The translations under genes and the position numbers were made by a program. This document shows, in pieces, positions 1 through 64,000 of a stretch of DNA of 64,000 bases. Origin of the DNA: Gemmatimonadota bacterium (GTDB taxonomy: Bacteria; Gemmatimonadota; Gemmatimonadetes; Palauibacterales; Palauibacteraceae); contig OY762926.1 of the NCBI GenBank assembly GCA_963666735.1, positions 32,001 to 96,000 on the forward strand, given 5' to 3'. Every line of letters starts with the position of its first letter. Within the stretch, counting starts at the first letter, position 1. Under the pieces are notes generated by a model. The model had not been told where the DNA came from. It made no database searches and was given only the letters and a program-made list of their open reading frames with translations.

Positions 1-102
1 GTCTTCCCGGATCGCTTCGACGCGCCCCGCGAACTCCTCGTCCAGCCTGTTGCCGGTGCCGTCGACCGCCGCGCCGTCCTCGAAACGGAAGGTCACCCGC
101 CC

Positions 103-184
103 CTTCGGCCGGTTCAAGGTGGAGAGCAGGTCGCTGATCCCCATAACCCGGAGGTCGGGTGTCCAACTCCTGGGGGTCACTTCA
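103..184 (+). mobile_element. IS3-family remnant (internally deleted orfB tail plus right terminal inverted repeat)
   Basis: ttcggccggttcaaggtggag...gtcgctgatcc and terminal gtgtccaactcctgggggtcacttCA nearly match the IS3 remnant at 4566-4790. Confidence 0.7.
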
Positions 185-334
185 CCGGTCGTCCTCGCGG
201 TCCCCGGTCTCCGACCGTTCGCAGAGTCGGGATGGTGGAGGCACTCGGCGGTGCTTCGCGCGGCTCGTCACGCGTTGGGGGCTCCACGCCCGGGGCGTAC
301 CAAGTGCTGCGGATACACCGGTCGTGTACGGGCT

Positions 335-943
335 TTAGCGGCGGGCGCGCATCCCGTCCAGGAGTGTCGCGGTGGTCTGCCGGATCAGCCCATCGACATC
401 CACGGCCGTGAGGATCTGTCCCTCGATCAGCAGTGATGCGAGACCATGCACGGCCCCCCACGCCACGTAGGCCTGAAGGTGCGGATCCTGTCGCTTGATC
501 GTTCCGCTCTCCTGGTATGACCGGACGATGCTCACGAGTTCGTCGAACAACCCGTTCGCCACATCGCGGAGTTCCGGGTGGTCCTCGCGAGTGATCGCTT
601 CCTTTCCGTACATCAGGCGGTAGTGCCCCGGGTTTTCGAGCGCGAACCGGACGTACGCCCGCCCGACCCGCGGGAGCCGCTCGATCCCTGCGTCCGGGTC
701 GCCCGCGCCCACGGCCTCCAGGCGCTCTCGAAGGCGGTCGAAACCGGCGGCGGCGACCGCGACCAGGAGCGCGGACTTGTCCGCGAAGTGGCGATAGGCC
801 GCGGACCGCGAGACGCCCAGGCGCCGCCCGATCTCGCGCATCGTCACGCTCGAGGTCCCTCCCTCGTCGATCATCGCGGCGGCTTCGGCGAGCAATGCCG
901 CCCGCAGGTCTCCATGGTGATACGCGGTGGCGTTTTGGGTCAT
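335..943 (-). CDS. TetR/AcrR family transcriptional regulator (WHG-type C-terminus)
   Basis: YHHGDLRAALL...TMREIGRRLGVSRSAAYRHFADK helix-turn-helix; AWGAVHG motif. Confidence 0.92.
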   Translation of the reverse strand: MTQNATAYHHGDLRAALLAEAAAMIDEGGTSSVTMREIGRRLGVSRSAAYRHFADKSALLVAVAAAGFDRLRERLEAVGAGDPDAGIERLPRVGRAYVRFALENPGHYRLMYGKEAITREDHPELRDVANGLFDELVSIVRSYQESGTIKRQDPHLQAYVAWGAVHGLASLLIEGQILTAVDVDGLIRQTTATLLDGMRARR

Positions 944-979
944 GGCGCAAAGGTGATCGGTTCAGGGGTGACCAGCAAT

Positions 980-1021
980 GTTGACGGCGTCAACGGAGCG
1001 GAGTAAGTTGACGGCGTCAAC
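980..1021. promoter_or_regulatory. Two identical palindromic operators GTTGACG-G-CGTCAAC (980-994, 1007-1021), probable TetR sites
   Basis: Perfect 7-1-7 inverted repeat present twice between the divergent TetR and DUF5671 genes. Confidence 0.8.
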
Positions 1022-1057
1022 AAGCTCGGATCGACCACTCGAAGGAGGGAAGGCAAG

Positions 1058-1702
1058 ATGGCCGGCAACGAGGAGATGACCGGATTCCTGAAGGCGGGCC
1101 TGGAGCGAAGCCTGCCCCGCGAGCAGCTCAAGGGGGTGCTGCTCGAGGCGGGCTGGCCGCAGGATCAGGTGCGACGCGCCCTCGACGGTTTCGCCGACGT
1201 CGCGTTTCCGATTCCCGTCCCGCGCCCCGCCCCGTACCTGTCGGCTCGCGAGGCTTTCGTCTACCTCGTGCTCTTCGGGACGCTGTACGGCAGCGCGATC
1301 AGCTTCGGGAGCCTCCTGTTCGCGTTCATCCACCAGGCGTTTCCCGATCCTTCGCTCGACCCCGCGGCCGCACTGCAGATGGCGCGAGAGGAGATCCGGT
1401 GGTCGATCTCCTTCCTGGTCGCGACCTTTCCCGTCTTCGCCTTCGTCTTCTGGACGAATGACCGCGCGGTCCGGAAAGACCCGGGCCGGCGGCTCTCGCG
1501 AGTTCGGCAGTCGCTGACGTACCTGTCCCTGTTCGTAGGTGCGGCCACGCTCATCGGCGTGGTCACGAGCATCGTCTACAACCTCCTCGGCGGCGAACTG
1601 ACGGTCCGGTTCGCCCTGAAGGTTCTGACCGTCGCCACGATCACCGGCTCGTTGTTCGGGTACTTCCTCCGCGACGTGCGCAGGGAGGAGGTGGCGGAAT
1701 GA
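1058..1702 (+). CDS. DUF5671-like multi-pass membrane protein
   Basis: GWPQDQV...PVPRP..SAREAFVYL N-terminus, about 4 hydrophobic helices, RBS-like gaggggaagg. Confidence 0.75.
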   Translation: MAGNEEMTGFLKAGLERSLPREQLKGVLLEAGWPQDQVRRALDGFADVAFPIPVPRPAPYLSAREAFVYLVLFGTLYGSAISFGSLLFAFIHQAFPDPSLDPAAALQMAREEIRWSISFLVATFPVFAFVFWTNDRAVRKDPGRRLSRVRQSLTYLSLFVGAATLIGVVTSIVYNLLGGELTVRFALKVLTVATITGSLFGYFLRDVRREEVAE

Positions 1703-2199
1703 CCCTCTCGCCGCGATCCATCGTGCTGGGAGTCTCGGGAGCCGCCGTTGCTGCTGCGGTGGCGCTCGGGCTGGTATCCCTGGGCTCTCCCGCGCAGGAG
1801 CGCGAGCGACGGATCGATGACCGGCGACTGTCCGACCTGCACGGAATCACGGCGGCTGCCGGTCGCTACTGGACTCGGCACGGGCGGCTTCCGGCATCCC
1901 TGGACGATCTGGCGGCCGAGCCCGGCTTGCGGATCAGCACCCGTGATCCCACCAGCTCGGAGATTTACGGGTACCGGGCGCTCGACGCGGGACGCTACGA
2001 GGTGTGCGCCACCTTCGCGGCGGATTCCGGGGAGCCGACGGGAAGCTCTTCGATCGTCCAGAGGAGCTGTCAGGGCTGCCACGGCCCGGGCTCGCCCGTT
2101 GCGGCCCGGATCGAGGGTCCAGAGGCTGGGCAGGTGGCGTTTCGCGACCTGTGGACGCACGGCCCGGGACGGCACTGCTTCCAGATGCGAGTGCGGTGA
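1699..2199 (+). CDS. Membrane-anchored pseudopilin-like partner of DUF5671, containing a CxxCH motif
   Basis: N-terminal TM helix, GSP..ER..R.D..R..DL, LPASL, RDP, YEVCATF and HGPGRHCF; ATGA overlap with upstream gene. Confidence 0.7.
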   Translation: MTLSPRSIVLGVSGAAVAAAVALGLVSLGSPAQERERRIDDRRLSDLHGITAAAGRYWTRHGRLPASLDDLAAEPGLRISTRDPTSSEIYGYRALDAGRYEVCATFAADSGEPTGSSSIVQRSCQGCHGPGSPVAARIEGPEAGQVAFRDLWTHGPGRHCFQMRVR

Positions 2200-2343
2200 C
2201 GCGGCGGCCGGCGCCGTCCGAAGCCGTGGGACTGCGGCGGGAGGCCAGACCGTCTCGACGACACGCCGCCGCTGTTGCGACCAGCAACAAGGATCGCACA
2301 TTCACTCCTCGGGGATCGCGATGCGCCGGCAGCGGAGGGGGGG

Positions 2344-2928
2344 ATGATGCGAGGCACAAGGGTCGGAGTGCCGCCGCGGTGTACCCTCGCTGCCATGGTC
2401 GCCTGGGCCATGGCTGCGCCCGGCCTGCAGGCCCAAGAGGCGGATTCTCTTCCGGTGGTGGCGGCACAGGACGTTCCGCAGGTCAGCGTGCTGGTGGGCA
2501 TGCGAATCGAGTTGGGCGGTGTGCCTTCACCGGGAGCCAGCCTGGAAGTGTTGGCGGATTCGCCGATTCGGCATATCTGGGTGTCGCTGCAATTCCTGGC
2601 TCAGATCACTCGTTGGAACGTTCAGTACGACTCGATGACCAGACGAGATCACAGCTACCTGGGCCGGGTTCGGGCGGGCCTTGGCACGGGCGAAGGGCCG
2701 AGGTTCTACGCTCTCTTCGAACACGGAATCGGAATCATCAAGGCCGACCGCGAGCGCTTGCTCGGACAAACCTACAACATGACGGGCGTCGGACTGGGCG
2801 TGGGGCTGACCGTCGGCAGAGTCACGGGCTCGCTCGAATTCGTTCTGGGAGAAGCCGACCGAAACAACCCCGATCTCTACGGAGGCCTGGGGTTATCGCT
2901 GCAATACCGCTTGCCGCGAATCTTTTGA
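2344..2928 (+). CDS. Secreted/outer-membrane beta-barrel-like protein
   Basis: Signal peptide ending LQA-QE, alternating beta strands, C-terminal GLGLSLQYRL...F. Confidence 0.6.
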   Translation: MMRGTRVGVPPRCTLAAMVAWAMAAPGLQAQEADSLPVVAAQDVPQVSVLVGMRIELGGVPSPGASLEVLADSPIRHIWVSLQFLAQITRWNVQYDSMTRRDHSYLGRVRAGLGTGEGPRFYALFEHGIGIIKADRERLLGQTYNMTGVGLGVGLTVGRVTGSLEFVLGEADRNNPDLYGGLGLSLQYRLPRIF

Positions 2929-3081
2929 CCGCGGGGTGCGACACCGCGCGCGACGCGGACGGCGCCGCAGCCGACCGCACCGAAGCTGCGCACGCGTGCC
3001 GGTGATGGCGGATGACCCGACCGCGGCTAGATTGAACCGTTCGTTGACGGCCACGGATCCGGACGACCTTGGAGGTGGAGG

Positions 3082-3279
3082 ATGAAGTACCGGGTGGCGC
3101 TTCAAGAGTCCGAAGAGGGGTTCTCCGTCTGGGTTCCGGGTCTGCCTGGTTGTGCGTCGCAGGGGACGACGGAGGAGGAAGCCCTGGCGAACATCGCGGA
3201 CGCCGTCCGCGAGTACTTGGACGTGGCGGTCGAGAATGCCGCCGGCATGGTCATCCGTGAGATCGAAGTCGCCGTATAG
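3082..3279 (+). CDS. hicB: HicB-family antitoxin (short form)
   Basis: VPGLPGCASQGTTEEEALANIADA motif; ggagg RBS. Confidence 0.9.
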   Translation: MKYRVALQESEEGFSVWVPGLPGCASQGTTEEEALANIADAVREYLDVAVENAAGMVIREIEVAV

Positions 3280-3282
3280 GCC

Positions 3283-3495
3283 GTGCCGAGGATTCCCGGT
3301 GTCAACCACCTCCGGGCGGTGCGCGCGCTCGAGAAGGCAGGCTTTTGCATCGCTCGCCAAGGAAAGCACATCGTGCTGACCGACGGTGAGCGTATCCTTA
3401 CGGTTCCGCGCAACAATCCGGTCAATGCATTCACGATGGGCCGCATCGTCCAGGACGCTGGTCTGACGGAACGGGAATTCAAGGAACTCCTCTGA
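3283..3495 (+). CDS. hicA: HicA-family mRNA interferase toxin
   Basis: ALEKAGF..RQGKHIVL...TVPR...TMGRIVQDAGL; adjacent to hicB. Confidence 0.9.
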   Translation: MPRIPGVNHLRAVRALEKAGFCIARQGKHIVLTDGERILTVPRNNPVNAFTMGRIVQDAGLTEREFKELL

Positions 3496-3746
3496 CGCAG
3501 CCAACCTCTCGCACATGAGCAGACCGTTCACCGACCGGTTGCCGGAGGAACTCGACTCCCCCCAGCCGTTTTTTCTTGGGCCCCCGGGGAAAACGACCGT
3601 TGGCGAAGGCCCGCACCTGCCAAGCCCCGATCGGCCTGTCGGGAGAGATCAAGCAATGGCGTCGCAAGCGTCGGAGTTCGGATTGTTTCGCTGGTGATAT
3701 GGTGTTATGGTGCGTTCATTCGAGAACCTCGACCCCGGACGAAGAC

Positions 3747-3986
3747 ATGCCCCGTCTCACGATCAGCCTGAGTGCTCCCACGCACCGCGCCCTGAAGGAA
3801 GCTTCAGCGCGGCAGGGCCGTTCGATGGGCGCGATCATCGAGGAGAGCCTCGATCTTAGAGGCGTCCGGCCGATCGACACGGCCAGGGACATCGTGGCCC
3901 GAGCCCGCGCGCAGGCCCGGCTGGAAACCGATGAAGCCGCGGCCGTGGCGGTTAGGGAAACGAGACTGCACCGTGAGGGACGGTAG
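3747..3986 (+). CDS. Ribbon-helix-helix (CopG-like) antitoxin
   Basis: MPRLTISLS..THRALKEASARQGRSMGAIIEE; directly upstream of a PIN gene. Confidence 0.75.
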   Translation: MPRLTISLSAPTHRALKEASARQGRSMGAIIEESLDLRGVRPIDTARDIVARARAQARLETDEAAAVAVRETRLHREGR

Positions 3987-4030
3987 GCTGATCCGCTGAC
4001 CGACGCCGCGACGGGTGCCGGACGCCGCTG

Positions 4031-4459
4031 ATGACGCCGCCCGTATTCATCGTGGACACGAACGTGATCGTGTCGGCGCTGATCGGGTCCGACTCGAAGG
4101 CTCCCCCGGCGCAGATTCTGGAGGCCATGCTCGGCGGGAGCCTTCTGTACCTCATGTCCGCCGACCTTCTCACCGAGTACGCGTCGGTGTTGCGCCGTCC
4201 CCGCCTCGTTCGGCTCCACGGGCGACCGGAGAAGGAGATCGACCTGTTGCTCGCGGAACTGACGGCGAACGCGATTTGGCGCGACCCGGCCCCGGGCGAC
4301 CCGGCCCCGGATGCCAACGACAACCACCTGTGGGCTCTACTGGCGAGCTGGGCCGGAAGCCGTCCCCTCACGGGTGATCGCCTCCTGGTCGAGAACGCTC
4401 CGGAGGCAGGGCTTGCGGTGACCCCTCGCGAGTGGGTGAACCTCCACAAGAGGCGGTAG
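4031..4459 (+). CDS. PIN-domain toxin (VapC-like)
   Basis: IVDTNVIVSAL, EY..VL.RP, PDANDNHL and LTGD acidic PIN motifs. Confidence 0.9.
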   Translation: MTPPVFIVDTNVIVSALIGSDSKAPPAQILEAMLGGSLLYLMSADLLTEYASVLRRPRLVRLHGRPEKEIDLLLAELTANAIWRDPAPGDPAPDANDNHLWALLASWAGSRPLTGDRLLVENAPEAGLAVTPREWVNLHKRR

Positions 4460-4489
4460 GCGACAAGTGGAGATCGCCCTTCCAAAAAC

Positions 4490-4790
4490 TCCTTGGGCCG
4501 GAGCGACTGAGCGCGGCTCTCCTACGCGCTGCGCGGACCGAGGGACAACCCGGAGATGGAGAGCTTCTTCGGCCGGTTCAAGGTGGAGAACAGGTCGCTG
4601 ATCCTCGACGCCGGCTCGCTTGAGGAACTCGCGGCCGTCGTCCGGGACCGGATCAACTACTACAATCGGGTGCGCCGTCACTCCTCCTCGGAGACCGGCC
4701 ACCCATGACCATCATCGAGGACCTCTACCGAGAGGGCTGAGCAGCACAATAAACCCGGAGGCCGGGTGTCCACTCTTGGGGGTCACTTCA
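4490..4790 (+). mobile_element. IS3-family remnant: integrase-core C-terminus plus right inverted repeat
   Basis: Translates DNPEMESFFGRFKVE...YYNRVRRHSS; ends gtgtccactcttgggggtcacttCA. Confidence 0.8.
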
Positions 4791-5013
4791 CCGGGCGTCG
4801 ACGAGCGGCAGGTCCGCGTGGTGCTCGAGCAGGAAGCGAAGGCGCTGAGAACGGGTTGGTGCGTTGAGGCGGCTGTTCTACCAAGGCACTGCCGCCCGCC
4901 CCGCTTGATCGCCGATGGCGTCGCTGGCAAGCTTGCTGCGCGGGAGTCGGCGCCGCGCCGCCGGATGGAGACGACGATATGGGGGATCAACGATCAACCG
5001 AAGGGCTTTGGGA

Positions 5014-5718
5014 ATGACCGAATCGACCTTCTACGATCAGCTCGGTCGACCTTCCTACGCGGTGGCGGAAGCCGGCCGGCTGGCGGGCCTCACCGCGGGG
5101 AGGGTACGCCGCTGGTTAAGGGGGTACGAGTACAGCTACGGAGACGCCGTGCGGGATCTGCCGCCGGTCCTGCAGGGCAGTGGGACCGAGAGCTCCTACG
5201 CGTCCTTCCTGGACCTTGTGGACCTGCTCTTCGTGAAGCGGTTTCTCGATTACGGAGTGTCACTTCAGAAGGTCCGTCGCGCACTCGACGAGGCTCGCCA
5301 GGTCCTGGGCACGGAACACTTCGCGAGGCAGACGTTCTTCACGGACGGCGGGTCGATCTTTCTCGAACTCCAGGAAGGAGTCCACAGGGGCCGGGGGGAG
5401 GCGATCCTCGAACTGATGTCGGGCGGGCAGTGGGTGATCGCGTCCGTTATTCGGGAACTTGCGCGGCAGATTGACTTCGAGTCGCCCGAGGGGCTGGCCA
5501 GCCGGTGGTATCCGCTCGGGCGGAATAGGCCGGTGGTGCTGGATCCCATGGCGTCGTTCGGTGCGCCCTCGATAGCGGGCCGAGGTGTCAAGACGATCAA
5601 CATCCACGATCTTTTCGTGGCTGAAGACGAAAGCTTGGAGTCTGTCCGCACCTGGTGGGACCTGACGGACGACGAGATCCGAGCGGCAGTGGAATTCGAG
5701 CGTCAGCTGGCGGCATGA
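5014..5718 (+). CDS. HTH plus DUF433 antitoxin (VapB45-like)
   Basis: YAVAEAGRLAG HTH, SFLDLVDL, VVLDPMASFGAPSIAGRGV...EIRAAVEFE. Confidence 0.85.
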   Translation: MTESTFYDQLGRPSYAVAEAGRLAGLTAGRVRRWLRGYEYSYGDAVRDLPPVLQGSGTESSYASFLDLVDLLFVKRFLDYGVSLQKVRRALDEARQVLGTEHFARQTFFTDGGSIFLELQEGVHRGRGEAILELMSGGQWVIASVIRELARQIDFESPEGLASRWYPLGRNRPVVLDPMASFGAPSIAGRGVKTINIHDLFVAEDESLESVRTWWDLTDDEIRAAVEFERQLAA

Positions 5719-6101
5719 GGTTCTTCGTCGATAACAACCTGAGCCCGCAGCTGGCGGCAGGAATGAAGGGATTCGGTGAAGACGTCGTGCACGTCACGGA
5801 GTTCCTTCCACCTGACGTAGACGACACCGAGCTTCTGGCTCGCGTCGGATCGGAAGGTTGGTGTCTGGTGACTCGCGACGACAGAATCCGATACCGGCCG
5901 GCAGAATCGGCAGCGATCAGGGAACACCAGGTAGGGGCGTTCTTCATGGGCGGGAAGAACCTCCGTCGATGTCAGCTAATCCAGCAACTCGTCCGTAACT
6001 GGCCCAGGATGAAGGAACTGGCAGTCAAGACGAGCCCGCCATTCGCGTTTCGGGTCCCGCCGGCGGGTGCCAAGATCAAGCCGATTCCTCTCGGCGACTG
6101 A
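5715..6101 (+). CDS. PIN-like toxin (VapC45/DUF5615-like)
   Basis: MRFFVDNNLS, DDTELL, LVTRDDRIRY; ATGA overlap with the DUF433 gene. Confidence 0.85.
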   Translation: MRFFVDNNLSPQLAAGMKGFGEDVVHVTEFLPPDVDDTELLARVGSEGWCLVTRDDRIRYRPAESAAIREHQVGAFFMGGKNLRRCQLIQQLVRNWPRMKELAVKTSPPFAFRVPPAGAKIKPIPLGD

Positions 6102-6108
6102 CCCACCC

Positions 6109-6250
6109 ATGACCACCGACCTTACCGAGCGCGGCCTGGAACGGCTCATCTGCGAGGCCCTGACCGGGGACCCCTGCGACCGCCCGATACGGACAAAGGA
6201 CCGTGGCGAGTATTCGAAATCGGCTGAGGGAGAACCGAGTGGAGCCGTGA
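6109..6250 (+). pseudogene. Fused remnants: type I R-M HsdR N-terminus followed by a hicA 3' tail
   Basis: MTTDLTERGLERLICEALTG resembles HsdR starts; then DTDKG-(frameshift)-VASIRNRLRENRVEP* resembles a HicA C-terminus. Confidence 0.55.
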
Positions 6251-6591
6251 GAAACACGATGGAGATCGAAGGCTACCGGGCGATCATCCAGTTCGACCCC
6301 GACATCGAGATGTTCCGGGGCGAGTTCGTCGGCCTGAACGGCGGCGCGGACTTCTACGCCCGCGACGTCCCCGGTCTCAGGAGGGAGGGTGCGGCATCGC
6401 TCAAGGTGTTTCTCCAGATGTGCGAGGAGGACGGCGTCGAGCCCGCACGCCCGTACTCGGGACAGTTCAACCTGCGCATCCCGTCCGAGTTGCACGCGAA
6501 CATCGCCGCCGCCGCGGCCGCCGAAGGGAAGAGCTTGAATCAGTGGATCACCGAGACGCTCCGCGATCGCGTCGCAGCCGGGATGGCCTGA
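6247..6591 (+). CDS. hicB: HicB-family antitoxin with RHH domain (orphan, copy 1)
   Basis: GYRAIIQFDPDIEMFRGEFVGLNGGADFY...YSGQFNLRIPSELH...SLNQWI. Confidence 0.9.
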   Translation: MRNTMEIEGYRAIIQFDPDIEMFRGEFVGLNGGADFYARDVPGLRREGAASLKVFLQMCEEDGVEPARPYSGQFNLRIPSELHANIAAAAAAEGKSLNQWITETLRDRVAAGMA

Positions 6592-6637
6592 CGGCGAACC
6601 GACGCGTCGACTTCCACATCAGTTCCAATGCGGCCGT

Positions 6638-6786
6638 CCGATGCCCGAACCGGTGCTTCGGGAAGCGCTCCCGAATGCGGTGGTGCACGCTTCGGACGCG
6701 ACCTCGGAGGGAAGAGGTCGGCACCAAGTCGGCACCAAGTCGGCACCAAGTGGCGACTCTACGGAAGTCCTTGTCGGCGCGACCGC
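6638..6786 (+). pseudogene. Deleted remnant of the ATP-binding (HATPase_c_4-like) gene, with 3x11-bp repeat
   Basis: Spliced matches to 15000-15050 and 15386-15480; gcaccaagtcg repeats at 6721-6753. Confidence 0.7.
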
Positions 6787-6943
6787 AGCACCACCTCCGA
6801 TTTCTGCCGCGCACTCCAGCGCTTCGGCAGGCCCTCGGCCTCCGTCGGCTTCTCCTCGTCCCATCCTCCATCTCTCTGCCTTGCCCTACTCTAATCTCTT
6901 GCTCCTCTCGTGTCTCGCGTGTGTTGGCAGAGAGGGGGCGGGC

Positions 6944-8068
6944 ATGCGACTCTCCGCTGCGGATCCTCCCAGCGCCACGATCGACGGAACACATAAGCAC
7001 CTGCTCGTTGCGGATTGGACGACGCTTCTGAACGGGATGGAGGCGTGTCTGGAGGGCCCCGAACCGGGCCTCGCGGACGTGCGCCAACTCATGGGGCTGG
7101 TGCGGTTCGCGGAGACGAAAGCGCCAAAGGCCCCGCACGCCGGCAAGGCACTCGTCAACCAGGTTACTGCTATCGGAAAAAACTCGGACTGGATACACAA
7201 GGACGGCCTGAAGGCAACACCGAAATCCTACGGCTACGGGCGCTACGTGTGGTTGGGTCGGCGCGCCCGGCTCGGGGTATGGGTGGGGTTCAACACCGAC
7301 CTCCACGAGGAGTTCAAGGCGACGCCCCTGTGGGTCCGAGTCAAGAGGTGGAAGGCGCCATACGACTCGGGCTGGACGGAGCGGACCGTACCAATACTGA
7401 AGGAGTGCGTGTCGCCGTACGTCAAGCAGGTCGGCCAGGTGCTTTGGGTGGGGGTCGTGCCGGACGAGCCCCCGGATCCAAACAGCTACGCAGAGGAGTT
7501 GGAACGGATCGCCGAGATCGTCGACGAGGCTGCCGAGTCGCCCCTCTCGCCTGCCAGCGTACTCACGGAAGTCGGCCGGCGCTACGACCAGCCCGTGATG
7601 AACAACGTGCACCGCGCCGAGTACGTCGAGGCGCTCGTGGCTCTCGCGCTCCGGGACAGCGGATGGACGCGCAAGGCACCGTGGGGGGCCTGGCACTTCG
7701 AGAACGAATCCGGCGTGCGGCTCAAGCTCAAGCACTCCGCGGCGGTGCAGTCGTGGGGGGGCGGCGGAGCCCAGGACTCCCCGCGTTTCGACATTGCCCC
7801 CGGAAAGGGCTACTGGGACGATGAAGACGGACGGTGGGTGAAGCACTACGGTCGCCACGCCGACGTCTACGTGTTCGCCTGGCACGGGGGCACCGGCGAG
7901 AGGACGGACCAACGGGATCCGGCGAGGTGGGAGTTCCATGTGATCGCGGAACGCGATCTACCGGAGCAGAAGTCGATTGGTCTCCCTGCGATCCGAGCCT
8001 CGACGTCGCGGTGCCGCATCGAGGAGCTTGCGGCTGTGATCGACGAGATCTCCGGGGCGGTCCGCTGA
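6944..8068 (+). CDS. Hypothetical protein with C-terminal restriction-endonuclease-like domain (catalytic residues appear degenerate)
   Basis: NNVHRAEYVE...LKHSAAVQSW...FDI...ADVYVFAWH...QRDPARWEF; 5' end uncertain. Confidence 0.5.
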   Translation: MRLSAADPPSATIDGTHKHLLVADWTTLLNGMEACLEGPEPGLADVRQLMGLVRFAETKAPKAPHAGKALVNQVTAIGKNSDWIHKDGLKATPKSYGYGRYVWLGRRARLGVWVGFNTDLHEEFKATPLWVRVKRWKAPYDSGWTERTVPILKECVSPYVKQVGQVLWVGVVPDEPPDPNSYAEELERIAEIVDEAAESPLSPASVLTEVGRRYDQPVMNNVHRAEYVEALVALALRDSGWTRKAPWGAWHFENESGVRLKLKHSAAVQSWGGGGAQDSPRFDIAPGKGYWDDEDGRWVKHYGRHADVYVFAWHGGTGERTDQRDPARWEFHVIAERDLPEQKSIGLPAIRASTSRCRIEELAAVIDEISGAVR

Positions 8069-8153
8069 GCGCTCCGCGCGAACCGCGCGTCACGGTCGAC
8101 AGGGCGGCCAGGGATCTTCAGGACACGCCTGAGCGCAGCGGCGTCCGGTCGAG

Positions 8154-8411
8154 TCAGGCCGCGTCGTGCTGCTTGATCCAGTCGCGCAGGACGTCATCGA
8201 TCCGGGTCTGCCAACCGCGCCCTCCAGCCCGAAAATGATCGATGACCTCCGGGGACAGCCGGATGGTGGTGGAGACCTTCGGCCGCGCCTTCCGGGGTCG
8301 GCCCCGCCGCACGGGCGCCTTGGCGAATTTCTCCGGCCAGCCGTCCTTCGAGAGGTCGGGTGCCGTATCCGGATCAAAACCTCGGACCGTAGAGCCGTCG
8401 TTCCCGTTCAT
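8154..8411 (-). CDS. brnA: BrnA-family antitoxin
   Basis: RGRPRK..PKVSTTIRLSPEVIDHFRAGGRGWQTRIDDVL. Confidence 0.92.
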   Translation of the reverse strand: MNGNDGSTVRGFDPDTAPDLSKDGWPEKFAKAPVRRGRPRKARPKVSTTIRLSPEVIDHFRAGGRGWQTRIDDVLRDWIKQHDAA

Positions 8412-8643
8412 TGGCCTTCCTCATGCTGATGACCCTGCATGCATCGCCGCGCTGCGTCCAGACGAGCACGATCATCTTGTCGTCCAGACAACCGATCGTG
8501 ATGAAGCGAGCCTCGCGGTATTCCTGCCGATCATCCTCGACGGTCAGCGTCGCGCCGGCGAACACCTCCACCGCCCGCGCCATGTCCAGGCCTCGAGCCC
8601 TGATCGTCTCCGCACGCTTTGCGTCGTCGAACTCGATTCGCAT
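8374..8643 (-). CDS. brnT: BrnT-family ribonuclease toxin
   Basis: IEFDDAK...RGLDM...EARFITIG...RVISMRKANERE. Confidence 0.92.
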   Translation of the reverse strand: MRIEFDDAKRAETIRARGLDMARAVEVFAGATLTVEDDRQEYREARFITIGCLDDKMIVLVWTQRGDACRVISMRKANERERRLYGPRF

Positions 8644-8766
8644 GAATTAATGTTACTACAGAAATTCCGTGTCAACGTTTCACTCTCGCCGTCGCGGCAC
8701 ACGCCCCAGTCTGCTGTTCGCTCTCAAGCCAATCTCAACGCCGGGGAGGGGCAGGGGCTTGCCCCG

Positions 8767-9516
8767 TCATGGGAGGTGCTCGAGGCTTCCCGCCTGCGGT
8801 AGGGCGATCCAGCCCTCCTCCTTCGCCAACTCTTCATCGCCGGGCGGGATCGGTTCGCAGCGGCTGAGCGCGGCCGCCCGAGCGACGAGGGCCGCGACCA
8901 CCGCATCGAGTAGGTCATCCGAGGCAGTACACTGAGCCCAGTCCTCCTCGGAAAGGGTGAACCAGTCGGCGATGCGCTCGGCGAGATCACTGGCGAGCCG
9001 GGCGCGAACCGCGGCTCCCCTGGCGCGCTTGTAGCCGCGCGAGGGGAAGCCCCATACGTGGAGGGCGGCCGCGGGGTAGACTTCGACGAAGCGGCCGCCG
9101 CCGCTCCGGTCGATGGATTCGCCGGTGGCCGCCGTCTCGGCGAGCAGGCGGACGGCTCGGATGGCGGGCACCGCGATCAGGTCCGTCGAGACGCTGAGCG
9201 GCCATCGACCCAGCCTCTCCCTCACGAATGCATCGGTTCGCCGGAACCGAAGCTGCGGGACTTCGGCGGCAGGCCAGACCGTCCCTGCCGACCAGGCGGC
9301 AACGGCTCGGGTGAAGCGTGCGGGCCAGCCGAAGGGGGCATCGATACCGATCTTGTCCGCGCGCCCGAACAACTCATGCAGGTCGGCGTCCGTCGCACCC
9401 AGCGACAGCGACTCGACGCGTGCCGATCCGCGATGCCACCGAATCAGACAGGTAGCCGTCCGCTTCGGCTGCGATGCGAGATCGACCCCGAGCGTGAACG
9501 ACGCGGGTTCAGTCAT
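8767..9516 (-). CDS. DUF429 predicted nuclease (RNase H-like fold)
   Basis: LGVDLAS, IGIDAPFGWP, VEVYPAA, DDLLDAVVAAL. Confidence 0.85.
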   Translation of the reverse strand: MTEPASFTLGVDLASQPKRTATCLIRWHRGSARVESLSLGATDADLHELFGRADKIGIDAPFGWPARFTRAVAAWSAGTVWPAAEVPQLRFRRTDAFVRERLGRWPLSVSTDLIAVPAIRAVRLLAETAATGESIDRSGGGRFVEVYPAAALHVWGFPSRGYKRARGAAVRARLASDLAERIADWFTLSEEDWAQCTASDDLLDAVVAALVARAAALSRCEPIPPGDEELAKEEGWIALPQAGSLEHLP

Positions 9517-10502
9517 CGTCCGGCGGCGGGAAGTGCGCCTTCAGGAAGCGTTCGATCTGGTCGAGTCGTTTGTCGAGTTCCTCGCCTCCCAAGTGACCTC
9601 CTTCATTGTACCTTCCGAGCGCGGCGGTGGCCTCGTCTTCGTCAATGTGAGAGAACCACTCGGCGAAACACTTTGGCCCCACCCAGATGCTCAATCCTCC
9701 GCCGCTCGCGCCGGTTCCGGGGCTCGCGTACATCAGGAACCGACGGCGGTCTGACGGCGGCGCGATTCTCACCGAACTCCGCTGCGGTTGCACCGGCAGA
9801 CCGGCCCGCTCGGACATCTCGACGAAGCGATCGAACTGCTCGCTCACACCCAGGTCAACGGCCCACGCACGGATTGCGTCAACCGTCAACCGGTGACCTG
9901 GGCGGGGGAGTCTGGCGGGTTCGTCAACCACCTCCCGAATCAGCAACTGCGGGCCGCCGTCCAGTTCGAACACCTCGAAGCTGACGACCTCGATCGGGAG
10001 GCCGAAACGTCCCAGAAACTCGCTCGTGCGCTCCAATCCCGGGTGAATGCCAGCGCCGACGAGCAGCAGGGCGATCTCCCGATCGTCCCCGTCGTCGGCC
10101 AGAAGTTCCCGCACTCTTGGAGACAGCGTCTTCGGGTCCCCGACCCTGTTGAAGCCACCTTCGAGCTTCCGAAAGAGTTCATCGGCATCGAGACGGGCGA
10201 GTGACGCGGCGTAGTAGATGGCCTGTCCCAGCGCGCCCGAATCGATCATCCCCGGCTTCACTTCGATCACCACCCAGCGATCCTGCGAGTCGAATCGCCA
10301 ACAGATCGAGCCGTCCATCATCGATCGATACCTGGCAGCCGACCAGCATCAATCCCTCGCCGATCAGTGTCACATCGTTCACGATCCAGTCTTCGAGCTG
10401 CCGCTCGAGTTGGATGTGGGAACGCCCGACCTTCTGCGGTTCCCGCTTCGCTGAGCTGTCGTCGTTTCGCGTTTCCATCGTCCAGACTGCCAGTCTCGTC
10501 AC
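9509..10502 (-). pseudogene. NucS/EndoMS-like PD-(D/E)xK endonuclease, frameshifted near 10295
   Basis: LERQLEDWI...GRLDLLAI in one frame continues as DSQDRWVVIEVK...ALGQAIYY in another; GTGA overlap with upstream gene. Confidence 0.75.
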
Positions 10503-12804
10503 GTTTCGATACCCCGAAGCTGCTCCCCTCCGAGGCGTCGATAGCGATCCAACGCGGTTCGCCTCATGCCTGCGGGGAGGTGTTTGGTGACCATTCCGAA
10601 TGCGTTGTCGAGTCCCCACGCGTATCCGAGATCGATGGTCGCCTCTCCGGACGGTTCGATCTCCCTCCGAGCGGGAATCTTGACCCTGTTTGCCAGCTCC
10701 ACGACTTCATGGATCGTGGATTCGTCCGAGAGCACGATCGGTGCGCAGCACTCGATGGCTCGTCCCATCATGAGCGTCGCCAAGCGCGCCGAATCGGCGG
10801 GAAGCCGGTCCCACCGGTTCCAGATGATGGGGTAGGCGTTCATGCGCCTGGCGCGGTCGAGCAGTCGAAAGCAGGCGGCCGCATCCAGGATCCGCTCGTT
10901 CGGCACGACTCCCACGTAGACCGACCCGTGGTCGGTCTCGACGCGGAAGCCGGCATCGGTGCGGTCGCGGCCGGAACAATCGAGAACAGCGGGCTGGCCG
11001 TCGCGCAACGCAATACGGACGGGCTTCAAAGGCGTCGCGTTCCGCGGGCGTCCGGGCTTGTCGGCGGACGGGATCTTCGACCAGTCGAGCGGCTCTCCGA
11101 CGGCGGCCATGTCGAGGTCGAGCACGTAGATGCTGCCGGCTTCCGTGCACTCGGAGAGAGGCTGTGAGACTCCCCAGCCCGCCGGCCTGGCCGAGAGCTC
11201 GGTGCCGTCGGGAGCGAACGCGTAGGGGTGGGTTCTCTTCCTGGTCGCGTCGTAATGGAGCGTGCAGAGCGCGAAGAAACGGTTCTCCACCGCCCGCAAC
11301 CGGAGAATGGACGACCACTTGATGCCGGTCACGTTGTCGAAGCTCGGATTGACCCAGATGTGTGCGCCGTTCCGCGCGAGATAACGGGGAAGGAGCCCCA
11401 GGTAATGGTCGTGACAGATCGTCGCTCCCACCCTGACGCCGCCCAACCGGAACGTCGGAAGCTGGGCGGCGCCTCCCAGTCCGGCCGCTCGAACGCCACG
11501 GCGTCGGCCGTCGAGTGTTTCGCGTACACCCGGGAACGAGAGCCGTCGGGGTCGAACCGAAGGAGCACCTGCCAGTCGCGGCCGGTGGAGTCGTTGGTTG
11601 TGTCGATCGCGCCCACGAGCAGCGAGGCGTCCAGGTCTGCGGCGAGCTTCGAGAGCGATTCGCTGCGTTCACGGTCGGACGCCGAGACGTAGCCCTCGGG
11701 GAAGAGCACGAAGTCGATGGCTTCGTCGGCGAAGGAATCGGCGGTGGGCACGTCCGGTTGCTGGGCCCCGGGTCCGCTGGGCGGCACACCGTTCGAGGAC
11801 TTCTGCGCTACCGGGGGGAACGCCATCGCCACGCGCGCAGTGGAAGCCGATCGTCCGGTCGCCGGGGAGATTCCCACGCCAGTTCGACTGGTCCGAGAAC
11901 CTCCGTCGTGGATCAGATCCGAGAAGCGCGCCCGGTCCTCCCGGCTATCCGGATCGAGCGAGCACCAGACCTGGTCGCGGGCGTAGAGCCGCACCGTCGG
12001 CTGGAAGCCCTGCGTCGGCGGGACGAGGTCCCTCAGCGTGTCGTACCAGGCGCGTTGTTCGTCGCGGAACGCCGGGTCGTTGTCCTTCGCGTCGTGCCGT
12101 TCGCAGAACTCCATCCAGCGCCGTGCGGAGAACCCGAGCGTATACGTATCTGCGTAGGCGGAGAGGGCGAGCTTCCGCGGTCTCGTGAAGTGCTGGCTCT
12201 CGTCGAACTCGACGATGAATCCCGGGTCGGGAACCCAGTAGTCGCAGCCCGCGAGTACGTTGCTCCGGACGAACGTGTCGATGCCGTGTCCGCGATAGCT
12301 CTCCAACCGCTCCGCCACGTCTTGTAGGATGGGCTCGAGCGGGGTTCCCGCGTAGGCTTCGGGGCGCGTCTGCCATCCGAATTGAAGATTGAGCGCGCAC
12401 GCGCCGTAGATGCGTTCCAGGAGCTCGGCGACCCGGCCCTTGCATGCGCGACACCGCTCGGAGTGGCGCCCGGTGGAAATCGGAGGCGTCCTCTCAACCG
12501 GTGGAGGGGGTGCGGGTACGACGTGACTGTCCCGGACGCTGCCACGACAGCCGCACTCGGTGACAGCGAAGCCCCGGCGCCTAAGGAACCCATTGGACTC
12601 CTGCCCTCCGGAGAATCGATCCGAGGCCAGGAACTCGCCCGTGGCGATCTTATGAGCCAGCGCGATCGAGTACTTCGGCGGCAGATGCCTGCGCTCCGCG
12701 ACCAGGCAGTAGCCTCGGCTCCTCCTGCCCGGTGGTACGCCGCCACGGACGATGCGCCGGATGGCCTCTTCGATGTGCGCCCTGCCGATGCGCCTCGGGA
12801 TCAC
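10499..12804 (-). pseudogene. Fusion of ScoMcrA-like N-terminal domain, PD-(D/E)xK-like nuclease and carbon-nitrogen hydrolase; frameshift near 11468
   Basis: LPPKYSIALA...FSGGQESNGFL; CDYW...IVEFDESQHF...QRAWYDTLRD; nitrilase triad FPEG / YAKH / ICHD split across two frames. Confidence 0.7.
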
Positions 12805-13245
12805 GAGTCCTCAATCCAAGGGGGAGAGTGTTTCTCCCGTACGTCCTTTTCGTTCCCCGGCTCGTCGAGAAAAAGCATGTACATGGGCACACTCCAAGGG
12901 TCGCGCGACTCAGCGAAAGGTGTTAGGAATCAGCATGCGACCGGCGCGGTTGCCTTGAGCGACCCGACTGAACGGTTGCCTTCTGGGGCGGCGGCTCTCT
13001 CAGCGATGAGAGGCCGCCGCTCCTCTTGCATCCTACCGTGAGCGCTGCCACTCCCCGGTCCGTGCGAAGCCTCCGCCAAGAAGACCAAAGGGTTCACCGA
13101 CCCTCTCAAACTGCGTTCTGATTCGGCAATTACAAGTACCCCCCCGCAAATAGGGGGGACAGTGGCTACCCAGTCGCCGAGGCTCGTCGAGAAGTGCTGC
13201 GAGAACCACCACTCAACAACGGCTGGCGCTATCAAGGCTCCCAGG

Positions 13246-13355
13246 TGAGACTTACCCCGCTTTGGTAGACGTTGGAATGGTGTTCGAAGCTCCCCGCCGG
13301 CTGGTAGTCGAGGCTCGAGTGGCGTCTGCTGGGGTTGTACCAGCCCCGATGAATC
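13246..13355 (-). mobile_element. IS3-family remnant (right end), related to the element at 19567-20869
   Basis: TGagacttaccccgctttggtagac terminal IR; gaggctcgagtggcg...ggggttgtaccagcc matches 19708-19745. Confidence 0.65.
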
Positions 13356-13594
13356 GGTCTGCGGCGGTTGCGAACTCGCGGCCGTGGAGCCGTCGCGGGC
13401 GCGCGAGTTTCCTTGACTGACCCTTCCTCCGCGAACTGCCTCCCGATCCGTCAGCCAGAACAGGAAATGCAGCGGTGAGGGACGCGGGAGCCGGGGGGTG
13501 GGTTGACAGGCTCGTAACTTTCTCGGCAAGGCTGGACGGTCGTGTGGGCGGGCGGGACATGGTTGTTCCGGGTTCATTCCGAGGAGTCAAGGTC

Positions 13595-14152
13595 ATGTCG
13601 GAAGATGGGCGGAAGTGGAACTGGTGGAGCACGTTGGGTGTCCCGGTTCTTGCACGCGTGCTGGCGGGCATCATTCTCCTCGCGCTACCGTTTGTGTTCC
13701 CGGCCGTGCGGTCGTTTGTTTCGGGGGTCTTCGGAGCGATCCCGGCTACCCTGTACTGGATCTTGGGGTTGTGCGCTGCCGCCGCCGTGGGGATCGTGGC
13801 CGGTCCGCGTGTGGAACGTGCTCGGAGGCGCGGGAGGCGAGTCACGAGGGCGGATGCCGAAGCCTTGGTACAGAAATCGAATTACTGGTCCAAGGTTCAA
13901 CGACGGGCCGAGTTGTACCAGATACGTGGCGAGATCGATTACGAGATCTACGGAATCGAACGTGAGCCGGACGCTTGGCAGATGCAGGCTTGGGAGATCA
14001 AACCGCCGCGCCATACGCCGAACGTTGACTCGGCACTCCAATATTTCTGGGACGATAACCCCACGGCTTCGGATGGGGATTGGTACGATCTCGACACGCT
14101 CTTGGATTGGCTTGAGGACCAGGCACACGACGTGGAATTGCCGAACATATGA
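13595..14152 (+). CDS. Hypothetical membrane protein (2 TM helices plus acidic soluble domain)
   Basis: gaggag RBS; two hydrophobic segments; lower GC than flanks. Confidence 0.6.
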   Translation: MSEDGRKWNWWSTLGVPVLARVLAGIILLALPFVFPAVRSFVSGVFGAIPATLYWILGLCAAAAVGIVAGPRVERARRRGRRVTRADAEALVQKSNYWSKVQRRAELYQIRGEIDYEIYGIEREPDAWQMQAWEIKPPRHTPNVDSALQYFWDDNPTASDGDWYDLDTLLDWLEDQAHDVELPNI

Positions 14153-14374
14153 CAGGGGCGGCATCCCCAGCACGACCTTTCTTCGGAGGGGCCGTGACTT
14201 GCCGCGGGTTACTCTCGGTTGATCCGGTCCTCCGCGTTCCGCCCTCCGACCGTGGGATGTCCTCGCCCCATCTCCGCCACGTCCGCCGCCTCGCGCGTAG
14301 GGGTAACGGCACATCCGTCTTGTGGCGCAAGCATCGAAGACACGAAATTGGCTGAGGGAGAACGGAGTGGAGCC

Positions 14375-14719
14375 GTGAGAAACACGATGGAGATCGGCGG
14401 CTACCGGGCGATCATCCAGTTCGATCCCGACATCGAGATGTTCCGGGGCGAGTTCGTCGGCCTGAACGGCGGCGCGGACTTCTACGCCCGCGACGTTTCC
14501 GGTCTCCGGAGGGAGGGCGCGACATCGCTCAGGGTGTTTCTCGAGATGTGCGAGGAGGACGGCGCCGAGCCCGGACGCCCGTACTCGGGGAGGTTCAACC
14601 TGCGCATCCCGTCCGAACTGCACGCGAACGTCGCCGCCGCCGCGGCCGCCGAAGGGAAGAGCCTGAACCAGTGGATCACCGACACGCTCGGCGACCGCGT
14701 CGCACCTGGGCTGGTTTGA
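14375..14719 (+). CDS. hicB: HicB-family antitoxin (orphan, copy 2), preceded by a hicA 3' tail
   Basis: Highly similar to 6247-6591; upstream sequence reads RNWLRENGVEP*. Confidence 0.9.
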   Translation: MRNTMEIGGYRAIIQFDPDIEMFRGEFVGLNGGADFYARDVSGLRREGATSLRVFLEMCEEDGAEPGRPYSGRFNLRIPSELHANVAAAAAAEGKSLNQWITDTLGDRVAPGLV

Positions 14720-14771
14720 CGGCGAGCAGGCGCATCGAATTCGACATCAGTTCCAACGCGTCGTATATGCC

Positions 14772-14870
14772 GCGACCGCGCTGAGCATCTCACGGTGGAT
14801 GTTCTGCCAGGGTTGGTTCGGGTACACCGAGCGAGCTTGAATGCGAAACCCCTCGAGCCGCACGTCGGCC
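14772..14870 (-). repeat. Diverged copy of the mcrC 3' end
   Basis: gcgaccgcgctgagcatctcacggtggatg... matches 15803-15900 (DVRLEGFRIQARS...WQNIHREMLSAVA). Confidence 0.85.
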
Positions 14871-14899
14871 AGCGTCCAGCGCTCAACAGGCGCAGCACG

Positions 14900-15666
14900 C
14901 GATCTCTTCACACAGGTCGACAGGACCATGGAAGTACTGCTCTTCAAGTACCTGAGAGCAGGCATCGGCTACGATGGGATCCACAGGGTGGAAAGCTATC
15001 CGATGCCCGAGTCGGCGCTTCGGGAGGCGCTCCTGAATGCGGTGGTGCACCGGGACTACGCGATCCCCGCGCCGATCCAGATTCGAGTGCACGATGACTG
15101 CCTACGCATCTACAATCCGGGCTCTCTACCCGAGGGTTGGACACTCGAGAGGCTGCTTGGCCCGCACCCGTCTCGGCCCTACAACCCGGACATCGCGAAC
15201 GCTTTCTTCTGGGCCGGCGAAATCGAGTCGTGGGGACGCGGGATCGACCGCGTTCTTCGTGCTTGCGGAAGGGCCGGGACACCGAAACCGGAGATCCACT
15301 TGGAGCCTGGAGGCCTCTGGTTCGAGTTTGGGTTTTCGGCTGACTACCTGGAGAGCGTCGGCGTGGCGGGAAAGCGCGGCGAGGGTTCGGACGCGACCTC
15401 CGAGGGACCAGGTGTGGACCAAGTGGGCACCAAGTGGGCACCAAGTGGAGATTCTACGGAAGTCGTTGTCGGCGCGGCCCATCACGGAACTCATGGCGGT
15501 GATGGGGAGAAAGGACCGCACCAAGTTCAGGAACCAGATTCTGAGACCGATGATGGATGCTGGGTGGATTGAGATGACCATCCCTGATACGCCTACGAGC
15601 AGGAAGCAGCGGTATCGGATCACTGAGGCCGGGAGGGCGGCGCTGGCGACGCTGATTGAAGACTGA
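14900..15666 (+). pseudogene. 5'-truncated ATP-binding protein (HATPase_c_4/RecG-C-like plus wHTH tail), frameshifted in an 11-bp tandem repeat
   Basis: ALREALLNAVVHRDY...NPG.LP...NPDIANAF...IESWGRG; tail IEMTIPDTPTSRKQRYRIT lies in another frame; repeats at 15405-15448. Confidence 0.8.
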
Positions 15667-15795
15667 AGCAGCAGAGCGGGCACCGAACTATTCCGCCTGA
15701 ACATCCCCGGCATCTCGGACGGAAGCCGCCCCAGTTCGCGCGCGTAGCGCTCGTCGCAGTCGCCGCGCGCGCTGCTTGAGGGGTTGCGGTATGGT

Positions 15796-16851
15796 CTATC
15801 CTGCGACCGCGCTGAGCATCTCACGGTGGATGTCCTGCCAGCGTTGGTTCAGATCCACCGTGCGCGCTTGGATGCGAAACCCTTCGAGCCGTACGTCGAC
15901 CCGAAATGGGGTCTCCACCTGCGGGTACAGCAGGATCCCTTCGTGCCTCGGCCCGTCCGGTCGCGTGGCCTCGCGGTTTCTCAGGTAGGCGAGAAGCTGG
16001 TAAAGGTTCGGGGAATGCAGTTTTCCGGGGCCGCCCCCCCAACCCGACAACGCGCTGGCGTAGTACTTCGTGTCCAGGATGATCCACCGCTCAGCTGATT
16101 CGAGGATCACGTCGGCTTCCATGATCGGGATTCGTTGCCGATCCGCGTCGGTAGCCCAACCCCGTTCCGCCCAGCGGATGCGGCGTCCCGTCGGATTGAC
16201 ACGGTATTCGCGTTGCTCCCTCTCGTAGAATCCGGTTACGAACTGCTCGAACAGTCTCCACATCGTGGCTTCATCGCGCCGGAAGTCGCGGAAGCTGGAG
16301 CGGCCGGTCTTCTCGTCCACGATGGAACTCTCGTGCAGCAGCCTGCACACCGAGAGCAGGAAGTGGTAGAGGCGACGGCTACCACCGAGCTGGACTCGCC
16401 CGAACGTGCTCCGCTTCAGCCGCAGGTGTGATATCCCATCGAGCCTGCTGTAGGCCGACCGAACCTCGGCTCGGACTCCGCGGTGGAGCCCGGTCTCGCG
16501 GGCCAGCAGATGCCTCAGCGAGGTCCGAAGGATGCGGTTCGGCAGGATGTCCGCCGACAATTCCTCGAAATCGCAGGCCGCCCGGCCGCGGGCCCGCAGC
16601 GCGCGCTTCGCCGTGTCGCTGACCGCCAGCTTCCCGCGGATCCCCGCGAGGTCCTCGCGCCGTTCCACGTACCCACGATCGATGCCGCGCCGAAAGAGTC
16701 GGTTGACGCCGGTGGCCAGCACCTTGCCCAGCAGGTCGTGCACCGACGAGAGGCCGTCCAGCGTGGCCAGCCGCTTGGTGTCGCGCTCCTGCGCGTGTCC
16801 CCACGCGTAGCAGAGGAGGTAGTAGACGTTGAGGATCGGGATGGCTTTCAA
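15796..16851 (-). CDS. mcrC: McrC family restriction nuclease subunit
   Basis: IPILNVYYLLCYAW, LFEQFV, ADVIL...IILDTKYY, NLYQLLAY, GILLYP; TTGA overlap with mcrB. Confidence 0.92.
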   Translation of the reverse strand: MKAIPILNVYYLLCYAWGHAQERDTKRLATLDGLSSVHDLLGKVLATGVNRLFRRGIDRGYVERREDLAGIRGKLAVSDTAKRALRARGRAACDFEELSADILPNRILRTSLRHLLARETGLHRGVRAEVRSAYSRLDGISHLRLKRSTFGRVQLGGSRRLYHFLLSVCRLLHESSIVDEKTGRSSFRDFRRDEATMWRLFEQFVTGFYEREQREYRVNPTGRRIRWAERGWATDADRQRIPIMEADVILESAERWIILDTKYYASALSGWGGGPGKLHSPNLYQLLAYLRNREATRPDGPRHEGILLYPQVETPFRVDVRLEGFRIQARTVDLNQRWQDIHREMLSAVAG

Positions 16852-19025
16852 GTCGCCCCGTTGCCCTTGAGCCTTGCTACGGTCGCCTCGACATCGGTGG
16901 GTGAATCGAACCAGTACTCCCGGAGAAGCGGCTCGATCTGGGTGTCTACCACGTGCTCGTACCACATGTCGGAGGTCTCGTCGCCCTCCCCGGGAACGAA
17001 GTAGCTGTGACCGACCTCGAACCCGCGGCCGAGTTCGTTGTCCTTTCTGATCTTCTCGTTCAGTTCGCCCATCCGCTCGGAAATCCGGCGAATCAGGTCC
17101 GGCTCTGTGCCCTTCCTCTTGAGGTATCCGTCGAACTCGTCCGTCCCGTACGCCGGCTCGAGCGTCTCGAACGCGAACCGGCGCCGCAGCGCGTAGTCGA
17201 CCAGGGCCAGCGACCGGTCGGCCGTATTCATCATGCCCAGGATGTGTACGTTATCGGGCACGTGGAACCGATCGTCCGAATAGGTGAGCGCCAAGGCATA
17301 CTTGTCGCTGCGCTTGTCCGCCTCGATGAGCATGAGAAGCTCACCGAAGATCCGCGACAGATTGCCACGATTGATCTCATCGATGATGAACACGTGGGGT
17401 GTGCCCGGTTTCTCCCGGGCCCGTTCGCAGAAGCGATGGAACACACCGTCCTTGAGGTCGAATCCACCAGTCTTGGTAGGCCTGAACCCCTGGACGAAGT
17501 CTTCGTAGGCGTACGACTGATGGAACTGCACCATCTCGATGGGACCGTCATCCTCGTAGCCGATCACGCACCACGCGAGCCGTCGCGCGACGAACGTCTT
17601 CCCGGTGCCGGGCGGCCCTTGGAGGATGAGGTTCTTGCGAGTCTTGAGCGAGGTCACCAACCGCTCGAGATGCTCCCGGGAAATGAAGAGATCCTCATGA
17701 GCGTGATCGATCGTGAATTCTCGGCTCGCATATCCTTCGCGGTCCATGAGCGAAAACGCGAGGCGCACCCAAGGCATGTGGGGTGTGAAATCGGTAAGCC
17801 GCTTGGACGAGATACGACGCCTGTGTGCGGGAATCGAGACGGAGCGCTCGCAGGGCCGCCACGCGACCCTTCTGCTGTGAGAAAGATCCCACGAGGCCTT
17901 TGGGTCGTGCCGGTAGTCCCCCCGAACCTCGCCCCAGCCGAGCACCCGCTTCTTGCCCTCAACGGCGATGACGACATCGCCCACCTTCATTTCGTTTCCG
18001 AAGTTGGCGAGGAAGAACGCTCGCTGGGTGGGATTCTCTCCATGTCCGCGACTCGTCAAGTCATCCTGAATGCTCTTCTGGCCTCTCCGAAGATCACCGA
18101 CCTCGCCCCAGCCGATGGTGGCTATCCCGCGCTCCAGCCAGGTGGACCACATGTCCGGTCGACCGGCACCCACGTTCATGAGCCAAACATGCGCTGCGTC
18201 GCTGAAGCGATCCCTGAACCAGGCCTCTACGTCAGCCTTCTTCCAGAGTTCACTTACTGGAGGCAGGTAGAAGTGGAATCCTTCGCCGTACTCCGGTTCA
18301 AGGCGTCGGCGGATCGTAAGTATGGCCCTGTCGACGGAAACTCGATCACCAGTATCGACCGGGGAGCCTTCGTGCAGGTAAGTGATGATCTCACTCTTTC
18401 CCGTCCCGGTAACGATCGGCTCGAACTCGTCCGGGAAGAGCAGAAACAGCAATGCGTGACGGAACATGCGATTCTCGGAGAACTCGGTGCCGTCGATCCA
18501 TGACGCGAAGTCCCACGGTTGGCTCAGGCGCTCTCGTCTTACGCCGGGCTCCAGGGAGAACCACGCAAGCATGGACGTCACGAAGAAGCGGTATTCCTTC
18601 CATCTGAGCGCGTGGTAGGCCGCGCCGACGTTGACAGTGCCGGCTCTCAGCACCGTATCGTCCAGGAGGGCATGATCCTTGGGGAAGCTCTGCCCGGACC
18701 ACTCCCAGACCTCCGCCATGCCGCTTCGCTTCGTGCCCGGCGCCATCCCGCTTGAGCGCACGATCAAGAGATAGACCCACATCATCTCAACCCAAAGGCA
18801 CTTGGCAGCCGGCGAGCCCGGTCCCAGCTGGCGCTTGAGCTTCGTCAGAAAAGAATCCGACGATTCGTCGTCCAGATTCTCAACGTACAACGTCCGCAAC
18901 TCGTCGAAGTTGGACCGAGTCCACAAATCCCGCTCGGTGAACAGAGATCCTCCATCCAGCAGGCACCGCTGTTTCCACTCCTTTGCGGCATTCAGCAGGG
19001 TCTCGGCATCCCTGAATCGATTCAC
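16848..19025 (-). CDS. mcrB: McrB family AAA+ GTPase with extended N-terminal recognition domains
   Basis: QGPPGTGKT, QFHQSYAYEDFV, IIDEINRGN, MNTADRS, ALRRRF; start codon uncertain. Confidence 0.92.
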   Translation of the reverse strand: MNRFRDAETLLNAAKEWKQRCLLDGGSLFTERDLWTRSNFDELRTLYVENLDDESSDSFLTKLKRQLGPGSPAAKCLWVEMMWVYLLIVRSSGMAPGTKRSGMAEVWEWSGQSFPKDHALLDDTVLRAGTVNVGAAYHALRWKEYRFFVTSMLAWFSLEPGVRRERLSQPWDFASWIDGTEFSENRMFRHALLFLLFPDEFEPIVTGTGKSEIITYLHEGSPVDTGDRVSVDRAILTIRRRLEPEYGEGFHFYLPPVSELWKKADVEAWFRDRFSDAAHVWLMNVGAGRPDMWSTWLERGIATIGWGEVGDLRRGQKSIQDDLTSRGHGENPTQRAFFLANFGNEMKVGDVVIAVEGKKRVLGWGEVRGDYRHDPKASWDLSHSRRVAWRPCERSVSIPAHRRRISSKRLTDFTPHMPWVRLAFSLMDREGYASREFTIDHAHEDLFISREHLERLVTSLKTRKNLILQGPPGTGKTFVARRLAWCVIGYEDDGPIEMVQFHQSYAYEDFVQGFRPTKTGGFDLKDGVFHRFCERAREKPGTPHVFIIDEINRGNLSRIFGELLMLIEADKRSDKYALALTYSDDRFHVPDNVHILGMMNTADRSLALVDYALRRRFAFETLEPAYGTDEFDGYLKRKGTEPDLIRRISERMGELNEKIRKDNELGRGFEVGHSYFVPGEGDETSDMWYEHVVDTQIEPLLREYWFDSPTDVEATVARLKGNGAT

Positions 19026-19653
19026 GGTGAGTTCCGTTGCTTGTGTAACCTTGGGTTCTCGGGGACGGGCAACATGCGTGGTCCTCTGTGGCTCCTGCAA
19101 TCCGCAGGATCCGTTGGGTGGACGCGACGTCCAGGTCTGAGTGCTGAGCCCAGCGGTCGTCGCCGCGAAAGATCTCAAGATGGCTGGCCGTGGGCTCGTC
19201 GCGTTGCTGATCGATGCGGGCTACGGTAGCGTATCGGCTGGTTGTTCCGACCGGGTCCTCAGCACTCAATGCACATTAGGCGGGAGCCACTCAAGCCCAT
19301 GTCACAACAGTTCGCAGAGGCGATCGAAGATCTCGCGAAGGGTATCGGCGCCGGCAGCTTTCGAAGCGAGGCCGAGATCAGCCAGGGTGTGATAAAGCGT
19401 GTCCTGCATGAACTGGGATGGCCGGTCTTCAACGTCCAGGTCGTCGCTCCGGAATTCAAGATCGGTACGAGGAAGGTCGACTACGCCCTCTGCCATCCGG
19501 CGGGAAAGCCGTCCGTCCTCGTGGAGGTCAAGGATTTGGGGAAGGCCGATAACCGTGGGCAGAAGCAGCTCTTACCCCGTTTTAGTGGACAGGTGAAAGT
19601 GGTGGTTTCCTCCATTCTCGCCACCTCGCGGGAGAGGGCCGCGGCCCGGGGGG

Positions 19654-20560
19654 TCACGCCGCCTCTCCTTTCTCGCGCGCCTCGAAGCTGGCGGGCGACT
19701 CGTAGCCGAGGCTCGAGTGCCGCCGGCGCGGGTTGTACCAGCCCTCGATGAACCGGAACACCCCCCGGCGGGCCTCGCCGGGCGTCCGGAACGAGCGCCG
19801 CCAGATCAGTTCGCACTCCAGCGTGGCGAAGAACGACTCGCACATGGCGTTGTCGTAAGCGTCGCCCACCGAGCCCATCGAGGGCCTGACCCCGGCCCTC
19901 CGGCAGCGGCCGCCGAAGGCGTAGGACGTGTACTGGCTGCCTTGGTCGCTGTGGTGGATCACCCCGTCGGGGCGCCGCTGCGCCAGCGCCATGTCGAAGG
20001 CATCCAGCACCAGGGACGTCCTCAGGTGCGTCGCCATCGACCAGCCCACGATGCGGCGGCTCCAGGCGTCGAGCACGACGGCCAGATAGAGGAAGCCCGC
20101 CCAGGTCGGCACGTACGTGATGTCGGCCACCCAGAGTTCGTCGGGTCCGGAGGCCGAGAAGTCTCGGTCCACGAGATCCGGCGCGGGCCTGGACTTCGCG
20201 GCCCGCTTCGTCGTACTGCCCTTGCGGCGCCGGCTCACCCCTTCGATCTCCGCCGCCCGCATCAGCCGCGCCACCCGGCCCACACCCGCCTCGCGGCCCC
20301 GCGCCTTGAGTTCCGCATGGACCCGCGGCGCCCCGTACGTCCCCCCGCTCATGGCGTGGATCTCGACGATCTCCGCACTGAGCGCCTCGTTCTCCCGCGC
20401 CCGCCGAGACGGCTCCCGCGTCCGCCACGCATAGTACCCGCTCGGGGAGAGACCCAGCAGGCGGCACATCACGCGCACGGGATACATGGCCTGGTGATCG
20501 CTCACGAACCGGAACCCCCCCGGGGGATCGATCCGCTCTCCTTGGCGAACCAGGCCGTGG
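19654..20560 (-). CDS. IS3 transposase OrfB (DDE), likely fused to OrfA by -1 frameshift
   Basis: WVADITY, HHSDQGSQY, DNAMCESFF, WYNPRRRHSSLGY; AAAAG slippery run near 20562-20566. Confidence 0.92.
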
Positions 20561-20810
20561 CTTTTGCCAATATGTCGCGCTCGATCTTCACCCGGCGAAG
20601 CTCGCGCTTCAGTTCCCGGACTTCCTTGCGCTCGACCGTCGTCAGACCGTCGGTGCGACGCCCCTCGTCCAGGTCGGCCCGCTCCACCCAGCGCCGGATC
20701 GCCGTCGCCGAGGGCTCGAACTCGCGAGCCAGCCGGTCCGCGCTCCGTCCCGCACGGACCAGTTCCACCATCCGCGCCTTGTACTCCGGCGCGTATCTCC
20801 GTCCCGACAT
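20502..20810 (-). CDS. IS3 transposase OrfA (HTH plus leucine zipper)
   Basis: RRYAPEYKARMVEL...AIRRWV...ELKRELRRVKIERDILAKA. Confidence 0.9.
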   Translation of the reverse strand: MSGRRYAPEYKARMVELVRAGRSADRLAREFEPSATAIRRWVERADLDEGRRTDGLTTVERKEVRELKRELRRVKIERDILAKATAWFAKESGSIPRGGSGS

Positions 20811-21804
20811 GCGACACCTCCTCGTTGTGACCAACGCTCAAAGGTGTCCACCAAATCGGGGTAACTCCAAGCAGCTCTTCGAGTACTGCTTTCACCAGGG
20901 CGTTCCGATTGCGGTGCTCACGGACGGACGCGAGTGGAGTTTCTTCCTTCCTTCCGGCCAGGGAAGCTACGACGAGAGACGATTCGCGCATCTCGACCTC
21001 ATCGACGATGACTCCAGTTACTCAGCCGAGACCTGCGAGAAGTACTTGAACTTTGACCGCGTCAAGTCGGGTGAGGCGCGGCGACGAGCGGAGCGTGACT
21101 ACGAGGCGGCTCGGCGCCAGAAGGAAGTCGCGTCGAACTACGCGTCGGTGTGGGGGCGACTTCTCGCCGGACCCGACCCGTTGCTGCTGGATCTGTTCTC
21201 GGAGGAAGTCGGAAACGAAACGGGCGTTCGACCGGAACCGGAGAGCGCCGCGAGATTCATCCGTCGTCAGGCTCGGGCCGGAGTGGCGTCGCAGGACAAG
21301 TCGAAGCGGAAGAGAACGACGCGACGGGAGGTGGCGCCCATACCTGCCCCAGGAGGATCGGACGACCCGCCCTCGCTTACGTTCCGCGGAGAGATCGAGA
21401 CGTTCAAGACCGGCGCGGAAGTGCTGGTAGCGGTCTTCGAGAAGCTCGCCTCTCTGGATCCGGATTTCTGCCGGCGGTACTCGGAACAGCACCGGGGGAA
21501 AGTGCGGCGATACGTCGCCAAGAGCCGAGCTCACCTCTACCCAGGGAGCCCTCGTCCTGCGAGCGCCTCCCACCGTCTTCCCGGGGGTTGGTACCTCGCC
21601 ACGCACTGCAGCAACCCCGGCAAAGTGACCCGTATCATGAAGGCGTGTGAAGTAGCTGGGCTCAAGTTCGGGCGCGACGTGATCGTCCATATCCCGGTCG
21701 GACCGCGGAAGGGAAGAACTCCTTAACGCGTACGCCCGTGATACTATAGCGAGTGCGTCTCCGCCGACCGACGCCACGCCGTCAGCGGCGAGCGGCATCC
21801 GGCT

Positions 21805-22548
21805 CTATGTGCGAACTCCGCTCCTGTGGCTGGCCCTATTGAGGCGGTCCTCGAAGTACCGCCGGAACACTTCATTCTCAGGATAAGTGTCCGCGTCGGC
21901 CCAGGCCGCGGCCAGGCGTCCCACCAATCCGGCAATCCAATCCGCTGCCTGGAGCGTCTGATAGCGATGGCTCTCCAAATGGAAAGGCGGTTCGATAAGA
22001 TGCCGCCGCGGTTCCTCGCGCGCATACATGCTTCGCGCGGCCTCGGTGATCAGTTCAGATCGTTGATCATGTTCATCGAGGATCAGGACGAAGTCCTCGG
22101 GCGGCTGGCAGTCCACGTCGCAGCATTCGTCAAGCCGCCGGATGGCTTCGCGAAGGATCGCCTGGAAGAGTCGGTTCGGGTTATGGACACCCGGCGGCTC
22201 TGTCTTCCGGATCCCGACATAGAAGACAAAGCCATCGAGTGCCCCGATCTTGTTAAGCAGGCGGTTCGTGAACTTCCTGAGTTCTGCGTACCGGGTGACA
22301 TTCGTGACCGTGTAAAGACTCGACCCCTTCTTCTCCCATCGGGCCGGGTGTTGCCTGGACCGGTCGATCTCGAATGCGAGAAGCTCGCATTTGCGTTGGA
22401 AGAACCAGGTGCCGAAACGGCGCACTTCCTCGGATGGCAGAACGAACCCCGCCAAGCCGAACACGGGGCTGTCGTTGTGAATGGGATCTTGCCGACCGAC
22501 GTATGGACCGATATGGCCGAATTCGTCGAGATAGGCGAAGTAGGTCAC
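21805..22548 (-). CDS. DUF3800 domain protein (RNase H-like)
   Basis: AYLDEFGH...FGLAG, LILDE, ESHRYQTLQAADW. Confidence 0.85.
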   Translation of the reverse strand: MTYFAYLDEFGHIGPYVGRQDPIHNDSPVFGLAGFVLPSEEVRRFGTWFFQRKCELLAFEIDRSRQHPARWEKKGSSLYTVTNVTRYAELRKFTNRLLNKIGALDGFVFYVGIRKTEPPGVHNPNRLFQAILREAIRRLDECCDVDCQPPEDFVLILDEHDQRSELITEAARSMYAREEPRRHLIEPPFHLESHRYQTLQAADWIAGLVGRLAAAWADADTYPENEVFRRYFEDRLNRASHRSGVRT

Positions 22549-22559
22549 GGAAGGATCTC

Positions 22560-22663
22560 CCGGAAACACGAAAGCCCGTGCCGGAGCACGGGCCTCGGAA
22601 AGAGGGCAAGCCCAAGAGCTTGCGTCTCAGCGCAACGATACTTCACCGGCCCGAAGACGTCAA
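22560..22663 (-). ncRNA. Putative promoter plus short structured leader RNA/terminator upstream of DUF3800
   Basis: TTGACG-N17-TATCGT (22663-22635); hairpin gcaagc/gcttgc (22606-22623); hairpin gcccgtgc/gcacgggc (22574-22593) followed by U-rich tract. Confidence 0.5.
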
Positions 22664-22732
22664 CCCGGATCAACCGCTCCTCGGGCCGCGCCGGCCGTTC
22701 ATGGTTGACCCGTACATGGCGGGTTGGCCGTC

Positions 22733-25700
22733 TCAAACAGCGCCGGGGTGCACCGTCGGTGCTGGAGCTGGCGAGAGATCGATCCGCAGCAACGGCTCGA
22801 CCTTCCGCAGCGTCTCGATGCTGCGGCGCTCCAAGAGAAAGGTCATCAGGTCGCCCTGCCGCGGCTGGCCGAACACCATCCGGTAGACGGCGAGAGACCG
22901 CTTGAGCGCTTCCAGTTGCGACGCGTCCCGGCTGAGGGGAAGCGCCGGCACGTGCCGCTCGATGTACGCGCCACCCTCCAGCGGGAAGAGCCAGTACGGC
23001 ACGAGCCCGTCCCCGTTCGCCGACTGCTCCCGGGCGGCTTCGAACAGCTCATGCCACACGTCCTTCGAGTCGCCCGCGAGCACCTCGTCGCCGTGTTTCG
23101 TGGCTACGTTCTTGCGCACGGCGTGGCCCTTGTAGCGGTGGACGCGGCCTTCGCGCTGCTCGAGGTCGACCGGGTTCGACGGCAGATTCCAATGCATGAC
23201 AGAATGGCAGTAGGCGTGGAAGTCCAGCCCCTCCTGTCCGACGGAGGTGGACGCGAGCACAAAGGGCCAGAAGGGGGAGTTGAACGCCTGCCGTACCTGT
23301 CCCTCGCGCGCCCCGGTCTTGCCGTCGTCGCTCTCCTGGGCGCCGAAGCGCATGGCGAAATGGTTGCGCAGTCGGCGGTGGTGGATGCGGACGGTGTCGT
23401 CGGCGGGTCGGATTTCGTCCACTCGCGGCGCGCCGGTGCGAAGCGACAGGGCTTCCGTCACGGCCCCGGCCAGCTTCTCCCACGCTTCCTCATCCTCGGC
23501 CGCGAACAGACCCTCGAGATCGCGTAGCGTGTGGAGGTACTCGTCCAGCACGGCCTGCAGGTTGCCCGCCGCGCAGTAGTCTACCACCTGCCGCCAGTAG
23601 GGCGTGGTCTCATGGTCCCGTCGCCCGCCTCGAATAAGCGCCATCGCCTCCGGCAGGTTGAACAGCGTCCGGAAGCTCCACGCGATCCGGGCGGCGGCAT
23701 CTCGGGCTGCCGGGGCCGACGCCGTTCCCGGCCCCGAGGCCCGGGTCAGAGCCCTCAGCGCGCTCGTCGCGGGGCCTGCGACGGCTCTGGTCGCGAGGGC
23801 TTCCGCGAGATCCTCCGGCGGGCGTCCGAGTTCCAGCGATCCGCGAAGCGCTGCCTCAACCCCCGCTTCCACGAGCTTCCTCGCTTCCCGGACATGATCC
23901 GCCCACCGTGATCCCTCTTCATCATCCTCCTGCGCGCCGTTCCAGATCTTCGGCAGGTCCCAGCGATCGAACCATTCCTTCGTCGACTCGCCGTGCCTCT
24001 GGAGGTCGAGGAGAATCGGGGCCACCCAGTACCAACTCTCGTCTTCGCGCTCGCCGTCGAGATACGGTTTCGTGAGCTTGTCCAGCAGCGGTTCGAGTTG
24101 CGTCCGGGCCCGGGCGACGGCGCCGGCCAGGGTCGCCTCCGCCCCCGACACCGGGACGGGATCGCCCAGTGCCACCAAGGTCGGACTCGGGTAGAGCAGC
24201 CCAAGCACGGGCATGCCCGTGAGCCGCTCGTTCGAGAACGCAAAGCGAAGCAGCCCGCGGCGCTTCTTGCGCTCCTCCGCCGTGTTGCGGATCGAGTCGT
24301 CGAAACGCTGGAAGAGTCGGCGTTCCACCTCGTAGCTCACCACGCTCGCGACCGCCTTGGGCACGACCGCCCAGGTCGAGAAGATCAGACGCTTGGAAAG
24401 CTGCTGCTCGCGCGCCGCCTTCCACGGACCCGACGCGGGCCCCGATTCCGAGTAGTACGGAAGAGCAGGGGGGAGCCAGAGCAGCTTCCACGCCTCGCCG
24501 CGCTCCATCCAACCGAGCAGGCTGCGCAGGCGGGCGTTGGCCGGGTCGAGTCTCGCGTACGCCTCGACATCCTCCCACGAGAGAAACGCCCGCCCGCTGT
24601 CGGTCAGGAGCTCGGCGAGCCCGTTCTCCGACGACGCGTCCAGACTCGCGACCACCTGGGTCTTGAGCTTGTAGTCGTCCATAAAGCTCAGCAGGTACGG
24701 AGCGGACTTCCAGTACTCGAGGACCTGCGGCTGCCTCACCTCGCGCCCGATCTTCTGGAGCGCCAGGAAATCCCCCACGTCGTCGGCGGTGAGTTCCAGC
24801 CCCGTGCTCGGCACCTGCCGCATCATCCCCTGCGCGTCCCCGGACACCCGCAGCCGCTCTGTCCGCGACATGACGCGGCGGAGGTGTGCTTCGATCTCAC
24901 CCTTGATCCGCTCGAGCGCCTTCGTGCCGGACTCGATGCGGTACATCGCCTGTCGGTAGTCATCCAGGAATCGCCGAAGGTCGCCGCTTTCCTTGAGCCC
25001 GAGATCCAGGAACTCGATGGTCCGCAGGAAGTCCCGGTAGTGGTCGTCCTCCGCCCGCTCGTGGTGCAGTGTGTACATCTTGTAGGGCGTCGCCGACAGG
25101 AGGAGCAGACGAACGTCCGAGGTATCGTCGGAGTAGGTGAACAGCTGTTTGGCCAGCTTCGCCGTGGCGTGCTCTCCGTCCAGGAGGTCCTTGAAACGCT
25201 GGAATTCGTCGAGGATCACGAGGTCCGGCTCCAGCGCATCGACGCACACCTCGGCCAGCATCGAACGCAGCTGGCCGATGAAGGTGATTTGCCTCCAGCG
25301 GTCGTCCCCCGGGATCTGCGGGCGGCTTCGGCGAAATCGCTGGCAGAGGTCCTCGTACCTTGCCTGGAGTCCCTCGCCCTCGCGTAGGCGGTGCGCGAAC
25401 GCGTCCGCGATGCCGGGGTCGATCTGGTGCCAGTGCTTGAACTGCTTCAGCTCCCAGCGGAAGTGCCCCGTGTTCCTCACGGACCCCTGAAACAAGTTCT
25501 TGGGGCCCGCCCGGGAGTTCGGCCACACGCGCTGGAGCATGTGGTAGAGGAGAACGCGCTCCTGCCGGATCCCCATGCTGCTCTTCAAGTCGAACGAGGT
25601 TCCCGGCGTGAGAGCGATGTAGTTGACTCGGTTCGCTTTCAGGTTGTGAATCACCTGCGGCAGCAGCGTCAGGCGGGCGGCGCGCACGAACTTGCCATCC

Positions 25701-26002
25701 CCGATCTGGAGTCTGCGCACGTTCTGACGCGCGATCTGGGCGTTGGAGCAGATGTAGACGATGTCGATCTGCTCGACGCGATCGGGCCCGTCCCACAGGT
25801 GATCGAGCGCCTTCGCGATCACTCCGCGCGCCACGAGCGTCTTCCCGAGACCGACCTCGTCGGCCACCAGGAACCGCCGCGTCGAGTCCGGGGCTGTGTA
25901 GAGCCGCTCGAAGGCGTAGTCCACGGTGTCGCGCTGGAAGCCCTTGAGGCCGCCGAGGACGGTTTCGATGTCGGGCCGCTCGCCCATCCCCCGTCGCTTC
26001 AT
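22733..26002 (-). CDS. zacC: SF2 helicase, Azaca ZacC-like
   Basis: LVADEVGLGKT, ILDEFQ, LLSATPYK, VGQEGLDFH, DLEQREGRVHRY; downstream of PLD and DUF6361 genes. Confidence 0.75.
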   Translation of the reverse strand: MKRRGMGERPDIETVLGGLKGFQRDTVDYAFERLYTAPDSTRRFLVADEVGLGKTLVARGVIAKALDHLWDGPDRVEQIDIVYICSNAQIARQNVRRLQIGDGKFVRAARLTLLPQVIHNLKANRVNYIALTPGTSFDLKSSMGIRQERVLLYHMLQRVWPNSRAGPKNLFQGSVRNTGHFRWELKQFKHWHQIDPGIADAFAHRLREGEGLQARYEDLCQRFRRSRPQIPGDDRWRQITFIGQLRSMLAEVCVDALEPDLVILDEFQRFKDLLDGEHATAKLAKQLFTYSDDTSDVRLLLLSATPYKMYTLHHERAEDDHYRDFLRTIEFLDLGLKESGDLRRFLDDYRQAMYRIESGTKALERIKGEIEAHLRRVMSRTERLRVSGDAQGMMRQVPSTGLELTADDVGDFLALQKIGREVRQPQVLEYWKSAPYLLSFMDDYKLKTQVVASLDASSENGLAELLTDSGRAFLSWEDVEAYARLDPANARLRSLLGWMERGEAWKLLWLPPALPYYSESGPASGPWKAAREQQLSKRLIFSTWAVVPKAVASVVSYEVERRLFQRFDDSIRNTAEERKKRRGLLRFAFSNERLTGMPVLGLLYPSPTLVALGDPVPVSGAEATLAGAVARARTQLEPLLDKLTKPYLDGEREDESWYWVAPILLDLQRHGESTKEWFDRWDLPKIWNGAQEDDEEGSRWADHVREARKLVEAGVEAALRGSLELGRPPEDLAEALATRAVAGPATSALRALTRASGPGTASAPAARDAAARIAWSFRTLFNLPEAMALIRGGRRDHETTPYWRQVVDYCAAGNLQAVLDEYLHTLRDLEGLFAAEDEEAWEKLAGAVTEALSLRTGAPRVDEIRPADDTVRIHHRRLRNHFAMRFGAQESDDGKTGAREGQVRQAFNSPFWPFVLASTSVGQEGLDFHAYCHSVMHWNLPSNPVDLEQREGRVHRYKGHAVRKNVATKHGDEVLAGDSKDVWHELFEAAREQSANGDGLVPYWLFPLEGGAYIERHVPALPLSRDASQLEALKRSLAVYRMVFGQPRQGDLMTFLLERRSIETLRKVEPLLRIDLSPAPAPTVHPGAV

Positions 26003-26012
26003 GGGTTGACAG

Positions 26013-27953
26013 TCATGGGTTGACGGCCTTCCTCGCCTGCCAGACCGGCTCCCATATCTCGTTGAGGCCGTCCGGCAGGAGTTCTTTCCCCTCCTCGGTC
26101 TTCTCAAGGTCCGCGATCAACCGGGCGGCCTCGTCGATCCGGTCCGGGTTGCTGCTCAGGCTCTGGAGGAGCGCCTCGAGGAGGGCCGCCTCGCGCCAGC
26201 CGCCGAACGACCCGTCGGCAGCCGAGCCGTCCTGGCCTGCCGCATCCACGAATGCGGACACATCGGCCCCCTCGTCCATGAGGATGAGAAGCAGCAGTCT
26301 CAAGACCCGGCGGCGGTCCTTCAGGAGCGAACGCAGCAGGCGTTCCTTCCGGTTTTCGGGCGCCCCGACCAACTCGGCCGTGGCCACGAACCGCTTCCGC
26401 ACCTCGTGCTTTCCATCCCCCAGCGTCACCTCGAACGCGAAGAAAGCGGTCAGCGCTTCGAAGGACAGCCGATTGAAGGTGGCAATTCGGTCGGCAAGCT
26501 CGGTCGGGTCCGCCGACTCGGTCGGACCGACCGGCCCATGCCGTGCGCTCCTCAGCCCATGGATCTGCAGGGCTGCCTCCGCGGTGAGCGTCGCCGGCCA
26601 CACCCTGACCTCCGCTGTCGGCGGGATTTCCGGGAGTTCTCCCGACAAGACGATATTCCAGCGTCCCCCCTCATCTACTTCTGTTTGGCACACGGTGGCT
26701 GTCAGACGCGCTGCTCCGAGCAGGCGAACCAGCCTCTCGGCGCCCCTCTCCAGCTTCTCCTTGGCGTCGTCGGGTCCTTCGATAGAGTCCGGAGGCCGGT
26801 ACTCCTGCAGGATCGACCGGAGGGTCGCGAGCTTCGGATCGTCCTCGAGTCCGAGGAGCGCATCGATCCCACAGCACTTCTTCATTCCGAAGAGTTCGAC
26901 CAGAACTTCCACGTTCTGGTGGAACGCCGCGCCCGTTGCATTGGACGAGCCCGTGAAGAGCCTTGCACGCCAGCCGTGCTCGAAGAGAAACAACTTGGCG
27001 TGAAGGCCCGTCAGTTCGATCTCGTCCTCGCCGGTCGGCGGCTCGTCCGATCCTTCCTTCCCCTCATTCTCGGCGTCACGCGCGTCGAGGTCTGCACCAC
27101 TCGAGAGGACGTAACACGTCTTTGGCAGAGCCTCGCGCCCCCCGGCGCGAACGATGTCCTCGAAGGCCTCCGGCCGCGAGATCAGCACGTCGAGCCCGTG
27201 ATCCCGCTTCAGGTCCCGGACGGTCGAGCCAACTAGAAACGGTGACACTACGAGGCTCCGTCCGTACTTCGGGAAGGGCCATTCGCGACGCCCTCCCAAC
27301 CCGAAGTTGTGGACGCGGAAGTCGTTAAAGCCCGGAGGGGACTGGAAGTCCACCCGCCTGATGTCGTTCGCCATCCGCTCGAGTTCTTCCTGCAACTCCG
27401 GCGAGATCGGACGTGCGCTGAGTTTCGGGAGAGCCAGAAGCAGCTCCGCGAAGGGTCCGTTCCGCTCGTAGTCGCCTTGGCCCTCCGTGAGCGTCCCCTC
27501 GAGACGGAGACAGGTGTCCCAAGCCCGGGCGAACGTCAGGTTGCGGGATAGGCACAACACTCGGTAGATCGCCGGCCCGTCGTCCGCCTCGAAGGCCAGC
27601 ACCCAGACCTTCGGGTGGAAGATTCCTCCTTCGTGTCGCGCCTGGACTTCAATGACCGAGCGTTCGAGGAAAGCCAGGAGCCCTTGGCCCGGCGCCGGAA
27701 CGCCGATTGCGCCGGCCTGGCAGAAGAGCGTGATCCTCCCGGCATGCCGCCGCAGTGCCTCGAGCAGCAGCACCGGGTCGGCCATGGGCGCGCCGTCGTC
27801 GTCGTGCGCGTCGAAGAAGGTGAAGGCGAGCGGCGCCGTGAGGAGCGCCATCAGGTCCAGCGTGAAGCTGGTCCCCACGGCGCGCCGCAGGCGGTAGCCG
27901 GCCGGCGGGCGCAGGCTGTCGAGAAAGAGGGTCCGGTCACGCGTTCCCAGCAT
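26013..27953 (-). CDS. zacB: Phospholipase D-like nuclease-domain protein, Azaca ZacB-like
   Basis: Two HxK motifs: FHPKVW...SRNLT and LHAKLF...GSSNAT. Confidence 0.75.
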   Translation of the reverse strand: MLGTRDRTLFLDSLRPPAGYRLRRAVGTSFTLDLMALLTAPLAFTFFDAHDDDGAPMADPVLLLEALRRHAGRITLFCQAGAIGVPAPGQGLLAFLERSVIEVQARHEGGIFHPKVWVLAFEADDGPAIYRVLCLSRNLTFARAWDTCLRLEGTLTEGQGDYERNGPFAELLLALPKLSARPISPELQEELERMANDIRRVDFQSPPGFNDFRVHNFGLGGRREWPFPKYGRSLVVSPFLVGSTVRDLKRDHGLDVLISRPEAFEDIVRAGGREALPKTCYVLSSGADLDARDAENEGKEGSDEPPTGEDEIELTGLHAKLFLFEHGWRARLFTGSSNATGAAFHQNVEVLVELFGMKKCCGIDALLGLEDDPKLATLRSILQEYRPPDSIEGPDDAKEKLERGAERLVRLLGAARLTATVCQTEVDEGGRWNIVLSGELPEIPPTAEVRVWPATLTAEAALQIHGLRSARHGPVGPTESADPTELADRIATFNRLSFEALTAFFAFEVTLGDGKHEVRKRFVATAELVGAPENRKERLLRSLLKDRRRVLRLLLLILMDEGADVSAFVDAAGQDGSAADGSFGGWREAALLEALLQSLSSNPDRIDEAARLIADLEKTEEGKELLPDGLNEIWEPVWQARKAVNP

Positions 27954-29175
27954 CGCCCTCGCCTCGCGCCAGCCCGTCAAAGATGTCCTTGAGGATCCGC
28001 TTCGCGGGGCCCCACCGGTACGCCATCCGCCCCGAACCGGAGTCCCCTCCCCAGAGTTCCCGGTGGCGCGCGTTGGTGAGCCGCGCACGGCCCCCCTTGA
28101 GTCGGTGCTCGCGGTCCCGCACGAGGGTTCGTGCTCTCGAGTCCTTCGCCGCGATGGCCTTGGGCCCGTCCGCCTTCAGACACTCGACCCAACTCTCGGC
28201 GAAGATCTTGGTCAGGAAGCTGGGTGATCGCCCCAGGCCCCGCATCACCTCCCACACGCCGCCCAGTCCCCAGTCCTCCAGATCTCGCCCAAGTGCCTCA
28301 ACGTCGTCGCCCCAGACCTTCAATCTGCCGCGATACTTCTCTATCCAATCTTCGCGTCGCCTCAATTCGGAGAGCATGAGGTTGTAGAGAAGCGCCGCCC
28401 CCTGCATACAGACGGCGAAGAGCTTGGCATCGTGAAGCTGCCGTCGCAGGCGCGGCGAGATCTCACTGAGATGGGAGACTTGCCATGGCCGGCCGGCGTC
28501 CAGATCGGCCGGCTCGGCGCGGCCCGCCAGCACGGCCAGCAGGCTCTCCGGATGCTGAGCCTGAATCCGGTCACGCAGGTAATCGGCGTCCTTCCACCGA
28601 AGCGCCACCGAGACGTTCTCCTTCGGAAATCCGTCCGGAGGATCCGGGACGTGGGGGTGCCAGTTCGTCGGCGGTGAGCTCCTGTCTTCCGGGTCGTGCG
28701 GTGTCCCCCGGAACCGGTCGCGGCGACGGTAGAAGCTGTCCAGCGAGCGGAAGTACGCCCACTTGTGACCCGGGAACGTCCCGATCCCCCAGCTTTGGAG
28801 CCCTCCCCAATAGACCTCGCTAGGAAGCCGCTTCAGCGCGTCACCCGCGAGGATCCCAAACACCCCGGCCCTGTCGTCGCCCGCCCTCAGGAGGCGGTTC
28901 AGCCGCAGCTCCTCGTTCCGGGTCCACGCCGCCGCCTTGTTCGAGGGCTTCCGCAGGTCCTCAAGTCGCAGGAAGATCCACGGCACGAGCAGCAAGTAGC
29001 ACGCCCGCGTCTGGATCGTGCTGGTGCCGGGGAAGAACAGATCCGAATAGCTGTCGCGAACGCCAGCCAGGCCAAGCTCGTCGACCGTCCCGGTCTCCCG
29101 AAACAGGTCGATGACCTCCAACGCGCGACGCCGGTCACGCTCGGAGTAGTCCAACCAAGTCAGTGAAGAAGCCAT
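27937..29175 (-). CDS. zacA: DUF6361-like protein, Azaca ZacA-like
   Basis: SSLTWLDYS...DELGL..VRD..SDLFFPGTSTIQTRA.Y...PSEVYWGGL. Confidence 0.75.
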   Translation of the reverse strand: MASSLTWLDYSERDRRRALEVIDLFRETGTVDELGLAGVRDSYSDLFFPGTSTIQTRACYLLLVPWIFLRLEDLRKPSNKAAAWTRNEELRLNRLLRAGDDRAGVFGILAGDALKRLPSEVYWGGLQSWGIGTFPGHKWAYFRSLDSFYRRRDRFRGTPHDPEDRSSPPTNWHPHVPDPPDGFPKENVSVALRWKDADYLRDRIQAQHPESLLAVLAGRAEPADLDAGRPWQVSHLSEISPRLRRQLHDAKLFAVCMQGAALLYNLMLSELRRREDWIEKYRGRLKVWGDDVEALGRDLEDWGLGGVWEVMRGLGRSPSFLTKIFAESWVECLKADGPKAIAAKDSRARTLVRDREHRLKGGRARLTNARHRELWGGDSGSGRMAYRWGPAKRILKDIFDGLARGEGDAGNA

Positions 29176-29265
29176 GGATCCTCCTCTTCCAAGCTGGCAT
29201 CGCCGAGGATCGATCATCGTCGGAGGGCTGCGGCCGAGCCATTTCCGACGTCGAGTTACCGGTCG

Positions 29266-30141
29266 TCACTCTGCCAGAAGCACGGCTACGATTTCGAGCG
29301 AGATAGTCGCTAGCCGGATCACAAAAAGAGCTTCGGCGCGAGTGTATTCGCGAGCTTCAGCTTGGTGAGCAGCGAGGTTGCCCATGCGCTTCGCACGAGC
29401 GATGACACCTCCGTATAGATCCGCATGCCGTTTGTCGATCTTATCCGTCAGGGCTGCCTGGAGATCATCTCCGGTAGCCGCTGTGATGGACTTCTCCATG
29501 AGGCCGATGGCCTTCCGTGCCCGCAGGACCGCGTAGTCGAAATCGCCTCGATCTACCGCGTCTCGCGCGCGACGGAGTTCCGAGAGGCTTGTGTCGTACC
29601 GATTTGCGTACATGAGGTGGTAACGGACCTCCAGGACATCGACCTGCTCCCCGGTGGCTGAACGAACGACTTCGAGCCAATCGTCCCGGGGGACCTGAAA
29701 ACGAATTTCCTGGACTCGGGCATCAGTGGTCGCTCCGCCGATCTCGACACGCGGCCAGAGTTGCATCTTCAGAGTGAGAAGGCCACCCGCTCGGTATTCT
29801 TCGAGTTGTTCCAGTCGATAACTGCCGAGATCGAGGGCAACGGCGCCTCCTTGGGTATCCACATAGCCGAACGAGCGGAGGGGGTGCGCTGCGCCGTCCC
29901 GCACCAGCTGGCCGACGAAGCGATCATCTGGCCCGAGCCGTAGTTCACCCCCAAGATCGACCAGCTGGTATTGCTCCTGCCGATTCCCTTCACCCGCATG
30001 AACAAGATGTCCCAGAGTCCAGGCAAGCCCGAAGCGAATTCGCGGGGTTAGGGCGGGGACGGCCGCGACATCCGTTACAGCTACGTGACCTACGATCGTG
30101 GGCCCTATCGTGACGCGCCCAGCGCCGTAACCGGTCGACAT
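29266..30141 (-). CDS. Hypothetical protein with possible HEPN/Abi-like helical C-terminus
   Basis: AVLRARKAI...AKRMGNLAAH...YTRAEA; lower GC than flanks. Confidence 0.5.
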   Translation of the reverse strand: MSTGYGAGRVTIGPTIVGHVAVTDVAAVPALTPRIRFGLAWTLGHLVHAGEGNRQEQYQLVDLGGELRLGPDDRFVGQLVRDGAAHPLRSFGYVDTQGGAVALDLGSYRLEQLEEYRAGGLLTLKMQLWPRVEIGGATTDARVQEIRFQVPRDDWLEVVRSATGEQVDVLEVRYHLMYANRYDTSLSELRRARDAVDRGDFDYAVLRARKAIGLMEKSITAATGDDLQAALTDKIDKRHADLYGGVIARAKRMGNLAAHQAEAREYTRAEALFVIRLATISLEIVAVLLAE

Positions 30142-30228
30142 GTCAGCAGCTCCAATCGAGTTGATGTTCGTGAGGCATCAGGCCGTCAGCCGGCATCGAG
30201 TGCCGGTTGCGGTAGAAACGTGCTGCCG

Positions 30229-33200
30229 TTAATCGAGGCCGAAAACGTACGCACGGCCCGGGCCAGTTGTATCCAGGTCGAACCGGGCAGAGGCAAGCGC
30301 CTTCGCCTGCCGTTGCGGCGAAGCGTCGAAGGCATGTGGAACGTCACGAGCCGGGCGGAGGAAACCGAATCCGTGATCGAGATGGCAACGCCAGCGCGTT
30401 TCGTCGTCCCATGTGATTTCGAATTTTCGTTCATGCGGGACACGCTTGCTGCTGCGGAAGACAATCTCAAGCGGTAGCGGCGTGGTGCCGAAGAGGTGTT
30501 CGATCGCGGCCTTCGCTTCTCGGGTCAACGTCCAGTCGTCCTGAATCCACTGACGCTGCGAGGCACGCTTCGCCGGGGTCGTAGTGAGAACGCGAAAACG
30601 TGCGTCGCGCGCCCCGTCTCCCGCGGTTGTTGCCAGCTCGGTAACGACTTCCAGGAGGATACGGGCGACCAGCGGGGAGCGAACGTAGCGATCTTGATAC
30701 ACCACGCGCTGAATAGGTAGGCCTCGCTCCAAGCGCTCGGACAGGGCGGGAGAAGCGCTCCGGATCGCCTGCCAGAACGCCGCACCGGTCTTGTTGATAG
30801 GGACGCGGAGATGGTCACCGAGCGCGAGGCTGCTCGCCTGGCCGGGCGGCGGCGCGTCGAGTTGAGACGCTTCTACCGGATCCAGCGCAGCCGGGACTTC
30901 CGTCGAGTACCCCCTAACTACGTGGGCGCCTTCTCCAGACACGCCCCATTCGGGGCCGGGGATCAGTGCGTCAGGGGTTCGAGCGGCGAACGTAACGGTC
31001 CGGCCCGGAGAGGAGAGTTCCGCAATGACGGATCGTTTGGGGCGGCGTGCGCGACCGCGGAGCAGCCGCAGGCCAAACGTCTGCTCCCAGACCATGAGTT
31101 GCAGCCGTTCTTCGCGCGGAATCGCAGTCACGTCACGCGGAAGAACCAGTTCGACCTGATGACGCTTGTCGGTCCAGCGCAGCAGGTCTCGGGCGAGCGT
31201 CCAGTCACAAAGAGACCACTGAGATTCGTCGTCGCCCAAGTGAAGGCGCACCGTGTCGGTAGGGCCAAGCTCTCGGCGGATGGCGTCGTCGACCGGTTCG
31301 AACTCGAACCGTGTGTCGGGACCGAACAGTTGTTCCTCGACCGGGAGATCGAGTGCCGCCAGGAAGGTGTCGCTCAGGATGTTACGCGCCCGATGGCGGT
31401 CCAGGCGGTCCACATCGTGATGTGTGTCGTATGAGAGAAGACACGCGTGACAGGCCTTGTCGCAGCCTCGCGCGCAGTCGAGGGTTCTGCGCGCCTGGCG
31501 CAGCAACGCCGGCAGGTGTTCCGGAGCCTGAGCGACGAAGCCTGCGCCACCCGTGGCGTGGTCGTAAAGGAGGATCGACACGTTCGTTTCGCCCGTCTCC
31601 TCGACCCTGGCCCTCTTGATAGCCCAGCCGATTTCGCGACTCTCCACGCCGATCCTCTGGGAGAGAGCCTCGCGCAACGCGACGGCGATAGAGGAGGCTG
31701 CCACAGCGTCGATGGCTTCCTTGGAGTCGGTATCCTCGTCACCATCGACGGCGGACGCGAAGTGGACGGGGCGTACCTGGAGTTCGAATACATCGGTCTC
31801 GCGGGAGACGCCAAGCCATTCATTGCGACGGATCGTGTAGGTCCCGTCGTTCCCCGAGCAAAGGTTGTCCGGTCCGACCGTCGACCCGCCCCGAAGCGGC
31901 TTGTGCCCTCGCATTCGCTTCGGGCGCTCGCCCTTCTTCTCGTGCTCGGCCACAGCGCGACCGCAGTGCAGGCAGATCGCGAATCCGTGCCCGTACTCGC
32001 CTGAAGTATGGTGGAACACCTGCCCGGAGGCGCTGTACCTGAAGCGACCCAGTGCGGAGACTGCGAGACTCTGCCACGGTTCGCCGCCCGTGGAGATTTG
32101 AGGGGGCTGCGTCGGAACGTGAGAGAAGCGACTCAGGTCGTTGTTGAGCGAGTCGCGGATGTCCACCGCGAAGCCGGCGGGTTCGATGTAACTGTGCACC
32201 TCGAGGGGCGATTCACGTCCCGCGCAGTAGCTGGATTCGCACAGCTCTGGTCGTCGTATCCCGGTGCCCACCGCTCCGCAATACCTGCAGCGCCACGAGT
32301 GCCGGAGTGCCTGTATCTCTCTCGCAGCCTCGTCGGTCGGAGGGATCTTCCAGTTCAGGGTGAGGCCGGAGGACGTGAGGGCGCGCCCATCGAGGATCAC
32401 ATTCGCACCCGGGCCATACTCGTACAGCGCGGCCGACAGGTGCCGCGTCGGATATTGGCGTACGCGAGAGAAGTTGTCCTCCCGGCCGCTCCGAGTGTCA
32501 GTACGTCCTCGTCGCCTCCACTTCAAGTCATCCTTCGTGGTGGTGACAAGTGGAACGACCTGGGTCGGGAATCCATAGCCAGGCAGGAAGTTCCGGACGG
32601 CGAGTTCCCGCAACAAGTACTCCCCGCGTAGGCGGCGCAACTGAAGTTCGATCGCTCGGCGAGCTGCGTCAGTGGACGGATGTTCAGCGAAGCCTTCCAA
32701 CTCGCGAAGCAGCGGTTCGATCTCCGCCGCCCACGCCTTCGCGGCGGCCGCGATGCGATCATCGACCATCGACAACAACCGGTCGATCTCGGTTCCGCCC
32801 AGGGTGGAGCCGCGCAACAGCCGCTGTAGGCCCGTCTCGATCCATCGATCAGTACGGGCGTCATTCTTCAGCCACCTGCGAAACTGGTCGCACACCGACG
32901 ACGCTTGGTCGCGCTGCTCGAAGAACCAACCGGCGGACAATCGGTGAAGCTCCTGTTCATGCAACCGGCTCGCGAAGAAACGCGTGAGCGTGAGGGCGTT
33001 GACGTGCCGGCGTACGATTCGCTCGCTGTGGAGACCCACACGGGTCACGTGCAGCGGGGTCTTGAACGGCCACAACGGATTTCGAAAGACGTGCTCACCG
33101 TGCGCGGACGTGTTGCAGAGGGTGAGACTGATGGCTCGCGACTCGCCACGGCGACCCGCTCGGCCCGCCCTCTGCAAATAGTTGGCCGGACTCGGGGGTG

Positions 33201-36200
33201 CGTTGTTCATCGCGACGGCCGACAGTCCTCCGATGTCGACTCCCATCTCCATCGTTGTGGAGCAACTGAGCACGTTGACCCGTCCGCGCCGGAACCGGTC
33301 CTCCAGGTCTCGGAGACGTGCCGCGCTTAGCTGGGCGGAGTGTTCCGCGACCTGAAAATAGTCGACATGCTCGAAGATGCGGCGACTCCAGCCGCGCCAA
33401 ACACCGAGCCGTTCGAGCTCCGCGATCTCGGGATCGCCGCGTATCTCCTCGTCGATCTCCTCTCGGCTATAGGAGCCACCCATGGGTTTGCGCCAGAACG
33501 GTGCCTTGAGCAGGGGCATCCGAAGGCGTGTCGCCGTGAGTTCCTCGGAACGGAGGCCAGGCACCACGTATGGTGTTAGCCCCCCCACGGTGGTATCCAG
33601 GACGCGACGGGTGATTGGACAGAGCCACGCCTCCTGCACCTCACGCAGAACCACGCCCGCCCCGAAGTTCAGTCGATGTCCCCGTGCGCCGCTCACCAGG
33701 ACCGTCCTAACTTGACGCCACGCCAGCCGCAGACACGCGTCGATATCGGCTCGCGCCTCGGTACTCTCCAACGGGTCAACTTCCAGCAGCAACCCAAGAA
33801 GCTGGACGAACCGAGACCGGAGGGTGGCGCCCGCGGCAAGGGGCCACCGCACCGCGCCCTCGAAACGCTCCGCGTCCGGCCCAATCAGCACCGTGGGCCT
33901 GTGCGGAACCCCAAGCCAGGGGATGAACTCGCCCCTCACCTCGATGCTGCGCCGCCCCCGCGCCAAGTGGTCGAGCATCAGCTTCAGGAAATTCCGCCAC
34001 TCCGTCGGATCCAAGCCGCGACGTCGCCAGGGATTGGGCGGCTCCAGGCGGTCCCGCAGAGCACGGTATTCCACCGAGACGAAACCGAGGGTCTCGAGTG
34101 ACGTCTGACGCTTTGGGCGTCGAGCGAACTCTCGTAAGAGGGCGATCTCGGCAAGCTCGGCCGGTTCCAGATCTGCGAGCGGTAGATGCCGCCAATGGTC
34201 CGGCAACCACTTGGATATCTCCGTCTCCTGCGACAGCTTCGCGACAGCATCGTTCCAGGCTCGGCAGCCCAACTTCGGTACCGCGAGGTCGGCTCGTTCG
34301 GCCTTCTTGTCACCGATGATCTGCTGTATTGAAGGATTCTCTGATCTGAGCTTCTCGAGCGCCTCGATTTCAGCATTCAGTTGAATGGTGCGCGCTGGGT
34401 CTGGAGCATGGTCGGTCCGTGCGGCCGCGGTCAGGTGGTAGATGGCCCCGCGCGTGTAGTTCCGTTCGGAGTCGACCTGCGCTGCGAGCGCGAACCGGGC
34501 CGTGCCTTGGCGGCTGTCCGTGAACGTGAGGAGCCGGCGTCCACCAAACGGGAGCGACCCGGGCTCCCGATCCGTCAGTTCAGGTGTGTAGTCGAGCATG
34601 ATGGGCGTCGTATTGCGGAGGATAAGCTGCGCACCCCCACGCAGCGGTCGCAGCAGCCAGTCGGCTCGGCGGCTCGTACGGCACTCGGGACAGCGAGGGT
34701 GTCCCGACGACCCCGGGAGCACTTCTCCAAACTCGAGTGCGGCGCCGGTGTCCGGAGCCACCCAGCGACCACTTCTCCGGTCGAGATGGACAAGTGGCAC
34801 GTCGGGCGTGGTAGGGTGGGCCAGATACCGGTCGAGTCCGTCTCCGCCTGCATCGCGCTCATCGTCGTCACCTTCGTCGCCGTCATGGTCGGCAAGCTCC
34901 GGCACCTCATCGGTTTCCTCAACGCTGCCCACGTCGCGCGCAACGAGCGTCCGATCCTCGAGGACCATGCGGCCCGCGAGATACTCCTTCCCGCATTCCG
35001 CGCACAGGACCAACGCGAGGACGAGGGAATCGCATTCATTGCATCGCGCCCGCCGCTCGAAGAACAACTTGCCGAAGGCCCACTCGAAATCGGCGAGCGG
35101 CGTCCCGTTCCGCCCGGGGCAGTGTTTCGAGACGCACGCCCACACGCCCCCCTGCGTACGGTGAAAGAAGTGGCCCCTGACGCGCAGGAACCACTCGCCA
35201 TCAACCTTGGCGCTCGTCGCGATGTCGATGAGTTGGAGAGTCTCTCGGCGTTCCGCCACAGCCGACAATGCCGGCGCCGTCCGGTCCGGGGCATCGCGCC
35301 GGATCTTGGTCAACTGGGTTAGGCTGAGGATGCCGTCGGATGCAAGCAGTTCGCGCCGGAGTCGCTGTCCCACTGCCGACGAGGCCAGTCTAGCTCCACG
35401 CTCTGTCGGCTCCATGCGGCGGAGTTCGTCCATGGCAGGAAGCGGCTCGTCGGGATCGTCGGGGGTTGTCGCGGCGACATCGGGAGAACTGCGTGAACCG
35501 CGAACGACGTGAACCGAGTCGCGGTCGATCCCTCCCAAGTCCGCGAGGAAGTCCCTCAGCCGCCCCTCGCTCTCCTCGCTCTTGTCGCCGATCGTCGCCG
35601 AGGTGGCGATAAACCGGACTTGCGACGGGTCGACATCGAACGCGTGCAGGACACGTCGCAGGAGCAGAGCAATCTCGGCGGAGCGGGAGCCCTGATATGT
35701 GTGGGCCTCGTCGAGGACGATCCAGCGCAACAGACCTTTGGACTGGTCGATAATCGGTTTGTCCTCGAGACGCACCAGCATGTACTCCAGCATGGTGGCG
35801 TTGGTGACTAGGATAGGAGGCGGATCCTTGCGCAGGGTTGCGCGGTCCTCGACCAGTTCCGGGGCGAGCCGTTTGGCCTCGGCCGCCGACAGCTCGTTTG
35901 GCGTGTCACCTTTGTACAGGCAGTAGCGAATGTCGCCCTTGAAGGGGCGCGACCACGCGCTCAGCCGATCGCGCTGGCTGTTGATGAGCGCGTTGAGCGG
36001 ATAGAGAAACAGCGCCCGCACTCCACGAAGCCGCTCCTGTTCGGCGCGGCGGACGAGGTCGTCCAGGATAGGGACCAGAAAACCTTCAGTTTTCCCCGAC
36101 CCCGTCCCGCTCGTGATGAGCACGGATCTCGGGTCTTCACGCTTGAGGTGCTCCCACGCCTCGTATTGGTGAGTGAACGGTTGGCGGCTGCGTGGGAAAA

Positions 36201-36501
36201 CGTATTCCCTGAGGCGGTCGTCGTCGGCCTCGGTGTCCATCGCCGTCACCAGCGCCTCGGCGAGGAAGTCCATCTCGGCGAGGTCTGACATGGTGATGTC
36301 CGCCGTTTCCCAATCGAAAATCGCCTCGAACACCGGGTCCGCAAGGAAGCTGTGGCGGTGCCCGGCGGGCTGCTGGAGGATTTGCGACAGGTACGTGCGC
36401 AGGGGATCGGTGCGGGGTCCGTAGATCCCCAGGAGCGAGCTCGCCGACCGTTCTACGAGGTCACGCGCAAGCGGTTCAAAGAAACGAGTCGAAGTGTCCA
36501 T
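30229..36501 (-). CDS. druE: Large DEAH helicase with DUF1998, Druantia type III DruE-like (2090 aa)
   Basis: SGTGSGKT, LYPLNALINSQ, LDEAHTY, TTMEMGVDIG, QRAGRAGRR, several CxxC, C-terminal CARGCDKACHACL. Confidence 0.85.
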   Translation of the reverse strand: MDTSTRFFEPLARDLVERSASSLLGIYGPRTDPLRTYLSQILQQPAGHRHSFLADPVFEAIFDWETADITMSDLAEMDFLAEALVTAMDTEADDDRLREYVFPRSRQPFTHQYEAWEHLKREDPRSVLITSGTGSGKTEGFLVPILDDLVRRAEQERLRGVRALFLYPLNALINSQRDRLSAWSRPFKGDIRYCLYKGDTPNELSAAEAKRLAPELVEDRATLRKDPPPILVTNATMLEYMLVRLEDKPIIDQSKGLLRWIVLDEAHTYQGSRSAEIALLLRRVLHAFDVDPSQVRFIATSATIGDKSEESEGRLRDFLADLGGIDRDSVHVVRGSRSSPDVAATTPDDPDEPLPAMDELRRMEPTERGARLASSAVGQRLRRELLASDGILSLTQLTKIRRDAPDRTAPALSAVAERRETLQLIDIATSAKVDGEWFLRVRGHFFHRTQGGVWACVSKHCPGRNGTPLADFEWAFGKLFFERRARCNECDSLVLALVLCAECGKEYLAGRMVLEDRTLVARDVGSVEETDEVPELADHDGDEGDDDERDAGGDGLDRYLAHPTTPDVPLVHLDRRSGRWVAPDTGAALEFGEVLPGSSGHPRCPECRTSRRADWLLRPLRGGAQLILRNTTPIMLDYTPELTDREPGSLPFGGRRLLTFTDSRQGTARFALAAQVDSERNYTRGAIYHLTAAARTDHAPDPARTIQLNAEIEALEKLRSENPSIQQIIGDKKAERADLAVPKLGCRAWNDAVAKLSQETEISKWLPDHWRHLPLADLEPAELAEIALLREFARRPKRQTSLETLGFVSVEYRALRDRLEPPNPWRRRGLDPTEWRNFLKLMLDHLARGRRSIEVRGEFIPWLGVPHRPTVLIGPDAERFEGAVRWPLAAGATLRSRFVQLLGLLLEVDPLESTEARADIDACLRLAWRQVRTVLVSGARGHRLNFGAGVVLREVQEAWLCPITRRVLDTTVGGLTPYVVPGLRSEELTATRLRMPLLKAPFWRKPMGGSYSREEIDEEIRGDPEIAELERLGVWRGWSRRIFEHVDYFQVAEHSAQLSAARLRDLEDRFRRGRVNVLSCSTTMEMGVDIGGLSAVAMNNAPPSPANYLQRAGRAGRRGESRAISLTLCNTSAHGEHVFRNPLWPFKTPLHVTRVGLHSERIVRRHVNALTLTRFFASRLHEQELHRLSAGWFFEQRDQASSVCDQFRRWLKNDARTDRWIETGLQRLLRGSTLGGTEIDRLLSMVDDRIAAAAKAWAAEIEPLLRELEGFAEHPSTDAARRAIELQLRRLRGEYLLRELAVRNFLPGYGFPTQVVPLVTTTKDDLKWRRRGRTDTRSGREDNFSRVRQYPTRHLSAALYEYGPGANVILDGRALTSSGLTLNWKIPPTDEAAREIQALRHSWRCRYCGAVGTGIRRPELCESSYCAGRESPLEVHSYIEPAGFAVDIRDSLNNDLSRFSHVPTQPPQISTGGEPWQSLAVSALGRFRYSASGQVFHHTSGEYGHGFAICLHCGRAVAEHEKKGERPKRMRGHKPLRGGSTVGPDNLCSGNDGTYTIRRNEWLGVSRETDVFELQVRPVHFASAVDGDEDTDSKEAIDAVAASSIAVALREALSQRIGVESREIGWAIKRARVEETGETNVSILLYDHATGGAGFVAQAPEHLPALLRQARRTLDCARGCDKACHACLLSYDTHHDVDRLDRHRARNILSDTFLAALDLPVEEQLFGPDTRFEFEPVDDAIRRELGPTDTVRLHLGDDESQWSLCDWTLARDLLRWTDKRHQVELVLPRDVTAIPREERLQLMVWEQTFGLRLLRGRARRPKRSVIAELSSPGRTVTFAARTPDALIPGPEWGVSGEGAHVVRGYSTEVPAALDPVEASQLDAPPPGQASSLALGDHLRVPINKTGAAFWQAIRSASPALSERLERGLPIQRVVYQDRYVRSPLVARILLEVVTELATTAGDGARDARFRVLTTTPAKRASQRQWIQDDWTLTREAKAAIEHLFGTTPLPLEIVFRSSKRVPHERKFEITWDDETRWRCHLDHGFGFLRPARDVPHAFDASPQRQAKALASARFDLDTTGPGRAYVFGLD

Positions 36502-36508
36502 ACGCAGA

Positions 36509-39500
36509 CTATTCTTCAAGGTGTCCTTGGATTCTATCGGCCTCTCGCAGGCCGAAGGCGATACGTTCGGCGAGTTCCAACGTGCGGTCGAACCAACCCG
36601 CGTGGCCCGAGCGCGCTCCCCGGATCCGTCGTGCCAGGTCCTGTTCGACTGCGTCCTCCGCCACAACGAGAACGGCTGTCAGCGCAGGCGCGTACACGAA
36701 ACTCGCGTGCCTCGAGGCCATCATCGCAGTGTCGTCGGTCGTGCGGAACAGCCGGGCGGACCAGAGGTGAGCCGTCTGCGTACGCTCGATCTCCTCTTGC
36801 ACGCCCGGCAGATCCGGAGGACCGGCCTGCTCCGAATAGAACGATGGGCAGCCACGGAGTTGTTCAACGTAGTCCCCGAATAGCGCATCCAGTATTGCGG
36901 GGTTCACAATGCGCCGCGAGTCCGGAGGGATCAGGCGGCCCGTCGTGCGGCCGTTCAGGAAGCCGAAAGCTGGAGCCAGCCCGCCCAGCTTGACCTTAAC
37001 GCGATCGAGGCTGCGGTCCATCTCACCGTCGAGGATGTCACACGCCAGATCAGTATCGTCGACTTCCTCCAATTCGTTCTGCCAGTGTTCGGCATAGACG
37101 CAGAATGCTCGCTCCCACCCCTGCACCGGCAGTTGCCACCACGCGAACGGGAAGGTTTCCATCCGCTCCCAGAGGAGCGAGAAATCGGCCGCTCCAGCGT
37201 GGGCGGCGGCCATCGCACAGGCATTGGAGTCGCGAGCCAGCGCCCGGAGCAACGGGAACACCATGAGCGGGAAGGACTCCAATCCGAGATACCGGAAAAC
37301 CAACGGCCAGTCCTCGTGCCCCGGATCGGTGGCCAGGGCGCGGACTACGGAGCGGAACGGTTGGTCCCCGAATGCCTGATCCTTCGCGAATGCAGCAGCG
37401 TAGGCTTGGGCTACGGTGATCGGGTCCTTCGACGGGGTGCCGGCGACCGTCTCATTTGGCAGCGGGATATTCAGAGGCAGCGGGCTGACCCGCTGTTGAT
37501 CGCCCTGGCGGCCGCAAATCAAGTAGGGACCGGGCCTAAGATCCGGCGGTAATCTCCACGTATGCTCAGACGAGGGCTGTAAACGGATAGGGTCTTGGTC
37601 GGGTTCAAGGAGGGCGAGCACCTCCACCGCCAGCGAAGTCAGGTCTTCGCTGGAGGCCTGCTCTTGGCTCCTCGCGTCGAGCATCACAAAGCGGTTTGGA
37701 TCCGTCTCCTGCGTTCGAAACGCGAGATCGAAACGGGTAACAAGGACATCGGCGTCGGGAAGCGTGGCGCCCGACCCTCGATTTGCGATGCGTAGTCTGA
37801 CCGAGGAATCCAAGTAGTCTGCAAATTCCAGCCGTTCCGCGATGTCCTCGCCCACCTGCCCCAAGTCGAGCGCATGATGTCCGTAGCTCACCCGCGGAAT
37901 CTCGCGAGTGAAGACATCGGGACGTGAGGTGGAGTCGTCTCGACCGCCGACAGAGCCCCGGCCCTCGCCCCACAGAACGAATTCCGCGCGACCAGGGGCG
38001 ATGACCTCCGCCCGGACCCCCGCCAGAGATCCCTCCGTAACGCGAGCGCCATCCGGCAATCGGCCGCCATCGGCCGAAAGGAACGCAGCGCGTCGGGCCG
38101 GGAATGGCAGGGTCGGCATCATTCTGCCACCCTCGGACCAGTCTACCACAAGCCGGACGTCTCGCGGCGGTTCTCCAGAGGCTCGCAGCTGAAGACCGAA
38201 GCCGTCCCGGTCGGGCGATGCCACCGCGTGAAGCCCGGGAGTCTCCGGAACTGCGGCCACAACGTCACCGAACCGTATAAACCGGATGTCGCCACATGCG
38301 GGGTCCGACGAGGGTCGAATCTCGATGTCGGCCCCGGGCGGCAGCACGCAAATCGATATCGAATGGTGCACGATGCCGTTCGTGATGTACCTCAGCCGAC
38401 CTTCGCCAACGATCGCCCCCGAGGCCACTGCCGCGCAGGAGTAGGCGACCCAGCGTCCGTCAGGTGCGCTCGATCTCCATTCGAGGTGCCGCTCCGGCAC
38501 CCGCTCCACGAATTCTCCTTCTCTGCGTTTGTAAACTGCAGGCCCTCCGAGGAAGACGATCACCGCGTCGCCGAACCGTTTCGTGGTGCCCGTCAAGAGA
38601 TACTCGAAGTCATCTGTGTCGACGGAAGCGCCGGTCTCCACGATCACGCGCGAATCGTCCGCCTCCGTGATGGTTGCCTTCCCGCGTACTCGGTAGACGC
38701 GGCGTGAACCCACGTTTCGGACGGAGCCGACCGGCTCCACCGACCCTTCGTCGCTCGTGATCGACGCTCCTGCCTCAACTGCGAGGAGGGCCCAGGGTGC
38801 GCGAACTCTCACCGTCCCTTGGCCGACCAGGCGGCAGGTTGAACGCGGTGGGTCCGTCGGTTCCATGGGTTCAAATGCCCAAGCGAGCTGTCCCAATGCT
38901 GCCGCACCGGGGAAACGATCTGTGCAGTACTCTGGATCGTATGTGCGTGCGATGAGTTTGCGCGGACCCGTCAGGTCCTCGGTTTGGAGCGCGTGAGCAG
39001 CCGGAAGCGCCTCCACCCGATAAACGTCTTCGCCATCGAGCCCGGCCTCCGTCACAAGCGCCAAGGCGCGGAACGTCCGTCTCTCCGTCTGGACGCCCAG
39101 GTGCAGACGCGAAGGAACCTCGTCAGGTGATTCGAAGCCGAATAGAACCTGGAGGCCCTCGCGGCTGATGGTCGCTGGCATGTCGAACGATCCCCGCAAC
39201 TCCCAGTCGCCGTCGGCAACAGGCACAAGGCACAGGTTCCATCGAACGTGGCTGCGCGCGCGCCTGGCGACTTCAATGGCATCTTCGATCAAGCCGTCGA
39301 GAAGAACGGTTGCTACTTCATCGGTGACCCTGAGAGGAAGTTCGTTGCGCCAATCCGGCCGCTTACGGTCCAGCTCTGGGACGGGCGTATCGCCGTTAGA
39401 GAGTTCCGCCTGCAGCCGCCAGATTGTTTCGATCAGTTCACCCGCCAACTCGTAAGTGACGTCTCGGCGCCACGCCGCTGGAAGCAGCTTCCGCGGCCCC

Positions 39501-40030
39501 GAGGCCAGATCGCGCGGCGGAAGGTCCGTGGCGCCGAGGAGACGGAACTCCTCCAGCACCGCCTTCAGATAACGGCGTAGGTGTGCGTCTTCGCGCAGGA
39601 TGAGCTTCAAGGGAAGTCCACCCTCGCACATGATGGTCACCAAGAAACCCTTGGCCGGGCCGAATCGGTAGATCGTGCGGCGCCACCCGAGGAGCCCGCG
39701 GGTGACGACATCTTTGAGCACATGGTACTGGCCGCCTGAGGGAGCGAATTCGGGCGTTCCAAGCGCGGCAAGAAGCGGTTCCCATTTCCATGGCCCGCCA
39801 TCGTAGTTTCGATGCCACCACTCGGAAGCCCACAAGCAGAAGGCCCTCGCCGCATCCATCGAGATAGGACCCTGCCCGAACGCTTTCTGGCGGAGCTCCC
39901 AATCGAGCACGCGTCCCAGGTCGGCTAACTCTCCGGCGCGGATACGGTATCGGTACAGAGGTCGACCGTCTGCCCCGGAGAGGTCGCGCGCGGCAAAGAA
40001 GTCCTCGAGGAAGACCTTGGCTGTCTTCAT
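36509..40030 (-). CDS. druH: DruH-like (STY4851/ECs_5259-type) protein
   Basis: DGRPLYRY, FCLWASEWW.R.Y.GG.W.W, EGGLP motifs; about 1170 aa directly upstream of DruE-like helicase. Confidence 0.75.
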   Translation of the reverse strand: MKTAKVFLEDFFAARDLSGADGRPLYRYRIRAGELADLGRVLDWELRQKAFGQGPISMDAARAFCLWASEWWHRNYDGGPWKWEPLLAALGTPEFAPSGGQYHVLKDVVTRGLLGWRRTIYRFGPAKGFLVTIMCEGGLPLKLILREDAHLRRYLKAVLEEFRLLGATDLPPRDLASGPRKLLPAAWRRDVTYELAGELIETIWRLQAELSNGDTPVPELDRKRPDWRNELPLRVTDEVATVLLDGLIEDAIEVARRARSHVRWNLCLVPVADGDWELRGSFDMPATISREGLQVLFGFESPDEVPSRLHLGVQTERRTFRALALVTEAGLDGEDVYRVEALPAAHALQTEDLTGPRKLIARTYDPEYCTDRFPGAAALGQLAWAFEPMEPTDPPRSTCRLVGQGTVRVRAPWALLAVEAGASITSDEGSVEPVGSVRNVGSRRVYRVRGKATITEADDSRVIVETGASVDTDDFEYLLTGTTKRFGDAVIVFLGGPAVYKRREGEFVERVPERHLEWRSSAPDGRWVAYSCAAVASGAIVGEGRLRYITNGIVHHSISICVLPPGADIEIRPSSDPACGDIRFIRFGDVVAAVPETPGLHAVASPDRDGFGLQLRASGEPPRDVRLVVDWSEGGRMMPTLPFPARRAAFLSADGGRLPDGARVTEGSLAGVRAEVIAPGRAEFVLWGEGRGSVGGRDDSTSRPDVFTREIPRVSYGHHALDLGQVGEDIAERLEFADYLDSSVRLRIANRGSGATLPDADVLVTRFDLAFRTQETDPNRFVMLDARSQEQASSEDLTSLAVEVLALLEPDQDPIRLQPSSEHTWRLPPDLRPGPYLICGRQGDQQRVSPLPLNIPLPNETVAGTPSKDPITVAQAYAAAFAKDQAFGDQPFRSVVRALATDPGHEDWPLVFRYLGLESFPLMVFPLLRALARDSNACAMAAAHAGAADFSLLWERMETFPFAWWQLPVQGWERAFCVYAEHWQNELEEVDDTDLACDILDGEMDRSLDRVKVKLGGLAPAFGFLNGRTTGRLIPPDSRRIVNPAILDALFGDYVEQLRGCPSFYSEQAGPPDLPGVQEEIERTQTAHLWSARLFRTTDDTAMMASRHASFVYAPALTAVLVVAEDAVEQDLARRIRGARSGHAGWFDRTLELAERIAFGLREADRIQGHLEE

Positions 40031-40031
40031 C

Positions 40032-40460
40032 TTAGTCCAATACGGCTGCGGACAGCTTGCCTTGAGCGCGAAGAAACGCCATGCAAAACTGTGCCAGCTC
40101 ATCAACGGTCAAGTAACTCTTGCACATGTTCGTCCGCTGGCCGCAGATGGCGAAATCCGCTTTGCCGGTCGAGGGATCGATATGGTCGACTGTTGGTCGC
40201 AGAGCGAACCTGCGCGGGTCTCTTGGGTCGTAGATAACGACCAAGAGCGACCAGTCCAGCTCCTCACCTGTATGAGAGTCGTATCCGCCCGACTCCAGTA
40301 CTGCATCGTGGATATCGCTGATGTAGCCGGACACGCTCGTGTCGGGGAATCGCTTCCGATCCTCTACGACGTGTGATTTGGCTCGGCGCTCGAGCCATCC
40401 GTTGTAGTCATCATGGGATACCACGCCTTCCAGGAACGTCGGCAGCACCTGCCTGGCCAT
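40032..40460 (-). CDS. Small HNH-like endonuclease
   Basis: TGEELDW...RPTVDHIDP...ICGQRTNMCK; stop lies 1 nt before the druH ATG; ggag RBS. Confidence 0.65.
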   Translation of the reverse strand: MARQVLPTFLEGVVSHDDYNGWLERRAKSHVVEDRKRFPDTSVSGYISDIHDAVLESGGYDSHTGEELDWSLLVVIYDPRDPRRFALRPTVDHIDPSTGKADFAICGQRTNMCKSYLTVDELAQFCMAFLRAQGKLSAAVLD

Positions 40461-40634
40461 TTTCGTTCTCCTTACGGCGGCTCTTGGTGACCGCACTCGT
40501 CGACTCCTGCAAGGGCTCGTTCACCGGGAGCAGCGAGTAGTCTGGGGAAGACCTTCGCTCAAGAACGTTGAAGGCGCCGACGCTAAAGGCAACATCCGCA
40601 TCGATCTCCCCGTTCGTCGCGTCGTCACGACATG

Positions 40635-41972
40635 TTAAACGCCGATGTCCCGGCCGGTCTCCGTCACGCGCTCCCAGAACCTGAGGTGCGCCTGGTGGCC
40701 GCGGCCCGTCACGTCCGGGCGCCCGACCGGCTGGTCGGCCACCGGGATGTGGTTCTCCAGCGTGGCCCGGATGTGGTCCCGGCTCACCACGATCAGTCCG
40801 GACCGGTGGCGAGAGATCATCACGCACAGGCGGCCCGTCTCGAGGTCGAACGATGAGGGGGCCGTGACGCCGGACAGGGGGTGGACGACGATCATGAGTT
40901 TGCGCTCCAGGCCCTGCCACCGCTCGGGCGTGTCGGCGACCACGTCGGCCCGCAGCGCGGAGGGGAGCGCCTGCTGGATGGCGGTGTTCATCACGCGGTG
41001 CGTCGCGGCGAGTCCGATGTCGCGGGGACGAAGCGGCCCTTCCTCGCCGTCGTCGCCGTCCACCACACAGGCGCCTCGCTCAAGCACGCGCGCGGCCGTC
41101 TCGGCGGCCAGGACCGCGATCTCCTCGTCAAGCTCCAGCGGGGGCCCCTCGGCCGGCGTCGGCATCGTGAGGGCCACCACGGATCCGGAGCCGAAGAGGT
41201 CGAGGGCGGGGTCCACACGCGATTGCCGGCCCTCGGCGGGCGGAACCCGGACGTAGCGGTCGCCCGGGCTCGCCCACGCTGCGAACTCGAAATCATAGAA
41301 CGGACGGACGAGTTCGACGGAGTCGTGGGGGAGCCGCCGGCACGCGGGCAACTCGAGTTGGAGCCGCGGAGGGTGGGGGTGGGCGAGGATGACCTCCGGC
41401 GCCGGATGATGCGGCGCGCGGGACGATGTCTCCCACCGCTGCGCCGGGATCGGAACGACGGGCGGAATCTGTCCCGGGTCTCCGATGAGGACGAAGCGCG
41501 GCGCGACCTTCGAGCAGAGCATTAAGTCCGCCCACGCCATCTGCCACGCTTCGTCGACGAACAGAACGTCATACGCGTGCTCGAGTTCCGTCAGCGTCCA
41601 CTTGGCGACCGTCGCGACGACGATGCATGGTCCCCGCGGGAGGGCGCGCTTGTGGTTCGCCCAGGACACGGTGTCGCCGAGATCCACCGCGCTTCGGCCG
41701 GCGGCGGCGAACCGGGTGACGCCGAGGTGGGGATACTGGGCGTTCAGTCTGCGGCAGATATCGTCGGCCTGGCTGTTGGTCTGCGCCCCCACGGCGACGC
41801 GCAGCCGTTTCCCGCGCGCGTGCGCCACGCCGCGAAGGAGGAGGAACGTCTTCCCGGATCCGGGGGGCGCCCTGACCACGACGAGCCCCGTGTCCGCATC
41901 GATGGCGCCGTTGAGACGCGTCTCGACGAGAGACGATTTCGCGGAGACCTGCGCCCTGTTCCGCGAATTCAC
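40635..41972 (-). CDS. Minimal SF1B (Upf1/Dna2-like) helicase
   Basis: APPGSGKT, QTNSQADD, VDEAWQ, IGDPGQIPP, TPERWQGLE, RLCVMISRHR. Confidence 0.88.
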   Translation of the reverse strand: MNSRNRAQVSAKSSLVETRLNGAIDADTGLVVVRAPPGSGKTFLLLRGVAHARGKRLRVAVGAQTNSQADDICRRLNAQYPHLGVTRFAAAGRSAVDLGDTVSWANHKRALPRGPCIVVATVAKWTLTELEHAYDVLFVDEAWQMAWADLMLCSKVAPRFVLIGDPGQIPPVVPIPAQRWETSSRAPHHPAPEVILAHPHPPRLQLELPACRRLPHDSVELVRPFYDFEFAAWASPGDRYVRVPPAEGRQSRVDPALDLFGSGSVVALTMPTPAEGPPLELDEEIAVLAAETAARVLERGACVVDGDDGEEGPLRPRDIGLAATHRVMNTAIQQALPSALRADVVADTPERWQGLERKLMIVVHPLSGVTAPSSFDLETGRLCVMISRHRSGLIVVSRDHIRATLENHIPVADQPVGRPDVTGRGHQAHLRFWERVTETGRDIGV

Positions 41973-43453
41973 AGGTCACCTTCGTCGAAGCCGTCGCCGG
42001 TCGGGTCGTCGTCGGGGCGTGCGTGCGTGAGCCAGCCGCCGGGCTCATCGTCGGACCAGATCAGGCTGCGCTTGCGTCGGCTCAGGTGATGGTTCGAACT
42101 CTCGACGAACCCGATCGCGCTCCCGACCGCCCTCATCGGATTCCGGCGGACTTCAATCTCGAACGTGCGGCGGCCGTCGGACTCGTCCCGGAACGCGAGG
42201 AGTGTCCCGCTGGACTGGGGCAAACCGATCACGCACACCCAGCTTCCCGCCCTGAGCCGGAGCGGCCCCGGGTTCTCGTCCCTCACGGTCAACACCGTGC
42301 GCGCCCAGCGCCCCGAGCGCCGTTCCCCGACGCCGGTGACCGTCCCGCGAAAGCCATCGCCGCGCGCGATGGCCTCATCCTGAAGCTCCGGGTCATCGTG
42401 CAGTAGCGCCGATTCGACGACTGAGGCCGAGGCCAGGTGAGACATGTAGCGCGCTCCCGCCGCGGCCGGATCCCGGTCCGTCTCCGGCGACGGCGTGAAG
42501 GGCGGGGGATCGTCGCCGGCGGCATGCCCCCACTCGAGACGCGTGTGCTGGCGCCACTGCTCCGCCAGCGCTTCGCCCACGAGTTCGGCCACGCCCCGGT
42601 TCGTGCGCCGCCCGTCCGCGCGCAGAAGCGATATCGCCTGTGCCGTGAGCCGGTATCGGCGCCCGAGTTCCTCCTCCAGGACACGGGTGATCTCCGCCGC
42701 CTTCGCTCGCTCGCGACCCGCGTCCCCCTCGTTCCGCGCCTCATGCCAATCATCGAGCCGAGCCGCGATGCGGGTTCGTTCGATGGTGGGGTCCAGCGCC
42801 GTGGAGACCGCAAGCTCCTCCGCCTTGTGGGCCGCCTCGGGACGCTCGGCGGGAGCCAGATCCCGGTCGAGCCACGCGAGCAGGAAGCCCAGGTGTTCGA
42901 GCCTCGTGGACTGCGCGGGGAACGTGTACGACGTGCGAAGCGCTCCCGTGGCCGTCACCACATGCTGCTGCCCCGGCCTCTGCGCCTCCCGGAAGAGCCA
43001 GCCCGCCGTCCGTCCCAGCGGGTTCAGGATTGTCCCGGCCTCGGGTCCCTGGCGCGTAAACGTGTACGCGAAGGCGAGGTGATGGAGCATGTCCGTATGA
43101 CTCCCGTTCGGAAGCCACACCTGCCGAAGCGGCCCAAGCTCCTCCTCGTCGGCGGGCGGGAGGCCGGCGAAGCCGGGCGTCCGAAGGTGCCGCAGGAGCA
43201 CGGGCGCGAAGCTCGAACACATCCCGGCGACCAGGTCGCGGTTCCGGCCCTCCGGGACGGTGAGAATCTCGGGGTCCGCATCCGGCCGCCCGAAGGCGAT
43301 GCCCCACGGACGCGACTCTCCCCCCATGCGCACGAACGCGACAATCAGGAGATCCTCATCCCGCGCGATATGCAGTTGCCGGGTCGTGCCCCGCGGAAGC
43401 GGCCGCCCCTCCGAGAACGCGATCAGCCGCCGGACGACATCGCGCTCCCTCAC
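41969..43453 (-). CDS. Hypothetical protein (helical region plus C-terminal beta-rich domain), middle gene of the nuclease-helicase operon
   Basis: 494-aa ORF with GTGA overlaps at both ends. Confidence 0.75.
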   Translation of the reverse strand: MRERDVVRRLIAFSEGRPLPRGTTRQLHIARDEDLLIVAFVRMGGESRPWGIAFGRPDADPEILTVPEGRNRDLVAGMCSSFAPVLLRHLRTPGFAGLPPADEEELGPLRQVWLPNGSHTDMLHHLAFAYTFTRQGPEAGTILNPLGRTAGWLFREAQRPGQQHVVTATGALRTSYTFPAQSTRLEHLGFLLAWLDRDLAPAERPEAAHKAEELAVSTALDPTIERTRIAARLDDWHEARNEGDAGRERAKAAEITRVLEEELGRRYRLTAQAISLLRADGRRTNRGVAELVGEALAEQWRQHTRLEWGHAAGDDPPPFTPSPETDRDPAAAGARYMSHLASASVVESALLHDDPELQDEAIARGDGFRGTVTGVGERRSGRWARTVLTVRDENPGPLRLRAGSWVCVIGLPQSSGTLLAFRDESDGRRTFEIEVRRNPMRAVGSAIGFVESSNHHLSRRKRSLIWSDDEPGGWLTHARPDDDPTGDGFDEGDL

Positions 43454-44541
43454 CGCGTCGGCCCCCTCGACCCCGCCGCCCCCGCGCGCTGAAGCCTCCG
43501 CACCAGGTCCTTCTCACCGGCGGTTCGCGGGCCCCCGCCGTCCAGAAGGGCGACCGCCCGCCCGAGGTCCACGTCACCGAGAAAGCGGCGCACATCATCG
43601 CCGAGCACCGCGGGGTTTCCCTCCGCCAGGGCAGCGGCGTGACACTGGCTCGCTCGGTCGCAGAACCTGAGACAAGCCTCCGAATACTCCGTCTCCGCCC
43701 GCATCACGGCCTCCACGGGATCGTCGTCGACCGGCATGAAGGGCGGCAGTCCGCGGGCCGCGGCCTCCAGAAGTTCAAAGCCCCGCCTCGCCCGCTCCGC
43801 CTGGTAGTGGAAGTCCTCCTCCGGGCGCACCGACGGGAAGTTGGAGCCCGGCCGCGTCAGAACGAGGAACCCCTGCCGCCGCAACTTGACGCGTTCCCCG
43901 CATCCGAGTTCGGCCAGGACGAGTTCGAGCGCGTGGAGGTAGAGGCCCGCCTGCGCGCGGGCGACCGCCAGCTTGTGCGGGTCGGTATGTCCCCCGCGAT
44001 CCGCGTACGTCTTGATCTCACCCACCATGAGTTCCGGGCGTCCCCGGTCGTAGCGAACGGCCAGGACGTCCAGGATGAGCACGGCCTCGGGCAGCATGAC
44101 GCCCTTCGGGATCCGAACCGTGGGACTGGCGATGATCGCGGGACGCGGGGCGGAGCGGGAATCGGCTTGGCCGGCCACCTCCCGGATCAGTGCCTTCGTC
44201 CGGGCAATCGCCTCCGGAAGGGAAGGGAGCGGCCCTCCGTTCATCCGGACACGCAGGTCGGCGAGTCCCTTCGCCCCCTCCGGGAGCACATCCTTCCGAA
44301 CGAGTTCCGCGAGAAGCCGGCCAGCCTCGTCGGCGAGCATCTGTCGCTCGAAGTTGTTCCCCCGCGTGAGCGCGAACACGGACTGCCCGAAACTGGGCCG
44401 GGAGCCGAGACGCCGCGCCACGTCGGCCATCGGGACGTTATGCACCGCGGAGAGGGTATTGGCCCGGCAGGCGGGGTTCTTCGCCCACTGCTCGAAGCGC
44501 GCGCGCGTGTTCCCCGTGACTGTCCCCGAACCGTTCTCCAA
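43450..44541 (-). CDS. RecB/Cas4-like PD-(D/E)xK nuclease with putative 4Fe-4S cysteines
   Basis: NPAC; RGNNFE; ILDVL; GEIKTY; QAGLY (QxxxY); C-terminal CLRFCDRASQC; TTG start after ggagg. Confidence 0.7.
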   Translation of the reverse strand: MENGSGTVTGNTRARFEQWAKNPACRANTLSAVHNVPMADVARRLGSRPSFGQSVFALTRGNNFERQMLADEAGRLLAELVRKDVLPEGAKGLADLRVRMNGGPLPSLPEAIARTKALIREVAGQADSRSAPRPAIIASPTVRIPKGVMLPEAVLILDVLAVRYDRGRPELMVGEIKTYADRGGHTDPHKLAVARAQAGLYLHALELVLAELGCGERVKLRRQGFLVLTRPGSNFPSVRPEEDFHYQAERARRGFELLEAAARGLPPFMPVDDDPVEAVMRAETEYSEACLRFCDRASQCHAAALAEGNPAVLGDDVRRFLGDVDLGRAVALLDGGGPRTAGEKDLVRRLQRAGAAGSRGPTR

Positions 44542-44736
44542 ACGACCTCCGTGTAAACGACACCGCGCGGCCACGCCGGGAGACCGTCTCGTCAACCGAA
44601 ATGAGTCGGTCTCACGCAGGGTGGGCGCGCCCGATCCTAATGCCCCAGTCGAAGCCCGGCGACCTCGAAGTCCCCTGCGGCCCGCGCCGTTCACCGTGGA
44701 GTTGACAGCGCTTCGAGTGTGTAGTATTTACGACAC

Positions 44737-45090
44737 ATGACACAGTTTGGAAGCACGGTTCGAAAGCTCCGGGAGCGGCTTCGGCAGGACGATCCCCGCT
44801 TCTCGCTGCGGCAGGTGGCGAAGCGGGTCGGGATCGAACCCGCGTACCTGAGCAAGATCGAGCGGGGTGACGTGGCGCCGCCCTCGGAGGCCACGACGGT
44901 GCGGCTGGCGCAGGAACTCGGCGTCGACCGGGACTGTCTTCTCGCGCTGGCGGGGAAGGTCTCCAGCGACCTCCAGGAGATCATCCGCAAACGGCCGGAA
45001 CTGTTCGCGGAGCTGATCCGCCAGCTCAAGGGGGCGCCGGAGGGCGCGATCCTGCGTGTCGTGCGGGAGGTGCGGGACGGGGAATGGTAA
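44737..45090 (+). CDS. XRE-family HTH regulator
   Basis: SLRQVAKRVGIEPAYLSKIERG; TTGACA at 44702. Confidence 0.9.
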   Translation: MTQFGSTVRKLRERLRQDDPRFSLRQVAKRVGIEPAYLSKIERGDVAPPSEATTVRLAQELGVDRDCLLALAGKVSSDLQEIIRKRPELFAELIRQLKGAPEGAILRVVREVRDGEW

Positions 45091-45121
45091 CGATGACGAG
45101 AGACACGAGGAGCGACGAGAG

Positions 45122-46183
45122 ATGATCAGCCTGGAGAACGACCGCCTGCACTTCCGGTTCCCCGAAGTCCACGAGAGCGCGCACTGCTCGGTCTCATTTC
45201 AACGCACGCTGCGCATCCCGGATGACGGGGCGCCACATTTGCTCCCGCCGGGCCTGGGCGGCTTCCCATTGCGACACGTCGACGACTACAAGTCCCGGCT
45301 GCCGGCCGACTGGCTTCGGCGCGGCGGCGTGCTCATGCCGATGCACCAGGCGGAGGCGATGTGGATCAGCTTCGGCTCCCGCTCCGGGGCTCCCGCTTAC
45401 CCCTTCGCCGTGAAGATCGCGACCGGCAAGGTGTGCGCCGTCAGCGGGGAAACGTGGACGGAGCATCTTAACCGGGACCCGCAGGACTACGTCGTACTCC
45501 CGCGCCAACCCTGGATCGATGGCTACTGCGTCGACAACGGGTTGATCCGGCAGTTCATCGCCATGCCGCTCGGAGAGGGCTACACGGTCGAGGAGCAGAT
45601 CACGGGCGCGGCCGAGCACGGGGGCATCCAGATCATCGCCTACCCCATGAAGGCCGAGCGCTACGAAGCGATCCTCGCCGCTCACAAGGCTCGACTCGCC
45701 GGTCTCGAAGTCAGGCGAGCCTCCGCTCCGAGCGTGTTCTCCGATCATGTGATCGCGTGTTCCTCGCCTTCGACCATCTACGAGCAATCGAGCATGGGCC
45801 TCGCGCCCGGCGGTCGCATGCGGCAGGAGATCTACGACGATCCCTACGATCTCGAAGCCTGGGATCAGCGCCCCGCGAGCCGGTGTTTCGTTACGATCGC
45901 CAATTCCGGGCAGTGGATCGCGGTCACCGGCGAGAAGCCCCCCACCACGCCGCCGACGGCGAAGCAGTACGCCGACGCCGGACTGCCGTGGTTCGACTAC
46001 TACGACGGGGATGCGACGGCCGTGGAGGGCGCGGAGAAGTTCGCAGACCTCGCGAGCGTGGCAGAGATCGGCGCGAAGAAGGGCGAGACGCCGCTGCCCG
46101 AGAACGAACCGCTCACCGAAACGCGCGTCGTCAAACGCGGACGTGCCGCCCTGCGGCAGGTCCGTGAGCCCAGCCCGGATTGA
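45122..46183 (+). CDS. Conserved hypothetical protein (FQRTLRIPDD family)
   Basis: FQRTLRIPDD..LPPGLG.FPL, PMHQAEAMW, QDYVV.P.QPWIDG, RQFIAMPLG.GYTVE.Q, GLPWFDYY. Confidence 0.75.
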   Translation: MISLENDRLHFRFPEVHESAHCSVSFQRTLRIPDDGAPHLLPPGLGGFPLRHVDDYKSRLPADWLRRGGVLMPMHQAEAMWISFGSRSGAPAYPFAVKIATGKVCAVSGETWTEHLNRDPQDYVVLPRQPWIDGYCVDNGLIRQFIAMPLGEGYTVEEQITGAAEHGGIQIIAYPMKAERYEAILAAHKARLAGLEVRRASAPSVFSDHVIACSSPSTIYEQSSMGLAPGGRMRQEIYDDPYDLEAWDQRPASRCFVTIANSGQWIAVTGEKPPTTPPTAKQYADAGLPWFDYYDGDATAVEGAEKFADLASVAEIGAKKGETPLPENEPLTETRVVKRGRAALRQVREPSPD

Positions 46184-46276
46184 GTATTCGCTTGCGGCCC
46201 CTTCCTGGGGCGTCCCGCGCGAGGTCAGGTGGCACGCCGCCGCCGGCTCAGCGCCACCGGGCGGCTATCGCCGGGG

Positions 46277-46594
46277 TTAGGATGCGGAAGGGTCGGGATT
46301 CAGGATGCGGTCAAGGTCTCGCGCGCCGTGTATTATCCGCAGGATCGTGAGCGGTGAGCTTTCCGGGTAGTAGAGCACGACCCAGTCGAAGACGCGCCAC
46401 CAGCGGACCGCGTCGCCGGTGATCTCGGTGCGTTTCGATCCGGAGCCGGGCATTCCCGCCAAGTGCTCGAAGGCCTCTACGAATTTGGCATGGACGTGCA
46501 AGGCACGATCAACGCCGGACTGCTCCGCCACGTAGAGCAGGATCTCCGCGAGTTCGTTCTCAGCGGTGCGGCCGAGCCGGTAGCCCGCCGACAC
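46277..46594 (-). CDS. parE: ParE/RelE-family toxin
   Basis: YRL...AENEL.EI..Y, MPGSG, ILRIIHGARDL. Confidence 0.88.
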   Translation of the reverse strand: MSAGYRLGRTAENELAEILLYVAEQSGVDRALHVHAKFVEAFEHLAGMPGSGSKRTEITGDAVRWWRVFDWVVLYYPESSPLTILRIIHGARDLDRILNPDPSAS

Positions 46595-46936
46595 TCAGCC
46601 GCGATCCTCGATTCGCTCTCTCAACCGCTGCATGGCCGCGGGCCCGTCGCTCACACGACCTTCGGCGACGTCGCAGAGGGCGGCGTCCACGAGCTGGCGG
46701 AAGTGCGCTCCGACCCTTTCCTGGAGCGCGCTCGGGACCCTGTCCCTCTCGTCTTCGCTCAGCCCCTCGTACACCCACTTCTCGAGGAGTCTTCGGTGCT
46801 CCGCTTCCTCCAGAAGGCGCAATCCGTGTCGCACGACTTCGCTCGCCGTGCGGTAGTGCCCCAGCGAGACCAACCGCTCGATGAACGCGTCCTGTTGCGG
46901 GGGAAGCGAGATGTTTCGGGTTTGCCGGATAGCCAT
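46595..46936 (-). CDS. parD: ParD-family antitoxin
   Basis: NISLPPQQDAFIERLVSLGHYRTASEVVRHGLRLLE. Confidence 0.88.
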   Translation of the reverse strand: MAIRQTRNISLPPQQDAFIERLVSLGHYRTASEVVRHGLRLLEEAEHRRLLEKWVYEGLSEDERDRVPSALQERVGAHFRQLVDAALCDVAEGRVSDGPAAMQRLRERIEDRG

Positions 46937-46985
46937 GCTTCAAGGTCGCACGTCCGACCACGTGTAGCAATATCTGCCACACGGG

Positions 46986-47264
46986 TCAAAGGCCCACGTC
47001 GAGTTCGCTGGCGAGCGTTTCCATGGCCTCCCTGGCGGGGACGCCCCGGTCGCCCGCCTTGTATGCCCGCAGCGCCTCGCGCCACAGGTGTCCGCGCTCG
47101 ACCGAATGGACCAGGAAGTCGTAGCGTTCCGGACTCATCACGACCATCGCGGCTTCCCCGTTCTGGGTAATGGTCTCGACCCGTCCCTCCCGGATCCGTT
47201 CCAGATGTTCGCCCGTGTGCTGCCTGAAATGACTCAGCGGGTACGTGTCCTGAGTGCGGTGCAT
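46986..47264 (-). CDS. Phd/YefM-family antitoxin (no adjacent cognate toxin)
   Basis: YPLSHFRQH...TITQNGEAAMVVMSPERYD. Confidence 0.8.
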   Translation of the reverse strand: MHRTQDTYPLSHFRQHTGEHLERIREGRVETITQNGEAAMVVMSPERYDFLVHSVERGHLWREALRAYKAGDRGVPAREAMETLASELDVGL

Positions 47265-47280
47265 GACCCCTCGCTCCGAG

Positions 47281-47298
47281 ACGTTCCCGCGGGAACGT
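47281..47298. promoter_or_regulatory. parS-like palindrome ACGTTCCCGCGGGAACGT, copy 1
   Basis: Perfect 18-bp palindrome, intergenic; recurs four times in the window. Confidence 0.55.
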
Positions 47299-47306
47299 GC
47301 CGCGTC

Positions 47307-49517
47307 CTACGGCATCATGCCGGCCACCGCGCGCATCCGCTCCGCCAGGTTGCGGACGGCGCCGATGTAGACGCGCTCCCACCCGGGCAGATCTGCGCGG
47401 TCGTCCGTCTCGATCTCGTAGCGGAGCCCCGGCAGCATCCACGAGGCGTAGCCGCTGAACGGGTCCGGGGAGACGTAGATCGAGCGGCTCCACGGGCGGC
47501 CCTGCAACCCCCGGTCGTTCAGCCAGGCCTTCTCCAGTCCGATCAGCGCCCGGTTTACCGCCTCGGCCCTCGCCGCCTCGACCTCCCCGGAGGCGAGCCA
47601 GCGCTCGCGCGCCGCCACCAGGGCCGCGGCGGCCTCGTCCAGCTCCCGCGTGGTCTCGACGAGCCGCGACAGATCGACCGCCAGGCCGCGCTGGGCCGCG
47701 ACCTCGTACAGCGTCTCGACATGGGTGCGGGTGTCGGTCGCGTAGCGGACCACGTCGTAGGGGAGCACGTCGGCGTTGGCGAAGCGGAGCGCGAGGATCC
47801 CGTCGGCCCGGGCGATCATCGGCCCGTAGGCGAACGTGGTGTCCCCGAAGCGCTCGTACCACGCGAAGTTGTCGTAGTTGGAGTGGTAGACGCCGCCGGG
47901 GTTGCCGGACGAGAGCGAACCTGACGGCACGCCCGCGTGGGTGTAGAAGCCGACGTGGTCGGAGCCGCCGCCGAGGTTGCCGAGACCCGGCTCCGCCGCC
48001 CCCTCGCCCGCGCGCGCCAGCCACCAGTCGTACAGCGGTTCCCCGGTGCCGGGGTACGTCACCGCCTTCGTGGCCTCGATGATCTGCCCCTTGAGCGACG
48101 GAGAGGAGGAACTCCCGAAGTTGGCGCCCGACACTGCGGCGTCGGCGTTGATGTAGGCGATCGCGTTCGCTTCCAGCGCTTCGCGGAACTCCTCGACCCA
48201 CTCGGTCGAGCCGATGATGCCGTACTCCTCCGCGTCCCAGTGCGCGATCATGATCGAGCGGCGCGGCCGGCACTCGTCGTCCCGCGACAGCTCGCCCAGC
48301 GCCTCGGCGAGGGTCAGCAGCATCGCGGTGCCGCCGTTCGGGTCGATGGCGCCGAAGCCCCAGGGGTCGTAGTGCGCGCCCAGGATGAACCACTCGTCCG
48401 GGAACTCGCTCCCGCGCACGGTGCCCACCACGTTGGTCGCGCGGGTGAGCTTCATGGGCTGATTGACGCGCACCCGCACCGTGAGCTCGGTGCCGCCCGT
48501 GATGCGGTAGTCCACCTCCATCCCCGCCGCCCAGCCGGGCGGGACCTCGCGGCCGGTCATGCGGGACAGGATTTCGGTGGCGGCCTCGTAGCCGATGGGC
48601 AGGACGGGGATGTTGTGCAGCGGCACCTCGGAGGGGTCGAGGCGCTCCACCTGCCGGCCGCCGTTCCGCTCGTCGCCGGGCGCGGCGTCCACGGGCAGCG
48701 CGGGTTCGAACGGCGTGAGCGGGTCGCCGGTCCAGGGGAGGGTGAGGACGGAGCCGCGCTGGATGGTCTCCCCGTTCATCATCGGGCCTTCGGGATAGGC
48801 GGCGAGTCTCGACGAACCGGGATCGTTGAACATGATGACGCCCGCCGCCCCCCGCTCCTCGGCGAACTTCACCTTGTAGCCGCGGAAGTTCCCCCCGTAG
48901 CGGGCGATCACGACCCTGCCGGCCAGGGACACGCCGATCGAGTCCAGCGCCAGGTAGTCCTCGCGGCGGCCGTAGTTGGCGTAGACGACCTCGCCGGTGA
49001 CGTCGCCCGAGCCCGAGAAGGCGTTCCACCCGTTGAGCAGGTCGGGGTGGCCGGAGAAGCGGTCCTCCGGAAGCGCGGGCTCGCGGTTGGAGAGCTGCAT
49101 CGCGACCGGTGTCACGATGTGCACCTCGACATCGTCGGTCAGCTCCGGCAGGTAGACGTCGTAGGGGTGGCGCGTCACCGCCAGCCCCGCCTGCTCCATC
49201 GCCCGGGCGAGGTAGTCGCCGACCCGCACCTGGGCCGCCGACCCCGCCGGGTGCGGGTGCTCGGTGATCGTGCGCAGGTGCTCGCGGAACGACTCGGCGC
49301 GGGGCAGATCCAGGAAACGCGCCTCGCAGGCGAGCTGCGTGACGGCGCGCGCCGCGGTAAAGCCGGCCAGCGTGAGCTCCTGGGCAGCCTCTTGGGCAGG
49401 CTCCTGGGCGAGCGCTGGAGCGGGGCCGAAGCCGGCCGGAAGTACGGCGGCGAGGAGGGGAGCGACGGCGAAGAGCAGCGGGGCGGCCGCGCGAGCGGGG
49501 GCGAGGGCTGCTGGCAT
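47307..49517 (-). CDS. M28 peptidase (glutamate carboxypeptidase II-like, PA domain), exported
   Basis: Signal peptide; LGAHYDPW.FGAIDP, WDAEEYG..GSTEW, YINAD, GSDH, YHSNYD. Confidence 0.92.
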   Translation of the reverse strand: MPAALAPARAAAPLLFAVAPLLAAVLPAGFGPAPALAQEPAQEAAQELTLAGFTAARAVTQLACEARFLDLPRAESFREHLRTITEHPHPAGSAAQVRVGDYLARAMEQAGLAVTRHPYDVYLPELTDDVEVHIVTPVAMQLSNREPALPEDRFSGHPDLLNGWNAFSGSGDVTGEVVYANYGRREDYLALDSIGVSLAGRVVIARYGGNFRGYKVKFAEERGAAGVIMFNDPGSSRLAAYPEGPMMNGETIQRGSVLTLPWTGDPLTPFEPALPVDAAPGDERNGGRQVERLDPSEVPLHNIPVLPIGYEAATEILSRMTGREVPPGWAAGMEVDYRITGGTELTVRVRVNQPMKLTRATNVVGTVRGSEFPDEWFILGAHYDPWGFGAIDPNGGTAMLLTLAEALGELSRDDECRPRRSIMIAHWDAEEYGIIGSTEWVEEFREALEANAIAYINADAAVSGANFGSSSSPSLKGQIIEATKAVTYPGTGEPLYDWWLARAGEGAAEPGLGNLGGGSDHVGFYTHAGVPSGSLSSGNPGGVYHSNYDNFAWYERFGDTTFAYGPMIARADGILALRFANADVLPYDVVRYATDTRTHVETLYEVAAQRGLAVDLSRLVETTRELDEAAAALVAARERWLASGEVEAARAEAVNRALIGLEKAWLNDRGLQGRPWSRSIYVSPDPFSGYASWMLPGLRYEIETDDRADLPGWERVYIGAVRNLAERMRAVAGMMP

Positions 49518-49656
49518 CTTGCGGATCTCCTGACTGGTCGACGGACTCGGAAGGTCGGGGCGGATCCCCGCCATGATAGGGATCATCTCGCCCACGCGCC
49601 TCCGCAAGAGCCGGACGGTGCCCCATGCCGGGCCGGCAGGGGATGTCGGCGGCGGG

Positions 49657-51144
49657 TTACAGCTGGGCCAGCGCCTCCCGCCCGAACCGCTCCGCGGCCT
49701 CGAGCACCTCCCGCACGTCGTCCCAGGTCGTGTTGTGGTTCACGATGCAGATCCGGAGCGCGAACTTGCCGGACACCTCGGCGGAGGACACGAACGCGGG
49801 GTCCTCCCAGAACAGGCGGGCGAGCACCTCGCGGTTCAGTTCGTCGAGGGCTTCCTCGGCCATCTCGCCGGCCATCTCCCCGGCCATCTCTCCGCCGGCC
49901 GGGTTCACCCGGAAGCACACGATGCTCAGCGTGGCCGGGCTCAGGCACTCGAGCATGGGGCTCGCGTCGATGTACGCCTCCGCGCGGGCCGCGCAGTCCA
50001 GCCCGTTCGCGATGCGCTCCCGGAACGCGGCCATCCCGAACGTCTGCACGGACATCCAGATCTTGAGCGCGCGGGCGGAGCGGCTCATCTGCAGTCCCCG
50101 GTCCGCGAGGTTCGGGTGGCCCGCGCCCCACAGGGAGTCTTGGAGGAAAGTGGGCCGGACCCCGAACGGCTCTTCGAGCGTCGACACGTCCCGCACCATG
50201 AGACAGCCGGCTTCGTAGGGCTGGAAGAACCACTTGTGGGCGTCCAGTCCGATGGAATCGGCGCGCTCGATGCCGCTCAGGAGCTTCTTCCCCCGTTCGG
50301 TCACGATGGCGAAGCCGCCGTACGCGGCGTCCACATGGAACCAGATGCCCTCCGTCGCGCAGAAGTCCGCGAGTTCAGGCAGCGGATCGATGGCGCCGGT
50401 CGCGGTGGCGCCGGCGTTTGCGCACACGGCGATGGGGTTCAGTCCGGCCGCGCGGTCCTCCGCCACCATGCGCGCGAACGCGTCGACGTCGATGCGGGAA
50501 CGGTCGTCGCTCGGCACGATGCGTGCGTGGTCCGGACGGATGCCCGCGATCTTCACGGCTCTGACCTGTGCGGGGTGGCTCTGGTCGCTCATGTACACGG
50601 TGGCGCGCTCCGGGTAGCCGGCGGCCTCCCGCGCCGCCACGAGCGCGTCCAGACTCGCCGCGGACCCTCCGCTCGTGAGCAGCCCGCCCGCCGTCTCCGG
50701 CAGTCCGAGCCAGCGCCGGAACCACTCGATGACCACGCACTCGAGCTGGCTGGGTCCGCTCGCCACCAGCCAGTTGCAGGCATTGACGTTGTAGCCGGAG
50801 GCCAGGAAGTCCGCGACGATGCCGGGCCATGTCGGAGAGGACGGAACGAAGCCGAAGCAGCGGGGATGATCGAGGCGAAGCGTGAGCGACAGGACATCGC
50901 GCACGGCCCGCTCCATGACGTCGGTCGCCGGCTGTCCGTCCTCCGGCGGATCCTGCATGAGCCGGTCCTCGAGCGCCTCGCGGAACTCCCCGTCCCAGGC
51001 GTCGTCCCCGGCCAACTCCCCATGGCGCCGCACGAGGATTTCCGCCGCCTCCCGGGCCAGGTCAAGCATCGCCTCGCGCGGCATCTCAAGGCCGTCGGCC
51101 GCCGCGGAATCGGAGGTTGTGTCCGGCACCCTGTCCTGCCTCAT
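49657..51144 (-). CDS. PLP-dependent group II amino-acid decarboxylase
   Basis: HPRCFGFV, SGGS, GATATGAIDP, HVDAAYGG, DAHKW. Confidence 0.92.
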   Translation of the reverse strand: MRQDRVPDTTSDSAAADGLEMPREAMLDLAREAAEILVRRHGELAGDDAWDGEFREALEDRLMQDPPEDGQPATDVMERAVRDVLSLTLRLDHPRCFGFVPSSPTWPGIVADFLASGYNVNACNWLVASGPSQLECVVIEWFRRWLGLPETAGGLLTSGGSAASLDALVAAREAAGYPERATVYMSDQSHPAQVRAVKIAGIRPDHARIVPSDDRSRIDVDAFARMVAEDRAAGLNPIAVCANAGATATGAIDPLPELADFCATEGIWFHVDAAYGGFAIVTERGKKLLSGIERADSIGLDAHKWFFQPYEAGCLMVRDVSTLEEPFGVRPTFLQDSLWGAGHPNLADRGLQMSRSARALKIWMSVQTFGMAAFRERIANGLDCAARAEAYIDASPMLECLSPATLSIVCFRVNPAGGEMAGEMAGEMAEEALDELNREVLARLFWEDPAFVSSAEVSGKFALRICIVNHNTTWDDVREVLEAAERFGREALAQL

Positions 51145-52351
51145 CGCCGTTGTCTTCGCTCCTCGCGGAACTTCGTCTCGTCCGGCGCCAGCCTGATCGC
51201 GCTGGCATAGGGGTTGTCCACGGCGGAGGCCGGTTCGCGAAGCCAACGGCGGACCCGGCCGAGTTCGCGCCAGGCCCAGGCGTGCCGGCGCCGCGGCGCG
51301 TCCATTCCGAGAAGACGTTCCAGAAGCGTGCGCGCATCCTCCAGAAGCCGGCGGTTGTCGCTGGCGGATCCCTCGCGATGCGCGTTGCCCGCAAGCCAAA
51401 GCTTGTTCCGGGCACTCTCCAGCAGGGCGCGAGGGTCGTCGAGAATCGCAGACCCGGCGTTGCCGAAGAGTCGGGCCGCCAGGTCCTCGTCCCCGATGCG
51501 TCTCGCAATGATCGCGGCCCCGGCCGCCTCACGCTCGGAGAGCCTCGAGGACTGTCCTTCGAGGAAGCGATGCACCCGCTCTCCCTGTCCGTCCGCGATC
51601 AGGGCCTCGAGCCACGGCACGACGACAGCGGGACGCTCGATGTCGGTGGCCAAGTGCGTCAGGCGCTTCTCCGCCAGTCCGATTTCCTTGAACAGCTCCC
51701 CGGCGCGCGGGTTCCGCGGCGGCGCCAGTCTCGGGGTCGCACCCCGGACGAGTTCGTCGCGGCCGACTCCCGGCACGGGCCCCGGCGTGCTCCGGATGTC
51801 GATCCGGTCCGATGTGATCCGAACCAGTGTCGTGTGGGGTGAGTCCTCATCGTAACCGCGATGATAGAGCGCGTTCACGAGTACTTCACGCAGCGCCTCC
51901 TCCGGGTAGCTCGGCCGGCGTGATGCCTGGACTCCGTTCGCCGCCTTGTGGATCGCCGACCCGGTGACCTCGCGCCGGAGGTAGGCCAGACACCCGCGGA
52001 CCTGCTCCGCGAGACCTCCGCGGAAATCCTTTTCCTCCAGAACATCGCCGCCGGCCCCGGCGCGCAGGATGCTGGTCTCGATCCTTGCTCCGGTGATCCA
52101 CTGCCGGCAGCGTCCATTCGCTCGGGACTCGGTCCCCTCGGCGGCAGGTCGGCCCCGCCGTCCCTCTCCGCGACGCCCAAGATCACGTAGCCGCTCCCGT
52201 GCCTCCTGAGGTCGTTTGCGAACGCCCAGATGGTCTTCGATACCTGGTAGCCCGTCACCTTCCCGGCCCAGGTCGCCTTGAACTCGATGCGTTCGGATTC
52301 GACGGTCCGGGCGTGGAGCAGGTCGTCCAGGTTGATTCGGAGGTCGCTCAT
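51141..52351 (-). pseudogene. Degraded AlbA_2/Schlafen plus HATPase_c_4 ATP-binding protein with helical C-terminus
   Basis: VESERIEFKATW...AFAND...GYVILGV; SYPEEALREVLVNALYHRGY...RNPRAGELFKEIGLAE; frame breaks between. Confidence 0.75.
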
Positions 52352-52459
52352 CGCCTCGCGGGTCGGGGGTTACCGGTGCCGACGGTCGTGGCGGTCGGGC
52401 CAGCGCGCCCGGGAAACTAACGAAACCCGGCGGAGACTGGCAGCCGTGGCGGTTTGGCC

Positions 52460-52682
52460 CGGTCCCGTAGCCAGCCGACGCTCAGCGCTGTTCCTCGATT
52501 CGCCTTCTCAACCGCCGCATGGCTGAAGGCCCGTCCGTCACGCGGCCGTCGGCGACCTCGCACAAGGCGGTTTCGGCAAGTTGGCGGAAGTGCGCTCCGG
52601 CGCGGTCCAGGAGCGCGGGTGGAACCCTGTCCCTTTCTTCTTCGCTGAGCCCTTCGTAGAGCCACTTCTCAAGGAATCTTCG
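52460..52682 (-). pseudogene. 5'-truncated parD paralogue with a stub of parE
   Basis: LEKWLYEGLSEEERDRVP...AMRRLRRRIE matches the ParD C-terminus at 46595-46790. Confidence 0.8.
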
Positions 52683-52701
52683 AGCGCTTGATCCCCCTGA
52701 G

Positions 52702-52721
52702 GACGTTCCCGCGGGAACGTC
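52702..52721. promoter_or_regulatory. parS-like palindrome, copy 2 (20 bp perfect)
   Basis: GACGTTCCCGCGGGAACGTC. Confidence 0.55.
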
Positions 52722-52808
52722 TTCGCCGGGGAAGAGCCCGGCTGCGTCGCTTGCTACGAACAACCGGGCCTCCTAGCCTCGGATTTCAACCGTTTCTCTC
52801 CGTGACGA

Positions 52809-53411
52809 ATGAACGAGACGCTCAGGGACGAACTGCTGGAGATGGCCCGGCTCGACCGCAAGGTGCGCGCCGAACTCGCCGCCTCGGGCGAACTCTTCGA
52901 TGTCGGCTACGAGCCCCGGATGGCGCGCGTCCACGAGCGGAACGCGCGGCGTCTTCTCCGGATCATCGAGTCGGTCGGCTGGCCGGGAACGGACCTCGTC
53001 GGCCCCGGCGGGGCGGAGGCCGCCTGGATGATCCTGCAGCACGCGATCGCGGAACCCGGCCTGCTCCGGCGCGCGCTGCCACTCCTCCAGGCCGCGGCGC
53101 GCGAGGGAAGGGCGTCTCCCCGGCACGCGGCGATGCTGGAGGACCGGATCCGATTCTTCGAGGGCCGGCCGCAGCGCTACGGGACGCAGTTCGATTGGGA
53201 TGCCGAGGGGAAGCTGTCGCCGGGCGAGGTGGAAGACCCGCCGCGGGTGGATGAGCGGCGGCGTTCCGCCGGACTCCCGCCCCTGGCCGAGCAGATGGAG
53301 GAAGCGCGCCTCCGCGCGGATGCCGAGGGAGACCGGCCGCCGGCGGATCACCCGGCGTACGCGAGGGCGCGCGAGGAATGGGCCGCGGCGGTCGGATGGT
53401 GGACCGGCTGA
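52809..53411 (+). CDS. DUF6624-like protein
   Basis: ELLEMARLDRKVR, GWPG..LVG..GAEAAWMILQHA, DRIR...GRPQRYGTQ, VDERR...GLPPL. Confidence 0.85.
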   Translation: MNETLRDELLEMARLDRKVRAELAASGELFDVGYEPRMARVHERNARRLLRIIESVGWPGTDLVGPGGAEAAWMILQHAIAEPGLLRRALPLLQAAAREGRASPRHAAMLEDRIRFFEGRPQRYGTQFDWDAEGKLSPGEVEDPPRVDERRRSAGLPPLAEQMEEARLRADAEGDRPPADHPAYARAREEWAAAVGWWTG

Positions 53412-53487
53412 ATCGGACTGAATCGGGCTGAACCGGGCTGCGCGTAACGTCCCCGGCCCGGCCCGAGCCAGGCCAACGCGCCGCCCG

Positions 53488-53712
53488 CTATTCCGACGGT
53501 CGGAGCGATTCACCCAGGTTGCGGCCGAACGGCGTGAGCTTGTAAATGCGTTCGTTGCCGCGCACGCGGAGTACCATGCCGGTGGTGACCAGAGAATGGA
53601 GCGCGCGCTCCGCACGTGCCGTACGGCACGTGAGCAGCCGGCGGACGGCAGTGACGCCGAACGATTCCCCGTCGGCGAACTCGTACAGGATCCGTTTCGC
53701 GTCCTCGGTCAC
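53488..53712 (-). CDS. Small winged-helix protein or fragment
   Basis: AERALHSLVTTGMVLRV...YKLTPFG wing motif. Confidence 0.45.
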   Translation of the reverse strand: MTEDAKRILYEFADGESFGVTAVRRLLTCRTARAERALHSLVTTGMVLRVRGNERIYKLTPFGRNLGESLRPSE

Positions 53713-54129
53713 GGCGCGTCGGCCATGTGCACACGAAAGCACGAGCCGCAGACTTCGTCCGTCGCATGCCGCGGGAGGCACCCCCCCTCGGGCGGTTCTC
53801 GCGGGACAAGGAACCGAGGCTCGTCGGCCGCGAACGTTCTCCGGCAGCGCCGGTACCCGTGGGGGCATCGGGGATTCCTGCAATCGCACGGATCGCGCAC
53901 CGCTCGAGAAGCCCGGCGGGAAGGCGTGTCCAATCGAATGTTCGTCACTCCCTGCACCGTCAGCCTCGGCGTTACGGGCCTGCCTTCACACCGGTATCGG
54001 TTTCGCACCGATGCCGCGCCGCGCGGGTCGCGGATGGCTTGATATGGCGACCATTTCGCGACTTATCGGCTGGGATGCACGAGATTATCGCGGCTTCCGA
54101 ACGCTTGCAAGGACGAACGTAACCCCGCT

Positions 54130-54340
54130 CGGCCCGGCCCTGCGGCGCGCTACGGCGTGATCGCCACCGTCGACGGCGCAGGAGGGATCGGGGAGTTCGT
54201 GACCTCCGGTTTCACTCCGGCCGAAGAGGCCGAGTTGGTCGTCTGGCTGGACGGCCCGCAACTTTTTGAGCACTTCAGGAGTCTTGCCGCGCCGATTCGC
54301 GTGGGGAACCTGCCCGTCCATGTCCGCGCGCACGGCACGG
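54130..54340 (+). pseudogene. GAF sensor-domain fragment of a signalling protein
   Basis: GARYGVIATVDGAGGIGEFVTSG...GPQLFEHF; no intact gene. Confidence 0.45.
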
Positions 54341-54383
54341 GCAGATCTGGAGACCCTCATCGACGCTGCCGCGATCCTCCCAT

Positions 54384-56174
54384 TCAGGATTCGCGCTCGG
54401 GCACGGCGGAAACGCGGAGGGTCAGTATGTCCACGTCGTGGAACTGCTGGTGCCGGACCGAGGAGGCGAGGTGCCTGAGCAGCCGGAGCGAGATCTCCTG
54501 CTCCACGTCGGCCGCTCTGGTCTCCGCCTCGAGCCACGCCAGGCGGTCCTGAAGGTTGAGTTCGTCGCTGCCCGCGGCGCCCACCCTGAACTCAAGCACG
54601 GCCTCGCCGTCCTCCTCGCTCGCCGTCAGGAGCAGTTCGCGTCTCCCGTCGTCGGGTGTTGCCTCCGCCTCAGCCGTCCTATCCGCCTCATCCGCCGCGT
54701 TCCGCAACTCGAGCAGCGTGAGCAGCGTCTCCTCGCTCGCGGCTTCGAGCCGCTCCGTGACCGCCGTCATCCCGTGCCGTGCCGAGAACGCTTGGATGAA
54801 CTCCCGGATCCGGGCCAGTTCGGCCACGTCGAGCGCGACTCTGAGCCGGCTCTTCCGCCGCGTCGTCAGCGCGGTGAGCACCAGCGCCATCAGGCCTCCC
54901 GTCGTCAACCCGTTGCTCAGCAGGCCGCCCGCGAACTCCGCGAAGTAGGCGGGAAAGATCAGGTCGAACTCGAATGCGAGACCCGTCCAGAACGAGACGC
55001 CCGCAATCAGGCCGTTGCGGGGGTTCGCGCCCATGCTCTGCACGACTTCGCGCATCCCGACCGTGAACAGCATCGCCATGACCACGGCGATGGAGGCGGC
55101 CACGACAGCGTCGGGAATGGCGAGAATGAGGGCGAGCGCCTTGGGGAGGAAGGCGAGGACGCAGAAGGCTAGTCCGGCTGCCGCACCGACCCTGCGCGCG
55201 GCGACGCCCGTGACTTCGATGGCGGCCACGCCGCTCCCGTTGGGCGTGTTGGGCAGGGTTCCCGCGACACCCGCGAGCAGATTCCCGGCGCCTTCCGCGG
55301 CCACGGCGCGCTGCACCGCGCGAAAATCGACCGCCCGCGACCGGCGCCACGACACGCGCTGGGCGGAGACGGCGACGGCGACGGACTTGGTCGTGCCGAC
55401 GAGCGCCACGAACAGGAACGCGGGCAGCAGAGCCCAGAACGCCGGGCCGAAGCCGACGTCGAGCGCGGGCAGCCCGCCGGCCGGGACGCCGATCCACTCG
55501 GCGTCGGCCACGCGGCCGGTGTCGTAGATGCCGAAGGCCGCGCCGACCAGGGAGCCGGCGATGATGCCGACGGCCGGGGCCCAGAGGCGCAGGGTCCCTT
55601 TCGCCCGGAGCGCGATGCCCAGGATGGCGACGATCGTCACGCCGGCGCTCAGCGGTCCGGCCCGCACGGGGGCGCCCGGCGGCAACTCGTTGAGCATGTC
55701 GAACAGGATCGGCATCACGGTGACGGGCATGAGCATGACCACCGTACCGGTAACGACGGGCGTGAGCACCCGGTGCAGCAGCGAAAGCCGCGCGGAAAAC
55801 GCCGCCTGGGCGAGCGCCGAGACGACGACCAGGGTGGCGAGCAGCCCCGGTCCGCCCCGAATCAGAGCCTCGGCGCAGACGGCGATGAAGATGGCCGAAC
55901 TGACGTGCGGCAGCGCGTACCCCGCCCCGATCCGTCCCACTCGCAGGCCCTGGAGGATCGTGGCGACGCCGCATGCGAGGACGGAGGCGAACACCGCCCA
56001 CAACACGAGGTCTTCGGCGCCGCCCGCCCGAAACGCGATCGTCGGAATCAGCACGACCCCGTTGATGCCCATGGCGGCGAGCTGAAAGCCGAGACCCAGC
56101 GCGACCGGGCCCGGAAGCCGGTCCTCGACTTCGTAGCGAAGGTCTTCGTTCGACCTGAACCGCGGACGCTTCAC
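54384..56174 (-). CDS. NCS2 (xanthine/uracil-type) permease with C-terminal soluble anti-sigma-kinase-like domain
   Basis: LQGLRVGRIGAGY, AEGAGNLLAG..GTLPNT, TGVAARRVG; tail ERLEAASEETLL...ISLRLLRHLASSVRHQQ. Confidence 0.82.
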   Translation of the reverse strand: MKRPRFRSNEDLRYEVEDRLPGPVALGLGFQLAAMGINGVVLIPTIAFRAGGAEDLVLWAVFASVLACGVATILQGLRVGRIGAGYALPHVSSAIFIAVCAEALIRGGPGLLATLVVVSALAQAAFSARLSLLHRVLTPVVTGTVVMLMPVTVMPILFDMLNELPPGAPVRAGPLSAGVTIVAILGIALRAKGTLRLWAPAVGIIAGSLVGAAFGIYDTGRVADAEWIGVPAGGLPALDVGFGPAFWALLPAFLFVALVGTTKSVAVAVSAQRVSWRRSRAVDFRAVQRAVAAEGAGNLLAGVAGTLPNTPNGSGVAAIEVTGVAARRVGAAAGLAFCVLAFLPKALALILAIPDAVVAASIAVVMAMLFTVGMREVVQSMGANPRNGLIAGVSFWTGLAFEFDLIFPAYFAEFAGGLLSNGLTTGGLMALVLTALTTRRKSRLRVALDVAELARIREFIQAFSARHGMTAVTERLEAASEETLLTLLELRNAADEADRTAEAEATPDDGRRELLLTASEEDGEAVLEFRVGAAGSDELNLQDRLAWLEAETRAADVEQEISLRLLRHLASSVRHQQFHDVDILTLRVSAVPERES

Positions 56175-56311
56175 TCGGATCCGCTCCCGGCTTCCGGCTG
56201 ACTTGCTGGCTCGCGCATGAGACGGCATGGTGAGACGGAACGCAGGAACAGGCAAGCGAGCACAGCCCGGACACGGCTGAGCGTGTACCCAGCGATCTGG
56301 AGGAGTCTGGC

Positions 56312-56596
56312 GTGGCTGCTTACATCGTGATTCGAACGAGGGTTCGGGATCCCGAGGCGCACGGCGCTTTCGCGGAGGCGGCGACGGCGCTGCTTGCGCA
56401 ATCCGACGGTGAGTTCGTCGTGCGGGCGCGCGACTGCGCCACGCTCGAGGGCGAGGCGCCCGATGTCGTTGTCGTCCAGCGTTTTCCCGACGCCGCGTCC
56501 GCGCGGGCGTTCTACGACAGCCCCGAGCATCAGGAGGCCCTGAAGCGCGCTGGCGACGCCTTCACCCGCGAGGTCGTGATCGTCGAGGGTGCCTAG
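56312..56596 (+). CDS. DUF1330 protein
   Basis: AAYIV...GEFVVR...LEG...FPDAASARAFYDSPEHQ...IVEG. Confidence 0.88.
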   Translation: MAAYIVIRTRVRDPEAHGAFAEAATALLAQSDGEFVVRARDCATLEGEAPDVVVVQRFPDAASARAFYDSPEHQEALKRAGDAFTREVVIVEGA

Positions 56597-56673
56597 CCCC
56601 GGCTGCGGGCCGCCGCGCGAAGGCGGCCCGCCCCTCCAGGGTGTTCCCGCCCGCCCGACCGACGGATCAGCCG

Positions 56674-56871
56674 ATGAAGGAGCATCGGAGTGCGCTGAAG
56701 GTCGCGCTGAGAGTGGCCGGCCATTTTGCGGCCATAGTGCTGATCTATCTCATGTTCTCGTTCTCGCTGTTTCTCGGGCTGCAGGTCAATACGACTTACG
56801 GGAACCTTGGCATGGTCCTGTCCGCCGGAGCAGCCCTGGCCTACGTTCTCCGGTGCATCCGAAACCGTTAG
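56674..56871 (+). CDS. Small two-TM membrane protein
   Basis: 65 aa, two hydrophobic helices. Confidence 0.55.
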   Translation: MKEHRSALKVALRVAGHFAAIVLIYLMFSFSLFLGLQVNTTYGNLGMVLSAGAALAYVLRCIRNR

Positions 56872-56980
56872 ACTATCGGAAGCGGGATTATCCCTCGTTT
56901 ATCGTGAGCCTCATCCTCGAGAACAAGGTGCTGGCCACTCGCGACTTCGTGAACCTCGACAAGAGCGAAGAGACCGCCTG

Positions 56981-59900
56981 GTGAACGCCTTCGTCCGCTG
57001 GTGGGAAGTCACGCGACGGGAGTTCGGCGCGTGGTTCCGCCGTCCGGCCAACTGGGCGCTGATCGCGGTCTTGGCCTTCGTCGCCCTGGGGATGGCCAGT
57101 GGGGGCGTCCGCATACCCAGCGGCGGCTCCGGGACCGGCGGCGAGTGGCCCTTCATCACCTCCGTCTACACGCAGAGCATGATCCAGGGCACGGTCATGC
57201 TCGCGACCGCAGCTTGGTTCCTTTCCATCTCGTGCGGGATGGTCGTCATTCGGGACCTCGAACTGCAGGTGACGGAGCTCTTCCACTCGACCCGTCTCAC
57301 GCCGCGGGAGTACGCGTGGGGCAAGTTCTGCGGGGTGGTCGGCGGCTTCGCTGTCGCGTGGCTCGTCTTCCTGATCGTACTCGTCCTGTTCGCACAGGTC
57401 GTGGGGGACCTTACGGGTTCCCGGCTCATCGGGCCCTTCTCCCCATGGAACTATCTTTTCCCGACGCTCCTCTTCGGGGTGCCGCAGATTCTGCTCTTCG
57501 GGGGCGTCGCCTTCTTCCTCGGCACATGGACGCGCCGTCCGATCATCGTCTTCGTCTTCCCCATGGCGGCGACCCTCGTGACCCTCACCTTCCTGACCGA
57601 GTGGTCGCCCAGCTGGCTCGCACCGGAGGTCACCCGGCGGCTGATGCTCATCGACCCCTCGGGGTATCGCTGGCTGAACGAGACCTTCCTCGCGGTCGAC
57701 CGCGGCGTGGATTTCTACAACACGCAGCCGCTGCGGCCCGACGCGGGATTCGTGATCAGCCGGGCGGTCCTTGCGCTGCTGGGACTCGGCGCCGTAGCGG
57801 CCGCGGTGCGCAGCTACGCCCGCAGAATGCTGGCCGGAGGCCGGGAGTCCCGCATCCTGCGCGGACTTCGGAGCCGAGAGACCCCTGCCGCCGCCACGGA
57901 ATCCGCTCCGGTCGTCGCCGCAGACGCCGACCCCGCGCCGAGCTCGACCCGCGCGGCGAAGAGGACGACGCTGGCCGACCTCGGAATGACGACCCGGCCC
58001 CTCGGTTTCCGGCGGGCCGCCGGCGTGGTCGCGCGCGGCGAGATCCGGGACCTCGTCGCGCGGCCCGGGATGTATCTCTTCGTCCCCCTGATCCTGTTCA
58101 TGGCGTTCGAGACATCGATCGCGGTCGGTCCCTTCGATTCCCGCCTTCTGACCACACCGGGCGGGATGGCGGGAGGGCAGCTCAACGCGCTCACCCTCTT
58201 CCTCTGCTTCCTGCTCCTCTTCTACACCGTCGAGTCGCTGCACGGGGAACGCAGCAGCCGCCTGCATGAGATCTTCGGCGCCATTCCCGTCGGCACCGGA
58301 GCCGTCCTCCTCGGAAAGACGCTGGGGAACAGCGTGATGGCGGGCTTCATCCTGCTGGTGACGCTCGTCGCCGACGCGGCGTTCCTCCTCTACGAGCGGT
58401 TCATCGGCGGGAGCCCGGTTGGGTTCGACCTCTTCCCCTTCGTGGCCATGTGGGGGGCCGTGCTCGTCCCCACCTTCATTTTCTGGACGGCGTTCGTCAC
58501 GGCCCTCTTCTCCCTCTTTCGAAACCGGTACGCGGTGTACGGAACCGGGGTGGGCCTCGTCATCTTCACCGTGTACCGACTGCAGGGGGGCGAGGGAACG
58601 ACCTGGGTGTACAACTGGCTCGGCTGGGGCGCGCTGAGCTGGAGCGACATGGGCACGTTCACGCTGCACGGGACGCCGCTCCTCCTCAATCGCCTCCTCT
58701 ACCTGAGCCTGGCGCCGCTCCTCGTCGCGCTCGCGGTGAAGTGGTACGGCCGGCAGGATTTCGACGCGGTGGGAATCATCCACCGCCTCCGTCCGAAGCC
58801 GCTGCTGCTGGGCGCCTGCCGGCTGCTGCCGCTGGGGATCCCCGCCATCGTCCTGGCCTCGATCCTCGCCATCGGGGGCGCGCGGGGCTACGAGGGAGAT
58901 GCGGCGGACAGATGGACGAAGGCCTACTGGCGGCAGAACTCCGAAACCTGGAGAGACTTCCGCATGCCTTCGGTCTCTCGCGTCGACCTCGATCTCGACT
59001 TCGAGCCGAACGAGCGCTCCGTGGCGGTCAAGGGGGAATACACCTTCCTCAACCACCGTGACCATGCGTACGAGCGGCTTCCGGTTACGGCGGGTCCGTG
59101 GGATCCGATCGAATGGACGTTCAACGGGGAGACGTACGAACCGGAGGACCGCTCGAACCTCTTCGTCTTCACGCCGCGCGCGCCGCTGGAGCCCGGGGAT
59201 ACGCTCAGGATCGGCTTCGAGTACGACTTCGTGTTCATGGAGGGGATGAGCCGGGGGCCCAGCCAGCCGATGCAGTTCATCCTCGAATCGGGGATCGTGC
59301 TCACCGCTTCCAGCCCGACGTTCGTCCCCGTGCCCGGCTACCTGCCCGGAATCGGCGTGGATGAGGACAACTCGGCCGAACCCCGCGAGTACCCCGACGA
59401 CTTCCATGAAAGCGAGACGGAGCCGCTGTTCGGCTGGGGCGGCGGGCCCTTCACGGTGCGCACCCGCATCAGGACCCCCGAGGCGTTCACCGCCAACGCG
59501 GTCGGCCAACTGGTGAGCAGCGAGGTGGCCGATGGCCGGCGCACGGTGGTGTGGGAGACCGACCATCCCGTGACGATGTTCAACGTGATCGCCGGCAAGT
59601 ACGCGGTGGCCGAAGGGGACGGCACCGCGATCTACCACCACCCGGAGCACGACTACAATATCGAGGAGATGTCCGCCGCCCTCGACGCGGCGCGCAGATA
59701 CTACTCCGAGTGGTTCTATCCCTTCCCCTGGGACGTGCTCAAGGTCTCCGAGTTCCCCGCCTACTTGCCCTATGCCCAGAGCTTCCCCACGAACATCTCG
59801 TTCAGCGAGGGCGTGGGGTTCCTGGCGAAGAGCGACCCGCGTTCGCACTTGGCGTTTGCGGTCGTCGCGCACGAAGCCGCGCACCAGTGGTGGGGGAGTC

Positions 59901-60664
59901 TCCTCGTCCCCGGCGGAGGCCCCGGCGGCGAAATCCTCTCCGAGGGCATGGCCCACTACGCGACCATGCTCCTGCACGAGCAGGTGTACGGCGACCGCTA
60001 CCGCATGGAGTTCGGCAAGCGGATCGAGTCGCTGTACGGCGTCGGCCGACGCGTTGACCGGGAGCGCCCGCTGGTGAGGACGGACGGGACCCGCGCCGGC
60101 GATTTCACGGTCACCTACAACAAGAGCGCCTGGGTGATGTGGATGCTTCAGCAGGAGGTGGGCCGCGAGAACCTCCTCGCCGCCCTGCGCGCCTTCATCG
60201 CGAAGTACAACCCCGATCCGGACTTCCCGGTGCTCCTGGACATGCTGCTCGTGCTGCGCGGCTTCGCGCCGGACTCGGCGAGATTCGAGTCCTTCGCTCG
60301 CCAGTGGTTCGAGGACGTGGTCGTGCCCGAGTATCGCTTCTCCGGCGTGACGAAGACTCGGGAAAGTGACGGCGCCGGCGGCGAGGCGTGGGTCGTGCGC
60401 GGGACGGTCGAGAATCCGGGCACCAGCTACATGACCGTGGAGGTGGCCGCGACGGCGGGTCGGCGCTGGTCGGACGAGGGGGACGACGGTCATCGATCCG
60501 TGGTGGCCGAAGGCTATCGCGACGCGCGTACCGAAGTCGCGCTGGGCGCCGGGGAATCCGCCGACTTCGAGATCCGGGCGGCGTTCGATCCGGAGCGGGT
60601 GCTCGTCGACCCGGACGTACTCGTCCTGCAACTCAACCGGGACGCCGCCGTGTTCGACTTCTGA
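56981..60664 (+). CDS. ABC-2 permease / M1 zinc aminopeptidase fusion
   Basis: Two multi-TM blocks; YAQSFP, VAHEAAHQWWG...LSEGMAHY, YNKS. Confidence 0.9.
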   Translation: MNAFVRWWEVTRREFGAWFRRPANWALIAVLAFVALGMASGGVRIPSGGSGTGGEWPFITSVYTQSMIQGTVMLATAAWFLSISCGMVVIRDLELQVTELFHSTRLTPREYAWGKFCGVVGGFAVAWLVFLIVLVLFAQVVGDLTGSRLIGPFSPWNYLFPTLLFGVPQILLFGGVAFFLGTWTRRPIIVFVFPMAATLVTLTFLTEWSPSWLAPEVTRRLMLIDPSGYRWLNETFLAVDRGVDFYNTQPLRPDAGFVISRAVLALLGLGAVAAAVRSYARRMLAGGRESRILRGLRSRETPAAATESAPVVAADADPAPSSTRAAKRTTLADLGMTTRPLGFRRAAGVVARGEIRDLVARPGMYLFVPLILFMAFETSIAVGPFDSRLLTTPGGMAGGQLNALTLFLCFLLLFYTVESLHGERSSRLHEIFGAIPVGTGAVLLGKTLGNSVMAGFILLVTLVADAAFLLYERFIGGSPVGFDLFPFVAMWGAVLVPTFIFWTAFVTALFSLFRNRYAVYGTGVGLVIFTVYRLQGGEGTTWVYNWLGWGALSWSDMGTFTLHGTPLLLNRLLYLSLAPLLVALAVKWYGRQDFDAVGIIHRLRPKPLLLGACRLLPLGIPAIVLASILAIGGARGYEGDAADRWTKAYWRQNSETWRDFRMPSVSRVDLDLDFEPNERSVAVKGEYTFLNHRDHAYERLPVTAGPWDPIEWTFNGETYEPEDRSNLFVFTPRAPLEPGDTLRIGFEYDFVFMEGMSRGPSQPMQFILESGIVLTASSPTFVPVPGYLPGIGVDEDNSAEPREYPDDFHESETEPLFGWGGGPFTVRTRIRTPEAFTANAVGQLVSSEVADGRRTVVWETDHPVTMFNVIAGKYAVAEGDGTAIYHHPEHDYNIEEMSAALDAARRYYSEWFYPFPWDVLKVSEFPAYLPYAQSFPTNISFSEGVGFLAKSDPRSHLAFAVVAHEAAHQWWGSLLVPGGGPGGEILSEGMAHYATMLLHEQVYGDRYRMEFGKRIESLYGVGRRVDRERPLVRTDGTRAGDFTVTYNKSAWVMWMLQQEVGRENLLAALRAFIAKYNPDPDFPVLLDMLLVLRGFAPDSARFESFARQWFEDVVVPEYRFSGVTKTRESDGAGGEAWVVRGTVENPGTSYMTVEVAATAGRRWSDEGDDGHRSVVAEGYRDARTEVALGAGESADFEIRAAFDPERVLVDPDVLVLQLNRDAAVFDF

Positions 60665-60703
60665 GGAGAGACTCCACCGAATCCGGGTCTCGCGGGTCTG
60701 AAG

Positions 60704-60721
60704 ACGTTCCCGCGGGAACGT
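60704..60721. promoter_or_regulatory. parS-like palindrome, copy 3
   Basis: ACGTTCCCGCGGGAACGT, intergenic. Confidence 0.55.
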
Positions 60722-60887
60722 TTCGGGGGGAGGGGAGACGCCCGCTCCCGGCGCGCGGCGGCCGCGAAACCTGGCGGCTTCCCGTTCCGTGGGGAGAGTA
60801 TCCGAGTCTTTGACGCGCGGGGCCGGGACCAGCGGCTCGAGCTCCGCGGCGTCGAGACCCGCGGCACAGCGAAAGGCGGCCGGCGCC

Positions 60888-61790
60888 ATGCTTGAGATCC
60901 GGAACCTCGTCAAGGTCTACCCCGGCCCCGTCGCGGCGCTGCAGGGGGTGTCGCTCGATGTGGGGCAGGGGATGTTCGGGCTCCTCGGGCCCAACGGGGC
61001 GGGGAAGACCACCCTCATGCGGATCGTGGCCGGGCTGCTCGAGCCGACTTCGGGCACGGTCCACTTCGACGGCGAGGACATCGTCGCCGATCCCCGCCGC
61101 ATCCGGCGGCAACTGGGCTACCTGCCGCAGGACTTCGGCTTCTATCCGCACCTCACGGGCGAATCGATGCTGCGCTTCCTGCTCGTCCTCAAGGGGGTGG
61201 AGGCGCCGCGGGGGGTGAAGCGCCTCGCCGCGGAACTGCTCGACCGCGTGAACCTCTCCTACGCCGCGAAGCGCAAGGTGAAGGGCTACTCGGGCGGCAT
61301 GCGGCAGCGGCTCGGGATCGCGCAGGCGCTGGCCGGCGACCCCCGGATCCTGGTGGTGGACGAACCGACCGCGGGCCTCGACCCGGAGGAGCGGCTCCGC
61401 TTCTACCGCCTGCTCGCGGAACTCGCCGAGGACCGCACCGTCCTCCTCTCCACGCACATCGTGGACGACATCTCGGTGCTCTGCCCGCGCGTCGCGATCA
61501 TGTACGATGGTCGCCTGGTGGCGGACACGACCCCCGCCGAGGCCCGCACACGCCTCGCGGGCGCGATCTACCAGGGCGCCGTCGCGAAGGAGGACCTGGC
61601 CGCGGTCGACCGCGACTACCGCGTCACGCAGGCGATCCTCATCGAGGGCCGCAACCAGGTCCGCATCCACCTGCCGGAGGGACCGCCCCCGGCCGGCTTC
61701 GAGGCGGCCGCCGCGACGCTCGAGGACGCCTACCTCCTCCTCGCCCGGGAGAAGGGTGCCCGGCCCGAGGGAGCCGAAGCCGCGCCGTGA
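60888..61790 (+). CDS. ABC transporter ATP-binding protein
   Basis: GPNGAGKTT, YSGGMRQR, VVDEPTAGLD, STH. Confidence 0.95.
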   Translation: MLEIRNLVKVYPGPVAALQGVSLDVGQGMFGLLGPNGAGKTTLMRIVAGLLEPTSGTVHFDGEDIVADPRRIRRQLGYLPQDFGFYPHLTGESMLRFLLVLKGVEAPRGVKRLAAELLDRVNLSYAAKRKVKGYSGGMRQRLGIAQALAGDPRILVVDEPTAGLDPEERLRFYRLLAELAEDRTVLLSTHIVDDISVLCPRVAIMYDGRLVADTTPAEARTRLAGAIYQGAVAKEDLAAVDRDYRVTQAILIEGRNQVRIHLPEGPPPAGFEAAAATLEDAYLLLAREKGARPEGAEAAP

Positions 61791-61794
61791 ACCG

Positions 61795-62461
61795 GTGAAC
61801 ACGCTCACCCGCTGGTGGGAGGTCTCCCGGCGGGAATTCGGCGCGTGGTTCCGCCGTCCGGCCCACTGGGTTCTGCTCGTGATCCTGGGGCTCATGGCGA
61901 TGGGGCTGTCCGAGGGTCCGTCACGGTGTCCACGGGCAGTACGCGTGGGGCAAGTTCTGCGGGGCGGCGGGCGCGTTCGCGGCCGCGTGGCTGGTCTTCC
62001 TCGTCGTCCTGGACGCGCCGTCCGATCATCGTCTTCGTCTTCCCCATGGCGGCGACCCTCGTGACCCTCACCTTCCTGACCGAGTGGTCGCCCAGCTGGC
62101 TCGCACCGGAGGTCACCCGGCGGCTGATGCTCATCGACCCCTCGGGGTATCGCTGGCTGAACGAGACCTTCCTCGCGGTCGACCGGGGGGTGGAGTTCTA
62201 CAACACGCAGCCGCTGCGGCCCGACGCGGGATTCGTCATCAGCCGGGTGATCGTCGCGCTGCTGGGGCTCGCCGCCGTAACGGCCGCGGTGCGCAGCTAC
62301 GCCCGCAGAATGCTGGTCGGCGGGGTGGAGTTCCGCTTCCTGCGCTTCCTGCGCCGCCGAAAGGGCCGCGCCATCGCTCCGGGCGCCGGGGAGTCCGCCG
62401 AGTTCGAGATCCGGGCGGGCTTCGACCCCGAACGGGTGCTGGTCGACCCGGACGTGCTCGG
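61795..62461 (+). pseudogene. Collapsed paralogue of the permease/aminopeptidase gene
   Basis: Stitched segments matching 56981-57095, 57311-57380, 57527-57835 and 60543-60623. Confidence 0.88.
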
Positions 62462-62483
62462 GCGGAAGGGGACTCCCGCCCAC

Positions 62484-62501
62484 ACGTTCCCGCGGGAACA
62501 T
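62484..62501. promoter_or_regulatory. parS-like palindrome, copy 4 (one mismatch)
   Basis: ACGTTCCCGCGGGAACAT. Confidence 0.5.
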
Positions 62502-62554
62502 AAGATCACTCCCAGCCGGAAGGCGACGCGGGACTACGAGAGGAGGCGGCCGCC

Positions 62555-62830
62555 ATGAACGATCGACTGAGTCCGGAAGAGCGGGAGATCCTGGAAAGGT
62601 TCGAAAGGGGCGAGTTGCGCCGCGTTGCCGGTGTCGAAGATGAGATGGAAACTGCGCGACAGGCCGCCCCTGCCACGTTCAGAAAGACCCGGCGCGTCAA
62701 TCTTCGGGTCACGGAACGGGATTTCGACCTCGCCCACGCGCGAGCGCGGGAGGAGGGTATCCCGTACCAGACCCTGCTTTCCAGCGTGATCCACAAGTAC
62801 CTGTCCGGCCGCCTGACCGAGACGAGATAG
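62555..62830 (+). CDS. CopG/BrnA-like antitoxin preceded by a toxin 3' stub
   Basis: EEREILERFERGE...RVNLRV...AREEGIPYQTLLSSVIHKY; upstream ITPSRKATRDY stub with ATGA overlap. Confidence 0.8.
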   Translation: MNDRLSPEEREILERFERGELRRVAGVEDEMETARQAAPATFRKTRRVNLRVTERDFDLAHARAREEGIPYQTLLSSVIHKYLSGRLTETR

Positions 62831-62876
62831 CTTCGAGCCGTGCCGCGAATCCCTCGGCTCGACTCCCGGCCCCGGG

Positions 62877-63656
62877 TCACGCCCGGTTCCTCCAGCGGGC
62901 CTCGTTGGCGCGGATCGCGTCCCGGACGAACACGGCCAGCCCCTCCCCGCGCTTCTCGAAGTACGCCTCGAAGCGCGGATCGGCCGTGTACATGTCGGCG
63001 ACGTTCCGGTGCATGCCGCGGCTGCACGGATAGAACCAGCGGTCGATGTGGAGCCGGTGCGCCTCGGCCAGGTCCATCGCCGCGCGGCCGGCGGAGGGGG
63101 CGCCCTCGGCCATCAGGTCGGCCAGCCCGGCGACCACCGTCTCGCCCTCTTCGGTGATCCGCGCCCAGTCGGCCTTGCCGTACGCACGGGTCCGTCGCAT
63201 CGACTCCTGGTAGACATCGCTGTGGCCCCAGCGCCGCTCGACCTCCTCCTGGTACCGCTCGTGGTCGAACTCTTCCAGTCCCTCGAACATCTCCGTCCTG
63301 TCCATTTCCGTTTCCTCATCGATCGCCCTCAGGGCGCGGTCGACCCCTCGGATGATGCTGTCGGTTCTCTGCTGCCGCTCCCGGAGCCACTCCCGCTGCG
63401 CCTCGAGCGCGCTCCGCCGGTCGAACGCCGGCGCGTCGAGCAGCCGCCCGATCGCGTCCAGGCTGAACCGCAGCTCGCGCAACAGCCGAATCTGGCGCAG
63501 CCGCTCGAGGTCGTCGTAGGCGTAGAGCCGGTATCCGTTCTCCGCCCGTCCCGACGGAACGAGCAGGCCGATCCGGTCGTAGTGGTGCAGGGTGCGCACC
63601 GTGACGCGGGCCAGCCGGGCGACCTCGCCCACCGTGTGGAGCTGCCGGGTTTCCAT
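62877..63656 (-). CDS. MerR-family regulator with TipAS ligand-binding domain
   Basis: TVGEVARLARVTVRTLHHYDRIGLL..NGYRLY; EVERRWG, WFYPCS, MYTADPRF. Confidence 0.93.
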   Translation of the reverse strand: METRQLHTVGEVARLARVTVRTLHHYDRIGLLVPSGRAENGYRLYAYDDLERLRQIRLLRELRFSLDAIGRLLDAPAFDRRSALEAQREWLRERQQRTDSIIRGVDRALRAIDEETEMDRTEMFEGLEEFDHERYQEEVERRWGHSDVYQESMRRTRAYGKADWARITEEGETVVAGLADLMAEGAPSAGRAAMDLAEAHRLHIDRWFYPCSRGMHRNVADMYTADPRFEAYFEKRGEGLAVFVRDAIRANEARWRNRA

Positions 63657-63663
63657 GCGCGCC

Positions 63664-63694
63664 ATGGTAAACCCTGACGTTACGTCAGGGTCAA
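63664..63694 (-). promoter_or_regulatory. MerR-type promoter TTGACC-N19-TACCAT with dyad operator
   Basis: 19-bp spacer; perfect 10-1-10 inverted repeat accctgacgt-t-acgtcagggt at 63671-63691. Confidence 0.88.
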
Positions 63695-63888
63695 GGGTGC
63701 GAGATCGTGATCATATTAGAGACATGCCAAATGGATATATGGACACGCTAGCGATATCTTGTGTCGCTTCGCCGGGCACCCGAAATCGCAGGACGAGAAG
63801 ACATGGAGAGATCCCGAGTTGGACCGAGACGGGCTCCCCCGGCATGCGATGGAAGAACTCTCGGGGCGGACAGGGCGCGCGGCGGCAA

Positions 63889-64000
63889 GTGAGCGACAAG
63901 GCAACCGTCCAGGCGGAGTTGCTCGAGGGCGTCGCCCGCTCTTTCGCGGTCACCACGGCGCAGCTTCCGGACCCGCTGCGCCACCTCGTCGGCAACGTCT
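63889..64000 (+). CDS. Squalene/phytoene synthase family protein, N-terminus (runs off window)
   Basis: QAELLEGVARSFAVTTAQLPDPLRHLVGNV resembles the LL..VSRSF....LP..LR start motif. Confidence 0.6.
   Translation, partial: MSDKATVQAELLEGVARSFAVTTAQLPDPLRHLVGNV

What the first reader, a model, noticed from the sequence alone, without database searches (positions are those of the whole stretch)
40635..44541. Candidate new defence system: three-gene 'split Dna2/RecB' Fe-S nuclease + adaptor + SF1B helicase
Seen: three ORFs joined by GTGA start/stop overlaps, at the head of a co-oriented defence array. Gene A has RecB/Cas4 motifs (RGNNFE, D, EIK, QxxxY) with one N-terminal Cys (NPAC) and three C-terminal Cys (CxxxCxxxxxC). 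Gene C is a bare 445-aa Upf1/Dna2-type helicase core. Gene B has no motif I recognise and ends in a beta-rich segment. Known: the 1+3 Cys 'iron staple' is typical of AddB, Cas4 and Dna2; Dna2 and TM0106-like proteins fuse such a nuclease to an SF1B helicase through a stalk and beta-barrel. Inference: A+B+C assemble a Dna2-like nuclease-helicase, with B supplying the stalk/barrel, acting in anti-phage or anti-plasmid defence. I cannot match it to a named system.
Basis: partly seen in the sequence, partly recalled or inferred. Interest (0 to 1): 0.88.

Follow-up and report, generated by a model that had tools for sequence, protein, structure and literature searches.

The report
Three-part Dna2-like nuclease-helicase operon
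Three overlapping genes most likely build one uncharacterised DNA-cutting motor, shaped like the repair enzyme Dna2 but split into a nuclease, a docking subunit and a motor; this copy and its mobile relatives sit among anti-phage genes, but nearly all Streptomyces keep a distant fixed copy, so a defence role is likely but unproven.

Summary
In detail: three minus-strand ORFs joined by GTGA overlaps, at the head of a Druantia III / Azaca / McrBC array. A folds as a Cas4/RecB-type nuclease with invariant catalytic residues and 1+3 cysteines. C is an intact SF1B RecA core. B does supply the stalk and beta-barrel, but its first ~300 residues adopt a DEDD-exonuclease fold lacking the canonical catalytic set. 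A is modelled to dock on that surface (score 0.75, best control 0.00). The domain order therefore matches COG2251/TM0106-type and Bad nuclease-helicases better than Dna2 itself. Order A-B-C held in 49 of 62 loci; the other 13 end at contig edges. Natural A+B and B+C fusions exist. No PADLOC, Pfam or NCBIfam family matches A or B. Contexts split three ways. Sporadic multi-phylum copies, including this one, have strong defence neighbours (19 of 24), as do accessory Streptomyces copies (7 of 8). A freshwater Acidimicrobiia clade and a core Streptomyces copy (114 of 121 genomes) sit among housekeeping genes. Best reading: a heterotrimeric 5'-3' ssDNA translocase-nuclease that destroys foreign DNA with free ends (about 0.55). 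New variant of a known kind; function untested.

The parts
43450..44541 (-). Gene A (363 aa): Cas4/RecB-family PD-(D/E)xK nuclease with 1+3 Cys iron-staple pattern (C25, C290, C294, C300); catalytic E65, D158, E175, K177, Q197, Y201; C-terminal helices 311-355 form part of the modelled B interface
   Evidence: pLDDT 91; Cas4 7mi4 Z 10.0, rmsd 4.4, 194 aligned
44546..44550 (-). GGAGG ribosome-binding site 4 nt before the TTG start of A
   Evidence: sequence; the 97%-identical relative P0124 has the same 363-aa length
43450..43453 (-). GTGA overlap: stop of A, start of B (translational coupling inferred)
41969..43453 (-). Gene B (494 aa): adaptor subunit made of a DEDD-fold pseudo-exonuclease plus the SF1B stalk and 1B beta-barrel
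   Evidence: (pLDDT 90)
42563..43363 (-). B residues ~31-297: RNase H-like DEDD/DnaQ exonuclease fold. No D-x-E on strand 1, and Arg266 at the inferred ExoIII Asp position; likely inactive. Forms most of the modelled docking surface for A
   Evidence: PolB exonuclease 4flt Z 9.7, rmsd 4.0, 182 aligned; MrfB 8un9 Z 8.4, rmsd 4.2, 171 aligned; the catalytic register is my inference from motifs and secondary structure
42041..42481 (-). B residues ~325-471: stalk helices and 1B beta-barrel of Upf1/Dna2-type SF1B helicases
   Evidence: IGHMBP2 4b3g Z 9.3, rmsd 3.5, 121 aligned; SETX 8ftm Z 9.8, rmsd 6.9, 131; Dna2 5ean Z 8.2, rmsd 2.4, 99
41969..41972 (-). GTGA overlap: stop of B, start of C
40635..41972 (-). 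Gene C (445 aa): SF1B helicase RecA 1A+2A core with intact ATPase motifs
   Evidence: (AAA_11 E 4e-11)

Best explanation
A, B and C assemble into one Dna2/Bad-type machine (inferred; A-B contact modelled, B-C contact untested). C hydrolyses ATP and, completed by B's stalk and barrel, moves 5'-3' on single-stranded DNA (inferred from the SF1B family). B's catalytically degenerate DEDD-fold domain is a platform that holds the iron-sulphur nuclease A in front of the motor. A then cuts ssDNA threaded in from a free end or flap (by analogy to Dna2 and Bad). With no methylase or recognition subunit, specificity would be structural (free ends, flaps, ssDNA). In this genome the operon is accessory cargo of a defence island, and its most likely job is to destroy foreign DNA: phage or plasmid replication intermediates, or ends left by neighbouring cutters such as type III and I R-M, Wadjet, BREX, pPIWI-RE and Druantia. 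A distant lineage has been fixed in the Streptomyces chromosome and may do something else there.
For: Folds of A and B. Invariant catalytic residues in A and C across clades. Order A-B-C in 49 of 62 loci with 0 contradictions. Natural fusions: A+B in at least three mutually ~32-36% identical lineages (P0245, P0323, P0331) and B+C (P0367, P0377). A+B complex score 0.75 against a best control of 0.00; the mark was reached by 116 of 157 solved and 2 of 215 mismatched pairs; runs share at least 93% of contacts; partner pLDDT at least 80. Sporadic spread: 3 of 101 genomes of the own family, all one genus; 0 of 300 further genomes of the own phylum; 2 of 401 in another phylum. Strong defence neighbour in 19 of 24 multi-phylum loci against 2 of 10 random own-genome windows, and in 7 of 8 accessory Streptomyces copies. 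Next to Wadjet on 2 of 3 Streptomyces plasmids. The host has two AddAB-like pairs elsewhere. Bad, the tested bacterial analogue, neighbours a type III-like methyltransferase (PMC7430649, section 22).
Against: A distant but complete homologous operon is core in Streptomyces (114 of 121 genomes at 71% or more identity to the Streptomyces query). It sits at one syntenic housekeeping locus in 9 of 9 loci examined, with no PADLOC hit in 9 representative neighbours. 38 of the 62 loci are a freshwater Acidimicrobiia clade among housekeeping genes. The 19-of-24 count uses an E 1e-40 cut chosen after seeing the data (at 1e-10, 6 of 10 control windows also hit); the loci are related; and only pre-selected neighbours were scanned. 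Sitting in islands fits any mobile cargo. Fold Z-scores are moderate (8-10), and Foldseek found nothing at E 0.001 or better. The complex pass may partly reflect likeness to Dna2's nuclease-barrel packing.
Confidence: 0.55

Rival explanations
1. Same enzyme, but a host genome-maintenance role (5' flap, Okazaki fragment or broken-end processing). Mobile copies are passengers that collect in islands because those are insertion hot spots.
For: Core, syntenic copy with intact catalytic residues in Streptomyces. Housekeeping neighbours in the Acidimicrobiia clade, where a TM0106-family nuclease follows C in 29 of 29 loci with room. Dna2 itself is a repair enzyme (PMC4716839 passages). SbcCD lies divergently upstream on 2 of 3 Streptomyces plasmids.
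Against: Very sporadic in the window's phylum and in another. The host has AddAB-like pairs. Accessory Streptomyces copies coexist with the core copy in 7 of 8 genomes and mostly flank defence systems.
Confidence: 0.25
2. The operon serves the mobile element itself (integrative element or plasmid): it processes ssDNA during transfer or replication, or competes with other elements, rather than defending the host against phage.
For: Integrases, resolvases or transposases lie near L014, L051, L063, L092 and L132. Found on 3 Streptomyces plasmids, two of them linear records with the operon within 13 kb of an end.
Against: No match in 50,697 phage records. No relaxase or replication gene recurs next to it; the recurring partners are defence genes of many unrelated types.
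Confidence: 0.12
3. An RNA-directed or abortive machine: the Upf1-like motor works on RNA or RNA-DNA hybrids, or B's DEDD fold is an active exonuclease with a rearranged site.
For: C's weak nearest profiles include IGHMBP2, Sen1 and Mokosh MkoA. B keeps conserved acids E46 (130 of 151), D/E121 (125 of 151) and D/E225 (151 of 151).
Against: A's structural neighbours are DNases (Cas4, Exo5, MGME1, RecE, AdnA, AddB). B's E46 and D121 lie in the modelled A interface, which explains their conservation without catalysis.
Confidence: 0.08

Closest known systems
COG2251 / TM0106-family RecB-like nucleases fused to an AAA_11/AAA_12 helicase (TIGR03491; example L107:2253-5672, 1140 aa)
   Same: Same domain order: PD-(D/E)xK nuclease, RNase H-like (PF13482-type) domain, stalk and barrel, tandem RecA domains (PMC3985635 passages). 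The B profile touches the example's barrel (residues 624-663, E 0.004 in a 4-protein search) and the C profile its helicase (738-1098, E 3e-20).
   Different: Split into three genes. A and B score below any TIGR03491 or PF13482 hit. A and B profiles against a TM0106 alignment give only 3.8% and 0.5% probability. B lacks the D-x-E motif that TM0106 proteins keep. The family itself is uncharacterised: a 'TM0106' paper search returned only unrelated titles.
Bad (bacterial DNA2-like, Geobacillus stearothermophilus; PMC7430649)
   Same: Fe-S RecB-family nuclease ahead of an SF1B helicase, with an extra central domain absent from DNA2; sporadic distribution; neighbours a type III-like methyltransferase (sections 14 and 22). 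Type III R-M genes lie beside 8 distinct A-B-C loci here (L009, L014, L033, L057, L063; L092; L129, L131), and a type III MTase beside L051.
   Different: Bad is one monomeric polypeptide. Whether its central domain is the DEDD fold seen in B was not tested (no sequence in hand; supplementary figures not visible). A-B-C has no fixed methylase partner.
Eukaryotic Dna2 (PDB 5EAN; PMC4716839)
   Same: [quoted passage not shown] 5EAN is A's best Foldseek row (E 0.002) and matches B's barrel (Z 8.2).
   Different: Dna2 has an N-terminal OB fold and no RNase H-like domain between nuclease and stalk (passages). It is a single chain, essential, and RPA-dependent.
Described SF1-helicase defence systems (Mokosh, Hhe, ProA, PLuB, Gabija, CoCoNuT CnuH)
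   Same: Use SF1/SF1B motors; C gives weak partial hits to MkoA, MkoC, GajB, PLuB_AAA and Hhe.
   Different: Hits cover only short motif stretches, far under cut-off (PLuB 39 of 999 bits). None of their partner genes is part of the operon, and A and B hit nothing in PADLOC.

Membership tests
Iron-staple RecB-family nucleases (AddB, Cas4, Dna2) | PD-(D/E)xK fold with RecB motifs (E, D, ExK, QxxxY) | tested here: met
Iron-staple RecB-family nucleases (AddB, Cas4, Dna2) | Four conserved Cys in a 1+3 pattern spanning the domain | tested here: met
   98 of 98; 62-63 of 65 in the wider set
Iron-staple RecB-family nucleases (AddB, Cas4, Dna2) | Bound Fe-S cluster and nuclease activity | not testable with these tools
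   needs purified protein
Upf1/Dna2 branch of SF1B helicases | RecA 1A+2A with intact motifs, plus stalk and 1B barrel | tested here: met
   motifs in C (Walker A was used to select rows, so that motif is circular); stalk and barrel in B; met only across two genes
Dna2 proper | Single chain OB-nuclease-stalk-barrel-helicase with no RNase H-like insertion | tested here: not met
   three genes; ~270-residue DEDD fold in B against the layout in PMC4716839
TM0106 / COG2251 (TIGR03491) | Score over the TIGR03491 cut-off or a PF13482 hit | tested here: not met
   no family hit for A or B; hhalign 3.8% and 0.5%
TM0106 / COG2251 (TIGR03491) | Domain order nuclease, RNase H-like, AAA tandem | tested here: met
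DEDD 3'-5' exonucleases | DnaQ-like RNase H fold | tested here: met
   many independent DEDD rows at Z 8-9.7 over B 31-297
DEDD 3'-5' exonucleases | ExoI D-x-E, ExoII D and ExoIII D catalytic tetrad | tested here: inconclusive
   Strand 1 carries no Asp (F40, R42). R266 (137 of 151) sits at the inferred ExoIII Asp, while D/E121 is kept in 125 of 151. The register is inferred; no residue-level structural alignment was available.
Bad (Geobacillus) | Homologous central domain | not tested
   Bad sequence not in hand; supplementary figures not readable
Named anti-phage systems (PADLOC 2.0 2023; NCBIfam June 2026) | Component HMM hits for all genes | tested here: not met
   Streptomyces A' and B' also blank
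Anti-phage systems in general | Protection against phage or plasmid | not testable with these tools
   needs plaque and conjugation assays

The most novel reading that the evidence does not exclude
This is an undescribed, ancient three-subunit nuclease-helicase in which a dead exonuclease has been repurposed as the socket that holds an iron-sulphur nuclease on an SF1B motor. It acts as a general 'finisher' that shreds foreign DNA opened by many unrelated defence systems (type III R-M, Wadjet, BREX, pPIWI-RE, Druantia), and one lineage has been domesticated into the core genome of Streptomyces. That would show an immune-to-housekeeping transition (or the reverse) in the Dna2 family and give a function to three anonymous core Streptomyces genes.
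Probability: 0.3. Interest if true: 0.8.

Novelty: new variant of a known kind. Interest (0 to 1): 0.6.

Why it matters
It assigns folds and a testable mechanism to two protein families with no Pfam, NCBIfam or PADLOC model, and with them to a three-gene operon present in nearly every Streptomyces genome sampled. The physiological role of bacterial Dna2-like enzymes is an open question (PMC7430649 says so for Bad). This family offers paired natural cases, mobile island copies and a fixed core copy, sometimes in the same genome, and separable subunits that make nuclease, motor and adaptor easy to mutate one at a time. If the island copies protect, it is a new anti-phage or anti-plasmid module that recognises DNA structure rather than sequence or methylation.

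Tried and rejected
Profile scans of A and B in PADLOC, Pfam and NCBIfam: nothing. PDB sequence searches with the A and B profiles: nothing significant. C's best PDB sequence hit, 9kwf_B, is only a motif-level match. Foldseek on both models: no E at or below 0.001; the assignments rest on VIA-align. ESM Atlas: B matched only unnamed clusters; A's named hits were under 0.9, so leads only. No A+B+C triple fusion among 663 B hits (150 shown) or 4 long A hits; that is weak evidence of absence. P0427 and P0357 look like frameshifted gene calls and are not counted as fusions. hhalign of A and B against the TM0106 alignment gave no significant match. No phage record matched A. No RNA holder was listed, which says nothing on expression. 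No sigma-70 promoter match in 40000-45100. The divergent HTH gene (44737-45090) is adjacent in the window and L002 only (3 kb or more away in L003), so it was rejected as a part. L126 proved to be the same locus as L039 and was not counted twice. The tree of C is a quick tree with long-branch warnings and is used only to delimit clades. Literature searches that found no description of this operon: TM0106; guessed S. coelicolor tags SCO2809-2814, recalled and unverified (62). The six Streptomyces systems of bioRxiv 2025.01.08.631966 do not fit by the passages read: rare, and helicase-bearing candidates were excluded. Domain contents of Ceres, Veles and Oshun are in a figure I could not see. DefenseFinder was not available.
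Full report
Observation. The three ORFs are real and lie as described on the minus strand: A 43450-44541 (363 aa), B 41969-43453 (494 aa) and C 40635-41972 (445 aa), with GTGA overlaps at both junctions and GGAGG before A's TTG. The closest loci are from Candidatus Palauibacter (Gemmatimonadota), 78-91% identical in B. Downstream and co-oriented lie a 154-aa ORF, Druantia III (DruH3 E 3e-60, DruE3 E 0), Azaca and McrBC-like genes. A and B hit nothing in PADLOC, Pfam or NCBIfam; C has only weak SF1 hits.

Gene A. The model (pLDDT 91) aligns best to Cas4 (7mi4, Z 10.0, rmsd 4.4, 194 residues), then Exo5, MGME1, RecE, AdnA, AddB and Dna2. Foldseek's best row is Dna2 at E 0.002. E65, D158, E175, K177, Q197, Y201 and C25/C290/C294/C300 are invariant in 98 of 98 relatives. 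In a wider set of 65 that includes Streptomyces, the six catalytic residues are 65 of 65 and the cysteines 62-63 of 65. This is the iron-staple signature as described in PMC7430649 (section 14). A bound cluster is inferred, not shown.

Gene B. The model (pLDDT 90) has two parts. Residues ~31-297 match DEDD/DnaQ exonuclease domains (PolB 4flt Z 9.7, rmsd 4.0, 182; Pol alpha Z 9.4; MrfB Z 8.4; many more). These Z-scores are moderate, but many independent rows agree. Strand 1 has no D-x-E (F40, R42). By motif register, R266 (137 of 151) occupies the ExoIII Asp position, while an acid at 121 is kept in 125 of 151. I read this as a pseudo-exonuclease. The register is my inference, and a rearranged site is not excluded.

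Gene C. The Walker B Glu, motif III, motif V and motif VI residues are invariant in 64 of 64 (rows were selected on Walker A). It is a RecA 1A+2A core lacking the stalk and barrel that B carries. In Dna2 the stalk, barrel and 1A/2A superimpose on IGHMBP2 and, with the nuclease, form a tunnel that needs a free ssDNA end (PMC4716839 passages).

One machine. In the 62 genome loci, A-B-C occurs in order on one strand in 49; in the other 13, B lies at a contig edge. Natural fusions exist: A+B in P0245 (with kin P0426 and P0070), P0323 and P0331, mutually 32-36% identical; B+C in P0367 and P0377. The A+B complex scored 0.75 against a best control of 0.00; that mark was reached by 116 of 157 solved and 2 of 215 mismatched pairs; runs share at least 93% of contacts; partner pLDDT is at least 80. 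The counts hold only roughly with my own alignments, and the pass may partly reflect likeness to Dna2. The interface on B includes 43-48, 70, 121-129, 179-184 and 219-230, that is, the vestigial exonuclease site and many of B's invariant residues, plus stalk and barrel residues. B-C contact was not modelled.

Closest architecture. Nuclease, RNase H-like domain and AAA tandem is the layout given for COG2251 (PMC3985635 passages). A 1140-aa TIGR03491 fusion (L107) is touched by the B profile at its barrel (E 0.004 in a 4-protein search) and by the C profile at its helicase (E 3e-20). However, A and B show no significant profile likeness to TM0106 proteins, so this works like that family but fails membership. 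Bad, the one tested bacterial analogue, is a monomeric Fe-S 5'-3' ssDNA motor and endonuclease. It has an unassigned central domain and unknown function, and lies next to a type III-like methyltransferase (PMC7430649 abstract and sections 14 and 22; supplementary figures not visible).

Distribution and context: three lifestyles. (1) Sporadic multi-phylum copies, including this one. B was found in 3 of 101 genomes of the own family, all one genus, 0 of 300 others in the phylum and 2 of 401 in a second phylum. I counted 24 loci: the window, L092 and 22, dropping L010 as a duplicate and L055 for lack of flank. Of these, 19 have a neighbour with a PADLOC hit at E 1e-40 or better, directly or through a tblastn-linked representative: Druantia, Azaca, HEC-05, type I/II/III R-M, Mrr-like, AbiE, PD-lambda-1. 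L006, L011, L012, L036 and L039 do not. Ten random 20-kb windows of the own genome give 2 of 10 at that cut, but 6 of 10 at 1e-10 (Fisher p 0.002). The cut was chosen after seeing the data, the loci are related, and I scanned a selection of neighbours rather than all, so p overstates. (2) A freshwater Acidimicrobiia clade, 38 of the 62 loci, found in 8 of 151 genomes of its family. Its neighbours are housekeeping genes; among 54 representatives PADLOC hit only RmuC and a Crp-like protein. A TM0106-family nuclease directly follows C in 29 of 29 loci with room. (3) Streptomyces (genus named). A distant but complete operon was found in 115 of 121 genomes, 114 of them at 71% or more identity to the Streptomyces query (a floor). 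It lies at one fixed locus between a histidine phosphatase/NsdA-like gene and an M6 protease/GGDEF-EAL gene in 9 of 9 loci, with no PADLOC hit among 9 representative neighbours. Eight genomes show a ~50%-identical copy with an extra ~290-aa upstream gene. Seven of those 8 flank BREX, pPIWI-RE, type III R-M or Wadjet, as do 2 of 3 plasmid copies.

How it most likely works. Shown: folds, conserved catalytic residues, gene linkage, fusions and neighbourhoods. Modelled: A-B docking. Inferred: a heterotrimer in which C plus B's stalk and barrel translocate 5'-3' on ssDNA, and A, seated on B's dead exonuclease, cuts ssDNA threaded from a free end. With no methylase or specificity subunit, it would read DNA structure. 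For this copy I favour destruction of foreign DNA (0.55), possibly downstream of other cutters, over host repair (0.25), service to the mobile element (0.12) or an RNA or active-exonuclease role (0.08). The host has two AddAB-like pairs for ordinary resection (below the TIGR02785 cut-off).

Novelty. I found no description of the operon in 9 literature searches of a library that lacks most subscription papers. Passages of bioRxiv 2025.01.08.631966, bioRxiv 2025.09.15.676423, PMC11090510 and PMC3424549 describe other systems. An earlier unchecked scan note (e1-5235069) reached a similar view from what appears to be the four-gene type; it is not independent support. The parts and their order are known from Dna2, Bad and COG2251. 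The three-way split, the pseudo-exonuclease socket and the island-versus-core duality are new. Verdict: new variant of a known kind, interest 0.6.

Noticed in passing
window 40032-40496 (-): 154-aa ORF between C and DruH with an HNH-like stretch (my reading, no Pfam hit); 78% identical copies at the same place in L002 and L004, so it probably travels with Druantia III.
   Followed up: partly
window 15796-36666 (-): The rest of the island: Druantia III, a 291-aa ORF (weak DUF4145), Azaca ZacABC, DUF3800, an IS3-type transposase and McrBC-like genes.
   Followed up: partly
L043:12641-14482 (P0388) and 28 other Acidimicrobiia loci: A helicase-less TM0106-family nuclease that keeps its D-x-E motif follows C in 29 of 29 loci with room. 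It has the same domain order as A plus the N-terminal part of B and may be an alternative nuclease subunit.
   Followed up: partly
L095:9017-9862; L127-L134: A ~280-300-aa gene with no Pfam hit precedes A in all 8 accessory Streptomyces copies and 3 plasmid copies, but was not found at the core locus.
   Followed up: partly
L006, L008, L011, L012, L013, L033, L036, L062, L127: Schlafen group 3 (DUF2075-type) helicase genes recur next to the operon in varying orientation.
   Followed up: no
L095 and L097: On two linear Streptomyces plasmid records the operon lies within about 13 kb of an end, divergent from sbcCD; a link to linear-end handling is conceivable.
   Followed up: no
L128, L129, L131: Accessory copies sit head-to-head with pPIWI-RE operons that carry an extra PD-(D/E)xK gene; the machine could feed them ssDNA fragments (speculative; these loci are kin).
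   Followed up: no
L019, L026, L036, L041, L049, L052, L054, L056, L058: Records titled Bifidobacterium; those placed in the tree, except L036, fall inside the freshwater Acidimicrobiia clade, and they share its gene order, so the titles are probably mislabels.
   Followed up: no
window 44737-46183 (+): Divergent XRE-type HTH gene and a 375-aa gene with no family hit; adjacent to A only here and in L002.
   Followed up: partly
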